Of a DNA stretch of 64,000 nucleotides, positions 1 to 64,000 are shown one piece after another. How positions within the stretch are numbered: position 1 is the stretch's first letter; each line of letters begins with the position of its first letter. The stretch covers positions 5,704,001 to 5,768,000 of the forward strand of contig CM075989.1 in NCBI GenBank assembly GCA_038087875.1, read 5' to 3'. The notes under the pieces are model-generated. The model saw nothing but the letters and a program-made list of their open reading frames with translations, made no database searches and was not told the DNA's origin. This DNA comes from Malacoraja senta (Eukaryota). The translations under genes were made by a program, and so were the position numbers.

Positions 1-576
1 GAGAGAGCCTAAGAATACACAGAGGCAATTTGGACTTAAATATTCATGAGTCAGCAGTGAACAAGCAATTGACTTCAATAAAATTGCAGGCATCCGCTGC
101 CTTCTGGTAATACTAAGCTCGCATTTTGCTCAGTGAAGGTCAGCTGGAAGTGAAGCAGAATCTGCCACATCATGAAAGTGTGACCAGCTGACCTAACACC
201 AGGTGTAGAGTTCACAGTGTAGCAATCCAATCGGCTTTCTCTTGAGTTTAATTAAAACTTGGAAAAAAGGAACGCTGTCTGCATTCATCACGTTAGGTCC
301 GAAGGGATTTAACGGCGGAATATTAAATGCAGCCACAACAAAACAGCTGACTTAATGCATTGCATTTAAAGGAGGTAGGCACTTTGAAATAAAGAAGCAG
401 TGAGAAAGAAAACAGCAGCTTGTGAGTTCACACAAATGGTTTTCAAACAGTTTCGGAATGTACTGATTTAAGAATAAACTCAACTCAACGAATTTAAAGA
501 ATTAAGTATAAAGGTTGAGGATGAGTCTTTAATTTACAAAATTGAATTTTATTCAGCATCAAAAACATATTGAAAA

Positions 577-2191
577 CGGCACGGTGGCGCAGCGGTATAG
601 TTGCTGCCTCACAGCGCCAGAGACCCGGGTTTGATTCCGACTACGGGAGCTGTCTGTACTGAGTTTGTACGTTCTCCCCGTGATTTGCGTGGGTTTTTCC
701 CGAGATCTTCGGTTTCCTCCCATACTCCAAAGCCCTACAGGTTTGTAGGTTAATTTAGGTATGTTACAATACTTACCTTCAGCGGCGCTGCAGTTCTGCC
801 ACTGGTCGTGTGCGTGACTTTGGCGCCTTTGAGGGGGGGGGGCCAGGATTAAAATTTCGTTTTCTCCTGCCTGTCCGAGATATATTTTCTCGGGCTGCTA
901 GCTGATGCGGAAAATTCGTTCCGACTTCGGTTCTTGGAAGTTTTTTTTTTAAATTGCGGGACAATTTAATCGCCGGAGTAAAATAAAAAAGCGACTTTTA
1001 ACGCCGTCAACGCCGACAACGGGACGGATCTCACGACAAAACAAAATGTAAGTCGTGTATTTTACATATAAACTTCCTTCTTAGGATGACTTTAATCAAA
1101 ATTTCCTTGGCGAAAATGTGATTTTGGCCCCATACGAACCAGCAGTGTTTTTCTTGCCGTTATGGGGTTCAAATTCACCGCAAATGCAACGTTCCAAACA
1201 ATCGCATTCCACAAAAACCCACTCGCAAGACGATTTAAATGGCCATTAATTTACGGGAATTAAACATTAAATTCCTTCCAATTGGCCTATAAATTCATGA
1301 CAATGAGATTTAAAAATCATGTTATATTGTGAATTCTTGTGTGAATGTTATTTGGACACTTAGGCTATTTAAAAATGTTAATCCTTTCTCAAGAAATGGA
1401 TAGATGTTTAGATCTAGTAATTGAATTTTGTAATTAGCTACAATTAGGTAACTAACTAATTATATGCTTTAATTTCAGGTCTTTCAAGTAAGATTGTTTC
1501 ATATTTGTTTCAGAATGCTTCAATCTATAATAACTGAAAATTTCTTTCAGTTCTCTTAATTTTTAAGAAAGTTATGGGCTTTTGACTGTCCTCGATCACA
1601 GCTTTTGTGTAAAGTCAATGGAAAAGCAATAGGGAACAAGATGCTAATTTCCGAGTATGAAAATGGCCATAACGTTTTTAATACTGAAGATATGAAAGTG
1701 AAATAGGTGTCAAATTAAACTTCTTTTTATGCTTTATCTGATGGGATAAATTGCAGACTTACTTGAATTTTAAAATCTCAAAATGTTGTAACATTGCTAG
1801 TTAATTGGCTTGGTATGAATGTAAAAATTGTCGCTAGTGAGTGTAGGATAGTGTTAGTGTGCAGGGATTGCTGGTCGGCGCAGATTCGGTGGGACGATGG
1901 GCCTGTTTCAATAGACAATAGACAATAGACAATAGGTGCAGGAGTAGGCCATTCGGCCCTTCGAGCCAGCACCGCAATTCAATGTGATCATGGCCAATCA
2001 TCCCCAATCAGCATCCCATTCCTGCCTTCTCCCCATATCTCCTGACTCCGCTATCTTTAAGAATCCTATCTAGCTCTCTCTTGAAAGCATCCAGAGAACC
2101 AGCCTCCACCGCCCTCTGGGGCAGAGAATTCCACAGACTCACCACTCTCTGTGTGTTTCCTCGCTATATCTATAAACTAAACGAAACTAAA
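577..2191 (+). mobile_element. tRNA-derived V-SINE (HE1-like), split by two later insertions
   Basis: Pol III-like head ggcacggtggcgcagcggta and V-domain gtttgtacgttctccccgtg...ggtttcctccca. The SINE resumes at 1800 and again at about 2154, ending in a (taaac)n tail. Confidence 0.85.
756..1799. mobile_element. Non-autonomous DNA transposon, 14-bp imperfect TIRs, 7-bp TSD
   Basis: Left end TAGGTATGTTACAA, right end TTGTAACATTGCTA (12/14 complementary). Flanked by gttaatt at 749-755 and 1800-1806; interrupts the SINE at gtttgtaggttaattggc. Confidence 0.85.
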
Positions 2192-3014
2192 AAGAACAGT
2201 GTAAAAATACTCAGATATTCGCAACTATCATTCACCAAGCACCCTCGCCACTGGCGGTAATATCCCCTTGGGTGATATCTCTTTCCTTGTTTGAGGGGAT
2301 ATCTCCTCTCTTACCGGCCCTCTCCTCGCGTCTGTCATCCCCAGTGGTACCCTCCTCTTCAATTCTCCGACCAGCAAAAGAGTTTGTGTAGAAAAAAGGG
2401 CCCCGATCTGAAACATCTCCTATCCATGTTCTCCAGAGATGCCGCCTGACCTGTTGAGGTACTCCAGCACATTGTGTCTTTGTTTGTAAAACAGCATCTT
2501 CAGTCCCCTTGTATCTACATCTTCCAGGCGCTTCCGAGATAATGCCCAACCCAGGTGACTATTTATGTGTCAGCCACAGAAGCAAATCTACAATCACACA
2601 TTACAATCACTCCACACTCTTAAATCACTACTCCGACTTATCTACACACTGTGAATGCTTTATCTATACACTGTGAATGGCTGGATTGTAATCACCTATT
2701 GTCTTTCTGCTGACTGGATAGCACGCAACAAAAGCTTTTCACTGTTCACCGGTGACAATAAACTAAACTGAACTAAACTACAAAAGACTTTGTGAAATAG
2801 CTTAGTGAAATGTTTACTAGCATGGAGTGGTGATGATTTAGTCGGGGTGGAAACAGAATCCATCGTGACGTTTTAGAGGGAATTGGATGGATTCTCGAGG
2901 GGATTATTGCAGGACCATGAACCTTCTGAACCTTCTGAATTGTGTAGTCGGCAGGGCAGTACTCTGCATATCGCCAACTTGGACAATTTTACTTTTTTTA
3001 TCAAGCCAATTAAT

Positions 3015-3208
3015 TAAGCCAATTAACCTACAAACCTGTACGTCTTTGGAGTGTGGGAGGAAACCGAAGATCTTGGAGAAACCCCACGCAGATCACGGGG
3101 AGAACATACAAACTCCGTACAGACAGCACCCATAGTCGTGATCGAACCGTCTCTGGTGCTGCATTTTGCTGTAAGGCAGCAACTCTACCGCTGAGCCACC
3201 GTGACTGC
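3015..3208 (-). mobile_element. HE1-like V-SINE; representative of about 20 full or partial copies (approx. 4440-4660, 7680-7985, 8594-9035, 10505-11140, 14120-14428, 14763-15060, 16370-16510, 19213-19460, 22952-23360, 23940-24225, 24327-24628, 26265-26447, 29605-29805, 30490-30655, 38382-38655, 41945-42215, 53705-53965, 54601-54880)
   Basis: Recurrent head, V-domain and gggccgaagggcctgtttcc...(taaac)n tail. Confidence 0.85.
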
Positions 3209-4680
3209 CATCATGAGGAGCTGAGAGATGGGATGATTAGATTGCCCCTCAGGGGGTTAGCAGGGAGTGAACGGGCTGACTGGCCACCTTGTGTGCTGTA
3301 ATACTGAGAGGCCATTTCTCCGATAACACTTTAAAACCTTGGTCCTGTTGCCTGCTGCATTTTTCATTTATTGATTGATTTGATAATTTATTTTCATATG
3401 TGATGCTTCACAGTGAAGTTCTTTGTTTCGCACACCATGAACAAGATATGCCAAGAGTTGCCGCGTAAGGGCGCCGGCAATGTAGTCCCCAATGGTCCCT
3501 CTTTGTTCTCGGCCTCCCGCACCTCACCCCCCTACCCCCCCTCCCCCCCCCCACACTGGGTACCTTTATGTTCTTGGTGACCCCACACTCCGAGTCCCTG
3601 TTACTCCTCTGGCCTTTTGTGACACCTCCAATATTTGCTTTTTACTCTGAATCGCTGAGAGACTTTCCATCATGACGACATTGAAGCCGATGGGAGCGTG
3701 TGTTGTGCGCAAATAGGCTGTGGTGCGCCTACAGTACACTGATGTAACAGATCACACTCCAAAAGTGATTCACTGGCTTCAACGCACATAAGCACACTCC
3801 GGGGATACTAAAGGCACTGCAATAGTACAGAATCTTTCCTTATTAACTCAGAGATGTATATCGGCACTTGAGTAATCACACAACACAAACAGCTGACTGA
3901 GAAGCCCTCTGCACAAGCTGTGATGTTTGATGAACCTCCCCTGGCACATCGTGTTAGGAATGTTCTCAATTATAGCTCTGATTAGAAGCCTGTTCATTTT
4001 ATCTCAGAAGATAGGCGCAAAATGCTGGAGTAACTCATCTTCATCTTTGGAGAAATCAGGCATCATCTTTGGAGAAAAGGAATAGAAGACATTTCGGGTC
4101 GAGTTAGACGAAGGGTCTCGAGCCAAAACGAAAATACTGCTCAGTCCCGTTGAGTTACTCAGCATTTTGTGTCTACCTTCTCAGAAAATGTTAGCAGGCT
4201 TCTAACCAATGCTATTTTGCTGGGGTGTCTATCTTTGGTGTGAACCAGCACCTGCAGTCCTTTCCTACAAATGTTTTTCTCTTCCAGTCTTCTGCACTTG
4301 AAGTCCAGACACTGGTGGAATAAAATGCCTGGGTTGCAAAGTGGTTTGTCGCTGCCTGCCTTCACCACTCCTCGCGTGTGAGCCAAACAGAAAGGAAGGA
4401 GAATATTCGGATGTAAATCACTTCAAACCAGTCATGAAAGGAGTTTGTACGTTCTCCCCGTGATCTGCGTGGGTTTTCTCCGAGATCTTCGGTTTCCTCC
4501 CACACTCCAAGGACGTACAGGTTTGTAGGTTAATTAGTTTGGTATCAATGTAATTTGTCTCCAGTGTGTGTAGGATAGTGTTAGTGTGTGGGGATCGCTG
4601 GTTATCGCGAACACGGTGGGCCGAAGGGCCTGTTTCCCCGCTGTATCTCGAAACTAAACTGAACAACATATAATCCTCTG

Positions 4681-5360
4681 ACATTTTCGTCAGCTCCAAC
4701 GGGATCCCACTACTGACCACATCTTCCCATCTCCTCCCCTCTCTGCTTTCTGCAGAGACCATTCCCTCCATAACTCCCTAGTCAATTTGTTCCTTCCCAC
4801 CCAAACCACTCCCTCCCCGGGTACTTTCCCCTGTCCCTTTACCTCCCTCCCTCGACTCCATCCAAGGACCCAATCAGTCTTTCCAGGTGAGGCAGAGGTT
4901 CACCTGCACATCCTCCAACCTCATCTACTCCAAGCGCAGGCTCGGCGATCGCTTCGCTGAACACCTCCGCTCAGTCCGTCTTAACCAACCTGATTGCCCG
5001 GTTGCTCAGCACTTCAACTCCCCCTCCCCTTTCCCAATCTGACCTTTCTGTCCTGGGCCTCCTCCATTGCAAGAGTGAGGCCCAGCGCAAATTGGAGGAA
5101 CATCACCTCATATTTCACTGGGTAGTTTACACCCCAGCAGTATGAACATTGACTTCACTAATTATAGATAGCCCTTGCTTTCTCCCTCCTTCCCCTCCCC
5201 CTTCCCAGTTCTCCCACCAGTCCTACTGTCTCAGCCTACTTCCTTCCCCCCCCCCCGACATCAGTCTGAAGAAGGGTCTCGACGCGAAACGTCGCCAATT
5301 CCTTCTCGCCATAATGCTGCCTCACCCGCTGAGTTTCTCCAGCATTTTTTGTCTACCTTC
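4681..5360 (+). mobile_element. Penelope-like element 3' fragment (GIY-YIG region plus hammerhead-bearing tail)
   Basis: Homologous to 37310-38045; ends ctgaagaagggtctcgacgcgaaacgtc...ctccagcatttttgtctacc. Confidence 0.8.
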
Positions 5361-6424
5361 TGAACTAAACAGTGGCTGATCTTCGGGACTCTGTGCAAAC
5401 ATGAAGATTTCGAGCAGACTCCAGCGGGTGGCATTTTGAGCAGGATTCACACTGAAGTTTATCACAGACACCGTGCAGCAAACTGGTTTCCTGTTATGCT
5501 GGCTAAATGGCACAGCACAGCGAGCGAATCGATCCAGACTATTGTCGGGCCCCTATGACTTGAAATATCAGTGTAACCTTAACCATTCAGCCCTGTGATA
5601 ACCTTGAGAAAGGTTTCATCAATAAATAATTTGGTTTAAAGGCAAGATTACTTTGAACTACAAAATACTTTACATGTAATGAAATTGACTTTCTATTGCA
5701 TAACCACGGCTTATCTTGCATATTTATAGTAAGTTACTTCACGGTTTAGTGTATGCACGACAATAGACAATAGACAATAGACAATAGGTGCATTGTAGGC
5801 CATTTGGCCCTTTGAGCCAGCACCGCCATTCAATGTGATTATGGCTGATCATCCCCAACCAGTACCCCGTTCCTGCCTTCTCCCCATATCCCTGACAACA
5901 AAAGCTGAACATCCTAAATAAATCTGAAGAAGCGTCTCGACCCGAAACGTCACCCATTCCTTCTCTCCAGAGATGCTACCTGTCCCGCTGAGTTACCCCA
6001 GCACCTTGTGTCTATCTTCGGTTTAAACCAGCATCTGCAGTTCCTTCATACACATCCTAAATAAACCATCACCTTAAAATAAAAATTATTTCTGTAACTT
6101 CTGCATTCCCCCTCACTCCCCCCCTCCCCTACCCTAGTCACCCTACCTGTTCCATCCTTGTATCCCTATTGATATCACACCTTCCCCAGCCAACAATGGG
6201 CCATTGTGGGCTCCACTCTTCCAGAGGTCATCTGTTGCCGACCCTGATTTTTTCTGGCCTTTCAGTCTAAAGAAGGGTTCCGACCCAAAACGTCATCTGC
6301 TCCTTTTCTCCAGAGATGCTGCCTGACGCACGGAGTTACTCCAGCATTTTATGTCTATCTTCGATGTAACCCAACATCTACAGTTCCTTCCTGCACACTC
6401 TTGCTGCCTCTGTTGCCTGAATTT

Positions 6425-7035
6425 AGAGTCATAGGGTCATAGAGTCATACAGTGTGGAAACAGGCCCTTCGGCCCAACTCACCCACACCGGCCAACAATG
6501 TCCCAGCGACCCTAGTCCCACCTGCCTGCGCTTGGTCCATAACCCTCTAAACCTGTCCTATCCATGTACCTGTCCAACTGTTTCTTAAACGATGGGATAA
6601 TCCCAGCCTCAATTACCTCCTCTGGCAGCTTGTTCTGTACACCCACCACCCTCTGTGTGAAAAAGTTACCCCTCAGATTCCTATTAAATCTTTTCCCCTT
6701 CACCTTGAACCTATGTCCTCTGGTGCTCGATTCCCCTACTCTGGGTAAAAGACTCTGTGCATCTACCCGACCAATTCCTCTCATGATTTTGTACACCTCT
6801 ACACAATCTCCCCTCATCCTCCTACACTCCATGGAATAGAGACCCAGCCTACTCAACCTCTCCCTATATCTCACACCCTCTAGTCCTGGCAACATCCTCG
6901 TATTTTTTTTTCTGAACCCTTTCAAGCTTGACATTATCTTTCCTATAAGATGGTGCCCAGAATTGAACCCAATATTCTAAATGCGGTCTCACCAACATCT
7001 TATACAACTGCAACATGACCTCCCAACTTCTATAC
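6425..7035 (-). mobile_element. CR1-clade LINE 3' fragment (similar fragments near 1910-2155, 10680-11005, 16570-17006, 21560-21905, 23387-23752, 28290-28530, 28883-29280, 52731-53142)
   Basis: ORFs read LYKMLVRPHLEY..W.P and YRERLSRLGLYS...RRMRGD...TRGH...FFTQRVV..N.LP, the CR1 ORF2 C-terminus; short tandem-repeat tail. Confidence 0.9.
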
Positions 7036-10000
7036 TCATAATCAGCAGTTCTCATTTTTAATTTAAATGCACACAATTTTATAGCATATTTTTCTACCAC
7101 AGGATAACCCAAAGCAGACTCTAATCATTGATTAGATTTTATTTGGACAAAGCAGTTTTGTAGAATCATAGAGTGATACAGCGAGGAAACAGGCCTTTCA
7201 GCCCAACTTGCCCTCACTGATCAACGTATCCCATCTACCCTAGTCTCACCTGCCTATGTTTGACCCATATATCTTCAAACCTGTCCTAAATGTTTCTTAA
7301 ACGTTGGGATGGTCCCTGCCTCAACTGCCTCCTCTGGCAGCTGGTTCCATACACCCACCACCCTCTGTGTGAAATAGTTACCCCTCAGGTATCCATAGGG
7401 TTGGAGAGTGATCAGCTGAGGCATCACTGGCTCTTGCAAGTCAACATCAACCCTGAGCTAGAACAAGGGAGAGAGGCCAGGAGGAGTGACCCCAAAACAA
7501 TAATCAAACCACTGGAGGAAACCAGCATCTGTGGAGGAAAATGGCAAAGCAACATTTCAGGTTGGGACCCCTCTTCAAGTCTGCAGTAGAGGGGAGAATA
7601 CTGGTAAAAGAGGCGAGGAGAAGGGCTGGGGCAAGCACTGACCACAGCTTCATCAGACTTTTTTTAGACTTTATAGTTTTAGAGATACAGGGTGGAAACA
7701 GGCCCTTCGGCCCACCGAGTCTGCACCGACCAACAATCCCTGAACATTAACACCATCCTACACACACTAGGGACAATTTACATTTATACAAGCCAAATTA
7801 CCTACAAACCTGTACGTCTTTGTAGTGTTGGAGGAAACCGAAGATCTCGGAGAAACCCCACGTGGATCACGGGCAGAACGTACAAACTCCGGACAGACAG
7901 CACCAGGAGTCGGGATCGAACCCGGGTCTCCGGTGCTGCAAGCACTGCAAGGCAGCAACTCTACCGCTGCGCATCTGTGCCGCCCTGATGACACTTGAGA
8001 CACGAGAGATTGTGTTTTAAAGCTGTAAGGAATTGAAGGGTTGAAATGGAAAAATATGATTCAATGTAAAAATTCCAAAGTTAATGCATTGATCTTTCTG
8101 TAATGATAGAAATATATGAGTAGGACTTTTAACATAGAACATAGAATAGTACAGCACAGGAACAGGCCCTTCATAAGCTCTAGGTGCAGAATTCAGCCCA
8201 TCAAGTCTACTCCACCATTTAATCATGGCTGATCTATCTCTCCCTCTCAACCCCATTCTCCTGCCTTCTCCCTTTCTTTCCACAATGTCTGTGCCGAACA
8301 TGATGTCAAGACCAACTCTTAATGGCCTGCACGTGATGCATATCGGTCTATTCCCTGCATATCCATGTGCCTATCCAAAAGTCTCCAGTGTCATTATTGT
8401 ATCTGCTTCCACCATCACCCCTGGCAGTGCGTTCCATGTACTCATCACACTCTGTGAAAGAACTTGCCCCTTTAAACTTTGTCCCTCTCACCATAATGCT
8501 CTGCCTTCTAGTATTTGACATTTCCATCCTGGGAATGTTCTGAATGTCTACCCTATCTATGCTACAGTCTATTTGTGTATAATATTGGAGTTAGCCTACA
8601 AACCTGTACGTCTTTGGAATGTGGGAGGAAACCGGAGCACCCGGAGAAAGCCCACGCAGTCACGGGGACAACGTACGGTACCTGGGTTCGATTCTGACTA
8701 CGGGTGAACTGTTTGTACGGAGTTTGAACGTTCTCCCTGTGACCTGCGTGGGTTTTCTCCAGGATCTCCGGTTTCCTCCCATACTCCAAACACGCACAGG
8801 TTTGTATGTTAATTGGTTTGGTATAACTGTAAATTGTCCCTAGTGTGTATAGGATAGTGTTAGTGTGCGGGGATCACTGGTCGGTGCTGTCCCCGTGGGC
8901 CGAAGGACCTGTTTCTGCGCTGTATCTCTAAACTAAACTAAACTAAACTAAAGGTACAAACTCAGTGCAGACAACACTGGTAGTCAGGATCGAGCCCGGG
9001 TCTTTGGCGCTGTAAGACAGCAACTCTACCGCCCTGTCCTGGGACAGACTATCAGCATTCCATTTGCGTTTGTTGGCGCAAGTTTCCCTGATAACAAATG
9101 TCTAATTCATCACAAGCTAGGGCTTTGGGACAAGTCGAACAAAATAGATTTCAGGTTTGATTCCTGAGCTGCCCTGGAAGCAACATTGGTCAGTCAATCC
9201 CTTAAGCTGCTTCCAACATTCAATTAGTCCGTGGCTGATCTGTATCTTAGCTCCATCTAGCCAGCTCGGTTTGATATTCAATACTTAACAAAGCTTTATC
9301 ACTCTCATCCTTGAATTTTGTAATTGCCTTTCAAGCTTAGTTTTGGGGAGAGGGAGAGGTGCGGATTTTGACTTCCCCTGGTAGTCTAACATTCCGACTG
9401 AATTATTGAGGTTTAATTTTATTATTATGCTCTCTAACATCTAAACATCTACCACCAGAGCTATTAGATTTCCTCTATCTACTCTATCAACTCCTTCAAA
9501 TATGCTAAACACATCAACTGTATCACTCCTACCAAAGGGAGACTCTGCCCTGTCTGCCGAACTTGTTCCCGGTGGCTCAGCACTTCAACTCCCCCTCCCA
9601 TTCCGTATCTGACCTCTCTGTCCTGGGTCTCCTCCATGGCCACAGCGAGCAACACAGGAAATTGGAGGAAATGCACCTCATATTCCGCTTGGGCAGTCTA
9701 CATCCTGGGGGCATGAACATTGAATTCTCCCAATTTTGCTAGCCCTTGCTGTCCCCTCCCCTTCGTCAGCCCTCTGGTTGTCTCCTCCCATCCCTCAGCC
9801 CTCGGGCTCCTCCTCCGCCTCTTTTCCTTTCTTCTCCCCACCCCCTATCAGTCTGAAGAAGGGTTTCGGCCCGAAACGTTGCCTATTTCCTTCGCTCCAT
9901 AGATGCTGCTGCACCCGCTGAGTTTCTCCAGCATTTTTGTCTACCTTGTTCTCCTAACTTAACCCTTTCAAAACCCAGGATAGACAAAAATGCTGGAGAA

Positions 10001-11155
10001 ACTCAGTGGGTGAGGCAGCATCTATGGAGCGAAGGAATAGGTGACGTTTCAGGTCGAGACCTGGTGAAATAGGGACACAAGAGACTGCAGATGCTGGCAG
10101 CTTGATCAATGAACAAACTGCTGGAGGAACTCAATGGGTCGGGCAACATCTGTGGTGGGATAAAAGGCACAAAGTGCTGGAGTAACATAGCAGGTCAGGC
10201 AGCATCTCTGGAGAATGTTGATAGGTGATATTTTGGATCAGGGCCCTTCTTCAAACTGCTGCAGTGGGAAGGAAGCCAGGCAGCTTCTGACGAAGAACCC
10301 TGACTGAAAACATCTGTCCATTTCCCTCCACAGATGCTGTCTGACCTGTTGAGTTCCTCCAGGAGTTTGTGTGTTTGCTCATCATTTTAGTGAATCTCAG
10401 CTGCAATCAAGCAAAGACCAGTGTATTTAATGACAGAATATCAGCCAGGATAGCTGTGATGAGCAATCAGCTGTTTTTTACAGAGTGGCAAATCAGATCT
10501 CTCTTTTAGACTTTAGGAATACAGTGGGGAAACAGGCCCTTCGGCCCACCGAGTCCGTGCCGACCAGCTGATCACCCCATATACCAGCACTATCCTACAC
10601 ACTAGGGAAAATGCACTTTTTTTTTAACCAAAACAAACCTGTATGTCTTTGGAGTATGGGAGGAAACCGGAGTACCTGGATAGAGTGAATGTGGAGGGGG
10701 AGTTTCCACTAATAAGAGAGTCCAGGACCAGAGACGATAGCCTCAGAATAAAAGGATGCATCTTTACAAAGGAGATGAGGAGGAATTTATTTTATCAGAG
10801 GGTGGTGAATCTGTGAAATTCATTGCCACAGAAGGCTGTGGAGGCCATCAATGGATATTTTTAAGGTGAAGATTGACAGATTCTTGATTTGTAAAGGTGT
10901 CAGAGGATATGGGGAGAAGGCAGGAGAATGGGGTTGAGAGGGAAAGATCGATCAGCCACGATGGGCCGAATGGCCTAATTTTGCTCCTAGAACTTATGAC
11001 CTTATGAACAGCCGGAGAAAACCCACGCGGTCCCAGGGAGAACGTACAAACTCTGTACACACAGCACTTGTAGTCAGGATCAAACCGGGGTCTCTGGCAC
11101 TGTATGGCAGCAAATCTCCTGCTGCGCCACCATGCCACCCGCAATGCAAAGTGTT

Positions 11156-11714
11156 TTTTTAAAATATTTTTATTTTTAGTGGAAGCAATTGTACAAAAAA
11201 GAATGACTTAACAGTTCTACACAGCTTCAATTTTAACATTTTACAAACTGAATGTTAAATTAAAATAAGAAAAAAGAGAGAAGAAAGGAAAGAGAAAGAT
11301 GAAAAGAAGGAGAAAGAAGAGATATGTCCGTCGACCCACCCATGCACCCGCTCACCCAGCCTTACAATCAGTTTTGAGTTTGTGTTCAACCATTGTATTG
11401 TTCAGGAAATTCAATAAAAGGAGACTATATTTTTCAGAATTGATCTGGTTTGTCAGTAAAGACAAACATATTTTTTTCTAGATGTAGTGTCTCTGTCATT
11501 TCTGTAATCCACATCTTCACTGAGGGGACTGTTGTCTTTTTCCAAAATTTAAGTATAATTTTTTTTGCTGATATTAGACCGTAATCAAGAAAGCGTCTTT
11601 GAAATACCATTAGTTTGACACATGCCTCTGATATTCCCAGTATTATCAGTTTTGGGTCTGGTTCTAGTGGAACTTTCAGTGTTTTAGAGGTAACGTTAAA
11701 GACTTCCATCCAAT
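11156..11714 (-). mobile_element. 5'-truncated L1 with ~15-bp TSD
   Basis: ORF2 C-terminus (YGLISAKKIILKFWKK...WITEMTETLHLEK), A-rich tail, direct repeat gcaatgcaaagtgtt at 11141-11155 and 11715-11729. Confidence 0.85.
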
Positions 11715-12583
11715 GCAATGCAAAGTGTTGTCCGCTGTTTGCAGGGCAGAGTGCTGCTTCCTGCTGCCAACCTCCAACCCTGAACACTCGCCGCCACCAA
11801 TGACCGTCGGGCTGAGCTGTTGGGACGCTGACCTGAAGCCTGTAACGTTGTTACTTGTGAAGAATAGATGAGGAAATATGTGCTGAACGCCTCTGCGGAA
11901 AGCAACAAGACAAATCAGCATATCCGCAATTATTTGTGGGTTTTGTACAAAACCACAATCCACAACCTTCCCACTTCCAAAGCGTTAGTTCTCATCTTCT
12001 TCCTTCTTGTCCCGAAACGTCACCTATCCATGCTCTCCAGAGACGCTGCCTGACACGTTGGGTTACTCCAGCACTTTGCGTCTTTTTCTTTTGTAAACCA
12101 GCATCTGCAATTCCTTTATTCTCCTGGGACTTTTGGACGTATCGCACGTTGGAAGGTGAACAGGGATGTGAAAGGTGTTTTGCAAACGGAGGAAGTCCTT
12201 TCTGGTGAAAAGGCATCGTGGATTAATTTTATCTTTCTTGCACTGCGTCTTTGCTGAGGACATGAGGACCTCTGTGGAAGTAGTGCCCCAGGATCCTACG
12301 CGTCTGGCCGAGAAATAGTGCCCTGGGATCCTACGCGTCTGGCTGAGAAAGGATATGGTATCTCTAAAGACATATGCTGCTTATTTACACAGCCTTGGCT
12401 CCATTGCAGGATCCGCTCACATGAATTCACTGAAGACAATGCAATGGCGTAGAAACCATCCAAACACTGAGTTGTTGTCAACTGGTCCTGGCACAACTGA
12501 GCTATGAGATTAGATTATTGTCACGTGTACCGAGGTACAGTGAAAAGCTTATGTGGCGTGCTAACCAGTCAGTGGAAAGACAA

Positions 12584-12767
12584 GGTATACAAAAGTGCTG
12601 GAAAACTCAGCGGGTGAGGCAGCATCTATGGAGCGAAGGAAATAGGCAACGTTTCGGGCCGAAACGTTGCCTATTTCCTTCGCTCCATAGATGTTGCCTC
12701 ACCCGCTGAGTTTCTCCAGCACTTTTGTATACCTTCGATTTTCCAGCATCTGCAGTTCCTTCTTAAA
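12584..12767. mobile_element. Palindromic (head-to-head) Penelope-tail insertion with 14-bp TSD
   Basis: Inverted arms of about 75 bp centred on ggcaacgtttcgggccgaaacgttgcc; flanked by cagtggaaagacaa at 12570-12583 and 12768-12781. Confidence 0.85.
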
Positions 12768-15700
12768 CAGTGGAAAGACAATACATGATTACAATTGAGC
12801 CATCCACAGTGTACAGATACATGATAAAGGGAATAAAGTGATCACCATCTAGCGCAGCGTAAAGATAGTCTGAGTGTCTCCATTGAGGTAGATGGTATCT
12901 CGGGAATACTCTCTGGTTGTCGGTAGGATGGTTCAGTTGCCTGATAACAGTTGGGAAGAAACTGTCCCCGAATCTGGATTTATTTAATCCAAGGTACGTG
13001 CCTGCGCAGAAACAACCCTAATTATCTTTTATTTATTAATTTCTCGGAATCTGGGCATTGCTGGCGAAACCATTTATTGATCAAGAGACACACAAAGTGC
13101 TGGAGTAACTCAGCAGGTCAGGCAGCATCTCAGGACAAAAAATGGATAGGTGACGTTTCAGGTCTTCAGACTGAAAGTCTCCCCCCAACTACAATCAGTC
13201 TGAAGAAGGATCCCGAGCCGAAACGTCACATATTATTTCTCTGCAGAGAAGCTGCCTGACCCGCTGAGTTACTCCAGCATTTTGTATCTATCTTTGGTAC
13301 CAACCAGCATCTGCAGTTCTTTGTTGCTGCTCATTTTTATTGTTTTCTTTTGTCTCCTTTTCATCACTCGCCTCCGACCACCCATCTGCTGATCAACCCC
13401 CCCCCCTCCCCCATCTCACCTGTATCCACCTATCAATTGCTAGGCTTTGTCCTTCTCGCTTACCCCCTGCCCCCCCCCCCCCCCCCCACCACTTTTTCTG
13501 CTTTCTCTCCCCAACTACAATCAGTCTGAAGAAGAGTCCCGACCCGAAACATTGCCTTTCAATCCCCTTCACTGATGCTGCCTGAGCTGCTGAATTGGCT
13601 GAAATGGTCCTTCATTCATCGGGGTATCAGGAATTGACAGCATTTGCCAGTAATGTTAATAGAAAGATGGGAATGCTGCTGAGTTATTCCTGTAGCTCCA
13701 GATTCCATCAAACCTGAAGTAAGAAACATGTGGGTTTTTTTTCATGTTATTTATTTTAGTTGTTTATCTTAGACTTTTGCTCTAAGAAAATGTGTGCACT
13801 GACTGGTTGGCATTTCTAATTTCGTTGTACATGTTTACATGTTATAATGACAATAAAGTATTCATTCATTCATTCATGGAAGCATTGCAAAATAGGCGCT
13901 GGAGTAGGCCATTCAGCCCTTCGAGCCAGCACTGCCATTCAATATCATCATGGCTGTTCATCTAAAATCACCACCCCGTTCCTACTTTTTCCCCATATCC
14001 CTTGATGCCTTTGGCCCTAAGAGTTAAATCTAACTCTCTCTTGTAAGGTCCATATGCGCAATTTTGCCTGGGCATTTCCTCCCCAGATGCTGCCTGACCT
14101 AGTGGGTTCTTTTTAGATTTTAGAGATTTTAAAGATACAGCGTGGAAACAGGCCCTTTGGCCCATTGAGTCCATGCTGACCTGTGATCTCCGTACACAAA
14201 CACTATCCTACACACACTAGGGACAATTTACAAACTTTACCGAAGCCAATTAACCTGCAAGCCTGCACGTCTTTGGAGTGCGGGAGGAAACCGGAGCACC
14301 CGAGGAAAACCCACGCAGTCAAGGGGAGAATGTTCCAACACTGTACAGATGGCAACGGCAGTCAGGACCAAACACCGGTTCCTGGCGCGGTAAGGCAGCA
14401 ACTCCACCGCTGCGCCACCGTGCCGCCCTGTTATCTGTTTCATTTTCTCTGATGAAAATTCTAGCTCAACATCAGGTGAATGCATAATGCAAATTCAATA
14501 TGATTATGAAATTATTAATGATGAAATTAATTCAGTGGGAGACAGAACATTTCTCTCTCACGTCAGAGGAATTGTTTACCAAAGGAGCCTCCATCTGCTT
14601 AGAGAACGTTACATAATGTAAAATTTCACTCCTAATTGAGGTTTGGGGGAGGGAATATCGAAGACCGATTGATGTTGATACACAGGGGCTTGCAATCACA
14701 CTCAGCAAGGGTGAGGTCCAGGTCGGGCTGTCATGACGCTTGGCTCTTTCACAATTTACTTTTGTTTAGTTTAGTTTAGTTTAGAGATCCAGCACTGAAA
14801 CAGGCCCTTCGGCCCACGCCGCCCAGCGATCCCCGCACACTAACGCTATCCTACACACACTCGGGACAATTTACATTTACACCAAGCCATTGAACCGACA
14901 AACTTGTTCGTCTTTGGAGTGTGGGAGGAAACCGGAGCTCCCGGAGAAGGCTCCCACGATCACGGGGTGAACCTACAAACTCCGTACAGGCAGCACCCAT
15001 CGTCAGGATCGATCCCGGGTCTCTGGCGCTGTAAGGCAGCAACTCTACCGCTGCGCCACCATTTTCCACAATCTACTACTTTTTATGTAATAGTTTGAAA
15101 ATCTGCCGTCTTGAAATTGAATGATTTTGAAAGCTTTTCAGAGCGGAATGTCAATTATATTAATCGTACACTATCATGAAACTAATGGCTGATATCCTCA
15201 ACTTCAATAAAAATTATAGACTGCAATCAGCGTTGAAAATATTGAGTGAATATAAAATCTGTTCCGTGATCAAAGGAACATATTTAGCCCAATAAAGTCA
15301 TCAATACCTTAAAGATTCTTTTGAAATTCGTCACTGGAAATAACAGATTCAAGAAAATGAAGGAGTATCAGAGATAACAAGTGGCCTTTAGGGCAATTTC
15401 AGTTCTATGTGAAGGAAGGAACTGCAAATGCTGGTTTAAACTAAGGATAGACACAAAGACTTGGAGTAACTCAGCCGGTCAGACAGCGTCTCTGGAGAAA
15501 AGGAATGGGTGACTTTTTGGGTCGAAACACGAAAATATCTTCTATTTTGAGTTGTTATGTACTGGATTGCAGGTCTAACTTTCAAATGCAGATGGTAAGA
15601 GCAAAAAAGTGAATCGTTCTTGTAATATCACAATCTCAGTCAGTCAACCTGGTCAGCTTGGCGGAGTTGGGCCAAAGGGCCTATTTCTGTGCTGTATAGC

Positions 15701-16081
15701 TCTGTGATTCCAGAGGCTAGCTATAGGGAGGAGGGAGGTTGCAGAGATAGGGAGACATGTGTATTGGCATTCTTTGAAAACACAGTGAGAATGTTAACAT
15801 TAAGCCATTGCTGAATCAGGAGTCAGTACAAAGGAGAAATGGATAAATGGGAGATGTCTATCTCGTGTCTATCTTCGATTTAAACCAGCATCTGCAGTTC
15901 GTTCCCACACGTGGATAAATGGGGCTAGGTGCAAGTTAACACATGGGCAGGAGGAATTTAAGAAGAATAAAATGAGGTAAGCAGGCAAGGACAAACGTGC
16001 TCAATGTTAGAATATAAAGTTGAACAGATTTACAGAAATTGTATATCAGGTACCTTAGTTGGCTAGAGAGTTGATGACTAA

Positions 16082-16296
16082 AGGGCCTGTCCCACTTGGG
16101 CGCCATTTGCGCTTCATGCAGGTGGCGCGCGAGGATTTTGAGCATCCCAAAATCCTGGGGCGCGGCGCGCTACCGCACGTCACTGTATACGCCACCACCC
16201 GTCATGCGTGCGTCATGCGCGCGTCACAGCGCGGCAATCAATTTTTAGGATATCGCGTAAATGACGCGCAAATGACGCCCAAGTGGGACAGGCCCT
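16082..16296. mobile_element. PIF/Harbinger-type MITE
   Basis: TIRs agggcctgtcccacttgggcg / cgcccaagtgggacaggccct, TAA on both sides. Confidence 0.85.
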
Positions 16297-18890
16297 TAAA
16301 TCTTTCCTGGGAGATTTAATGCACAGCAATGTTGTTCCTGGTCTATGGCATAGAACATAGAACATAATACAGATCTCAGAGAAAACCCACGCAAGTCACG
16401 GGGAGACCGTACAAACTCGGTACAGACAGCACCCGTGGTCGGGATCGAACCCGGGTCTCTGGTGCTGTGTGCACTGTAAGGCAGCAACTCTACCGCTGCG
16501 CCACCGTGCCATCCCCAAAGTGCAGAAAAGGATTTGAATAAAATAAACTGAGACTGTGACAGAAATACATGGATGAAAGACGGGTCTGTTAAGTCTACTC
16601 CGCCATTCAATCATGGCTGATTTCTGCCGCCTCATCCCATTTTCCTGCCTTCTCCCCATAACTCTTGACATCCATTCTAATTAAGAACTTGTCTATCTCT
16701 GCCTTAAAAATATCCACTGACTTGGCCTCCACAGCCCTCTGTGGCAACGAGTTCCACAGATTAACTACTCTCTGACTAAAGAAGTTCCTCCTTTCTAAAA
16801 GAGCGCCCTTTCATTCTGAGGCTGTGACCTCTGGTCCTAGACTGTCCCACCAGTGGAAACATCCTCTCCCCATCCACTCTATCTACGCCTTTCATTATTC
16901 TGTAAGTTTCAATGAGGTCCCCCCTCAACCTTGTAAACTCCAGCGAGTACAGGCCCAGTGCTGTCAAACGCTCATCATATGCTATCCAACTCATTCCTGG
17001 AATCATTAAAAATTGAAGGCAAAATGATGATGTGTCCAAATCTGTTTCTTTCAAATATCATATCAGATCAAATATCGTCAAGAGTGTTTTATTGGCATAT
17101 CGCCTAAAACAGAACAATGAAATTCTTACGAAGGTAGTCTGTCCCGCTGAGTTACTCCAGCATTTTGTGTCTACCTTCGATTTAAACCAGCATCTGCAGC
17201 TCTTTCCTACACAAAGAAATGCGTACTTGCAGCTGCAGCATAACAGACAGGTAAACATGTAATTAAGAAAGGAACTGCGGATGCTGGTTTATACCGAAGA
17301 TAGACACAAAATGGTGGCGTAACTCAGTGGGTCAGGCAGCATCTCTGGAGAAAATGGATAGGTGACGTTTTGGGTCAGGACCCTTCTTCAGACTGATTGT
17401 AATAGGGAGAGTGGGGGGAAAAACTGGGTGAAAAAAAACCCCAGGCCAAAGCATGGCCGGAAACAAATGACGTCAGGCAAGGAGGTTCCCTGATTGACAG
17501 ATGTTTGGATGGAGACAAGTGTGAGCTCAGGAGGGATACATTGGTGTGAACTGGGAAGTTGATTAACGGGCATTTAGTGGAAGGGGGGGGGGGGTGGGGG
17601 GGTTGGGGGAGGGAGGGGAGAGTTGAGGCAAAGGGATTCCTTGATAGGCTAATTTTTGTATAAGTAAACATTGTACTCTGCAAACAGCAGGACAAACACC
17701 AAAAAGTTCAGCATATTTAGAACATCGAGCAATGGCAGAAACAATGGAGTTTGTAGTGTTCAATAGCCTGATGGCTGTAGGGAAGAAGCTGTTCTTGAAC
17801 CAGGACGTTACCGTTTTCAGGCTCCAGGGCCTTATTCCCGATGGCAGGAGTAAAATGAGAGCGTAGCCAGGATGGCCACATCTGTTGTGCTGCTGCAAGG
17901 AGGGATGTAATTGTTCTGTTTCGGGAGATATGACAATAAAACGCTCGTGACACTCCTGATTCTTGACAGAGGCTGTAAGCAAATATCTTGATATTTGATC
18001 GAATGAAACAGAGCTTTGGATGCATTATTATTTTGCGTTTAAGTTTAGCCTGATGAGAGGCCTGTGTGTGCCCCTCTGATGATGCTGGCTGCCTTTTTAA
18101 GACAGCAACTCCTGTAGATCGCTTCGATGGTGGGAAGGTCAGTACCACAATGGTGGGAAGGTGGACCGACCCCGTTCACCATTTTTCGCAGTCTTCTTCA
18201 TTCCTGGGCATTCAAGTTGCCGATCCAGGCCGTGATGCAACCAGTCAATATCCTCTCTACTGTACACATGTGGAAGTTCAAGGCAGCCACAAAATGTTGG
18301 AGTAACTCAGCGAGACAGGCAGCATCTCTGGAGAGAAGGAATGGGTGACGTTTCAGGTCGAGGCCGTTCTTCAGTCTCCTCTGTAGAAGTTCAAGAGCGG
18401 ATTCATCGACATAACGACCTCTTCTAACGTTATAAATTAAACTTGTAATGAGGCGGTAACATCTTGCATGAAATAAGGTGGATTGAATAAAAGGTGTTGA
18501 ATGGAGCAACTGGGTTAAACGCTGCTCTCATATTATGTTTTATAATAACGTTAAAAAAAAAAATTTCAGCCCAAGCTTAGTCACCAATATCAAATGTTTA
18601 CTTCAACACTCATGTGATCTTGGACTCCGCACAGGTTAAATTAAATTCTTCATATGCGTTTCCTGCTTCATACTTCTGAGCACTGCCATACTTCTGAGAA
18701 CTCACGGGTTTTTTTCTGAGAACAACCTCTGTGGAAGCCAAGTTCCTAGAAAAGCTATGAAAATAATAGCTCCGTGACGCAATACATTATTTATAGTTTC
18801 TCTGTTACAGTTTTCACAATAGCTCCATGGAGGTGCAACAGTTCTCATTTCAGATGATTAATACATCTAAAGAATGATTTAACACAGTAA

Positions 18891-19188
18891 AGGGCCTCTC
18901 CCACTTTCCCGAGTCCTCTGCCGAGTTGAAAGGACCTTAAATAAAAATCAAGATCTACGAACTCCTCCTCCCGACTATCTTTTTACTCGTGGACTTTTTT
19001 GTCATGCTGGAAAAAACTTCCCGACTTACCTGATGCCCCGAGTACCTACGGCTGGCATAACGAGCCGCTACGATATATCTACGGACTCCTACGGCCTCCT
19101 ACGGACTCACTACGGACATTCTCCGAGTTTGAATCAAGGGAAAATTCGGGAGAATTCGTGAGTAACTCGGGAAAGTGGGACAGGGCCT
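18891..19188. mobile_element. PIF/Harbinger-type MITE
   Basis: TIRs agggcctctcccactttcccgag / ctcgggaaagtgggacagggcct, TAA TSD. Confidence 0.85.
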
Positions 19189-19767
19189 TAAGACATTAGG
19201 CAACCCGTTATTAGTTTAGTTTAGTTTAGTTTAGTTTAGTTTAGAGATACAGCGTGGAAACAGGCCCTGTGGCCCACTGAGTCCGCGCCAACCAGTCATC
19301 CTCGTACACTAGCACTATCCTACATGCTAGGGACAACATACAATCGGTACCGAAGCCAATTAACCTACAAACCTGTCGTCTTTGGTGTGTGGGAGGAAAC
19401 CGGAGCACCTGGGTCTCTGGCGCTGTAAGGCAGCAACTCTAACGTTGCACCACCGTGCCACCCTACAATGTTATGTCATGTTAGTGTTGACTCCGCGAAA
19501 GAACTTCTTGATACGTCCATCATCCCAATCCTTTCCCCAGAGCCCTATAACATATTCCCCTTCAACATTTATCCAATTACCTTTTAGAGGTTGTTGAGGA
19601 TTATTCAGAAGTTATAAAATGATATGGAAGTAGTGACTATTTATTCAATAAACGAATCAGACTTCAGAATATCTAATCTAATGTAGCCAGAAGGAATGGG
19701 TGAACAAGGGTCACGACCCGAAATGTCACCGATTCCTTCTCTTCAGAGATGCTGCCTCTCCCACTGA

Positions 19768-21234
19768 TGTACCCACTTTCAACCTCTCACTTCTGAGATC
19801 TCAGGTTCCCACCTGCTTCAAAAGGGCATCAATCATACCAGTGCCCAAGAAGAGCAAGGTGACGTGCCTCAATGATTATCGACCTGTGGCACTAACGCCT
19901 GTGGTGATGAAGTGCTTTGAGAGGTTGATCATGGTGCAACTCAACTCCTACCTCGACAAAAACCTGGACCCACTGCAGTTCGCTTACCGCCACAACAGAT
20001 CAACGGTGGATGCGATCTCGCTGCACTCCGCTCTGGACCACTTGGACAACAAAAACTCATATGTCAGGCTGTTATTCATCGATTACAGCTCGGCATTTAA
20101 CACACTCATCCCCTCCAAGCTGGTTACCAAACTCGCAGAACTGGGTCTCTGCGCATCCCTCTGCAATTGGATCCTCGACTTCCTCACTCTCAGACCACAG
20201 TCTGTTCGTATTGGTGGAAATGTGTCAGACTCGATAACAATCAGCACGGGAGCACCTCAAGGCTGCGTGCTCAGCCCCCTGCTGTACTCACTCTATACTC
20301 ATGACTGCGTAGCTGGTCATAGTGCGAACTCCATCATCAAGTTCGCTGACGACACCACTGTTGTGGGATGTATCACTGATGGGGATGAGTCAGAGTACAG
20401 AAGAGAGATCGAGCAACTGTCCATATGGTGCCAGCACAATAACCTGGCCCTCAACACCAGCAAAACCAAGGAACTGATTGTGGACTTTGGAAGGAGTAGG
20501 ATGGGGACCCACTGTCCCGTCTATATCAACGGGTCGATGGTTGAAAGGGTCAAGAGCTTCAAATTCCTGGGCGTGCACATCTCTGAAGATCTTTCCTGGT
20601 CCGAGAACACTGATGCTACTATTAAGAAAGCACATCAGCGCCTCTACTTCCTGAGAAGATTACGGAGAGTCGGTTTGTCAAGGAGAACTCTCTCTAACTT
20701 CTACAGGTGCACAGTAGAGAGCATGCTGACCGGTTGCATCGTGGCTTGGTTCGGCAACTTGAGCGCCCTGGAGAGGAAAAGACTACAAAGAGTAGTAAAC
20801 ACTGCCCAGTCCATCATTGGCTCTGACCTCCCTTCCATCGAGGGGATCTATCACAGTCACTGCCTCAAAAAGGCTGGCAGCATCATCAAGGACCCACACC
20901 ATCCTGGCCACGCACTCATCTCCCTGCTACCTTCAGGTAGAAGGTACAAGAGCCTGAAGACTGCAACGACCAGGTTCAGGAATAGCTACTTCCCCACAGC
21001 CATCAGGCTATTAAACTTGGCTCGGACAAAACTATGAACATTAATAGCCCATTATCTGTTATTTGCACTTTATCAGTTTATTTATTCATGTGTGTATATA
21101 TTTATATAATGGTATATGGACACACTGATCTGTTTTGTAGTCAATGCCTACTATGTTCTGTTGTGCTGAAGCAAAGCAAGAATTTCATTGTCCTATCAGG
21201 GACACATGACAATAAACTCTCTTGAACTTGAACT
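19768..21234 (+). mobile_element. Rex1/Babar LINE, 5'-truncated, with open RT frame
   Basis: ORF 19700..21037 contains [47 protein letters not shown]; 3' end caataaactctcttgaacttgaac. Inserted into a Penelope-tail repeat. Confidence 0.92.
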
Positions 21235-22986
21235 ACTCCAGCATTTTGTGTCTATCTATTGTAATGTACATTGGAAGCCGTAATGAGTTTGTAATGAAAT
21301 AGACTGCTTTGCAAACAGACTGTCTGCTAATATGTCAATTGAGCTTTCATCAAACCTGAAATCTTCAGCTTAAAAAAGGACATAAAGTTCTAGAGTCATT
21401 CAACGGGGACATGCAGCATAGTTGGAGAACATGATAGGTGGCGTTTTGGGTCACGACCTTTCTTCAGAAGCATCTAATGTTCCTTGTCTCTAATCTCCAT
21501 CTTAAGTTATTACACACTGTTGTGACAGAGATGAAGAAGGATGGGGGGAACTTACCGAATAGTGAAAGGCCTAGATAGAGTGGATGTGGAAAGGATTTTT
21601 CTACTAGTGGGAGAGTCTAGAGCACAGCCTCAGAATAAAAAGACATACCTTCAGGAAGGAGCTGCGGAGAAATTTCTTCAGTCAAAAGGATGGTGAATAT
21701 GTGATGGCTGTGGAGGCCAAGTCATTGGATATTGTTAAGGTGGAGATTGACAGATACATGATTGTTAAGGCTGTCAAAGATTATTGGGAGAAGGGTGGAG
21801 AATGGGGTTGAGAGGGAAAGATGGCTCAGGCATGATTGAATGGTGGAGTGGACCTGATGTGCTGAACGGCTTACTTGTGCTCCAGTGACTCATGAACTTA
21901 TGAACTCTCATGGCAGCTACAATATGCTCATATTGTAAATATGTGATTCTTCAAAGTTAGTTGCCTGCATGCAAAATGTTCAAACGTAGTCGATAATTAT
22001 GCCCATTGAAACTATATTTAAGTGTACATTGTTGTCCTTGTGTGCCATTGAAACTGCAGTTCATCATTTATTGTCATAGAAACTTAGAAAATAGGTGCAG
22101 GAGTCGGCCATTCGGCCCTTCGAGCCAGCAATGCCATTCAATATGATCATAGCTGATCATCCAAAATCAGTACCCCGTTCCAGCTTTTTCCCCATATCCC
22201 TTGATTCCATTAGCCCTCAGAGCTAATTCTAACTCTCTCTTGATAACTCTTTATTTTCTTTATGTCATCTTTGTTTTTCAAACAGATATAAACTGGATAG
22301 AGTCATAGAGTCACACAGCATGGAAACAGGCCCAACTTGCCCATGCTGACCAAAATGCTCCATTTACACTAGTCTCACCTGCCCGCATTTGGACCATATC
22401 CTTTGAATCCTTTCCTATCCTATCCTGTCCAATTGTCTTTTAAATGTTGTAGTGTCAATGAACTTCAAGTTTGGGAGATTTCTACCAAGAGGGTCTTCAT
22501 GAGAATGTCTGTTTCTCTTGAGGAGTAAAGACTTTTATACCAACCAGCTTCAGCCTCTGAGTGACTCAGTTCAAAAAATCACCACAAAAGTCATCTCTTC
22601 ATCTATTTCCTTGCAGAGAATTAATTCCTGAAATGCAGTACGTTTCTGAATCCCTACCCCTGATTCGTTTGAGTGCGTGCGATTTGGTTACTGACTATTC
22701 CTGCCATTAGAAAACAGTTTCCCCACAGTTACTCCATCAAGCATGTAATGATGTTGAAAATACCTCTGTCAGTTTTCCCCACTGAACCATCTCTGTGTTA
22801 AGGCAAGCATGCCCAGTTGCAGTACAAATAGAAATCGTTCAGCTGGGTCTCCATTAGGATTTTCCCCAGTACAATTTCCTCACACCTTATGATTCAAGTC
22901 ATGGTTGTGATCTCTCTCAAGAAACACATTTAGAATAAAACTTTCCCTGTGAGCACTGGTGGAGCAGCGGTAGAGATGCTGGCTAA

Positions 22987-23223
22987 AGGGCCTGTCCCAC
23001 TTTCACGACCTAATTCACGACCTCTGCCGAGTTTGCCCTTGACTCATACTCGCAGCACGGTCGTCACGAGGCCGTAGGAGGTCGTAGGTAGGTCGTAGCA
23101 GGCCGTGATGCTAGTCGTAGGTACTCATGGCATCAAGTAGGTCGGGGCGTTTTTCTAGCCTGATGAAAAATGTCCACGAGTAAAAAAGGTTGTGAATTAA
23201 CTCGTGAAAGTGGGACAGGCCCT
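22987..23223. mobile_element. PIF/Harbinger-type MITE inserted in a SINE head
   Basis: TIRs agggcctgtcccactttcacga / tcgtgaaagtgggacaggccct, TAA TSD; internal sequence related (inverted) to 18891-19188. Confidence 0.88.
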
Positions 23224-24709
23224 TAACAGCGCTTACAGCGCCAGAGACTCGGATTCGATCCTCGCTGTTGGGTGCTGTCTGTACGGAGTTTGTACGTTCT
23301 CCCCGTGACCTGCGTGGGTTTTCTCCGAGATCTTCTCTAAACCAAACTAAACTAAACTGAAAAGACAACCATAGAAAAAACATGGAAAAGGGGGTGGACA
23401 GGCTCGATGCAGGAAGATTGTTCCCGATGTTGGGGAAGTCTGGAACAAGGGGTCACAGTTTAAGGTTAAAGGGGGAAGCCTTTTAGGACCGAGATGAGAA
23501 AAACATTTTTCACACAGAGAGTGGTGAATCTGTGGAATTCTCTGCCACAGAAGGTAGTTGAGGCCAGTTCATTGGCTATATTTAAGAGGGAGTTAGATGT
23601 GGCCCTTGTGGCTAAAGGGATCAGGGGGTATGGAGAGAAGGCAGGTACAGGATACTGAGTGGGATGATCAGCCATGATCATATTGAATGACGGTGCAGGC
23701 TCGAAGGGCCGAATGGCCTACTCCTGCACCTATTTTCTATGTTTCTATGTTTCTAAAATAGGTGCAGGAAGAGGCCATTCGGCCCTTCGAGCCAGCACCA
23801 CCAGTACCTACTAAAGTGCAGACATTTTGGCAAGGTGGAATCTTGCTCAAGTATGTGTGCTGTCTCAGTAGTTACTACGTGCCAGATCTCTGAGTGTGGT
23901 GGCAATGTAACTGGATTGGAACTAACTGAGGTTAGAGGCTTAGTTTGGTTTGCTTTAAAGATACAGCATGGAAATAGGCCCTTCGGCCCCACCGACCATC
24001 ACTCACCACTTTCACATCCACTCCCCGCACACTCAGGGCGATTTACAGAGGGCCAATTAACCTACGACCAGCACATCTTGTGATGTGGAAGGAAACTGGA
24101 GCACCCGGAGGAAACCCACGCGGTCACAGGGAGAACGTGCAAACTCCACACAGACAGAGAGCACCCATGGTCAGGATTGAACCCTGGTCTTGAACGATGT
24201 GAGGCTGCAGCTCTACCCACTGTGCTCAGCATGTTGTCATTGAGGAGGTTGGGGGAGGGGGAGAATCTAACGATTCCTTCCCTCAGATTTAAGCCTGCAC
24301 GATAATTGCTCACATCATCTGTACACAGGTTTAGTTTAGTTTAGTGGAGTTTAGTTTAGTTCAGAGTTACAGTTGTGGAAACAAGCCCTTCGGCCCATTG
24401 AGTCCACACCAACCAGCAATCCCAGTACACTTTCCTACCCTCCAGGGACAATCTACCAAAGTCAATTAACCTACAAACCTGTACGTCTTTGGAGTGTGGG
24501 ATGAAACTGGAGCAACTGGAGAAAACCCATGCGTACAAATTCTGTACAGACAGCACTCATACTCGGGAACAAACCCGGGTGTCTGGAGCTGTAAGGCAGC
24601 AACTCTACCGCTGCGCCACCGTGCCGCCGCAGAAAAAGGTCTTTTAATTAATTCCTTTAAATTGCTTTCTGCCAGAAGGGGAAATTCCTCTATTCTTGCA
24701 GATGAATCC

Positions 24710-25255
24710 CAAGTTTTGGTCCCCTAATTTGAGGAAGGACATTCTTGCTATTGAGGGAGTGCAGCGTAGGTTTACAAGGTTAATTCCCGGGATGGCGGGA
24801 CTGTCGTATGCTGAGAGAATGGAGCGGCTGGGCTTGTACACTCTGGAGTTTAGAAGGATGAGAGGAGATCTTATTGAAACATATAACATTGTTAAGGGTT
24901 TGGACACGCTAGAGGCAGGAAACATGTTCCCGATGTTGGGGGAGTCCAGAACCAGGGGCCACAGTTTAAGAATAAGGGGTAAGCCATTTAGAACGGAGAC
25001 GAGGAAACACTTTTTCACACAGAGAGTTGTGAGTCTGTGGAATTCTCTGCCTCAGAGGGAGGTGGAGGCCAGATATCTGGATACTTTCAAGAGAGAGCTA
25101 GATAGGGCTCTTAAAGATAGCGGAGTCATGGGATATGGGGAGAAGGCAGGAACGGGGTACTGATTGGGGATGATCAGCCATGATCACATTGAATGGCAGT
25201 GCTGGCTCGAAGGGCCGAATGGCCTACTCCTGCACCTATTGTCTATTGTCTATTG
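24710..25255 (+). mobile_element. CR1 LINE 3' fragment with open C-terminal frame
   Basis: ORF 24696..25163 FWSPNLRKDILAIEGVQRRFTRLIPGM...; (ctattgt)n tail. Confidence 0.9.
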
Positions 25256-25602
25256 AAGACTAGCCACAAATTGATGGCTTTGTTCAGCAACATGACTATA
25301 AGAATGTGAGAGTGAATAACATGTTCTGATATGCTGGAAGAGACACTGAGACTGTAAATGTCCCATATCAATGCAAGATCTCCCTTCATTCTTTTCAACA
25401 ATGTTTAAATTAATTTTACCGAGAAAGATTATCGCAGAAAATTATGTCATTTGAAGAATCAATTTCACACAATGATCCTGAACGGGTTCTGTGCCTTTTT
25501 GAATTCTTCGTTGTCTTTTCTTCTTTATTCAGAACCTTGGGATTGAGTTCGACCAACTTCAGTTTAGGTTCTGGGGTTGTTGGGTGATTGAAGAGGCCAA
25601 TT

Positions 25603-26150
25603 GTTTTTTTTTTTAATTTTATTTTTATTTTTTTATTTATTAGAAGTACATTACATTACAACCAATTACATTAGTACTCATCACATATATCTTATTACAA
25701 TTAATGTACTCCGTTTATTTTCTACACTAATAAAGGGAAAGGATGAGATTGAGAGAAAGAAGAAAGTGAAGGAAAAAAGTGAAAGTGTAAAAAACGTGAC
25801 AACAACAAAAACAAAAACAAAAGACAAAGACCCTATAAGAAAGAAATTAAAAACAAAAGGAAAGAGTTAAGAAATAGACCCTGAAAAAGAAGAAAAAAGA
25901 GAGAGAGGGAAAAAAGAAAAACTTTTTTTTGTAAGCATCACGCAAATGGGACATACCAACTCTCCAGCTTTCATCCCTCCTTACCTGACCGCAGTTCTTT
26001 TTAGTACTTTTTGCACCCTGTACTTGTAATAATTCTATAAATGCAGACCACGTCAGGTGGAAGTGATCTGGTTTACCTGCCAGGAGGAGTCTTATCTCTT
26101 CTAGGTGTAATGTTTCGAACATATTTGAAATCCACATGTTTATAATTGGG
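25603..26150 (-). mobile_element. Short 5'-truncated L1, same subfamily as 61808-64000
   Basis: WISNMFETLHLEEIRLLLAGKPDHFHLTWSAFIELLQ identical to the 62198 ORF; shared 3' UTR and poly(A); imperfect TSD ggccaa(t)tgtt at 25595 and 26149. Confidence 0.88.
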
Positions 26151-26515
26151 CCAATGTTGATCCCAAAGATTCTTCTACACTTGGGGCTGGTAGTGTACGT
26201 TGAGATGGGGATAAGGGGTAGTTTGTGAGTTTACGCACTCCTTCCACCGTGTACATTGAATAGGTTTAGTTTAGTTTAGTTTAGAGAATCAGAGGCTCTT
26301 CGGCCCACCAAGCCCATGCCGACCAGCGATCCCCGCATGCTTGTACTATCCTACACACAGTAGGGACAATTTACAATTATACCAAGCCAATTAACCAACA
26401 AACCTGTACGTCTTTGGAATGTTGGAGGAAACCGGAGATCCCAGAGATATGTCCAACTTCCTTATAAATTATAGACTGCATTCAGCTTATTGTAAATATT
26501 GAGTGAAAATAGAAG

Positions 26516-27123
26516 TTTAAGAAAGAACTGCAGATGATGGAAAAATCAAAGGGAGACAAAAATGCTGGAGAAACTCAGTGGGTGAGGCAGCATCTATGGA
26601 GCGAAGGAAATAGGCGACGTTTCGGGTCGAGAGCCTTCTTCAGACTGATGTGGGGCGGGGTTGGAAGAAGAAAGGAAGAGGCGGAGACAGTAGGCTGTGG
26701 GAGAGCTGGGAAGGGGAGGGGAAGGAGGGAGAAAGCAAGGACTACCTGAAATTGGAGAAGTCAATGTTCATACCGCTGGGGTGTAAACTACCCAAGCGAA
26801 ATATGAGGTGCTGTCAGAGTCCCCCTTTGTCCCCACCTTCCATCCTACCAGCCGTCACATACAACAGATAATCCTCCGACATTTTCGCCACCTCCAACGG
26901 GACCCCACCACTGGCCACATCTTCCCATCTCCTGCCGTTTCAGCTTTCCACAGAGACCGCTCCCTCCGTAACTCCTGGTCAATTCGTCCCTTCCCACCCA
27001 AACCAACTGGTACTTTCCCATGTAACCGCAGGAAAGTGACAAGGCTACAGTTGTCGCTTTACCTCCCCCCTCGACTCCATCCAAGGACCCAAGCAGCCTT
27101 TCCAGGTGAGGCAGAGGTTCACA
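26516..27123. mobile_element. Penelope-like fragment with internal inversion (minus 26516-26812, plus 26815-27123)
   Basis: Both parts match segments of 37250-38045 in opposite orientations. A further PLE fragment lies at about 27780-28225. Confidence 0.75.
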
Positions 27124-28530
27124 AACAAACAAACAAACTATAATAGTGCAAAAAGACACAACCAATGCACCTTCGACTTGTGTTTTAGGAAATCGGAATC
27201 AACCGTTGCATAAATGGAGATTGAAGGAACTGCAGATGCTCGAAACTTTTGCAAATCACACAGTGCCAGAGGAACTCAGCGGGTCAGGCAGCATCTGTGG
27301 AGAAAATGGACAGGTGACATTTTGAGTCACAACCCTTCTTCAGACTGCTTATAGTGGAGGGGGGGGGGAGAAAGCTGGTAAAGAGAGGTGGGGGTGGGAC
27401 AAAACCTGACAAGTGATAGGTGGATACTGATGAGGTGGTGGTGGGGTGGGGGTGAAGTTTAAATTGATTTGGCATTTCACTGAATGCTTTCACTAACTTC
27501 TACAGATAGACAGTAGAAAGTATCCTGACGGGATACACATGATTACAAGAGGCTGAAGAGAGTGGTGACTCAGCCCGGTCCATCAAAGGCACGGCCCTCC
27601 CCACCAAGGAGAGCATCTACACGAGGCACTGCCTTAAGAAGGAGGCATCTATCATCAAGGATTGCCACTATCTGGGCCAGGCCCCCTTCTCACTGCTAAC
27701 ATTCAGCACGAGGTGCAGATGCCTGAATCCGCACATCACCAGGTTCAAGAACAGTTACTTACCTATAACTTTGTTGATTAAGAAGGAACTGCAGATGCTG
27801 GAAAATGTAAGGTAGACAAAGGCCGCTCCCTCCGTAACTCCCTGGTCAATTCTTCACTTCCCTCCCGCACCACCCCCTCCCCGGGTACTTTCCCTTGCAA
27901 CCGCAAGAGATGCCACACTTGTCGCTTTACCTCCCCTCTCGACTCCATTCAAGGACCCAAGCAGTCGTTCCAGGTACGACAGAGGTTCACCTGCATCTCC
28001 TCCAACCTCATCTATTGCATCCGCTGCTCTAGGTGTCGGCTGATCTACATCGGTGAGATCGGTGAAACTGGAGGAGCAGCCCCTCATATTCCGCTTGGGC
28101 AGTCTGCATCCCAGTGGCCTGAACATTGACTTCTCCAATTTCCGGTAGCCCTTGCTGTCTCCTCCCCTTCTCAGCTCTCCCTCAGCCCTCTGGCTCCTCC
28201 TCTTCCTTTCTCCTTTCTTCTTCCAAAACATACATACAAAATGTATGTATAATTTATGTTTTTTGTGCGCTGTCTGAATCTATTTACCTGTGACAGAGGC
28301 TGAGATAGAATAGATGTGGAGAGGATGTTTCCAGTGGTGGTATTCTAGGACCAGAAGGCACAGCCTCGGGATAAAGGGACGTACCATTAGAATGGAGATG
28401 AGGAGGAATTTCTTTAGCCAGAGGGGTGTCAATCTATGGAAGTCATTGCCACAGACGGCTGTGGAGGCCAAGTTATTGGGTATTTTTAAAGTGGAGAATG
28501 TTAGGTTCTTGATTAGTAAGGGCATCAAAT

Positions 28531-28882
28531 ATTAATAATAATAATAAAAATAATGGATGGGATTTATATAGCGCCTTTCTAATACTCAAGGCGCTTTACA
28601 TCGCATTATTCATTCACTCCTCAGTCACACTCGGTGGTGGTGAGCTACTTCTGTAGCCACAGCTGCCCTGGGGCAGACTGACGGAAGCGTGGCTGCTAAT
28701 CTGCGCCTACGGCCCCTCCGACCACCACCAATCACTCACACACATTCACACACATTCACACGCAGGCAAAGGTGGGTGAAGTGTCTTGCCCAAGGACACA
28801 ATGACAGTATGCACTCCAAGCGGGATTCGAACCGGCTACCTTCCGGTTGCCAGCCGAACACTTAGCCCATTGCGCCATCTGT
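28531..28882 (-). mobile_element. tRNA-derived CORE-type SINE with L2-like tail
   Basis: Minus strand: A box gatggcgcaatggg, B box ggttcgaatccc, CORE motif ttgtgtccttgggcaagacacttcaccc, 3' end aaggcgctatataaat plus (tta)n. Confidence 0.8.
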
Positions 28883-29805
28883 CTAAGAAGGTAGGCCATT
28901 TAGAACTGAGATGAGGAAAAACTTTTTCACCCAGGGAGTTGTGAATCTGTGGAATTCTCTGCCGCAGAAGGCAGTGGAGGCCAATTCACTGGATGTTTTC
29001 AAGAGAGAGTTAGGTATTGCTCTTTGGGCTAACGGAATCAAGGGATAGAGGGAGAAGGCAGGAACGGGGTACTGATTTTGGATGCTCAACCACGATCATA
29101 TTGAATGACGGCGCTGGCTTAAAGGGCCGAATGGCCTACTCCTGCACATATTGTCTATGTTTCTATTACGAGGAGAAGGAGAAGAATGGGTTTGAGAGGG
29201 AAAAATAGATCAGCCATGATCGAATGACGGAGTGGACACGATGAGCCGAATGGTCTAATCCTGCTCCTATGTCTTATGGTCTAATGGACATGGATGATGT
29301 TGCTAGCAAGATCTTCATTGTGCCTGTACATCACCGTACTTGTGCATCTGACAGTAAACACAACTTAACTTGACTTGATAGTCATGATGGATGAAGAACA
29401 CGGACCATGTCTCCGCATGTTCACCAGGGATTTGGAACTCAAATGGTCTGCTTGCAAATGAAGGTGACCGCCTGACAGAATGAAATGCCAAAGTAAATGA
29501 GTCCATCAGGAAGGAGATGTTCTGTAACAGTAATGGGACTGTGCAGTGTTCTTGTCACTGAAAAAAGCTGCAATGCATTTCATAGAAATACTAGATCACA
29601 AAAGTTTAGTTTAGTTTAGTTTTCTTTAGTTTAGTCTAGTTTACAGATGCAGCGCAGAAACCGGCACTTCTTCCCACTGAGTCCATGCCGACCAATGATC
29701 CCCAACACTATCCTACACACACGAGGGAGAATTTAAAATGTTACCAAGCCAATTAGCCTACAAACTCCACTGTGTCCGCGCCGACCAGTGATCAACCCCG
29801 TACAG

Positions 29806-30490
29806 TAAAGTAAAGTAAAGTAAGTTTATTTATATAGCGCTTTTCAATCAGATCACTGAAACCAAAGTGCTTTACAGAGAATTATCCACACAAATAAAAA
29901 ATAAAAAAGGTAGAATAAAAAAGACACGACACACTATCAGAGACTCAACACGAACATCCCCCCACAGCAGAGTCGACTCTCTCCACTGCGAGGGAAAGGC
30001 ACCAAAATGTCCAGGTCCTCCTCCTAGTCCACCCGAGATCGGGGCCAGTTTGAGGGCTCCGCAGCCAGTCGCCGCAACGGCAGCCCGATGTTGTAGGCCC
30101 ACCCGCCGGGAAGCTGGAACACCGGCATCGGGTGGAAAAGTCCTCAGTGGCTTGGAAATGTCTGGAGGGGGCCGCCTCCTCCTCGGAGACTGCGACGCCC
30201 GTAGTCTTCAGGCCGCGCCGGTTGGAGCTTCGACTGACTCCACGGCCAGTGCCGCTCACCCGCGGCGGGACGCCCTCAGACCGCAGACTGCTTGACGTTA
30301 GTGGTCGGCGGTCACAGCACTCCGGAGCGGCGACCCGGCAAGGCATCGCCCGCTCCGTGTTGGTGTCCCAGCGCTGTGCCGCTGAAGCTGTGGTCCCGGC
30401 AGGAACGCTGCTCCAGCCCGATGGAAGGCCGCATGGGGAGAGCGAAGATGCGATTTGGAGGAAAACCGCATCTCCGTACCACTGTTCCTA
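29806..30490 (-). mobile_element. GC-rich non-autonomous retroelement with L2-like 3' end
   Basis: Minus-strand end gaaaagcgctatataaataaac(tttac)n; CpG-rich body; interrupts SINE sequence. Confidence 0.55.
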
Positions 30491-30834
30491 GACATCAGGG
30501 ACAGTTTACAATTTTATCAAACCCAATTAACCTACAAGCCCTCACGGTCATGGGGAGAACGCACAAACTCCACACAGACAGCACCCGTTGTCGGGATCGA
30601 ACCCGGGTCCCTGGCACTGTAAGGCAGGAACTCTACCGCTGTGCCACCGTGCCGCCCGAGAGATGACTCCAAATTTAGAGTCAAGTAATCAGCTGCTCGC
30701 TCAGAGTCCAACGAGAAAGAACATCTTAAGTCAAGTCAAGTCAAGTCACATTTATTTATATAGCACATTTAAAAAACAACTCTTGTTGGCCAAAGTGCTT
30801 TACATTTGTTATAAGAATAATATAAACAAACAAA

Positions 30835-31034
30835 NNNNNNNNNNNNNNNNNNNNNNNNNNNNNNNNNNNNNNNNNNNNNNNNNNNNNNNNNNNNNNNNNN
30901 NNNNNNNNNNNNNNNNNNNNNNNNNNNNNNNNNNNNNNNNNNNNNNNNNNNNNNNNNNNNNNNNNNNNNNNNNNNNNNNNNNNNNNNNNNNNNNNNNNNN
31001 NNNNNNNNNNNNNNNNNNNNNNNNNNNNNNNNNN
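30835..31034. other. Assembly gap (200 N)
   Basis: Run of N. Confidence 1.
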
Positions 31035-32558
31035 ATCCATTATATGATCGTTTGGATTTGTTGATTTGCAGGTTTTAAGAAGGCCTTTTCTGGGGCGAGG
31101 ACTGTCTGAGCATACTGTGGACATGCTTACGGCAGCCTGGAGGAAGAGCACTCAAAAACAGTACCTTTCTTATATTAAGAAATGGGAAGAGTTCTGTGTA
31201 CAAAAGAATGTGCAATATAGTACTGCAGATATTTCAAATGTTTAGAATTTCTGTCAAAACTTTATTATGATGAAGGTCTGAGTTGTAGTGCAATTAATTC
31301 AGCCAGAAGTGCATTGTCCTCATATTTGGTTCTGGATTCAGAAAGAAACCCAATTGGGTCACACCCAATTGTTTCCAGACTAATGAAAGGAATCTTTAAT
31401 TCCAAACCACCGAAACCTAGGTACATGACAATCTGGGATGTAAGTGTGGTACTGAAACTACTTCGTGAATGGTCACCAAGTGTGTCTTTACCTTTGGCCA
31501 AGCTCAGTATGAAAGTATCCATGCTTATGGCATGAGTGACAGCACAACGAGTGCAAACACTTGGAAAATTACAAATAGACAGTATGGAAGTAACTGAAGA
31601 CAAGGTTACATTCTATATCTATGACCTACTAAAGCAAATTAGGCCAGGTGTGACAGGATTTAAAATTATGCTAGTAGCATATCCAAATGATCCTTGTCTC
31701 TGTGTTAAGACATATTTGTTACAATACATTGAGGTCACAAAGAATTTGAGAAATACGGAAACTGGGTTGTTGATCACACACAAGAAACCACAATACAGTT
31801 TCAATACAGACTATTTCCAGATGGATGAAAGAAGTCTTAACAGCTGCTGGTATTAACACTTATGTTTTTACGTCTCACTCGACTAGGGCAGGAGAAACGT
31901 CAGCGGCCAGGGCAAAAGACGTCCCCGTCGACCATATCCTTGCAGCCGCCGGGTGGTCCAATGAGTTGATGTTTCAACATTTTTACCATCGGCCTATTGT
32001 TAATGCGGGATTGTTTGCTAAAACTATTTTAAGTTCTGTGTAAATTCCTCTGGTTTAAAGGGGATCTGATTAATTTCATTATTGAAATTAATTACTGCAT
32101 CTGTGGTACAAATGTTATTATGAATGCATGATTGATTATTTCTCGTTCCGAGTCAATCAGTACAGTGAGAAGCCGGGATTGATCCACGGCATGAAATCAC
32201 AAAGCTTTAAAATCTTCACGTAGTCACTCACGTGACTCCGAAGTAAAATAGTAAGATTAAACGAGAACTTACCTAAGTTTGAAGTTTGATCTTTATTTTA
32301 TGAGGAGTTACGTAGGTGATTACGTGCCCGCCACGACCCTACCCTCTATCATAAAGGTCAGATGGAAGTTCTTGTATTACTCGTTTTATTATGAGACTAT
32401 ATGACTTCGGTTGTTGTTTTTTGTGATTTCACACCGCTGCTTTGAAGATTGACGCGCAGGCGCACTGGCGGGGTTCTTCACGTAATCACCTATGTAACTC
32501 CTCATAAAATAAAGATCAAACTTCAAACTTAGGTAAGTTCTCGTTTAATCTTACTATT
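31035..32558 (+). mobile_element. DIRS1-type retrotransposon, 3' part (5' part lost in gap)
   Basis: Tyrosine recombinase remnants followed by an ICR (32214-32326) and a right ITR with extension; 80-bp inverted repeat 32247-32326 / 32479-32558 with 1 mismatch. Confidence 0.9.
31078..32043 (+). pseudogene. DIRS tyrosine recombinase, disrupted by a stop and frameshifts
   Basis: AWRKSTQKQY..KKW; GSHPIVSRLMKGIFNSKPPKPRY..WDV; TAQRVQTL; FTSHSTR...ILAAAGWS...FQHFY (R, HxxR, W, Y catalytic set). Confidence 0.88.
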
Positions 32559-35500
32559 AAACATGTGAATTAAATAAAATACCAGTGCAAAAGGAGGCTA
32601 CAGATTTTTGGTTATTGAGTAGAGCTACTACTCGTGGAAAAAACGTGTTTTTATGTCTGGCTGTGGCAGCTTTGGCAGTCAGGAGTCAGAGGGAAGTGAT
32701 TCAAAGAGTTTTTTTGTGGCCAGGGTGAGAGGGGTCAGATATGATCTTACCCGCTCGCTTCCTGGCCCTTGCAGTTCGTCAATGGAGGGAAGGTTGCAGC
32801 CAATAACCTTCTCAGCTGATCAGACGATTCGCTGCAGCCTCCGGATGTCGTGCTTGGTGGCTGAGCCAAACCAGACCATGACGGAGAAGGTGAGGACAGA
32901 CTCTACGATGGCCGTATATAATTGGACCATCATTGCCTGTGGCAGATTGTGCTTCCTTAGCTGCCGCAGGAAGTACATCCTCTGTTGGGCCTTTTTGACA
33001 GTGGAGTCGATGGTGGCCCCCCATTTAAGGTCCTCGGAGATTATGGTTCCCAGGAACTTAAAAGATCACAGATGTGACTGTGGTATTGTTGATGGTGAGT
33101 GGGTGAGGGGAGGAGGAGCACTCCTAAAGTCTACAATCAACTCCACTGTCTTAAGAGCATTGAGCTCCAGATTGTTGTAATGGCACGAGGATGCTAGCTG
33201 CATCACTTCCTGTCTGTAGGCAGATTCCTCCCCATCCTGGATCAGTCCAATCAGGGCTGTGTCGTCCGCAAACTTGAGAAGCTTGACAAAGGAGTCTGTG
33301 GAGGTGCAGTCATTGGTGTAGAGAGAGTAGAGGAGAGGGGAGAGTACACAGCCTTGCGATGCTCCTATGCTGAGGGTTAGCGGGTCCGAGATGTTTTGTC
33401 CCAGCCTCACATGCTGCTTCCTGTCTGTCAGTAAGCTGGTGATCCACTGACAGAGGGGTTCAGGCACAGTCAACTCGGAAAGTTTGGAGTGTGGTAGCTC
33501 TGGCACAATGGTGTTGAATGCAGAGCTAAAATCAACAAACAGGATCCTCGCATAGGTCCCCTGGTGTCTAGGTGCTGGAGGATGAAGTGCAGGCTCAGGT
33601 TGACTGCATCATCCATAGATCTAATGGCCCGATATGCAAACTGCAGAGGGTCCAGCAGGGGATTTGTGATATTTTTCAGCTTGGCCAGCACAAGCCTTTC
33701 AAAGGTCTTCATGATTACAGAAATCAGTGTGACAGGCCTGTAGCCATTAAGACCAGTAATCCTTGACTTTTTGCGTATAGGGACAATAGTGCAGACTTTG
33801 AAGCAGGCAGGGACAGTACAGGTTTGCAGGGACTGGTTGAAAATGTTTGTGTAGACCAGTGCCATTTGTTCAGCACAGAGCTTGAGAGTAGAGGGGGAAA
33901 CATTGTCCGGTCCTGGAGATTTCCGACTTTTCTGCCTTATGAACAGCCTCTCCACCTCTATTTTTATTGTTGATGGAGAAGTGATGTTGTGCAGCACAGA
34001 GGGGGTGGGTAATTGGGTGTGAAGTGGTGATTGGAGAGGGGTGGGTGGGAAAGGGTCCAGTCTTTTCAGACGAGTCTTGCTTTAAGTATGCGTGAAGTGG
34101 TGAATGGGGAGGAGTGGGTGCAGAAGGGTCCATTCTTTGCAGGCTGGGGTCTGGCTGTGTTGGTTGGGGAGGGGAGGGGGGGGAGGGGGTACAAGGGTTA
34201 CTTTTCTGCTTGTCAAACCTGCAGTGGAACTCATTCAGGTCGTTGGTCAGCTGACGATTGTCCAAAGAGCGGGGGGCTTTCCTCTTGTAGCTGGTGATTT
34301 CTTGCAAGCCCTTCCAAACTGAAGAAGAGTCACTAGCTGAGAACTTGCACCTCAACTTCTCAGAGTACCTTTCCTTGGCAGCTCTGATTCCTCTTCTCAG
34401 CTTGTACTTTGCCTGCCTGTAGAGGTCTGCATCCCCACTCCTGTAGGCTTCATCTTTAGACTGGCGGAGCTGTCTGAGTTCTGCAGTAAACCAGGGCTTG
34501 TCGTTGTTGAACCAGGTCTGGGTCCTAGTTGGAATGCAACTGTCCTCACAAAAGCTGACATATGATGATACAGTGTCCGTATACTCATCGAGGTTTGTGG
34601 TTGCTTCCCTGAACACATTCCAATCCGTGCAGTCAAAGCAGGATTGTAGGTTCTAAATGCCCTCGCTTGTCCACCTTTTTGTTGTTCTGACCACAGGCTT
34701 AGCAGATTTTAGTTTCTGCCTGTAGGTCAGAATAAGATGAACTAGACAATGATCAGAGAGACCCAGACCCGCCCTGGGAACAGAGCGATATGCGTTCTTG
34801 ATTGACATGTAACAGTGGCCAAGTGTTCTCTCCCCTCTGATGGGGCAGGTAACCTGAGGTCTGTATTTGGAACGTCACGGCTGAGGTTAGCTTTGTTAAA
34901 GTCCCCCAAAACAATGACCATGGAGTCCGGGAAGTCACTCTCTACCCTCATATACTGGTCAGCGAGTTGCATTTGCACCTCACGTACGCAGGCATGGGGG
35001 GTAATGTAAACTCCAGCGAGAATAAAGGAGTTAAATTCCCTTGGAGAGTAGAAGGGTTTGCAGTTTATAAAGAAGGATTCTAGGTTGGGAGAGCAGAAAT
35101 TTGACAGTACCGTGATGTTGCTGCACCAGTCCTGGTTGGTATAGAAGCATATTCCACCGCCTCTTGATTTCCCCGCTGCCTCCATTTCGCGGTCCACTCT
35201 GTGAAGTTGGAAGCGAGTCGGTTGCAGCGTGCTGTCCGGGTCGACTCACATAGCCAGGTCTTGGTGAAGCACGGGGCAGCGGCTCGAGAGAAGTCCATGT
35301 TTGTCCGGCGCAGGAGTTGCAGTTCATTCACTTTGTTATTGAGAGAACGTACGTTTGCCAGGAATATGCTCGGAAGTGGTGTGCGTGATCCTCATCGCCG
35401 GAGTCGGGTGAGTGCTCCAGAGCGCTTCCCATGGGTCCTCCTCTGTCTCAAGACCTTGAACGCAGCCACAGCCCCGCCGACGAGTATGTCCAAATAATCC

Positions 35501-35645
35501 AGCGAGTGAGAGAAATCCGGAACGATGTTTGGAGGTACTGTATGTCCGATGTTAATAACTGCCTCTCTCGTGAAAGTCATCTTTGTAGGGTTTTCACAGA
35601 CGACACAAATGAACAAACACACACAAAACAGCAAGGAGCAAAAGT
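32559..35645 (-). mobile_element. Near-full-length degenerate Rex1/Babar LINE (APE endonuclease plus RT)
   Basis: Fragmented ORFs: GKSRGGGICFY, KPFYSPREF, VLGDFNKANL (APE); [38 protein letters not shown] (RT). Confidence 0.9.
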
Positions 35646-35669
35646 TCTGGAATAAAAGTTAATATCTAC

Positions 35670-35730
35670 CTGGCTAGAAAGTTGTGGTACAAGTGCAACT
35701 GCACTGATGGCTTTTCCTGGCGCTTCATTT
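35670..35730 (-). CDS. WDR93: WDR93-like internal exon (61 nt, phase 2 to 0)
   Basis: Acceptor cattttattttgtatag, donor CAG/gtagat. Translates RNEAPGKAISAVALVPQLSSQ; phase-compatible with the previous exon. Confidence 0.75.
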
Positions 35731-35984
35731 CTATACAAAATAAAATGTATGGTCAGTCTTCATATTAACAAAGCTCTCTGAGGCAAAACATTACATTGAA
35801 CAACTCATTACGTTATTTGTTCATGTCAGGATCCACTTCCGTGCCTAAATCCTACTAGATCGGAAGTAACAAATAGGATATTTGCAACCCACCTACCCTC
35901 ACATCATGGTCCTCTGCGAATAAGCTGTGGCCCTGCTGGGAATTGGAACCAGGGGATGCAGAAGTACAACTGTGAATGTCAAAG

Positions 35985-38045
35985 AAGGAGCTAGGCGGAG
36001 GAGAGTATCAGTAGACGGGGATTGGTTGGTTCTGTGGCCGAGGAAGGAACGGAGGGCTTTAAGACCCTCCTGGTGGGGGATGAAGGTGTAGAGTGACTGG
36101 ACACCCATGGTGAAGATGAGGGAATGGGGGCCTACGCGCCAACTCTCAGACACCTCCTCCTACTTATCCTTGGACCATGACCCCACAGACGAGCACCAGG
36201 CCACTATCTCCAGCACTATCACTGACTTCATCACTTCCGGCTCCCTGCCCTCACAAGCCTCCAACCTCATCGTTCCCCAGCCCCGCATGGCCAGATTTTA
36301 CCTTCTACCCAAAATCCACAAACCTGACTGTCCTGGCAAATCCATTGTTTCTGCCTGTTCGTGTCCTACCGAACTTATTTCCACATACCTTGACTCCATC
36401 CTATCCCCCTGGTTAACTCCTTCCCTACCTATGTTCAAGACACCTCACACGCTCTTCGTCTACTCCAGGACTTCCGTTTTCTAGGCCCCCATTCCATCAT
36501 CTTCACCATGGATGTCCAGTCACTCTACACCTCCATCCCCCACTAGGAGAGTCTTAAAGTCCTCCGTTTCTTCCTCGACCGCAGAACCAACCAATCCCCG
36601 TCTACTGATACTCTCCTCTGCCTAGCGGAGCTGGTCCTTACCCTTAACAACTTTTCATTTGACTCCTCCCATTTCCTCCAAATACAAGGCGCAGCTATGG
36701 GCACGCGCATGGGCCCTAGCTATGCCTGCCTCTTTGTAGGGTACATCGAACAATCTTTGTTCGAGGCGTACCAGGGCCCCATCCCCAAACTCTACCTCAA
36801 CTACATTGACGACTGCATTGGTGCTACCTCCTGCACACACACACAACTCACTGACTTCATCCATTTCACCACTAACTTCCATCCGGCACTCAAATACACC
36901 TCGACCAGTTCCGACATTTCCCTACCATTTCTAGACCTCACTATATCCATCGGAGATGATAGACCACTGACCGACATCCACTATAAACCCACTGACTCCC
37001 ATGGCTATCTGGACTACACTTCTTCCCACCCTGCTTCCTGTAAGGACTCCATCCCCTACACCCAATTCCTCCATCTATGCCGCATCTGCACCCAGGATGA
37101 AGTGTTCCACACCAGGGCATCGGAGATGTCCTCATTCTTAACGGAACGGGTGTTCCCCTCTTTTACTATAGATGAGGCTCTCATCAGGGTCTCTTCTATA
37201 CCCCGTAACTCTGCTCTCACACCCCATCCCCCCACTCTTAACAAGGGCAGAGTCCCCCTTGTCCTCACCTTCCACACTACCAGCCGTCACATACAACAAA
37301 TAATCCTCTGGCATTTTCGCCACCTCCAACGTGATCCCACCACTTGCCACATCTTCCCATCTCCTTCCCTGTCTGCTCTCCGCAGAGCCCGCTCCCTCCG
37401 TAACTCTCTGGTCAATTCGTCCCTTCCCACCCAAACCACCCCCTCTCCTGGCACTTTCCCTTGCAACCGCAGGAAATGCTACACTTGTCGCTTTACCTCC
37501 CCCCTTGACTCCATTCAAGGACCCAAGCAGTCTTTCCAGGTGCGGCAGAGGTTTTCCTGCACCTCCTCCAACCTCATCTATTGCATCCGCTGCTCTAGGT
37601 GTCAGCTGCTCTACATCGGTGGGACCAAGCTTAGGCTAGCCGATCGCTTCGCCCAACACCTACGCTCGGTTCGCATTAACCTACCTGATCTCCCGGTGGC
37701 TCAGCACTTCAACTTCCCCCTCCCATTCCGAATCCGACCTTTCTGTCCTGGGCCTCCTCCATGGCGAGAGTGAGGACCACCGTATATTGGAGGAGCAGCA
37801 CCTCAAATTTCGCTTGGGCAGTTTGCACCCCAGCGGTATGAACATTGACTTCTCCAATTTCAGGTAGTCCCTGCTTTCTCCTCCCCTTCTCAGCTCTCCC
37901 TCGGCCCACTGTCTCTTCCTTTCTTCTTCCCGCCCCCCCCACCCCCCCACCCACATCAGTCTGAAGAAGGGTCTCGACCTGAAACGTCACCTATTTCCTT
38001 CGCTCCGTAGATGCTGCCTCACCCGCTGAGTTTCTCCAGCACTAT
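35985..38045 (+). mobile_element. Penelope-like retroelement (RT plus GIY-YIG) with inverted 5' segment and hammerhead-bearing 3' tail
   Basis: FYLLPKIHK, MDVQSLYTSIP, GAAMGTRMGPSYACLF, YIDD, LPFLDL, CNRRKCYTC linker, NLIYCIRCSRCQLLYIG...RFAQH. 35985-36133 is the reverse complement of about 36483-36630. Confidence 0.93.
37957..37992 (+). ncRNA. Minimal hammerhead ribozyme motif at the PLE 3' end (representative copy)
   Basis: CTGAAGA-A-GGGTC-TC-GACCT-GAAAC-GTC: CUGANGA and GAAA boxes, stem II and a GUC cleavage triplet. PLEs are known to carry minimal hammerheads. Confidence 0.7.
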
Positions 38046-38729
38046 AGTCTACTGTGAATGTCAATGCACTCAGCTTTTCACATTACATTATTCATCACTA
38101 GGTGAAGCTGAGAAGCTGAAAAGATTCAAAATATCCTGTCATGTCTGTATTCTGTGAAAACATTCAAAATTAATAAAGCGAAAGGGGGGGGGGGGGGGGG
38201 GTGGGGAGGAGAAGGAAAAATGTCATAAAGTGTTCCTTACTGCTAATCACCTTTGAATAAATCATATTGGTGACAATATGGTTACTTCTGGAAAAAAGGG
38301 AACAACTATATATTAAAAAAGGCAATTCCCTTGAATAATCATTGACTCAAAATATTTCAGATATAATGCAAAATATGTTTTGCGGCACAGTGGTGCAGCT
38401 GGTGGAGCTGCTGTCTCACAACGCAGATTTGATCTTGACTCGAGTGTTAACTGTTTGGAGTTTCCACGTTCTCCCTGTGACTGCTTGGGTTTCCTCTCAC
38501 ATCCCAAAGATGTGTGGGTTTGCATGTTAATTGGCCTTTATAAATTGCCTCCAGTGTGCCGGGCATGGATGTGGAAGTGGGATAACATAGAATTAATATG
38601 AATCGGCAGATCAATGATTTGCGTGGACTTGTGGGCCCTGTTTCCAAACCATATCTTTCAAGTTACTTTCTTTTCAATAAATGTTGATACTGCACAGACA
38701 TGAACAGCTCCATCATATAAAATATATTC

Positions 38730-41563
38730 TGTAGGAAAGAACTGCAGATACTGGTTTAAATTGAAGGTAGACACAAAATGCTGGAGGAACTCAGCGGGAC
38801 AGGCAGCATCTCTGGAGAGAAGGAATGGGTGACGTTTTTGGTCGAGACCCTTCTTCAGACTGATGTCAGGGGAGTAGGCGGTACAGAGATAGAATGTAGT
38901 CGGAGTCAGTAAGACTGGTGGGAGAACTGGGAAGGGGGAGGGGATGGAAAGAGAGGAAAGCAAGGGCTACTTGAAGTTAGATAAGTCAATGCTAATACCG
39001 CTGGGGTGTAAGCTACCCAAGCAAAGTATGAGGTGCTGTTCCTCCAATTTGCACTGGGATTCTGACAATGGAGGAGGCCCAGAACAGAACGGTCAGATTG
39101 CGAATGGGAGAGGGAGTTAAAGTACAAAGCAACTGGGAGATCAGGTAAGTTTAGGCGGACTGAGCGGAGGTGTTCAGCGAAACGATCACCGAGCCTGCGC
39201 TTGGTCTAGCCGATTTTCAGCAATCGAAACCTGGAGCAGCGGATATTGTAGATAAGGTTGGAGGAGGTGCAAGTGGATCTCTGCCTCGCCTGAAAAGACT
39301 GTCAGGGTTCTTGGACGGAGTCGAGGGGGGAGGTAAAGGTGTTGCATCTCCTGCGGTTGCAGGGGAAAGTACCGGGAGAGGGGATGGTTTGGGTGAGAAG
39401 GGACGAGTTGACCAGGGAGTTGCGGAGGGCACGGTCTTTACGAAAAGCAGAAAGGGGTGGAGATGGGAAGGTGTGGCCAGTAGTGGGACCCGTTGGAGGT
39501 GGTGAAAATGTCGGAGGATTACAATACAATACAATACGGTTTTATTCGTCACATTGCACATAAAGTGCAAGTGAAATGAATTTTCCAGCAGCGGTACGAT
39601 GATAAAGAACACACAATACACAATAAAAATTTAACACAAACATCCACCACAGCACACAATTTGGCCAGTCCTCCTCAATTTTCCCCCGTGGTCGGGACCT
39701 CAACCCTCCGCAGTCGTCGCTGCGGGCGTCCAGATGTGCAGACAGGTAAAAGTCCAGGTAAGTCCAGAGTCGGCTCTTCCCCACCGGAGACCGCGGCTTT
39801 AGGTTGGTGTAGGCCGCAGGCCAGCGGTCGAAGTTTTAAAGTTCCCGCCGCGCCGCAGCGAGAAGCACCGCAGACCGCAGGACCAGCAGTCGAAGCTCCC
39901 CTCCAGGGGTGATGGTAAGTCCACGCCAGGCCCGCGGTAGAAGTAGGCCGCGGGCCGGCAGTGGTGGCTTCTTCTTCTCCCGGGTTCCCCACGAGGGATC
40001 CCGGGCTGCGGACGCCGCGCCAGCTGGAGCTCTGCAGACCGCGACTTCAGGCTGCAGGCTGCCGCGGGCCAGCGAAACGGAGCGCTCCACTCTGGCGAGC
40101 CCCAGTGAGGGCTCGCCCGCTCCACGGCGAGAGTCCACGCTGCACCCGCCGCTGAAGCCCAGGCGCGTCTCCAGGAAAGGCCGCACCGATCCTTGCTGTT
40201 AGGCCACGGGGGAGGCGACCTGGAAAAAGTCGCCTCTCTGTTGAGGAGGCGACCGAAACGGTTTCCCCCTCACCCCCCCACACGTAACACACAAAGAAAC
40301 ATAGAAACATAGAAAATAGGTGCAGGAGTAGGCCATACGGCCCTTTGAGCCTGCACCGCCATTCAATATGATCATGGCTGATCATCCAACTCAGTATCCT
40401 GTACCTGCCTTCTCTCCATACCCCCTGATACCTTTAGCCACAAGGGCCACATCTAATTCCCTCTTAAATATAGCCAATGAACTGGCCTCAACTACCTTCT
40501 GTGGCAGAGAATTCCAGAGATTCACCACTCTCTGTGTGAAAAATGTTTTTCTCATCTCGGTCCTAAAAGATTTCCCCCTTATCCTTAAACTGTGACCCCT
40601 TGTTCTGGACTTCCCCAACAATCTTCCTGCATCTAGCCTGTCCAACCCCTTAAGAATTTTGTAAGTTTCTATAAGATCCCCCCTCAATCTTCTAAATTCT
40701 AGCGAGCACAAGCCAAGTCTATCCAGTCTTTCTTCATATGAAAGTCCTGACATCCCAGGAATCAGTCTGGTACATCCCAGGAATCAGTCTGGTTAAAAAC
40801 ATTAAAAACATACTTTAAAACATACAATTTTTTTTTTTTATGTAGAAAAAAACGGACACGCTACTGACAGGGTGCCGGCTTGCAGCGCCCCCACCGACCC
40901 AATTATGTGCTGTATGCGACGGCTGATGGGGTGGAAGGTGACGAAAAGGGGGACCCTGTCTTTGTTACGAATGGGGGGAGGGGGAGCAAGAACGGAGCTG
41001 CGGGGAATCGAGGAGACCCTAGTGAGAGCCTCATCTATAATGGAAGAAGGGAACCCCTGTTCCCTAAAGAATTAGGACATCTCTGATGACCTGGAATGGA
41101 AAACCTCATCCTGGGCGCAGATGCGGCGTAGACGGAGGAATTGGGTGTAGGGGATAGAGTCTTTACAGGAAGCAGGGTGGGGAGAAGAGTGGTCTAGATA
41201 GCTATGGGAGTCAGTGGGTTTGTAATAGATGTCAGTCAATAGTCTGTCTCCAGCGATGGAGATGGTGAGATCTAGAAACGGTAGGGAGATGTCGGAGATG
41301 GTCCAAGTGAATTTGAGTGCAGGATGGAAATTAGTCGTGAAGTTGATGAAGTCAGTGAGTTCTGCATGGGTGCAGGAGGTAGCACCGATGCAGTCGTCAA
41401 TGTAGCAGAGGTAGAGTTCGGGGATAGGGCCAGTGTACGCCTGGAACAGGGATTGTTTGACGTATCCTACAAAGAGGCAGGCATAACAGGGGCCCATGCG
41501 AGTGCCCATAGTTACGCCTTCGATTTGGAGGAAGTGGGAGAAGTCGAAGGAGAAATTGTTGAC
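38730..41563 (-). mobile_element. Penelope-like element interrupted by nested insertions
   Basis: ORF 41072..41620 (QIEGVTMGTRMGP, YIDD, LPFLDL). The sequence breaks at ggaggatta (about 39521) and resumes at attatgtgctg (about 40902); hammerhead tail at 38831-38858. Confidence 0.9.
39522..40901 (-). mobile_element. GC-rich non-autonomous retroelement with (attgt)n tail, itself interrupted by a CR1 3' fragment (40297-40792)
   Basis: Minus-strand 3' end catttcacttgcactttatgtgcaatgtgacgaataaa...(tattg)n; CR1 ORF 40391..40753 inside. Confidence 0.7.
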
Positions 41564-41625
41564 ATATAAAATATGTCTCCGCATTTTGACATTAATAACA
41601 GCAAGCTTACCTATCTTCAACTCAC

Positions 41626-41827
41626 CTCTCTTTCAATGTGGTAATGGTACCTTCGGTGTGTGCATTGGCTGTAATGAGGTAAACTGCACCACTTTTGCAG
41701 GTTGCCAATACCTGGGATTTTGAATGTCCATTTGATGATGCAGAGGGAACACAATAACTGGACTCCAGGATATGCAGACTCCTGATAGCACTGTCAACCG
41801 AAACGGCCAAGACTGATATTGGGAGAC
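41626..41827 (-). CDS. WDR93: WDR93-like internal exon (202 nt, phase 1 to 2)
   Basis: Acceptor gttttctcttag, donor AG/gtgagt. Translates GLPISVLAVSVDSAIRSLHILESSYCV...SKSQVLATCKSGAVYLITANAHTEGTITTLKER; overlaps ORF 41622..41810. Confidence 0.85.
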
Positions 41828-42254
41828 CTAAGAGAAAACATGGGTTTGGATCTCAATAATGTAAAGCCACATTTACTAAATTTAGAGAGCTAAAAAATAT
41901 AATTAGTGAGCAATTAACAGCAGCTGTAAATTCATTCAAATTATTAGACCCGGGTTCGATCCCAAGGACGGCAGGTTTGATCCCAACTATGGGTGCTATC
42001 TGTACATTCTCCCCGTGATAACCTGAGTTTTCTCTGAGATCTTCGGTCTCCTCCCACACTCCAAAGACGTACAGGTTTGTAGGTTAATTGGCTTGGTATG
42101 AATGTAAAATTGTCCCTAGTGTTTGTAGGGTAGTGTTAATGTGCAGGGATCGTTGGTCGTCGCGGACTCGGTGGGGCAAAGGGCCTGTTTCCGTGTGGTA
42201 TCTCTAAACTAAATAAATTAACTTAAATGCCCAAATACTGAGGTAAATACCTAC

Positions 42255-42386
42255 CCATGTACAGGTCCCATAACGTCACTGTCCCATCAGTAAGGCTAAT
42301 CGCCAGGAGTGCTGCACAGGTTTCCACAACAGAACAAGTGATCGGAAACGCATTAGGCCACACAATGTTAGCTTTTGGCTCCAGAT
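42255..42386 (-). CDS. WDR93: WDR93-like internal exon with WD-repeat end (132 nt, phase 1 to 1)
   Basis: Acceptor tttctgcttctctgtag, donor G/gtaggt. Translates (D)LEPKANIVWPNAFPITCSVVETCAALLAISLTDGTVTLWDLYM; contains the WD motif DGTVTLWD. Confidence 0.9.
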
Positions 42387-43406
42387 CTACAGAGAAGCAG
42401 AAATATTGAACTTATCCACATACTTTTGTTTATACACATTAAAACAAGACCTTTATAGAAATCTTCAGGTCACCTTTAAATATGCAACAGAGCCACATAT
42501 ACATTTTAGTGTATATATATATATATACATTTTAGTGTGTGTATATATATAAATAAATTGAAAGAGACAACTGTGATTAGGGGACCAGGGGACTATGATT
42601 AGGGGATTAATGGTGTAAGGATGAAACAAAGCGTGATAAAGTCTTACGAAGATCTGAATCAAAATTCAAGATTGGCCAGAAATTCATTCTGGTTCACAGC
42701 ACTATATAGATGCTTCATTGCATTGGCTTGTGCCTCAGCAATCAATTCGACCGACTTCAGTGGAATTAATTTTAGAGCCACACAGATGTACAGCAGAGAA
42801 ATAGGCTCTTTAGCTCACTATGTCCATGCTGCCCATTTTACCTGTCACACAAATCCCTTGTATCTGCATTAGATCTGTAGCCTTTAGATCTTGGCATTTC
42901 AAATATTTGTCTGGATGCCTCTTACATGTCGTTAGAGTATTTGCCTCCATGACCTGCTGCCTCCACCATCTTCAGACAGCACATTCCAGACTCTAACAAC
43001 ATTCTACTGAAAATTAATCCTCCTCAGATCCATCCCAAGTTCCCTCCTCTCATGATACACCGATGACCTCTTGCTATAGCTACATTGAGTAAAAGGCTTT
43101 TACGATCTACCCTAACTAGCGCCATGATTTTATATACCTCAATCTGCTCACCACTTAGTATCCTCCTCTTCAGGGAAACAAATCCAGCTCATCTAATTTC
43201 TTCTTATAACTAAAATTCAGTCAATATCCTCGACACTCTCTTTAGCACAATTGCATTCTTCCTAGAATGTGGTGAACAGAACTGCATATGTACTCCAGGC
43301 ATAACTGGAACAATGTTTTATTAAATTGTAATATAACAGTCCTATATTTTCTTCTATGCCACAGCCAAGGCAAGCATCCCATGTGCACCACCTTATACAC
43401 CTGTGC

Positions 43407-44977
43407 TGTCAATTTGAAGAAATGGCGATTGACCAGTTAACTGATCAGTTAACGAGGGACATTTTAGTGACTGGCATGAGCGACCAAAAGCTCAGATCAG
43501 AACTTCTGCGAAAGCCAGATTTGACCCTAGAGGAAGCAGTTCATGCTTGCAGAACAGCAGAATTTATCGACCCTCTAGACAGTCAGCAAGCTACCAAAAC
43601 CAAACCCTCTGTAGACAGACTCCAGACACGCTATGTGATCCAAAACCATCTTTAATCAGCACTTAAACTTTAACAGCATAAAGGATGGTTAGATGTCAGA
43701 ACATGCCAACTGCTACTCGAACTGAGTATTGCCAGAAGCAAGTGTTAATATAAACGTTATCGTGGGGTGGGGTTAGTAATGCTAACTATATGTGATTGGT
43801 TAACATGCATAATCAATCTACATCCTTCCCCCTAAAGACTAAGTGTAAAAGGGCATCCATGCCATGGAGTTAAACATACTCGCCATATCTATCTGGCGGT
43901 CTACTGACATGGCCCGAGCGCGTGCGGACCAAACACCTGTCGTCAGAGCCCCACACCGGCTGTCATTTGCCATGACAGACAGGGTTCAATCCGAGCTAAA
44001 GAACTTGGTCTCCCTGGGCATGATCGAATCAATCAGCGACCCACCGACTGGGTCTCAACTATGGTTGCCACCTTCAAGAAGGATAAAAACAAAATCTGTC
44101 TGTGCATCAACCCGAAAGACCTGAACACTGCCATTAAGCGCCCCCACCATCCCACTTCTGACACCATGTAGACAGACTCCAGACACGCTATGTGATCCAA
44201 AATCATCTTTAATCAGCACTTAAACTTTAACAGCATAAAGGATGGTTAGATGTCAGAACATGCCAACTGTTGCTCGAACTGAGTAGTGCCAGAAGCAAGT
44301 GACAACTGGACATTCCCGTCTGGGCACCATTGTTAACCTGCTGACGAACCACGATCCTACCTTGTGGACTGTGAGGGAGCGGTATACCGGAGAAGTCGAC
44401 AACACCTGCTTGTTGTGCGGGAACCCAGTCCACCACCAGCCAGTCCTTATGCTCCACCGCTCCAGTTCCAGCCGCCCGCTGCCATGTCCCCTACCGGTCC
44501 CCGCATGCCTTGCACCCCTCCACATCCCGCGGTCGAGACTAACCACGGGGCCTCCCCTCCTGCATGTTTCCCCTTTCGGTCACCACAAGCCTCTCCCGCG
44601 CCATTCTCGCCTCCGGGTTCTCCGCCTCATCTTTCAGGAGAGGGAGGACAGGGTTTGGTCCGCACGCGCTCGGGCCGTGTCAGTAGACCGCCAGATAGAT
44701 ATGGCGAGTATGTTTAACTCCATGGCATGAATGCCCTTTTACACTTAGTCTTTAGGGGGAAGGATGTAGATTGATTATGCATGTTAACCAATCACATTTA
44801 GTTAGCATCAATAACCCCACCCCACTATAACGTTTATATTAACACTTGCTTCTGGCACTACTCAGTTCGAGCAGCAGTTGACATGTTCTGACATCTAACC
44901 ATCCTTTATGCTGTTAAAGTTTAAGTGCTGATTAAAGATGATTTTGGATCACATAGCGTGTCTGGAGTCTGTCTACA
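43407..44977. mobile_element. Rearranged Gypsy LTR-retrotransposon fragments (copy A)
   Basis: gag(+) RDILVTGMSDQKLRSELLRKPDLTLEEA; LTR(-) 43610-43822 with PPT and pol end; RT(+) DWVSTMV..KK...CINPKDLNTAIKR; PBS and partial LTR(-) 44149-44301; pol end(+) RTRSGRVSRPPDRY; PPT; LTR(+) 44765-44977 TGTAGA..TCTACA. Confidence 0.88.
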
Positions 44978-45875
44978 TCAGGTAACTGATCCATCCTCTC
45001 ACCAGCTAGAGTGCGGTTCTGACCTCCCATCTACCTCATGGGAGACATTTGAACTATCTTTAATTGGACTTTATCAGATCTTATCTTGCACAAAATAATA
45101 TACCCTTTATACATAATTGTGTACATACTTGAATACATAATTGTGGTGGTAGTAAGGTTATAGCAGTACCGGGAAGTGTGTTACATCATTAGAGATTGTG
45201 TGCATCGGACTGAGATAATAGACCAAGAAGCAATTTGCTACTTAAATGGATATTAAAGATACATAGCGCAATTTAGAGAAGACTAGAAAAGTTCTCTTAT
45301 TGCCTTGAACAAACCGTGAAAGCAGATCAGCAATCCATTCATTTCATCGTTTGAAGAAATTTTGCTATTAACCAAAAATGCCTCCTGAATTTGAATGTCA
45401 TTCATCATATTTCAAGGTAATTTATTGTAAATTCAACTCTGAAAGCATCATGACAATGTTAACAATTCAAGACCTTCCTACACTGTTGTCATTATCCAAG
45501 ATCTATAGAAATAAAATGGTCCCAAGTTTCTTCTTTAATTTACAGATTTTGGTTCAATTTTGAACTCTAAATAATGTGTAAAATTAACATCTGATTGTTG
45601 TAATATAAGCATTGGAGTTTTGCGGAGATTGAGGAGAAAAAAGAGGAGAGATGAAAGAACTTGAAGCCTAAAAGTTTGATAAAAGTATTAAAACTTAGCT
45701 GCTCTTCAACAAAAAATATTCAATTTAAAGTTTTTTTGATTCAATTCAATGCAAAAAATTTGTGAAGTAATTGTAGAAAAGTAATTTTGATAACTCTTAC
45801 TCTATAACTAACTACTAGACTAAGTGAGACCCGTAGGGTCCCTCTCACAAGGGGAGGCCTGGTTCCCCAACGCAA

Positions 45876-46003
45876 CCCCTAATCACAATTGTCTCTTTCA
45901 ATTTATATATATACACACACTAAAATGTATATATATATATATATATATATACATTTTAGTGTGTGTATATATATAAATTGAAAGAGACAATTGTGATTAG
46001 GGG
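45876..46003. repeat. Perfect 128-bp palindrome centred on (TA)n at the duplication junction
   Basis: cccctaatcacaattgtctctttcaatttatatatatacacacactaaaatgta...(ta)n...tacattttagtgtgtgtatatatataaattgaaagagacaattgtgattagggg. Confidence 0.95.
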
Positions 46004-46828
46004 ACCAGGGGACTATGATTAGGGGATTAATGGTGTAAGGATGAAACAAAAGCGTGATAAAGTCTTACGAAGATCTGAATCAAAATTCAAGATTGGCCAG
46101 AAATACATTCTGGTTCACAGCACTATATAGATGCTTCATTGCATTGGCTTGTGCCTCAGCAATCAATTCGACCGACTTCAGTGGAATTAATTTCAGAGCC
46201 ACACAGATGTACAGCAGAGAAATAGGCTCTTTAGCTCACTATGTCCATGCTGCCCATTTTACCTGTCACACAAATCCCTTGTATCTGCATTAGATCTGTA
46301 GCCTTTAGATCTTGGCATTTCAAATATTTGTCTGGATGCCTCTTACATGTCGTTAGAGTATTTGCCTCCATGACCTGCTGCCTCCACCATCTTCAGACAG
46401 CACATTCCAGACTCTAACAACATTCTACTGAAAATTAATCCTCCTCAGATCCATCCCAAGTTCCCTCCTCTCATGATACACCGATGACCTCTTGCTATAG
46501 CTACATTGAGTAAAAGGCTTTTACGATCTACCCTAACTAGCGCCATGATTTTATATACCTCAATCTGCTCACCACTTAGTATCCTCCACTTCAGGGAAAC
46601 AAATCCAGCTCATCTAATTTCTTCTTATAACTAAAATTCAGTCAATATCCTCGACACTCTCTTTAGCACAATTGCATTCTTCCTAGAATGTGGTGAACAG
46701 AACTGCATATGTACTCCAGGCATAACTGGACCAATGTTTTATTAAATTGTAATATAACAGTCTTATATTTTTCTTCTATGCCACAGCCAAGGCAAGCATC
46801 CCATGTGCACCACCTTATACACCTGTGC

Positions 46829-48400
46829 TGTCAATTTGAAGAAATGGCGATTGACCAGTTAACTGATCAGTTAACGAGGGACATTTTAGTGACTGGCATG
46901 AGCGACCAAAAGCTCAGATCAGAACTTCTGCGAAAGCCAGATTTGACCCTAGAGGAAGCAGTTCATGCTTGCAGAACAGCAGAATTTATCGACCCTCTAG
47001 ACAGTCAGCAAGCTACCGAAACCAAACCCTCTGTAGACAGACTCCAGACACGCTATGTGATCCAAAACCATCTTTAATCAGCACTTAAACTTTAACAGCA
47101 TAAAGGATGGTTAGATGTCAGAACATGCCAACTGTTACTCGAACTGAGTATTGCCAGAAGCAAGTGTTAATAAAACGTTATAGTGGGGTGGGGTTAGTAA
47201 TGCTAACTATATGTGATTGGTTAACATGCATAATCAATCTACATCCTTCCCCCTAAAGACTAAGTGTAAAAGGGCATCCATGCCATGGAGTTAAACATAC
47301 TCGCCATATCTATCTGGCGGTCTACTGACATGGCCCGAGCGCGCGTGCGGACCAAACACCTGTCGCCAGAGCCCCACACCCGGCTGTCATTTGCCATGAC
47401 AGACAGGGTTCAATCCGAGCTAAAGAACTTGGTCTCCCTGGCATGATCGAATCAATCAGCGACCCCACCGACTGGGTCTCAACTATGGTTGCCACCTTCA
47501 AGAAGGATAAAAACAAAATCTGTCTGTGCATCAACCCGAAGACCTGAACACCGCCATTAAGCGCCCCCACCATCCCACTTCTGACACCATGTAGACAGAC
47601 TCCAGACACGCTATGTGATCCAAAATCATCTTTAATCAGCACTTAAACTTTAACAGCATAAAGGATGGTTAGATGTCAGAACATGCCAACTGTTGCTTGA
47701 ACTGAGTAGTGCCAGAAGCAAGTGACAACTGGACATTCCCGTCTGGGCACCATTGTTAACCTGCTGACGAACCACGATCCTACCTTGTGGACTGTGAGGG
47801 AGCGGTTATACCGGAGAAGTCGACAACACCTGCTTGTTGTGCGGGAACCCCGTCCACCACCAGCCGGTCCTTATGCTCCACCGCTCCAGTTCCAGCCGCC
47901 CGCGGCCATGTCCCCTACCGGTCCCCACATGCCTTGCACCCCTCCACGTCCCGCGGTCGTGACTAACCACGGGGCCTCCCCTCCTGCATGTTTCCCCTTT
48001 CGGTCACCACAAGCCTCTCCCGCGCCATTCTCGCCTCCGGGTTCTCCGCCTCATCTTTCAGGAGAGGGAGGACAGGGTTTGGTCTGCACGCGCTCGGGCC
48101 GTGTCAGTAGACCGCCAGATAGATATGGCGAGTATGTTTAACTCCATGGCATGGATGCCCTTTTACACTTAGTCTTTAGGGGAAGGATGTAGATTGATTA
48201 TGCATCTTAACCAATCACATTTAGTTAGCATCACTAACCCCACCCCACGATAACGTTTATATTAACACTTGCTTCTGGCACTACTCAGTTCGAGCAGCAG
48301 TTGGCATGTTCTGACATCTAACCATCCTTTATGCTGTTAAAGTTTAAGTGCTGATTAAAGATGATTTTGGATCACATAACGTGTCTGGAGTCTGTCTACA
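46829..48400. mobile_element. Rearranged Gypsy fragments (copy B)
   Basis: Same layout as copy A; 213-bp LTRs at 47032-47244 (-) and 48188-48400 (+). Confidence 0.88.
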
Positions 48401-49230
48401 TCAGATCCATCCTCTCACCAGCTAGAGTGCGGTTCTGACCTCCCATCTACCTCATGGGAGACATTTGAACTATCTTTAATTGGACTTTATCAGATCTTAT
48501 CTTGCACAAAATAATATACCCTTTATACATAATTGTGTACATACTTGAATACATAATTGTGGTGGTAGTAAGGTTATAGCAGTACCGGGAAGTGTGTTAC
48601 ATCATTAGAGATTGTGTGCATCGGACTGAGATAATAGACCAAGAAGCAATTTGCTACTTAAATGGATATTAAAGATACATAGCGCAATTTAGAGAAGACT
48701 AGAAAAGTTCTCTTATTGCCTTGAACAAACCGTGAAAGCAGATCAGCAATCCATTCATTTCATCGTTTGAAGAAATTTTGCTATTAACCAAAAATGCCTC
48801 CTGAATTTGAATGTCATTCATCATATTTCAAGGTAATTTATTGTAAATTCAACTCTGAAAGCATCATGACAATGTTAACAATACAAGACCTTCCTACACT
48901 GTTGTCATTATCCAAGATCTATAGAAATAAAATGGTCCAAGTTTCTTCTTTAATTTACAGATTTTGGTTCAATTTTGAACTCTAAATAATGTGTAAAATT
49001 AACATCTGATTGTTGTAATATAAGCATTGAAATTTTGCAGAGATTGAGGAGAAAAAAGAGGAGAGATGAAAGAACTTGAAGCCTAAAAGTTTGATAAAGT
49101 ATTTAAAGCTTAGCTGCTCTTCAACAAAAAATATTCAATTTAAAGTTTTTTTGATTCAATTCAATGCAAAAAATTTGTGAAGTAATTGTAGAAAAAGTAA
49201 TTTTGATAACTCTTACTCTATAACTAACTA

Positions 49231-50110
49231 CTAGACTAAGTGAGACCCGTAGGGTCCCTCTCACAAGGGGAGGCCTGGATCCCCAACGCAACCCGTTCCA
49301 CATCGCAATATTCCACCACTCACCCATTCCCCCTACGCAACCTGTTCCCCCAACTCAATATTACACCACTCACGCATAGCCCCCACTGCGCAAGCGCGGC
49401 TCATCCCCCAGCATTCCCTCCCCCTCTTCTTCACCCTCCTTCTTCTTTCCTCTCTTTTCCTCCCTCACCTTTCCCCTACCCTCAGTCACTCCCTCCCTCC
49501 CTCCATAACTCCTCTCCCCTCCCTACCCCCTCCTATCCCTCTATCCCCCACCTGCCCCAGTCCTCCCCTACTATTCCTCTTCACCTCCCCACTGCCCTCC
49601 TCTCCCTTTAATCCCCACTCCCTAACTCCCCCACTCCTCTCCCTCAATCCCCCACACTCCCTCCTCACCTCCCCAGGACGGCGATGAAGTTGTACTTAAT
49701 GCAGGGGCTGTCGGGAGGGGGGGGGGGGGTGGGGAGCGTCCTGGAGCCTGGGAAGAGCTTCAGGCAGGGGCTGTGGGTGGGGGGGGGTGGTGAGCGTCCT
49801 GTGGCCGGGTGCGGACTTCAGGCGGGGCTGTCGGGGGGGGTGGGGGGGGGGGGGGGATGGCGAGCATCTTGGGGCCAGGGAGGGGAGGGGGGCGGGCTTG
49901 GGGCGGGGAACCCCAGCCCAGGGCCCAAGGGGGCAGAAATGAAAATAGAAGGGAACCTACCCGTGGCGCCGTCGGTTGGCCATTGTGGACAAAATTCTGG
50001 ATAGGCCCCAACTGCACAGGTGTGACTGAGGACCCGTCGGGTGCCCTTTGCAACGCTAGGAAAGACGCGCACGGGAACTCTCTCCCAACTGCGCATTGCG
50101 TGGGTGGGGG
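49231..50110 (-). mobile_element. Putative non-autonomous Helitron-like element (3' end duplicated at 45815-45878)
   Basis: Minus strand ends GGGACCCTACGGGTCTC (hairpin)-ACTTAGT-CTAG followed by T; low-complexity C/G-rich interior; 5' TC end not identified. Confidence 0.55.
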
Positions 50111-50252
50111 CACATTCTAGACTCTAACCACATTCTACCGAAAAATAATCCTCCTCAGATCCATCCCAAGTTCCCTCCTCTCATGATACACCGATGACCT
50201 CTTGCTATCGACATCTCTACATTGAGTAAAATACTTTTACGATCTACCCTAA

Positions 50253-52299
50253 AAGGGCTGTCTCACTGTGCGAGTTGACCCACGAGTGACCCCGAGTTTA
50301 AAACAAATTTAACTCGTGGTAATCACGTACAATTAACGTAGCGGGAACGTTGGAACTCGTGGACGCAACTTAGCGACTCTTGGCGCTAACGGGGAGGTAC
50401 ACGTGAAACTTGTTAACTCTTGCAAAAGTTCAAACATGTTTGTACTTTTCCACGAGTAAAAATGTACTCTTGAGGTTAAAATTTGAAACATTTTAAACTC
50501 GTTGTAAGATCGTAGTGGCCCGTGCGTTTACCTTTGTGACTCGTGATTCTACCGTGGGAACTCTTTTTAGAAACAATAATCAGGGACAGAAATATCAGTT
50601 ACTTAGACTTTTAAAAGACAAATTCTGCTTAACAAAGTAAAAGTTATTGATAAGGTGACAGAGTGGGTTGAAAAAGTAAAAATTGCTTGAAGTTTATATA
50701 TAGATTTTGTGTTATTTGGGACTGAGCTCACAACCTTAAGACAAACCAGTATTGAGGAACAGCGTGGAGAACATTTTATGACACTTCATGGCAGCCTAAT
50801 CTGAGGTTCCGTTTCAGCAATCTAATGACAGTGAGGAAGGAGCTGTCCCTGAATCAGGTAGTACATGTATATGAGCGTTTGTATTATCTGCTCACGGGGT
50901 GAAAGGAGAGGAAGGAATGGTACGTTGGCTGCTTCCTGAAGCAGGTCGAAGTGTAGATTGAGTTAATAGGGGGAAAGCTGGCCTGTGTAATAGACTGCAC
51001 TACATTTGCAAGTCTCTGTAATATATACTGCGCTCTTGGGCAAAGCTGCTCCCAAAACAGGCATTGATGCATCACAATATGATGCTTTGTACGATGTAGA
51101 CTGTGGAAGCTGGTAGGCTGCCCAGGCAATCAGACATGACTCCGGTGACTCTCATGTGCACTCTGAACTCGTCAGCTGGACAGAGGGAAAAAAAGGTGAG
51201 TAAAAAAAATGTGACTTCAACATCAGCACGTGACCTGGGTCAATCTTGGGCGTTTCACCTCATTGCTGGTGAATCTTTTTGATAAGAAGCTTGCTAGAGA
51301 TGGCTCCCAGAAAAGTTCGACGAAAGGGAAGAGCAGAGCCTTACATAAAACCTGCCATGGAGGCTATAGTCATACAGGAGGAGGAGGAGGAGGAGGAGGC
51401 AACAGGAGATTCAACAGGAGATTCAACAGGAGATGCCACAGGGGAGAAGTCAACTGCCTGTGGGCTCCCAGGTAGCTGTGTGTGAAACAGCCTCAGACGT
51501 GGATGCCCCATTCAAGGGAAGATGGAATAAAGTTTAAACCATTTAACTTCGACAGGCAGCAAGAGGGAGACCTTGTAGAGTGGTTTCAGGCTAATGAAAT
51601 CCTCTATGACAAATCTAAAGAAGATTATCGTAATAGGGACAAGAAGCGTGCTCTGTATGAGGAAAAGGCAGCGGAGTATCCTGGGTGCACATGTGAGTAC
51701 ATTATGATATATTAGGGTATCAGCAGGTAAACCATTTTATTTTATCCAATATTGAAAAATGTTCAGTGTTATTGCTGTAAAAGTTCTATATTTGACATCA
51801 AATTCAACTTCTCTAGTAGTTCTGTGCCCTGCAGCTGTAAAGTTATACGTTGCAGACACATTTCACAGGTTGTGTGTTTGAAGTTTGAATCCTGTCTCCA
51901 ATAGCCCATAAAATTAAATATGCGTGAAGACAGGCAATTAACACATGTGATGCTTGTCTTTAAAAGGCTGTTTGTTTTGAACTTTGAATGATGTCTTCAA
52001 GAAAGACAATATTAAATAGCTATTAAAACAGGGCAACAATTTAACAGGACTTAATGGCTTTCAGGTACATTTTTCAACACGTCGATATACATTGTTGCCT
52101 CAAGATTAACGGGAGAGGAACTTGGTACACTCAGGAGACGAACTTGGAACATCGCAGAAATGAGAAGTAAACGGCAAACTTAGACATACCCGTGGGAACT
52201 CGGTTAAACTCTGGATCATAAACTTGTAGTCTCGTACGCAACCACGAGTCTTTCACTCGGGGTCACTCGTGGGTCAACTCGCACAGTGAGACAGACCTT
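50253..52299 (+). mobile_element. PIF/Harbinger DNA transposon (internally deleted) carrying a Myb/SANT-MADF gene remnant
   Basis: 45-bp TIRs 50253-50297 / 52255-52299 (1 mismatch); flanks TAA/TTA; empty site ccctaactagcg in copies A and B. Confidence 0.9.
51300..51692 (+). pseudogene. Harbinger Myb/MADF-like DNA-binding protein, first coding exon (frameshifted)
   Basis: MAPRKVRRK, an acidic run, then QQEGDLVEWFQANEILYDKSKEDYRNRDKKRALYEEKA (MADF-like) ending at a gtgagt donor at 51693. Confidence 0.7.
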
Positions 52300-53314
52300 T
52301 TACTAGCGCCATGATTTTATACACCTCAATCAGCTCACCACTCAGTATCCTCCACTTCAGCGAAACAAATCCAGGTCATCTAATTTCTTCTTACAACCAA
52401 AATTCAGTCATATGCTCCTCGACACTCTCTTTAGCACAATTACATTCTTCCTAGAATGTGGTGAGCAGAACTGCATATGTACTCCAGGCATAACTGGACC
52501 AATGTTTCATTAAATTGTAACATAACAGTCCTATATTTTCTTCTATGCCACGGCCAAGGCGAGCATCCCATGTGCACCACCTTATACACCTGTGCTGTCA
52601 GTTTGGATCTGTGGACCTGTACTCCAAGGTCTCTCTGTTCATTGGCATTCCATAGGGCCCTACCATTTACAGCGTCGGTTCCAGCTGTTATCAGGTAACT
52701 GATCCATCCTCTCCGCAGCAAGAGTGCGGTTAGAAACATAGAAACATAGAAAATAGGTGCAGGAGGAGGCCATTGGGCCCTTCGGCCCATTCATTGTGAT
52801 CATGGCTGATCGTCCCCAATCAATAACTCGTGCCTGCCTTCTCCCCCGTATCCCTTGATTCCACTAGCCCCTAGAGCTCTATCTAACTCTCTCTTAAATC
52901 CACCCAGTGATTTGGCCTCCACAAATTCACAACTCTGGGTGAAAACGTTTTTTCTCACCTCAGTCTTAAATGGCCTCCCCTTTATTCTAAGACTGTGGCC
53001 CCTGGTTCTGGACTCGCCCAACATTGGGAACATTTTGCCTGCATCTAGCTAGTCCAGTTCTTTTATAATTGTACATGTTTCTATAAGATCCCCCCTCATC
53101 CTTCTAAACTCCAGTGAATACAAGCCTAGTCATTTCAATCTTTCTGACCTCCCATCTACCTCATGGGAGAAGTTTGAATTATCTTTAATCGGACTTTCTC
53201 AGATCTTATCTTGCACTAAATAATATACCTTTTATACATAATTGTGTACATACTTGTGTACATACTTGAATACATAATTGTGGTGGTAGTAAGGTTATAG
53301 CAGTACCGGGAAGT

Positions 53315-53514
53315 NNNNNNNNNNNNNNNNNNNNNNNNNNNNNNNNNNNNNNNNNNNNNNNNNNNNNNNNNNNNNNNNNNNNNNNNNNNNNNNNNNNNNN
53401 NNNNNNNNNNNNNNNNNNNNNNNNNNNNNNNNNNNNNNNNNNNNNNNNNNNNNNNNNNNNNNNNNNNNNNNNNNNNNNNNNNNNNNNNNNNNNNNNNNNN
53501 NNNNNNNNNNNNNN
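53315..53514. other. Assembly gap (200 N)
   Basis: Run of N. Confidence 1.
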
Positions 53515-55404
53515 AGAGTCTAACTTGGTTTCATCTTTCTAGCGTTTTTTTTAAACACAACCTCGCTGTCCCCACTACCTTCTAATTTACTTCATTTATG
53601 CCTCATTTCCATGGTCTCCCTCACCACAGAACGTGACCATTCATGTCAAAAGCCTCAGAGCAGTCCTTTAACGGAAACTGTCTTCTTTGTAAAGTGCTCA
53701 GACAAGACATACAGGTTTGTAAGTTAATTGACATGGAATAATTGTAACAAGATGAAGAAGGGTCTCGACACGAAACGTCACCTATTCCTTCGCTCCATAG
53801 TTGCTGCCTCACCCGCTGAGTTTCTCCAGCATTTCTGTCTACCTGGAATAATTGTAAGGTGACCTTAGTGTGTGTAAGATTGTGTTAGTGTGTGGGGATC
53901 ACTGCTTAGCGTGGACACGGTGGACCGAAGGGCCTGTTTCCATGCTGTATCTCAAAACTAAACTAAAAGTGTTTTTTGGACGTTTCCAATATGATAACTA
54001 TTTTAGTTTAGTTTATTTTTGTCACATGTACTGAGGTAGGGTGAAAAGCTTTTGTTGCACCAACATTGGTGAGCTGACATTTTGCCACGGCATTTTTTTA
54101 TGGAATTTACTTTTATCATAGACTTGCAGTAAGGATGATGGGATGTTATTGTGACTTGACACTGACCTATTGACATGAGACCTAAGATTGACAAATATAG
54201 CCAGATCAGTCGCAAGTGCAATGTCTCAGACAAACTTCGGAAACTTAATCAATCCAAATTGAGAAGGGGCCACATCATAATGTTGTGCTATATTCCAAAC
54301 AAACTGATGAGGAATAAAATGATCATACACACTCTAAGATAGTGAATGGGTTGTTTAGAAAAATGTGTATACCAGCCAAATCATTTCATAGCTCAGGACT
54401 ATAGAATAATCTTGCTTTGTCCCTCATGACTCTACAGACATTATGCAGCTAAGATGGAAAGTGCTTTATTCCTTGTATTGAAATGCGTTACATTGATAAC
54501 TACAGCATTCAAACAAAAATCTTTAAGAATGGCCTTGTTCCTTCAGTTATGTTTGATAAAATCTCACAGCAATGCACTTTCTATACAACACAATCATGTG
54601 GCGACACGGTGGCGTAACGGTAAAGTTGCTGCCTCACAGCGCCAGAGACCCGGGTTTGATCCTGACTATGGGTGCTGTGTGTACAGAGTTTGTACATTCT
54701 CCCCGTGACCTGCGTGGGTTTTTCCGAGATATTCGGTTTCCTCCCACACTCCAAGGACGTACAGGTTTGTGGGTTAATTGGCTTGGTATGAATATAAGTT
54801 GTCCCTAGTGTGTGTGGGAAAGTGGGAAAACTCAGTGGGCCGAAGGGCCTATTTTCGTGCTGTATCTCTAAACAAAACTAAAAAATGATCATGTGGTAAA
54901 ACGCAGTTAGATTTTTTTTAGGCTATTGCATTTCAGGTGCATTGTTCGTAGATTCTCCATAGATATTAGCCGAAAGAGACCTGCAAGGTAAAGTGGCTAC
55001 TGAGTTCCCAGTCTTGGGTGAATTTTTACAGCAAGGGGTCAGGTGTAGGTTAGAAACTTTGCTTTTCTGGGAATGTTGCAGAAAAAATAATCTGAAACAC
55101 TGTCATGTACTTCCTTGCGAATAACAACACTGCTGAGACCTAGGGAAGACATCTTTAAGTCTTGTCATCATTAGGTCACAAAGGATAGGAGTAAAATTAG
55201 GCCATTCAGCCCATCAAGTCTACACCATTCAATCATGGTGGTCTATCTCTCCCTCCCAATCCCATTCTCCTGCCTTCTCCCCATAACCTCATCAGCTACG
55301 CTTTGTGTGGACTTACAGATAAGGGGGACAAATAAAACACAATCTTAGCCTTTGATTAACAAGTTTTTTTTTAAATATCAAGAAAGGAAAAGGAAGCATC
55401 TTAC

Positions 55405-55475
55405 CAACTTGTGTTTTCTGCTCCAGACCCACCGGAAGTAGCCGTCCAAGATTTAGAAAATGAATTGTTGGTTGA
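55405..55475 (-). CDS. WDR93: WDR93-like internal exon (71 nt, phase 2 to 1)
   Basis: Acceptor ttttttgaatgtttcag, donor G/gtaaga. Translates SQPTIHFLNLGRLLPVGLEQKTQV; phase matches the upstream exon. Confidence 0.8.
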
Positions 55476-55608
55476 CTGAAACATTCAAAAAACATTTATA
55501 CACTTTGGTACAAAATACAAATGCTTAAATGAGCAAAGATGTGATCAAAAAAATCCATCCAGTTATTATGCTGAATCTATTAAAAGTTAATCTTGCGCAA
55601 ATCTCCCA

Positions 55609-58600
55609 TTTTATTTTGAAGTTACGTGAGTGACTACGTGAAGAAGCCCACCAGACCGCATGCGTGTCAATACGCTCTAGCGCATGGCGCGGGTCGGAGC
55701 AGTTTCCGCACTGCTCTGCTAGGTAAGTCAATTTTCTTCGGGCTGTTCTATAGCGGGCCCTAAAAAAGTAGCTTGGAAGCTCCACTGGAGCTAGCGTAAG
55801 TATTATATTTCGCAGCAGTCTCCAACGTGAGCAGGCGGCTGAAGTTAGGGCGCCATGCGCTGATGCCGTTAGTCTGCATGGCAGCGGACGACCCAGTTCA
55901 TAGACCGGAGGTTCTGTAGGAGCTGGGTTTACATGCAGACGGCCCTTATAAGAGAGCACCAGCTAGGATAGTTGTTGCAGCTGCCGACATTAGAGCTCCA
56001 TACGGGAGCAGGCAGCCAAAGCCAGAGATAGCGTGAAGCTCTGTAAGGAGCTTTCATTCATAAATTGTGGTTGCCGTTACTGCAGGAGATTTCCAGCAGC
56101 AGGTGAGTAAAAATAGCCGCGGCCGACAGCTACATTAGGTAGCTCAGCCTGATGTAGCACCTACAATTTTAACAAAGTTACTGCTACAGCTATGCTACAG
56201 CCACATATAGTGTATTTTTTCTATTGGACGGCTATAATAGAGTTGGCATTTATTACAATTGCCACAGGCCCCCGGTTGTGACTATGATAGCCGATAGTAT
56301 TCTATAAGCGGCAATCTCCACACAGATGGCATCCGTGGTCAGGATCGAAGCCGGGTCTCTGGTGCTGTGAACCCAGGTCTCTGGCAGCAGCTCTACCACC
56401 TGCACCATTGTGCTGGTATCCTTTGCTTTATAATTCTATCAGTTCAGGTTTAATTCTTTGGCAATATCACAAATATGTCTTATCATGCCAATTTAGTTTA
56501 TGTTTTTTAAGAGAAAATTTCAAGGGACATTTATTATCACTTACACCAATAAAAAGGTGTAGTGGTATTGGACCTGCCATTGCAGTCCAGAGCTCCTGGC
56601 TTGGGAAGCCTTGTTTGAGCTGTGCCTATCAGTCACCTGTCGGAGCTACACCTGATGGCATCATGGTAATTTCCGCTCATTAGAGGGGACTGTGGAAGAT
56701 TCCTTTACAAAGAGTGTCAGAGATCAGTCCTTTACAAAAGACGGCAACTTTATGCATATCAATAAAGTAATCAAATCTCTGATTTAATAGGGATAGGGTT
56801 ATTTTAGTCATATAACGTCATTGCCTAGGACAACACCTGGCAGGGTTGCAGCATTTCTCCCACTTTGTCTGGCGTATGGGGGCCAGAGGCGCTCCTGTCC
56901 TTCCCTGTAATATTTCCATTGGCTCCGGAAGAGAGCAAGGACTTGGAGTCACTAGCAGGTGCACTCTGTTTGATAATCATGATAACAACAGAGCACCGAT
57001 CTGCAGCTAGTCTCGGTTCGGCTGCTAAAGGAAGCAGCCTGACAACCCCAAGTCGGGGCAATATCATAGCCAAGTCTTGGGACATCTATGCCAGATATGA
57101 TTGGGCTTTGTCCCAATTAGAACATATGATGAATCATATTATAACACAAAGAATGCTACGTCTTATGAAGGCATGTCAGGCAGCAGCTCCTGGTTCAGGG
57201 TTGCAATATTCCTCCCACTCGTATGAAAAGAGTGGTGGAGATGGTGCCAAAGTATATGCACGTATGCCTGAAGCAGCTCCTGGTTCAGGGTTGCAATATT
57301 CCTCCCACTCGGATGAACGTAGTGATGGAGATGGTGCCAAAATTATATGTACACATGCCTGAGCCAGCTCCTGGTTCAGGGTTGCATAAGTCCTCCCACT
57401 CGGATGAATGGAGTCATGTAGATGGTGCCAAAGTTATGCACAAAAGCCTGAGGCAGCTCCTGGTTCAGGGTTGCATAAGTCCTCCCTCTCGGATGTATGA
57501 AGTAATGGAGATGGAGCCATGTATATTATGCTCCGTAATACGGAAGCATGCACAGACAATCCGAGGCATACGGATATGGCAACGCCTGGTTCAGGGTGCA
57601 ATTTTTTCTCCAACTCTAAAAGAGTGTCAGAGATCAGTTCGGACTGACTCCAAACATGACCCCGAACATGACTATGTGCTGGGATCCCATGCTTTAATGC
57701 ATGATGTACGACAATCGCATGAGAAAAAGCTGTGTGCTCTTGCCTCTAAATTTGTTGCTCCCTCGGGGACGGACTAGGCACTACAAGAGAAGTTGGCCAG
57801 CGGCATCAGCTATCTAACAGAAATGACAAACATGATGGACAGAGTCTGCAAATGGAACTTCGCTGAAGCTCCAACAAAGGTAAGCGACCTGGGGTTAGAG
57901 ACGCCGGTAAGTAGGTCTCATTATTAACCTCCGTAAACTCCGAAATGGAGCAGTCTGTCGGCTCAGCTTGGGTTTACTGCCAGCATGGGTTGTCTAGTCA
58001 TTTTTTCACTGTCTCTGAGATAAGATCAGGTTGATGGAGAGACATTAGCAAGGTGCCTTACACAGTAACCTCTGTAAGTTCCAAGCAGGAACAGTTTGGT
58101 TACCCTGGATCAGGATAGACCATCATGAAACTGGCTGGCTATACGAGTCATAGTGACCAGAGAAGCACTGCTTCATCATCTATGAGAGGTTATCTGACTG
58201 GTCAATAGAATTAAGTAGTTGAAGTTTTTTCTCAACATATGGTTTATTTCTCCTCAGTTAGCAGAGTTACTGGTTCATTGGAATCTTCATTGCCATTTTC
58301 TCTGGGACAGGTAGTTACCAGCAGGAAGCTCGTCTGGCATATATTATAACTTTATCTGGCCTGCAGGTTCATGTTGTGAATCAACAATGTATTCATAATA
58401 ATCCATAGGTTCTCAATACCAATATTCCTGATTGAGTGGTGCATCGAACAAATTGTGTTATGCACTCTGGAGACTTAGACATGTAGTCTCAGTCAAAGGT
58501 CTGCGAGGTAATTCTTGATTCAGCCTTACATTATACCAATCTCCACTCTGAAGGGAAACGCTACGTATTCATCGTGGCTCTTAGTCAAGAGTTGACAGGG

Positions 58601-59564
58601 AACTAGTTTTCTCAACATCTAAGGGAAACTGTGGTTCAGCTCTAGTCATTAACTGTTGATTATATTATATTATCAGCGATATGTATGAATAGCTAGATAT
58701 GCATCTTCCGCGGGTAGGGGAACCCCACAAAATTTCAGTCCGTAGGATCAACGGAGGAACAGCGGTTCCAATTACATTCAGTGACAACTCATCCGGGGAT
58801 GTGTGGTCTGACCTAGGATTAGAGGGGTATATTTCTCAAGATTACAGAAATATGGTGCAGGCCGAATCGGGTTAGCATCAGGCTAATCAAATTGTGGGTT
58901 TACTTACCCAGTTTAAGATGGATGATTGCGTGTCTTCAATTTAACTAACTCAGAGAATTGATCTTGTAGTTGCATACTCTCTCATATCTATACACATAGG
59001 CACAGTTTCTGCTGTTTTATAACAAAGATAGTGGTGAAAGCCTATGCTGCCCTTCTCAGATTAAGGGCATTATGTCATCAAGTTTTAGGTATTATGCAAA
59101 ATTGCAAATGATAAATCTTATGGGTTGTCGGTAGATATTTTGGCGATATTACATTTAAGGCAACATGGAATTTAACAGTACCAATTTGCCTATTCAGTCA
59201 CGCCATGGTAGACGGCAGAAGCAACTCTTATTTACTCCTTCACGTGTGACACCAGAGAACATCTAAAATAGAAAGATTAAACGAGAACTTACCGTTTGAA
59301 GTTTGATCTTTATTTTATGAGAAGTCACGATGAGGGATTACGTGCCCTCCACTCCCGACCCTACTCTCATAAAGATCATTCGGTAGTTCTAGCCTTCAAT
59401 CTTTCTATAGCTTAGGTCAGCAACTATTCTGTGGGTTCATACAGCTACTTTGAAGATTGACGCGCATGCGGTCTGGTGGGCTTCTTCACGTAATCCCTCA
59501 TCGCAACTTCTCATAAAATAAAGATCAAACCAAACGGTAAGTTCTCGTTTAATCTTTCTATTTT
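55609..59564 (+). mobile_element. Degenerate or non-autonomous DIRS1-type element with both termini
   Basis: Left ITR 55609-55671 is inverse to 59456-59492 (37 bp, 1 mismatch). The ICR and right-extension inverted repeat 59249-59344 / 59487-59580 is homologous to that of 31035-32558. ATTTT at both ends. Confidence 0.85.
57173..57610 (+). repeat. ~90-bp minisatellite, about 4 full units plus 1 partial, inside the DIRS element
   Basis: Units start near 57173, 57264, 57355, 57444 (cagctcctggttcagggttgca...gatggtgccaaa); translate as PEAAPGSGLQYSSHSDE..DGDGAK. Confidence 0.9.
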
Positions 59565-60173
59565 AGATGTTCTCTGGTGTTGCATTGTTACTTCAGACCA
59601 ATGCACATGATGTAAAGTTTTAATAAGATAATCGTCTTATCAACATGCTTAACTTTGTAATGTGTGAGGAACTGGGGCAGCCAAGGGTAACCTACATGCT
59701 CATAGAAAACATGCAAACTCCACGCAGACAGCCCCAGTCAGGATTGAACTCAGGTTACCGGAGCTGTGAGGCAGCAGGTCTACGAGCTACTCCAGATGGG
59801 ATGGTCCATCCCATTATGTAGTCACTTACATTGCTGTTTGTAGGGGCTTGCTGCATACAAATTGTTTGCAATGTCCAAATTATCCGCTGTGTTACTTAAC
59901 ATTTCAACGGTGGTTACGCTACAAGAAGTACTCAGTTTAGTTTAGTTTATTGTCACATGTACCAAGGTACACTTTTGTTGTATGCTATCCAGTTAGCGGA
60001 AAGACGATACATGATTACAATTGAGCCATCCATAGATACTTAATTAGCTGTAAATACTTCGAGACATCCCAAAGGAATGTGAAGAGTACAGAATGGAAAC
60101 AAGTACCGATATTTCTTCTAATTTGTACTATTTTATGTAAATGTATTAAAGTGGAAATAGTAATGACAAAAAC

Positions 60174-60354
60174 CTTTGCTTTTCTTCACTCTGTTCTGTT
60201 GTGTCTTTAGATAGATAGGTCTCATACATTTCTTCAAATATTTTCTTTTCTCCATTCCACTGTTGTGTAGTAATGACATGGTTCTGGCCTGTACCAATAA
60301 TGCTTCCATCATCAAGCTTCTGAAGAGCATCAAATGGATTTTTCCAAATGCAAT
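60174..60354 (-). CDS. WDR93: WDR93-like internal exon (181 nt, phase 1 to 2)
   Basis: Acceptor tttgtttttcatatag, weak donor AG/gttttt. Translates (D)CIWKNPFDALQKLDDGSIIGTGQNHVITTQQWNGEKKIFEEMYETYLSKDTTEQSEEKQ, resembling the vertebrate WDR93 segment KSPL..GSGQNH.I...QW....IF...Y..YL as I recall it. Confidence 0.85.
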
Positions 60355-60946
60355 CTATATGAAAAACAAAATATTGATCTCACATTAATGCAAATTTATG
60401 AGTATTTTAGTGGTGAGATCTGAGAGGATGTAAGTACATTTGTTGCGACTGGAAAGTAGAACTAGCTGCTCCTTGACATTTTCTCTCACCCACTTCAGAG
60501 GATCTGCAGCAACCATTTACTTCTAGTACATCATTCATTTCCCAGATGACAAGTGAAAATTGTGTGGTAAAGGAAAGGAATTAATGGCGAAAGAAGCAAC
60601 TTCTGCCCTTCAACTAATCATAGATGATATATTTTCTCCCAGTCTCTCATTCTTTAGTTTTTGTTCACCTAATAACCTTTTCATTTCTATTATTCCTCTG
60701 TTCTGGAGAAAGAAATAGAGAAGGGAAATCAAGAATCAGAAGATATTGGTTTGTGAGAGGGGAAAGGTTTGATGGGAACCCGAGGGGCAACGTTTTGGAA
60801 CGAGGGGCCAGAAGAGGTAGTTGGGGAAGGTAGAATAACAACGTTTAAAATACTTTTTACAAGTATATGGATTAAAAAAAAAGGTTTACAGGAATATGGG
60901 GAAAATTCCTGAGGTGAGACGAGCGAACATGGGGCATCTTGCTCAA

Positions 60947-61377
60947 GGATTGTAGGTCAACCACTACAAAAATTGTATCTATCATCCTACCTTAAAAACA
61001 TACTAAGGATGGCCAATAACATTTCCTCTGACACCAACCACGTTCTGAATAGTGAGTACAATTTGTTACCATCAAACCGGAGATATAGGGTTCCAAAATG
61101 TCATAAGGTTAGAATGAGGGGCTCTTTTGTGCACCAGTCAATCCTTGAACTAAACAAGGCGCTTAATCCCAGATCAAACGTACGCTGACGGGCCATAAAT
61201 GTGGTCTTCTTTTATTGTAATATCTTGTCGTATGTGGGTATTTTGAGATCCAGTCTTGATATCTTGATGCGTGTCTTCTTTCGCCCCTCTTGTCTTTTTT
61301 GTGATGCTGTAAATGGAGCTTCTGTGATGCAAAACAAATTTCAGACTTGCTCTGACAATGAAGTATTATCGTATCGT
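60947..61377 (+). mobile_element. Rex1-like LINE 3' end fragment
   Basis: ANNISSDTNHVLNSEYNLLPSNRRYRVP...SFVHQSILELN followed by a 3' UTR. Confidence 0.7.
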
Positions 61378-61807
61378 TCCTTGATCGGCATGGTCAAGTG
61401 GGGCTGAAGGGCCTGGGCGACTCTAAGATCATGATTTAAGATGTTAACGTTATCTATCGCGCAACAAACGTTTGCCTGTTCTACGTTTTTTCAATGATGT
61501 CTATATTTTTGACTTTTGCCTCAGATATTGTATCTGCTTGATGCTGGGTGAAACTTCACTGAACAAAAGGAACAACATGACTTGCAGAGACATTTTGGTT
61601 TTTCGGTTAATCGTCCACTGTAAATTGTCCCTCGTGTGTAGGGAATGGATGAGAAAGGGGGATAACAAAAAACGAGTGTGAACAGGTAGGCATAGACCCA
61701 GTGGGCCGAAGGGACTGTGTCCATGCAGTATCTCTAATTTAAAATAAATAACTAATTCACCTAGCAATTACCAATCATAGTGATTTATCTTACTGCTTAC
61801 ACCATTC

Positions 61808-64000
61808 TCTTTTTTTTAATTTTATTTTTATTTTTATTTATTAGAAGTACATTACATTACAACCAATTACATCAGTACTCATCACGTATATCTTATTACA
61901 ATTAATGTACTCCGTCATTTTTTACACTGATAAAAAGGAAAGGTTGAGATTAAGAAAAAAGAGAAAGTGAAGGAAAATAGTGAAGGTGTAAAAACGTGAC
62001 AACAAGAAAGAACAGAGACCCTGTAGAAAAGAAATTAAAAAGAAAGGATTAAGATAGACCCTAAAGAAGAAAAAAAAGAGAGGAAAAAAGAGAAAAACAA
62101 ATACTTTGTTATAAGCATCACGCAAATGGGATATACCAACTCTCCAGCTTTCATCCCCCTTTACCTGACCTCAGTTTTTTTTAAGTACTTTTGCACCCTA
62201 TACTTGTAATAATTCTATAAATGCAGACCACGTCAGGTGGAAGTGATCTGGTTTACCTGCCAGGAGGAGTCTTATCTCTTCTAGGTGTAATGTTTCAAAC
62301 ATATTTGAAATCCACATGTTTATAGTTGGTATTGGAGCGTTTTTCCAGAATTTAAGGATTAACTTTTTTCCAGTTATTAACCCGTAATCTATTAATTTCT
62401 TTTGAAACATTTAGTTCAGGACTATCTTCCGTTGTTCTGAAGATAATCCATTCTGCTTTTGGTATCAGTTTTATTTTAAATAATTTTGTAAAGATTTCAA
62501 AAATTTCAATCCAAAATTTTTGAATTTTTGTACAAAAATCAAATGAGTGCACTATAGTAGCTTCTTGAGATTGACATTTATCACAAATGGATGATACATT
62601 TGGGACATTTTTATTAATTTTAGTTTTTGAATAATATAATCTATGTAAAATTTTAAATTGTATTAAAGTGTGTCTTACATTAATCGAACATTTATGCACG
62701 TTTAATAAATATTCATTCCACCTTTCCTTTGAGATTTTAATAGCTAATTCTTGTTCCCAGTCTCTTCTAATACCTTCCGTAGATGGTATTTCTACATTTA
62801 AGATAATATTATACAAATATGATATTAAGTTTGCTGATTCAGATTTTATCTGCATTGCTTCATCCAATACATCTGCTGGGATATTATAATGATCTTTTGT
62901 ATATTTTTTCAAATAGTCACATATTTGAAAATATTTAAAATATTGATTATTTCCCAGTTTATATTTTATTTGTAATTGTTGGAATGATAGTAATTTTCCA
63001 GTTTCATACAACTCACCGAACGTTTTAATTCCTAGTCTATCCCATTGTATAAAAGATTTGTCTGTAATAGAGGGATTAAACGAAGGGTTATTAACTATTG
63101 GAGATAAAAGCGATAGATTTCTTAATTTTAAATTTTGTTTTATTTGTTTCCAAGTTCTGATTGTACTATGTATAATTGGGTTTTTGTTATAATTTATGTT
63201 ATTCAGTTTCATTGGTGAGAGGAGGATCGCTCCAATGTTACCAGAGGAGCAGTCCTCTCTCTCCATTACAATCCAGTCCACTTGCTGGGCAGAGTTGTCC
63301 ATCAGTTGGATCATATTTTTAATATTTACTGACCAATAATAATACATGAAGTTTGGGAGTGCTAAGCCCCCTAATACTTTAGCTTTGTTCAAGTGTGTTC
63401 TTTGTATTCTATGGGATTTATAGTCCCATATAAAATTAGTAATGTCTGAGTCCAATTTTTTTTTAAACTTCTTTGGTAGGTATATAGGAATCGATTGAAA
63501 TAGGTATAAAATTTGTGGTAAGAAGATCATTTTTATTGCATTTATTCGGCCTATTAAAGACATCGGAAGCGTTTTCCAAAATGTAATTAATGTATTTAAT
63601 TTATTAAGTAGAGGATCATAATTTGCTTTGAACATGCCTTGATATGTTCTGGTGATTTCAATACCCAAGTATTTAAATTTTTCTGTAGCTATTTTAAAAG
63701 GGAATTTTAAAAGATGTGTTGAGTCTTTCAGTTTTATTGACATAATTTCACTTTTATTCCAATTTATTCTGTATCCAGAAAAGGATCCAAAGTCCTCAAT
63801 TAGATTTAATATGTTTGGTATAGTAATTTGAGGTTTTGTAATGTACAATAATATATCATCCGCGTATAAAGATATTTTATTATTTGAGTATTTAGTATTA
63901 TACCCATGGATATCTGGATGTGTTCTAATTTTTTCTGTTAAAGGTTCAATTATGAGAGCAAACAACTGTGGTGATAATGAGCATCCTTGTCTGTTTCCCC
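61808..64000 (-). mobile_element. L1 LINE, ORF2 RT to C-terminus plus 3' UTR and poly(A); runs off the window
   Basis: RQGC.LSP.LFAL.IEPL, SLYADD, FSGYRINWNKS, KYLG, GGLALPN, CDKC...H...C zinc knuckle; frameshift near 62400. Confidence 0.93.

Follow-up and report, generated by a model that had tools for sequence, protein, structure and literature searches.

How did some 1.6 kb of DNA, made up of five pieces of one retrotransposon, come to stand where about 90 bases of host DNA have gone from the genome of Malacoraja senta? The patch lies in a repeat-rich window of 64,000 nucleotides (contig CM075989.1 of assembly GCA_038087875.1, positions 5,704,001 to 5,768,000), whose 42.5-53.3 kb region is a tandem triplication consisting of copy A (42512-45878), copy B (45936-49294), which is 98.3% alike to copy A, and copy C (50110-53314), which is 89-94% alike and has insertions of its own. 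The patch is present in copy A (43410-44977) and, in its entirety, in copy B (46832-48400); it is absent from copy C, which retains at 52601-52690 the host DNA missing from A and B (89-90 bp, or 89 nt when a shared A is assigned to the LTR). The two patches are 1.2% apart, with 19 substitutions (12 transitions and 7 transversions) and 8 indel events over 1565 aligned nt, and all six junctions are identical between them.

The empty site in copy C represents the ancestral state, because its reading frame stays open across the site of the left junction (J1), because the right-hand repeat crosses the right-junction point unbroken, as it also does at 12925-12954, and because a single-copy contig of the public run X1 departs from the patch at 43416. 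The left flank (43115-43411, minus strand), which ends at J1, is an old LINE-like coding remnant common to all three copies, which we take to be CR1, and a Pfam search of its host frame returned no match. The right flank (44978-45177) is the repeat that runs on unbroken in copy C. A sequence-only reading of the window, made before this analysis, had placed about 90 bp of unrelated host DNA at this site in copy C; the segment is indeed there, but it continues the repeats on both sides and so is not unrelated. The second patch, in copy B, went unmentioned in that reading. The same reading held that the left junction formed with loss of host DNA, which is supported, and that the patch has no TSD, and a search for one of 4-6 nt, both for the whole patch and for an insertion into gag, found none. 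The event is dated between the split of copy C (4.4-5.4% divergence) and the A/B duplication (0.6-1.2%), and the patch is dead DNA that was later duplicated along with its 3.4-kb surroundings.

The element is assigned, through its relatives and its terminal motifs, to a high-copy family of Ty3/Gypsy LTR retrotransposons. The patch pieces map to gag and RT of relative P0001, which carries PR, RT and RH, and to the integrase C-terminus of relatives P0003-P0005, where P0003 and P0004 carry rve followed by the matched C-terminus, which agrees with the Ty3/Gypsy order gag, PR, RT, RH, IN; the four element peptides of the patch, searched by themselves, gave no match in Pfam. Named protein relatives come from the little skate and show 42-56% identity. 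The LTR is 213 bp long with TG...CA ends, and it is accompanied by a tRNA PBS and a PPT. All 18 nt of the PBS (44149-44166) match a published tRNA-Leu(CAA) probe, which differs from the patch at nt 19 (PMC7997516), in agreement with the tRNA named in the sequence-only reading, and its first 12 nt match the Steamer PBS at 12/12 positions (PMC8905726). As the Gypsy C-clade (Steamer/SURL-like) is described in the latter source, it resembles the element in its 12-nt Leu-tRNA PBS abutting a short TG...CA LTR and in its PPT, a likeness of motifs and not of a tree, and the LTR here is 213 bp vs 177-187 in that clade. In metagenome contigs, the LTR-PBS pattern had 0 matches, and a search with P0001 returned two distant loci from 69 candidates, both without an LTR pair, PBS or DNA match.

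The order and strands of the five pieces, gag(+), [LTR-PPT-pol end](-), RT(+), [PBS-partial LTR](-) and IN end-PPT-LTR(+), are as first described and were borne out by mapping to P0001 and P0003-P0005. Piece 1 (43410-43609, plus strand) is a gag fragment corresponding to about residues 192-240 of P0001, with the overlap zone of J1 at 43407-43416. Piece 2, on the minus strand, comprises a complete 213-bp LTR (43610-43822), whose exact U5 (CA) end lies on gag at J2, and the PPT with the last ~34 pol codons (43823-43934), which end at J3 (43933-43934). Piece 3 (43933-44154, plus strand) is an RT fragment covering residues 519-592 of P0001, with one frameshift near 44039 in copy A and two different 1-nt losses in copy B. 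Piece 4, again on the minus strand, begins with the 18-nt PBS, of which 44149-44154 is the microhomology of J4, and continues with LTR positions 79-213 (44167-44301), the first 78 nt being absent, as far as J5 (44301/44302). Piece 5, on the plus strand, consists of the C-terminal end of integrase and the PPT (44302-44764; stop at 44717, PPT at 44754-44764), with a frameshift near 44336 common to both copies, and a second complete 213-bp LTR (44765-44977), whose exact U5 (CA) end lies on host DNA at J6. The inverted repeat of about 325 bp noted earlier is confirmed as 43610-43934 / 44653-44977 (325 nt, 97%).

All four inner joints switch strand; the plus-strand pieces gag, RT and IN keep the order of the element, as do the two minus-strand pieces. 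Followed from J6 along the minus strand, the pieces alternate in sense, beginning and ending with minus, and the two of plus sense each stop where a template naturally ends. Two candidate features were rejected. A 15-bp imperfect repeat in gag (43425-43439) is not a junction product, given that relative P0007 carries the same repeat, and piece 4 is probably not an exact minus-strand strong-stop DNA, as it starts at LTR position 79, whereas TATA-like words at 62 and 71 and an Inr-like word at 98, which we take to be promoter motifs, suggest a later start.

The sequence-only reading had also proposed microhomology at three junctions (TGTCA, CCTGTC and ATCCC), with differing outcomes. At J1 (host/gag), family copies read [C/S]-[Q/R]-F, and the homology, certain for 2 nt, may reach 9/10 depending on the source copy, leaving the full TGTCA word unproven. 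At J3 (pol end/RT), family contigs depart at 43934 and begin at 43933, so that the exact overlap is just 2 nt, or 8/9 with one offset base; CCTGTC is thus common to both sides with a 1-nt offset only. At J4 (RT/PBS), normal RT copies match to 44154 and then read P-M-K-T-V, so the microhomology, which involves PBS nt 13-18, is at least 6 nt and confirms ATCCC; a match of 6 nt or more has a chance of 0.0022. The remaining joints offer little or no homology. J2 (gag/LTR) is an exact CA end with no evident microhomology, and the closest relative, P0006 (72%), runs on K-S-I-N-L past the joint, which, in this weak, protein-level comparison, does not allow any homology to the end of the LTR; at J5 (LTR/IN) the window reads Q-V vs Q-T in three relatives, so exact homology is probably 0-1 nt; and J6 (LTR/host) is an exact CA end with 1-2 nt in common.

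Three of the six junctions therefore fall on downstream cDNA termini: a U5 end joined to gag (J2), a U5 end joined to host DNA (J6) and a PBS end joined to RT (J4). U3 ends take part in none of the six, and none of the pieces can be identified with certainty as a 5' LTR, because cDNAs are described as often carrying a PBS tail on the downstream end. For an assumed element length of 5 kb, the crude chance that random breaks would hit these termini is 7e-6 for the two U5 ends and 0.014 for the PBS end, making random breakage of a resident element a very unlikely source of the pieces, and the earlier proposal that they derive from reverse-transcription intermediates stands. The placing of the PBS-to-RT switch at the stop of plus-strand synthesis fits the 18-nt boundary, but that boundary is also likely to be the end of the genomic PBS; tRNA read-through beyond nt 18 is absent, nt 19 being unlike the probe. 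A pure chain of polymerase switches would not explain J2, which counts against it in having no evident microhomology.

The patch probably records an insertion that went wrong, in a manner for which laboratory viruses and yeast already offer examples. The specific account preferred here, which is tentative and given not quite an even chance, is a single event in which at least two intermediates were joined through their U5 and PBS ends, one U5 end was joined cleanly to the chromosome, and host end-joining with a deletion closed the opposite side. The event would have begun with at least two cDNA intermediates that had completed downstream ends (U5, or U5 plus PBS) and upstream U3 ends that went unused. 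One U5 end would have been joined exactly to the chromosome at J6, most likely by integrase acting at one end only. At J4, the single-stranded 18-nt PBS tail would have annealed by 6 nt to RT and been extended, giving the RT/PBS inversion, with alt-EJ, Rad52 PBS annealing or a faulty plus-strand transfer as candidate routes. The second U5 end may have been joined, bluntly or by integrase as in auto-integration, to gag DNA of a partner molecule at J2, and J3 and J5, where homology is little or imperfect, could come from template switching or from end-joining. Host end-joining would then have attached the remaining free end to the left flank by short homology at J1, deleting 89-90 bp.

Directly visible in this scheme are the five pieces, their alternating strands, the three joints at downstream termini, the unjoined U3 ends and the loss of host DNA. 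The patch has the features of one-ended integration, namely an exact LTR end at the host, a truncated other end, extra segments in either orientation and a host deletion; it lacks the 4-6 nt TSD and the two LTR ends on host DNA of a canonical two-ended insertion, which may have been lost later. The missing TSD does not exclude integrase, because a normal insertion followed by deletions likewise removes it. Neither the integrase-free origin claimed in the sequence-only reading nor a break as the first step is established, because the published one-ended route gives a clean end, extra pieces and a host deletion (PMC5041404), and because J6 and J2 are exact CA ends with 0-2 nt of homology, such as integrase leaves.

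One-ended aberrant integration is described for ASLV with one bad end and for HIV-1 with a weak or partly blocked integrase (PMC5041404). In that source, one end is normal, several element segments from either strand are appended to the free 3' end by short homology, and the flank is deleted. The patch shares the normal end, the truncated and extended other end and a host deletion in place of a TSD, and may share the short homology at the aberrant host joint, but it is a natural germline Gypsy insertion and has, inside the insert, a PBS end and another exact U5 end. Precedents for J4 come from sources describing that about 50% of Tf1 cDNAs retain a single-stranded PBS tail, which directs insertion with annealing by Rad52 (PMC11042837), that alt-EJ works on PBS homology in Drosophila (bioRxiv 10.1101/2022.09.25.509424), and that faulty plus-strand transfer occurs in HIV, with tRNA read-through past nt 18 as its diagnostic mark (PMC12657518). 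All three resemble J4 in that the PBS copy is joined at its 3' end through short homology; in the patch, however, the PBS end pairs with RT of the opposite strand, giving an inversion, and not with host DNA or a downstream site, and the read-through of HIV mis-transfer is missing. Auto-integration inversion circles of Ty1 and Arabidopsis SISYPHUS (PMC7197481) resemble J2 in having an exact LTR end within reversed internal sequence, but the patch has no reciprocal U3 joint and its PBS is opposite to gag. Auto-integration of one molecule, raised in the sequence-only reading as a source of the pieces, was rejected as the whole story, since it explains the gag/LTR joint and none of the others, and two U5 ends need two molecules.

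The alternative that survives best is a stepwise origin, which is a serious contender although on balance unlikely. An element X would have inserted with a TSD, a mini-element Y of ~0.77 kb would have inserted reversed into the gag of X, and two deletions would have followed, one taking the 5' end of X with 89-90 bp of host DNA (J1) and the other taking the U3 end of Y with most of X (J5). Y would have the structure LTR-PBS-inverted RT-pol end-PPT-LTR and would itself be a product of faulty plus-strand transfer. In this scheme both CA ends are textbook integrase joints, an ordinary cause is available for each junction, and the element order of the three plus-strand pieces and of the two minus-strand pieces is accommodated; nesting is plausible at the very high copy number of the family (depth 10^2-10^5 vs 30-40 for the flanks), and a copy deleted from the PBS to the pol end seems to be present in run X6. 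However, four events must fit between the split of copy C (4.4-5.4%) and the A/B duplication (0.6-1.2%), and both deletions must take precisely the U3 ends and TSDs, overshooting by just 78 and 89 nt. The LTRs of Y also have no robust common allele vs X and show 3 fixed differences in 135 nt, and the LTR of X, supposedly the older, has fewer derived changes.

The LTR alleles on which these last points turn lean, not significantly, towards a separate source for piece 2. Pieces 2 and 5 have 6 differences fixed in A and B over 325 nt, and at no fewer than 4 of the 6 it is piece 2 that holds the derived base relative to family contigs (best 40 of 126 rows); the split of derived alleles between them, 4:2 to 5:1, gives p 0.69 and 0.22. 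Pieces 4 and 5 differ at 1/136 positions, and their descent as sisters was rejected, as the alleles common to them are ancestral and not derived. Allele arguments are weak because two LTR sites show crossed alleles between the copies. At 43713, 43761 and 44826 and their counterparts in B, piece 2 of A goes with piece 5 of B, and piece 2 of B with piece 5 of A or with piece 4, which may reflect gene conversion, recurrent change or polishing error.

Rather improbable is the model of the sequence-only reading, in which end-joining, with no part played by integrase, filled a break in the chromosome with free fragments of cDNA. The absence of a TSD, the host loss and the multiple pieces fit it, as does microhomology at J1, J3 and J4, which is firm at J4, imperfect at J1 and J3, and little or none at J2, J5 and J6. 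Captures of Ty1 in yeast (PMC11372161) and of MuERV-L/MaLR in mouse zygotes (PMC4516963) are similarly described as having multiple pieces, microhomology (1-5 nt in the zygotes) and no TSD; in yeast, insertions of 2-4 pieces occur, 3' LTR cDNA ends of Ty1 are the favoured captured piece, and captures can retain cDNA ends. Moreover, because the PBS follows the LTR directly, the expected free end of a cDNA is blunt at CA. Against break capture, both CA ends are untrimmed, all five pieces come from one family with no filler from host or other foreign DNA, the strands alternate strictly (four inner joints that are all inversions would be a 1 in 16 outcome if random), and the patch, unlike those systems, has no induced break as an anchor; mouse captures are also described as truncated at both ends (PMC4516963), whereas here the right end is exact.

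Contigs of public runs were compared over 43300-44180 at 85% likeness in 4/24 runs; J5 and J6 lie outside that stretch. None of the matches listed (32 of 1597 contig pieces) spans a patch junction, which is no evidence either way, because contigs break at repeats and the matches listed are a small part of the total. At J3 and J4, family contigs of these runs diverge from the stretch as expected of normal copies, and within the window the layout is confined to the tandem copies A and B. Of the five joints listed, four have their end at 44149 or 44151. By-eye translation of the letters ahead of the PBS gives K-D-E-I-R-L-C-I-N-P in X23 and G-I-I-E-A-V-S-E-P-T in X1, faintly suggesting RT(+)/PBS(-) joints at two other RT sites; X6 has the pol end joined to the PBS end, and one further joint in X1 has no assigned partner. 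The sides of these extra joints are 20-30 nt long at 85% likeness, and the joints are flagged as unreliable by the tool, and come from a stretch that reveals only joints near the PBS. Separately, X6 contigs suggest a short element deleted from PBS to pol end (43919/44149) and an LTR-to-gag deletion ending near the gag position of J1 (43412/43613). On the flank at 43300-43402, contigs of X23 and X24, runs that are possibly related to the assembly source and were not treated as independent, have exactly the difference counts of B-type (1 insertion and 2 substitutions) and of C-type (5 substitutions), and no A-type flank is among those listed. B-type depth there is 1.5 to 2.4 times C-type, and A/B copy number may differ between individuals.

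Two further explanations are very improbable. One has a resident element shattered, or copied by template switching, at the genomic level alone, without replication intermediates. It would suit a rearrangement-prone locus with a tandem triplication and a fold-back palindrome at the A/B joint, but it gives no reason why J2 lies at an exact U5 end or why J4 lies at that of the PBS. An assembly artefact, more improbable still, could be argued from the lack of a spanning read or contig among the 32 of 1597 pieces listed, the many 1-nt indels between A and B, the absence of an A-type flank in X23 and X24 and the crossed alleles, but a chimeric read is excluded because the six junctions recur in two copies that are 19 substitutions and 8 indel events apart, and the X23 and X24 flank contigs reproduce the B-type and C-type difference counts exactly.

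The component processes of a botched insertion are known from HIV and ASLV, Ty1, Tf1 and mouse zygotes; what is new is their natural germline form, with three termini, beside its own empty site, and no natural genomic case of this layout was found in open-access literature text. As a lone dead locus the patch has little importance, other than as a clean fossil of steps for which most descriptions so far come from yeast, edited zygotes and retroviruses perturbed by drugs or mutations. A broader and doubtful conjecture is that in this Gypsy lineage the single-stranded tRNA-Leu PBS tail mis-anneals repeatedly to words that encode conserved RT motifs (E-P-T, I-N-P, H-P-M) and that inversion-bearing, U5-only, host-deleting insertions form a recurrent and countable class; if this is true, they would naturally record the frequency of failed plus-strand transfer in a vertebrate germline, and LTR elements would be a source of small structural change without TSDs. 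If PBS-end inversions and U5-only insertions do recur genome-wide, failed plus-strand transfer and one-ended integration would become measurable in a natural germline, in copies that escape annotators requiring two LTRs and a TSD.

Several other features of the window were observed. An Rfam search returned 0 matches in it, and 200-N assembly gaps lie at 30835-31034 and 53315-53514, the second of which truncates copy C. Copy C contains a 2-kb insertion (50253-52302), presumably Harbinger-like, which is bounded by terminal inverted repeats and has at 51566-51691 a MADF (Myb/SANT-like) domain (Pfam E 1.8e-5), and a second private insertion (52732-53141), which opens with AGAAACAT repeats that recur in further repeats of the window. 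The joint of the A/B duplication holds a perfect 128-bp palindrome (45876-46003), centred on an (AT)n run, in which the end of A is followed by 57 nt that copy the start of B in inverted orientation, a fold-back templated insertion. A 451-aa open RT frame at 19682-21037 (RVT_1 E 2.6e-32) is a LINE-type remnant, and an inverted repeat of 659 nt (36646-37304 / 40902-41560, 83%) overlaps a 408-aa frame with a weak GIY-YIG match (E 0.0027), which we take to be Penelope-like.
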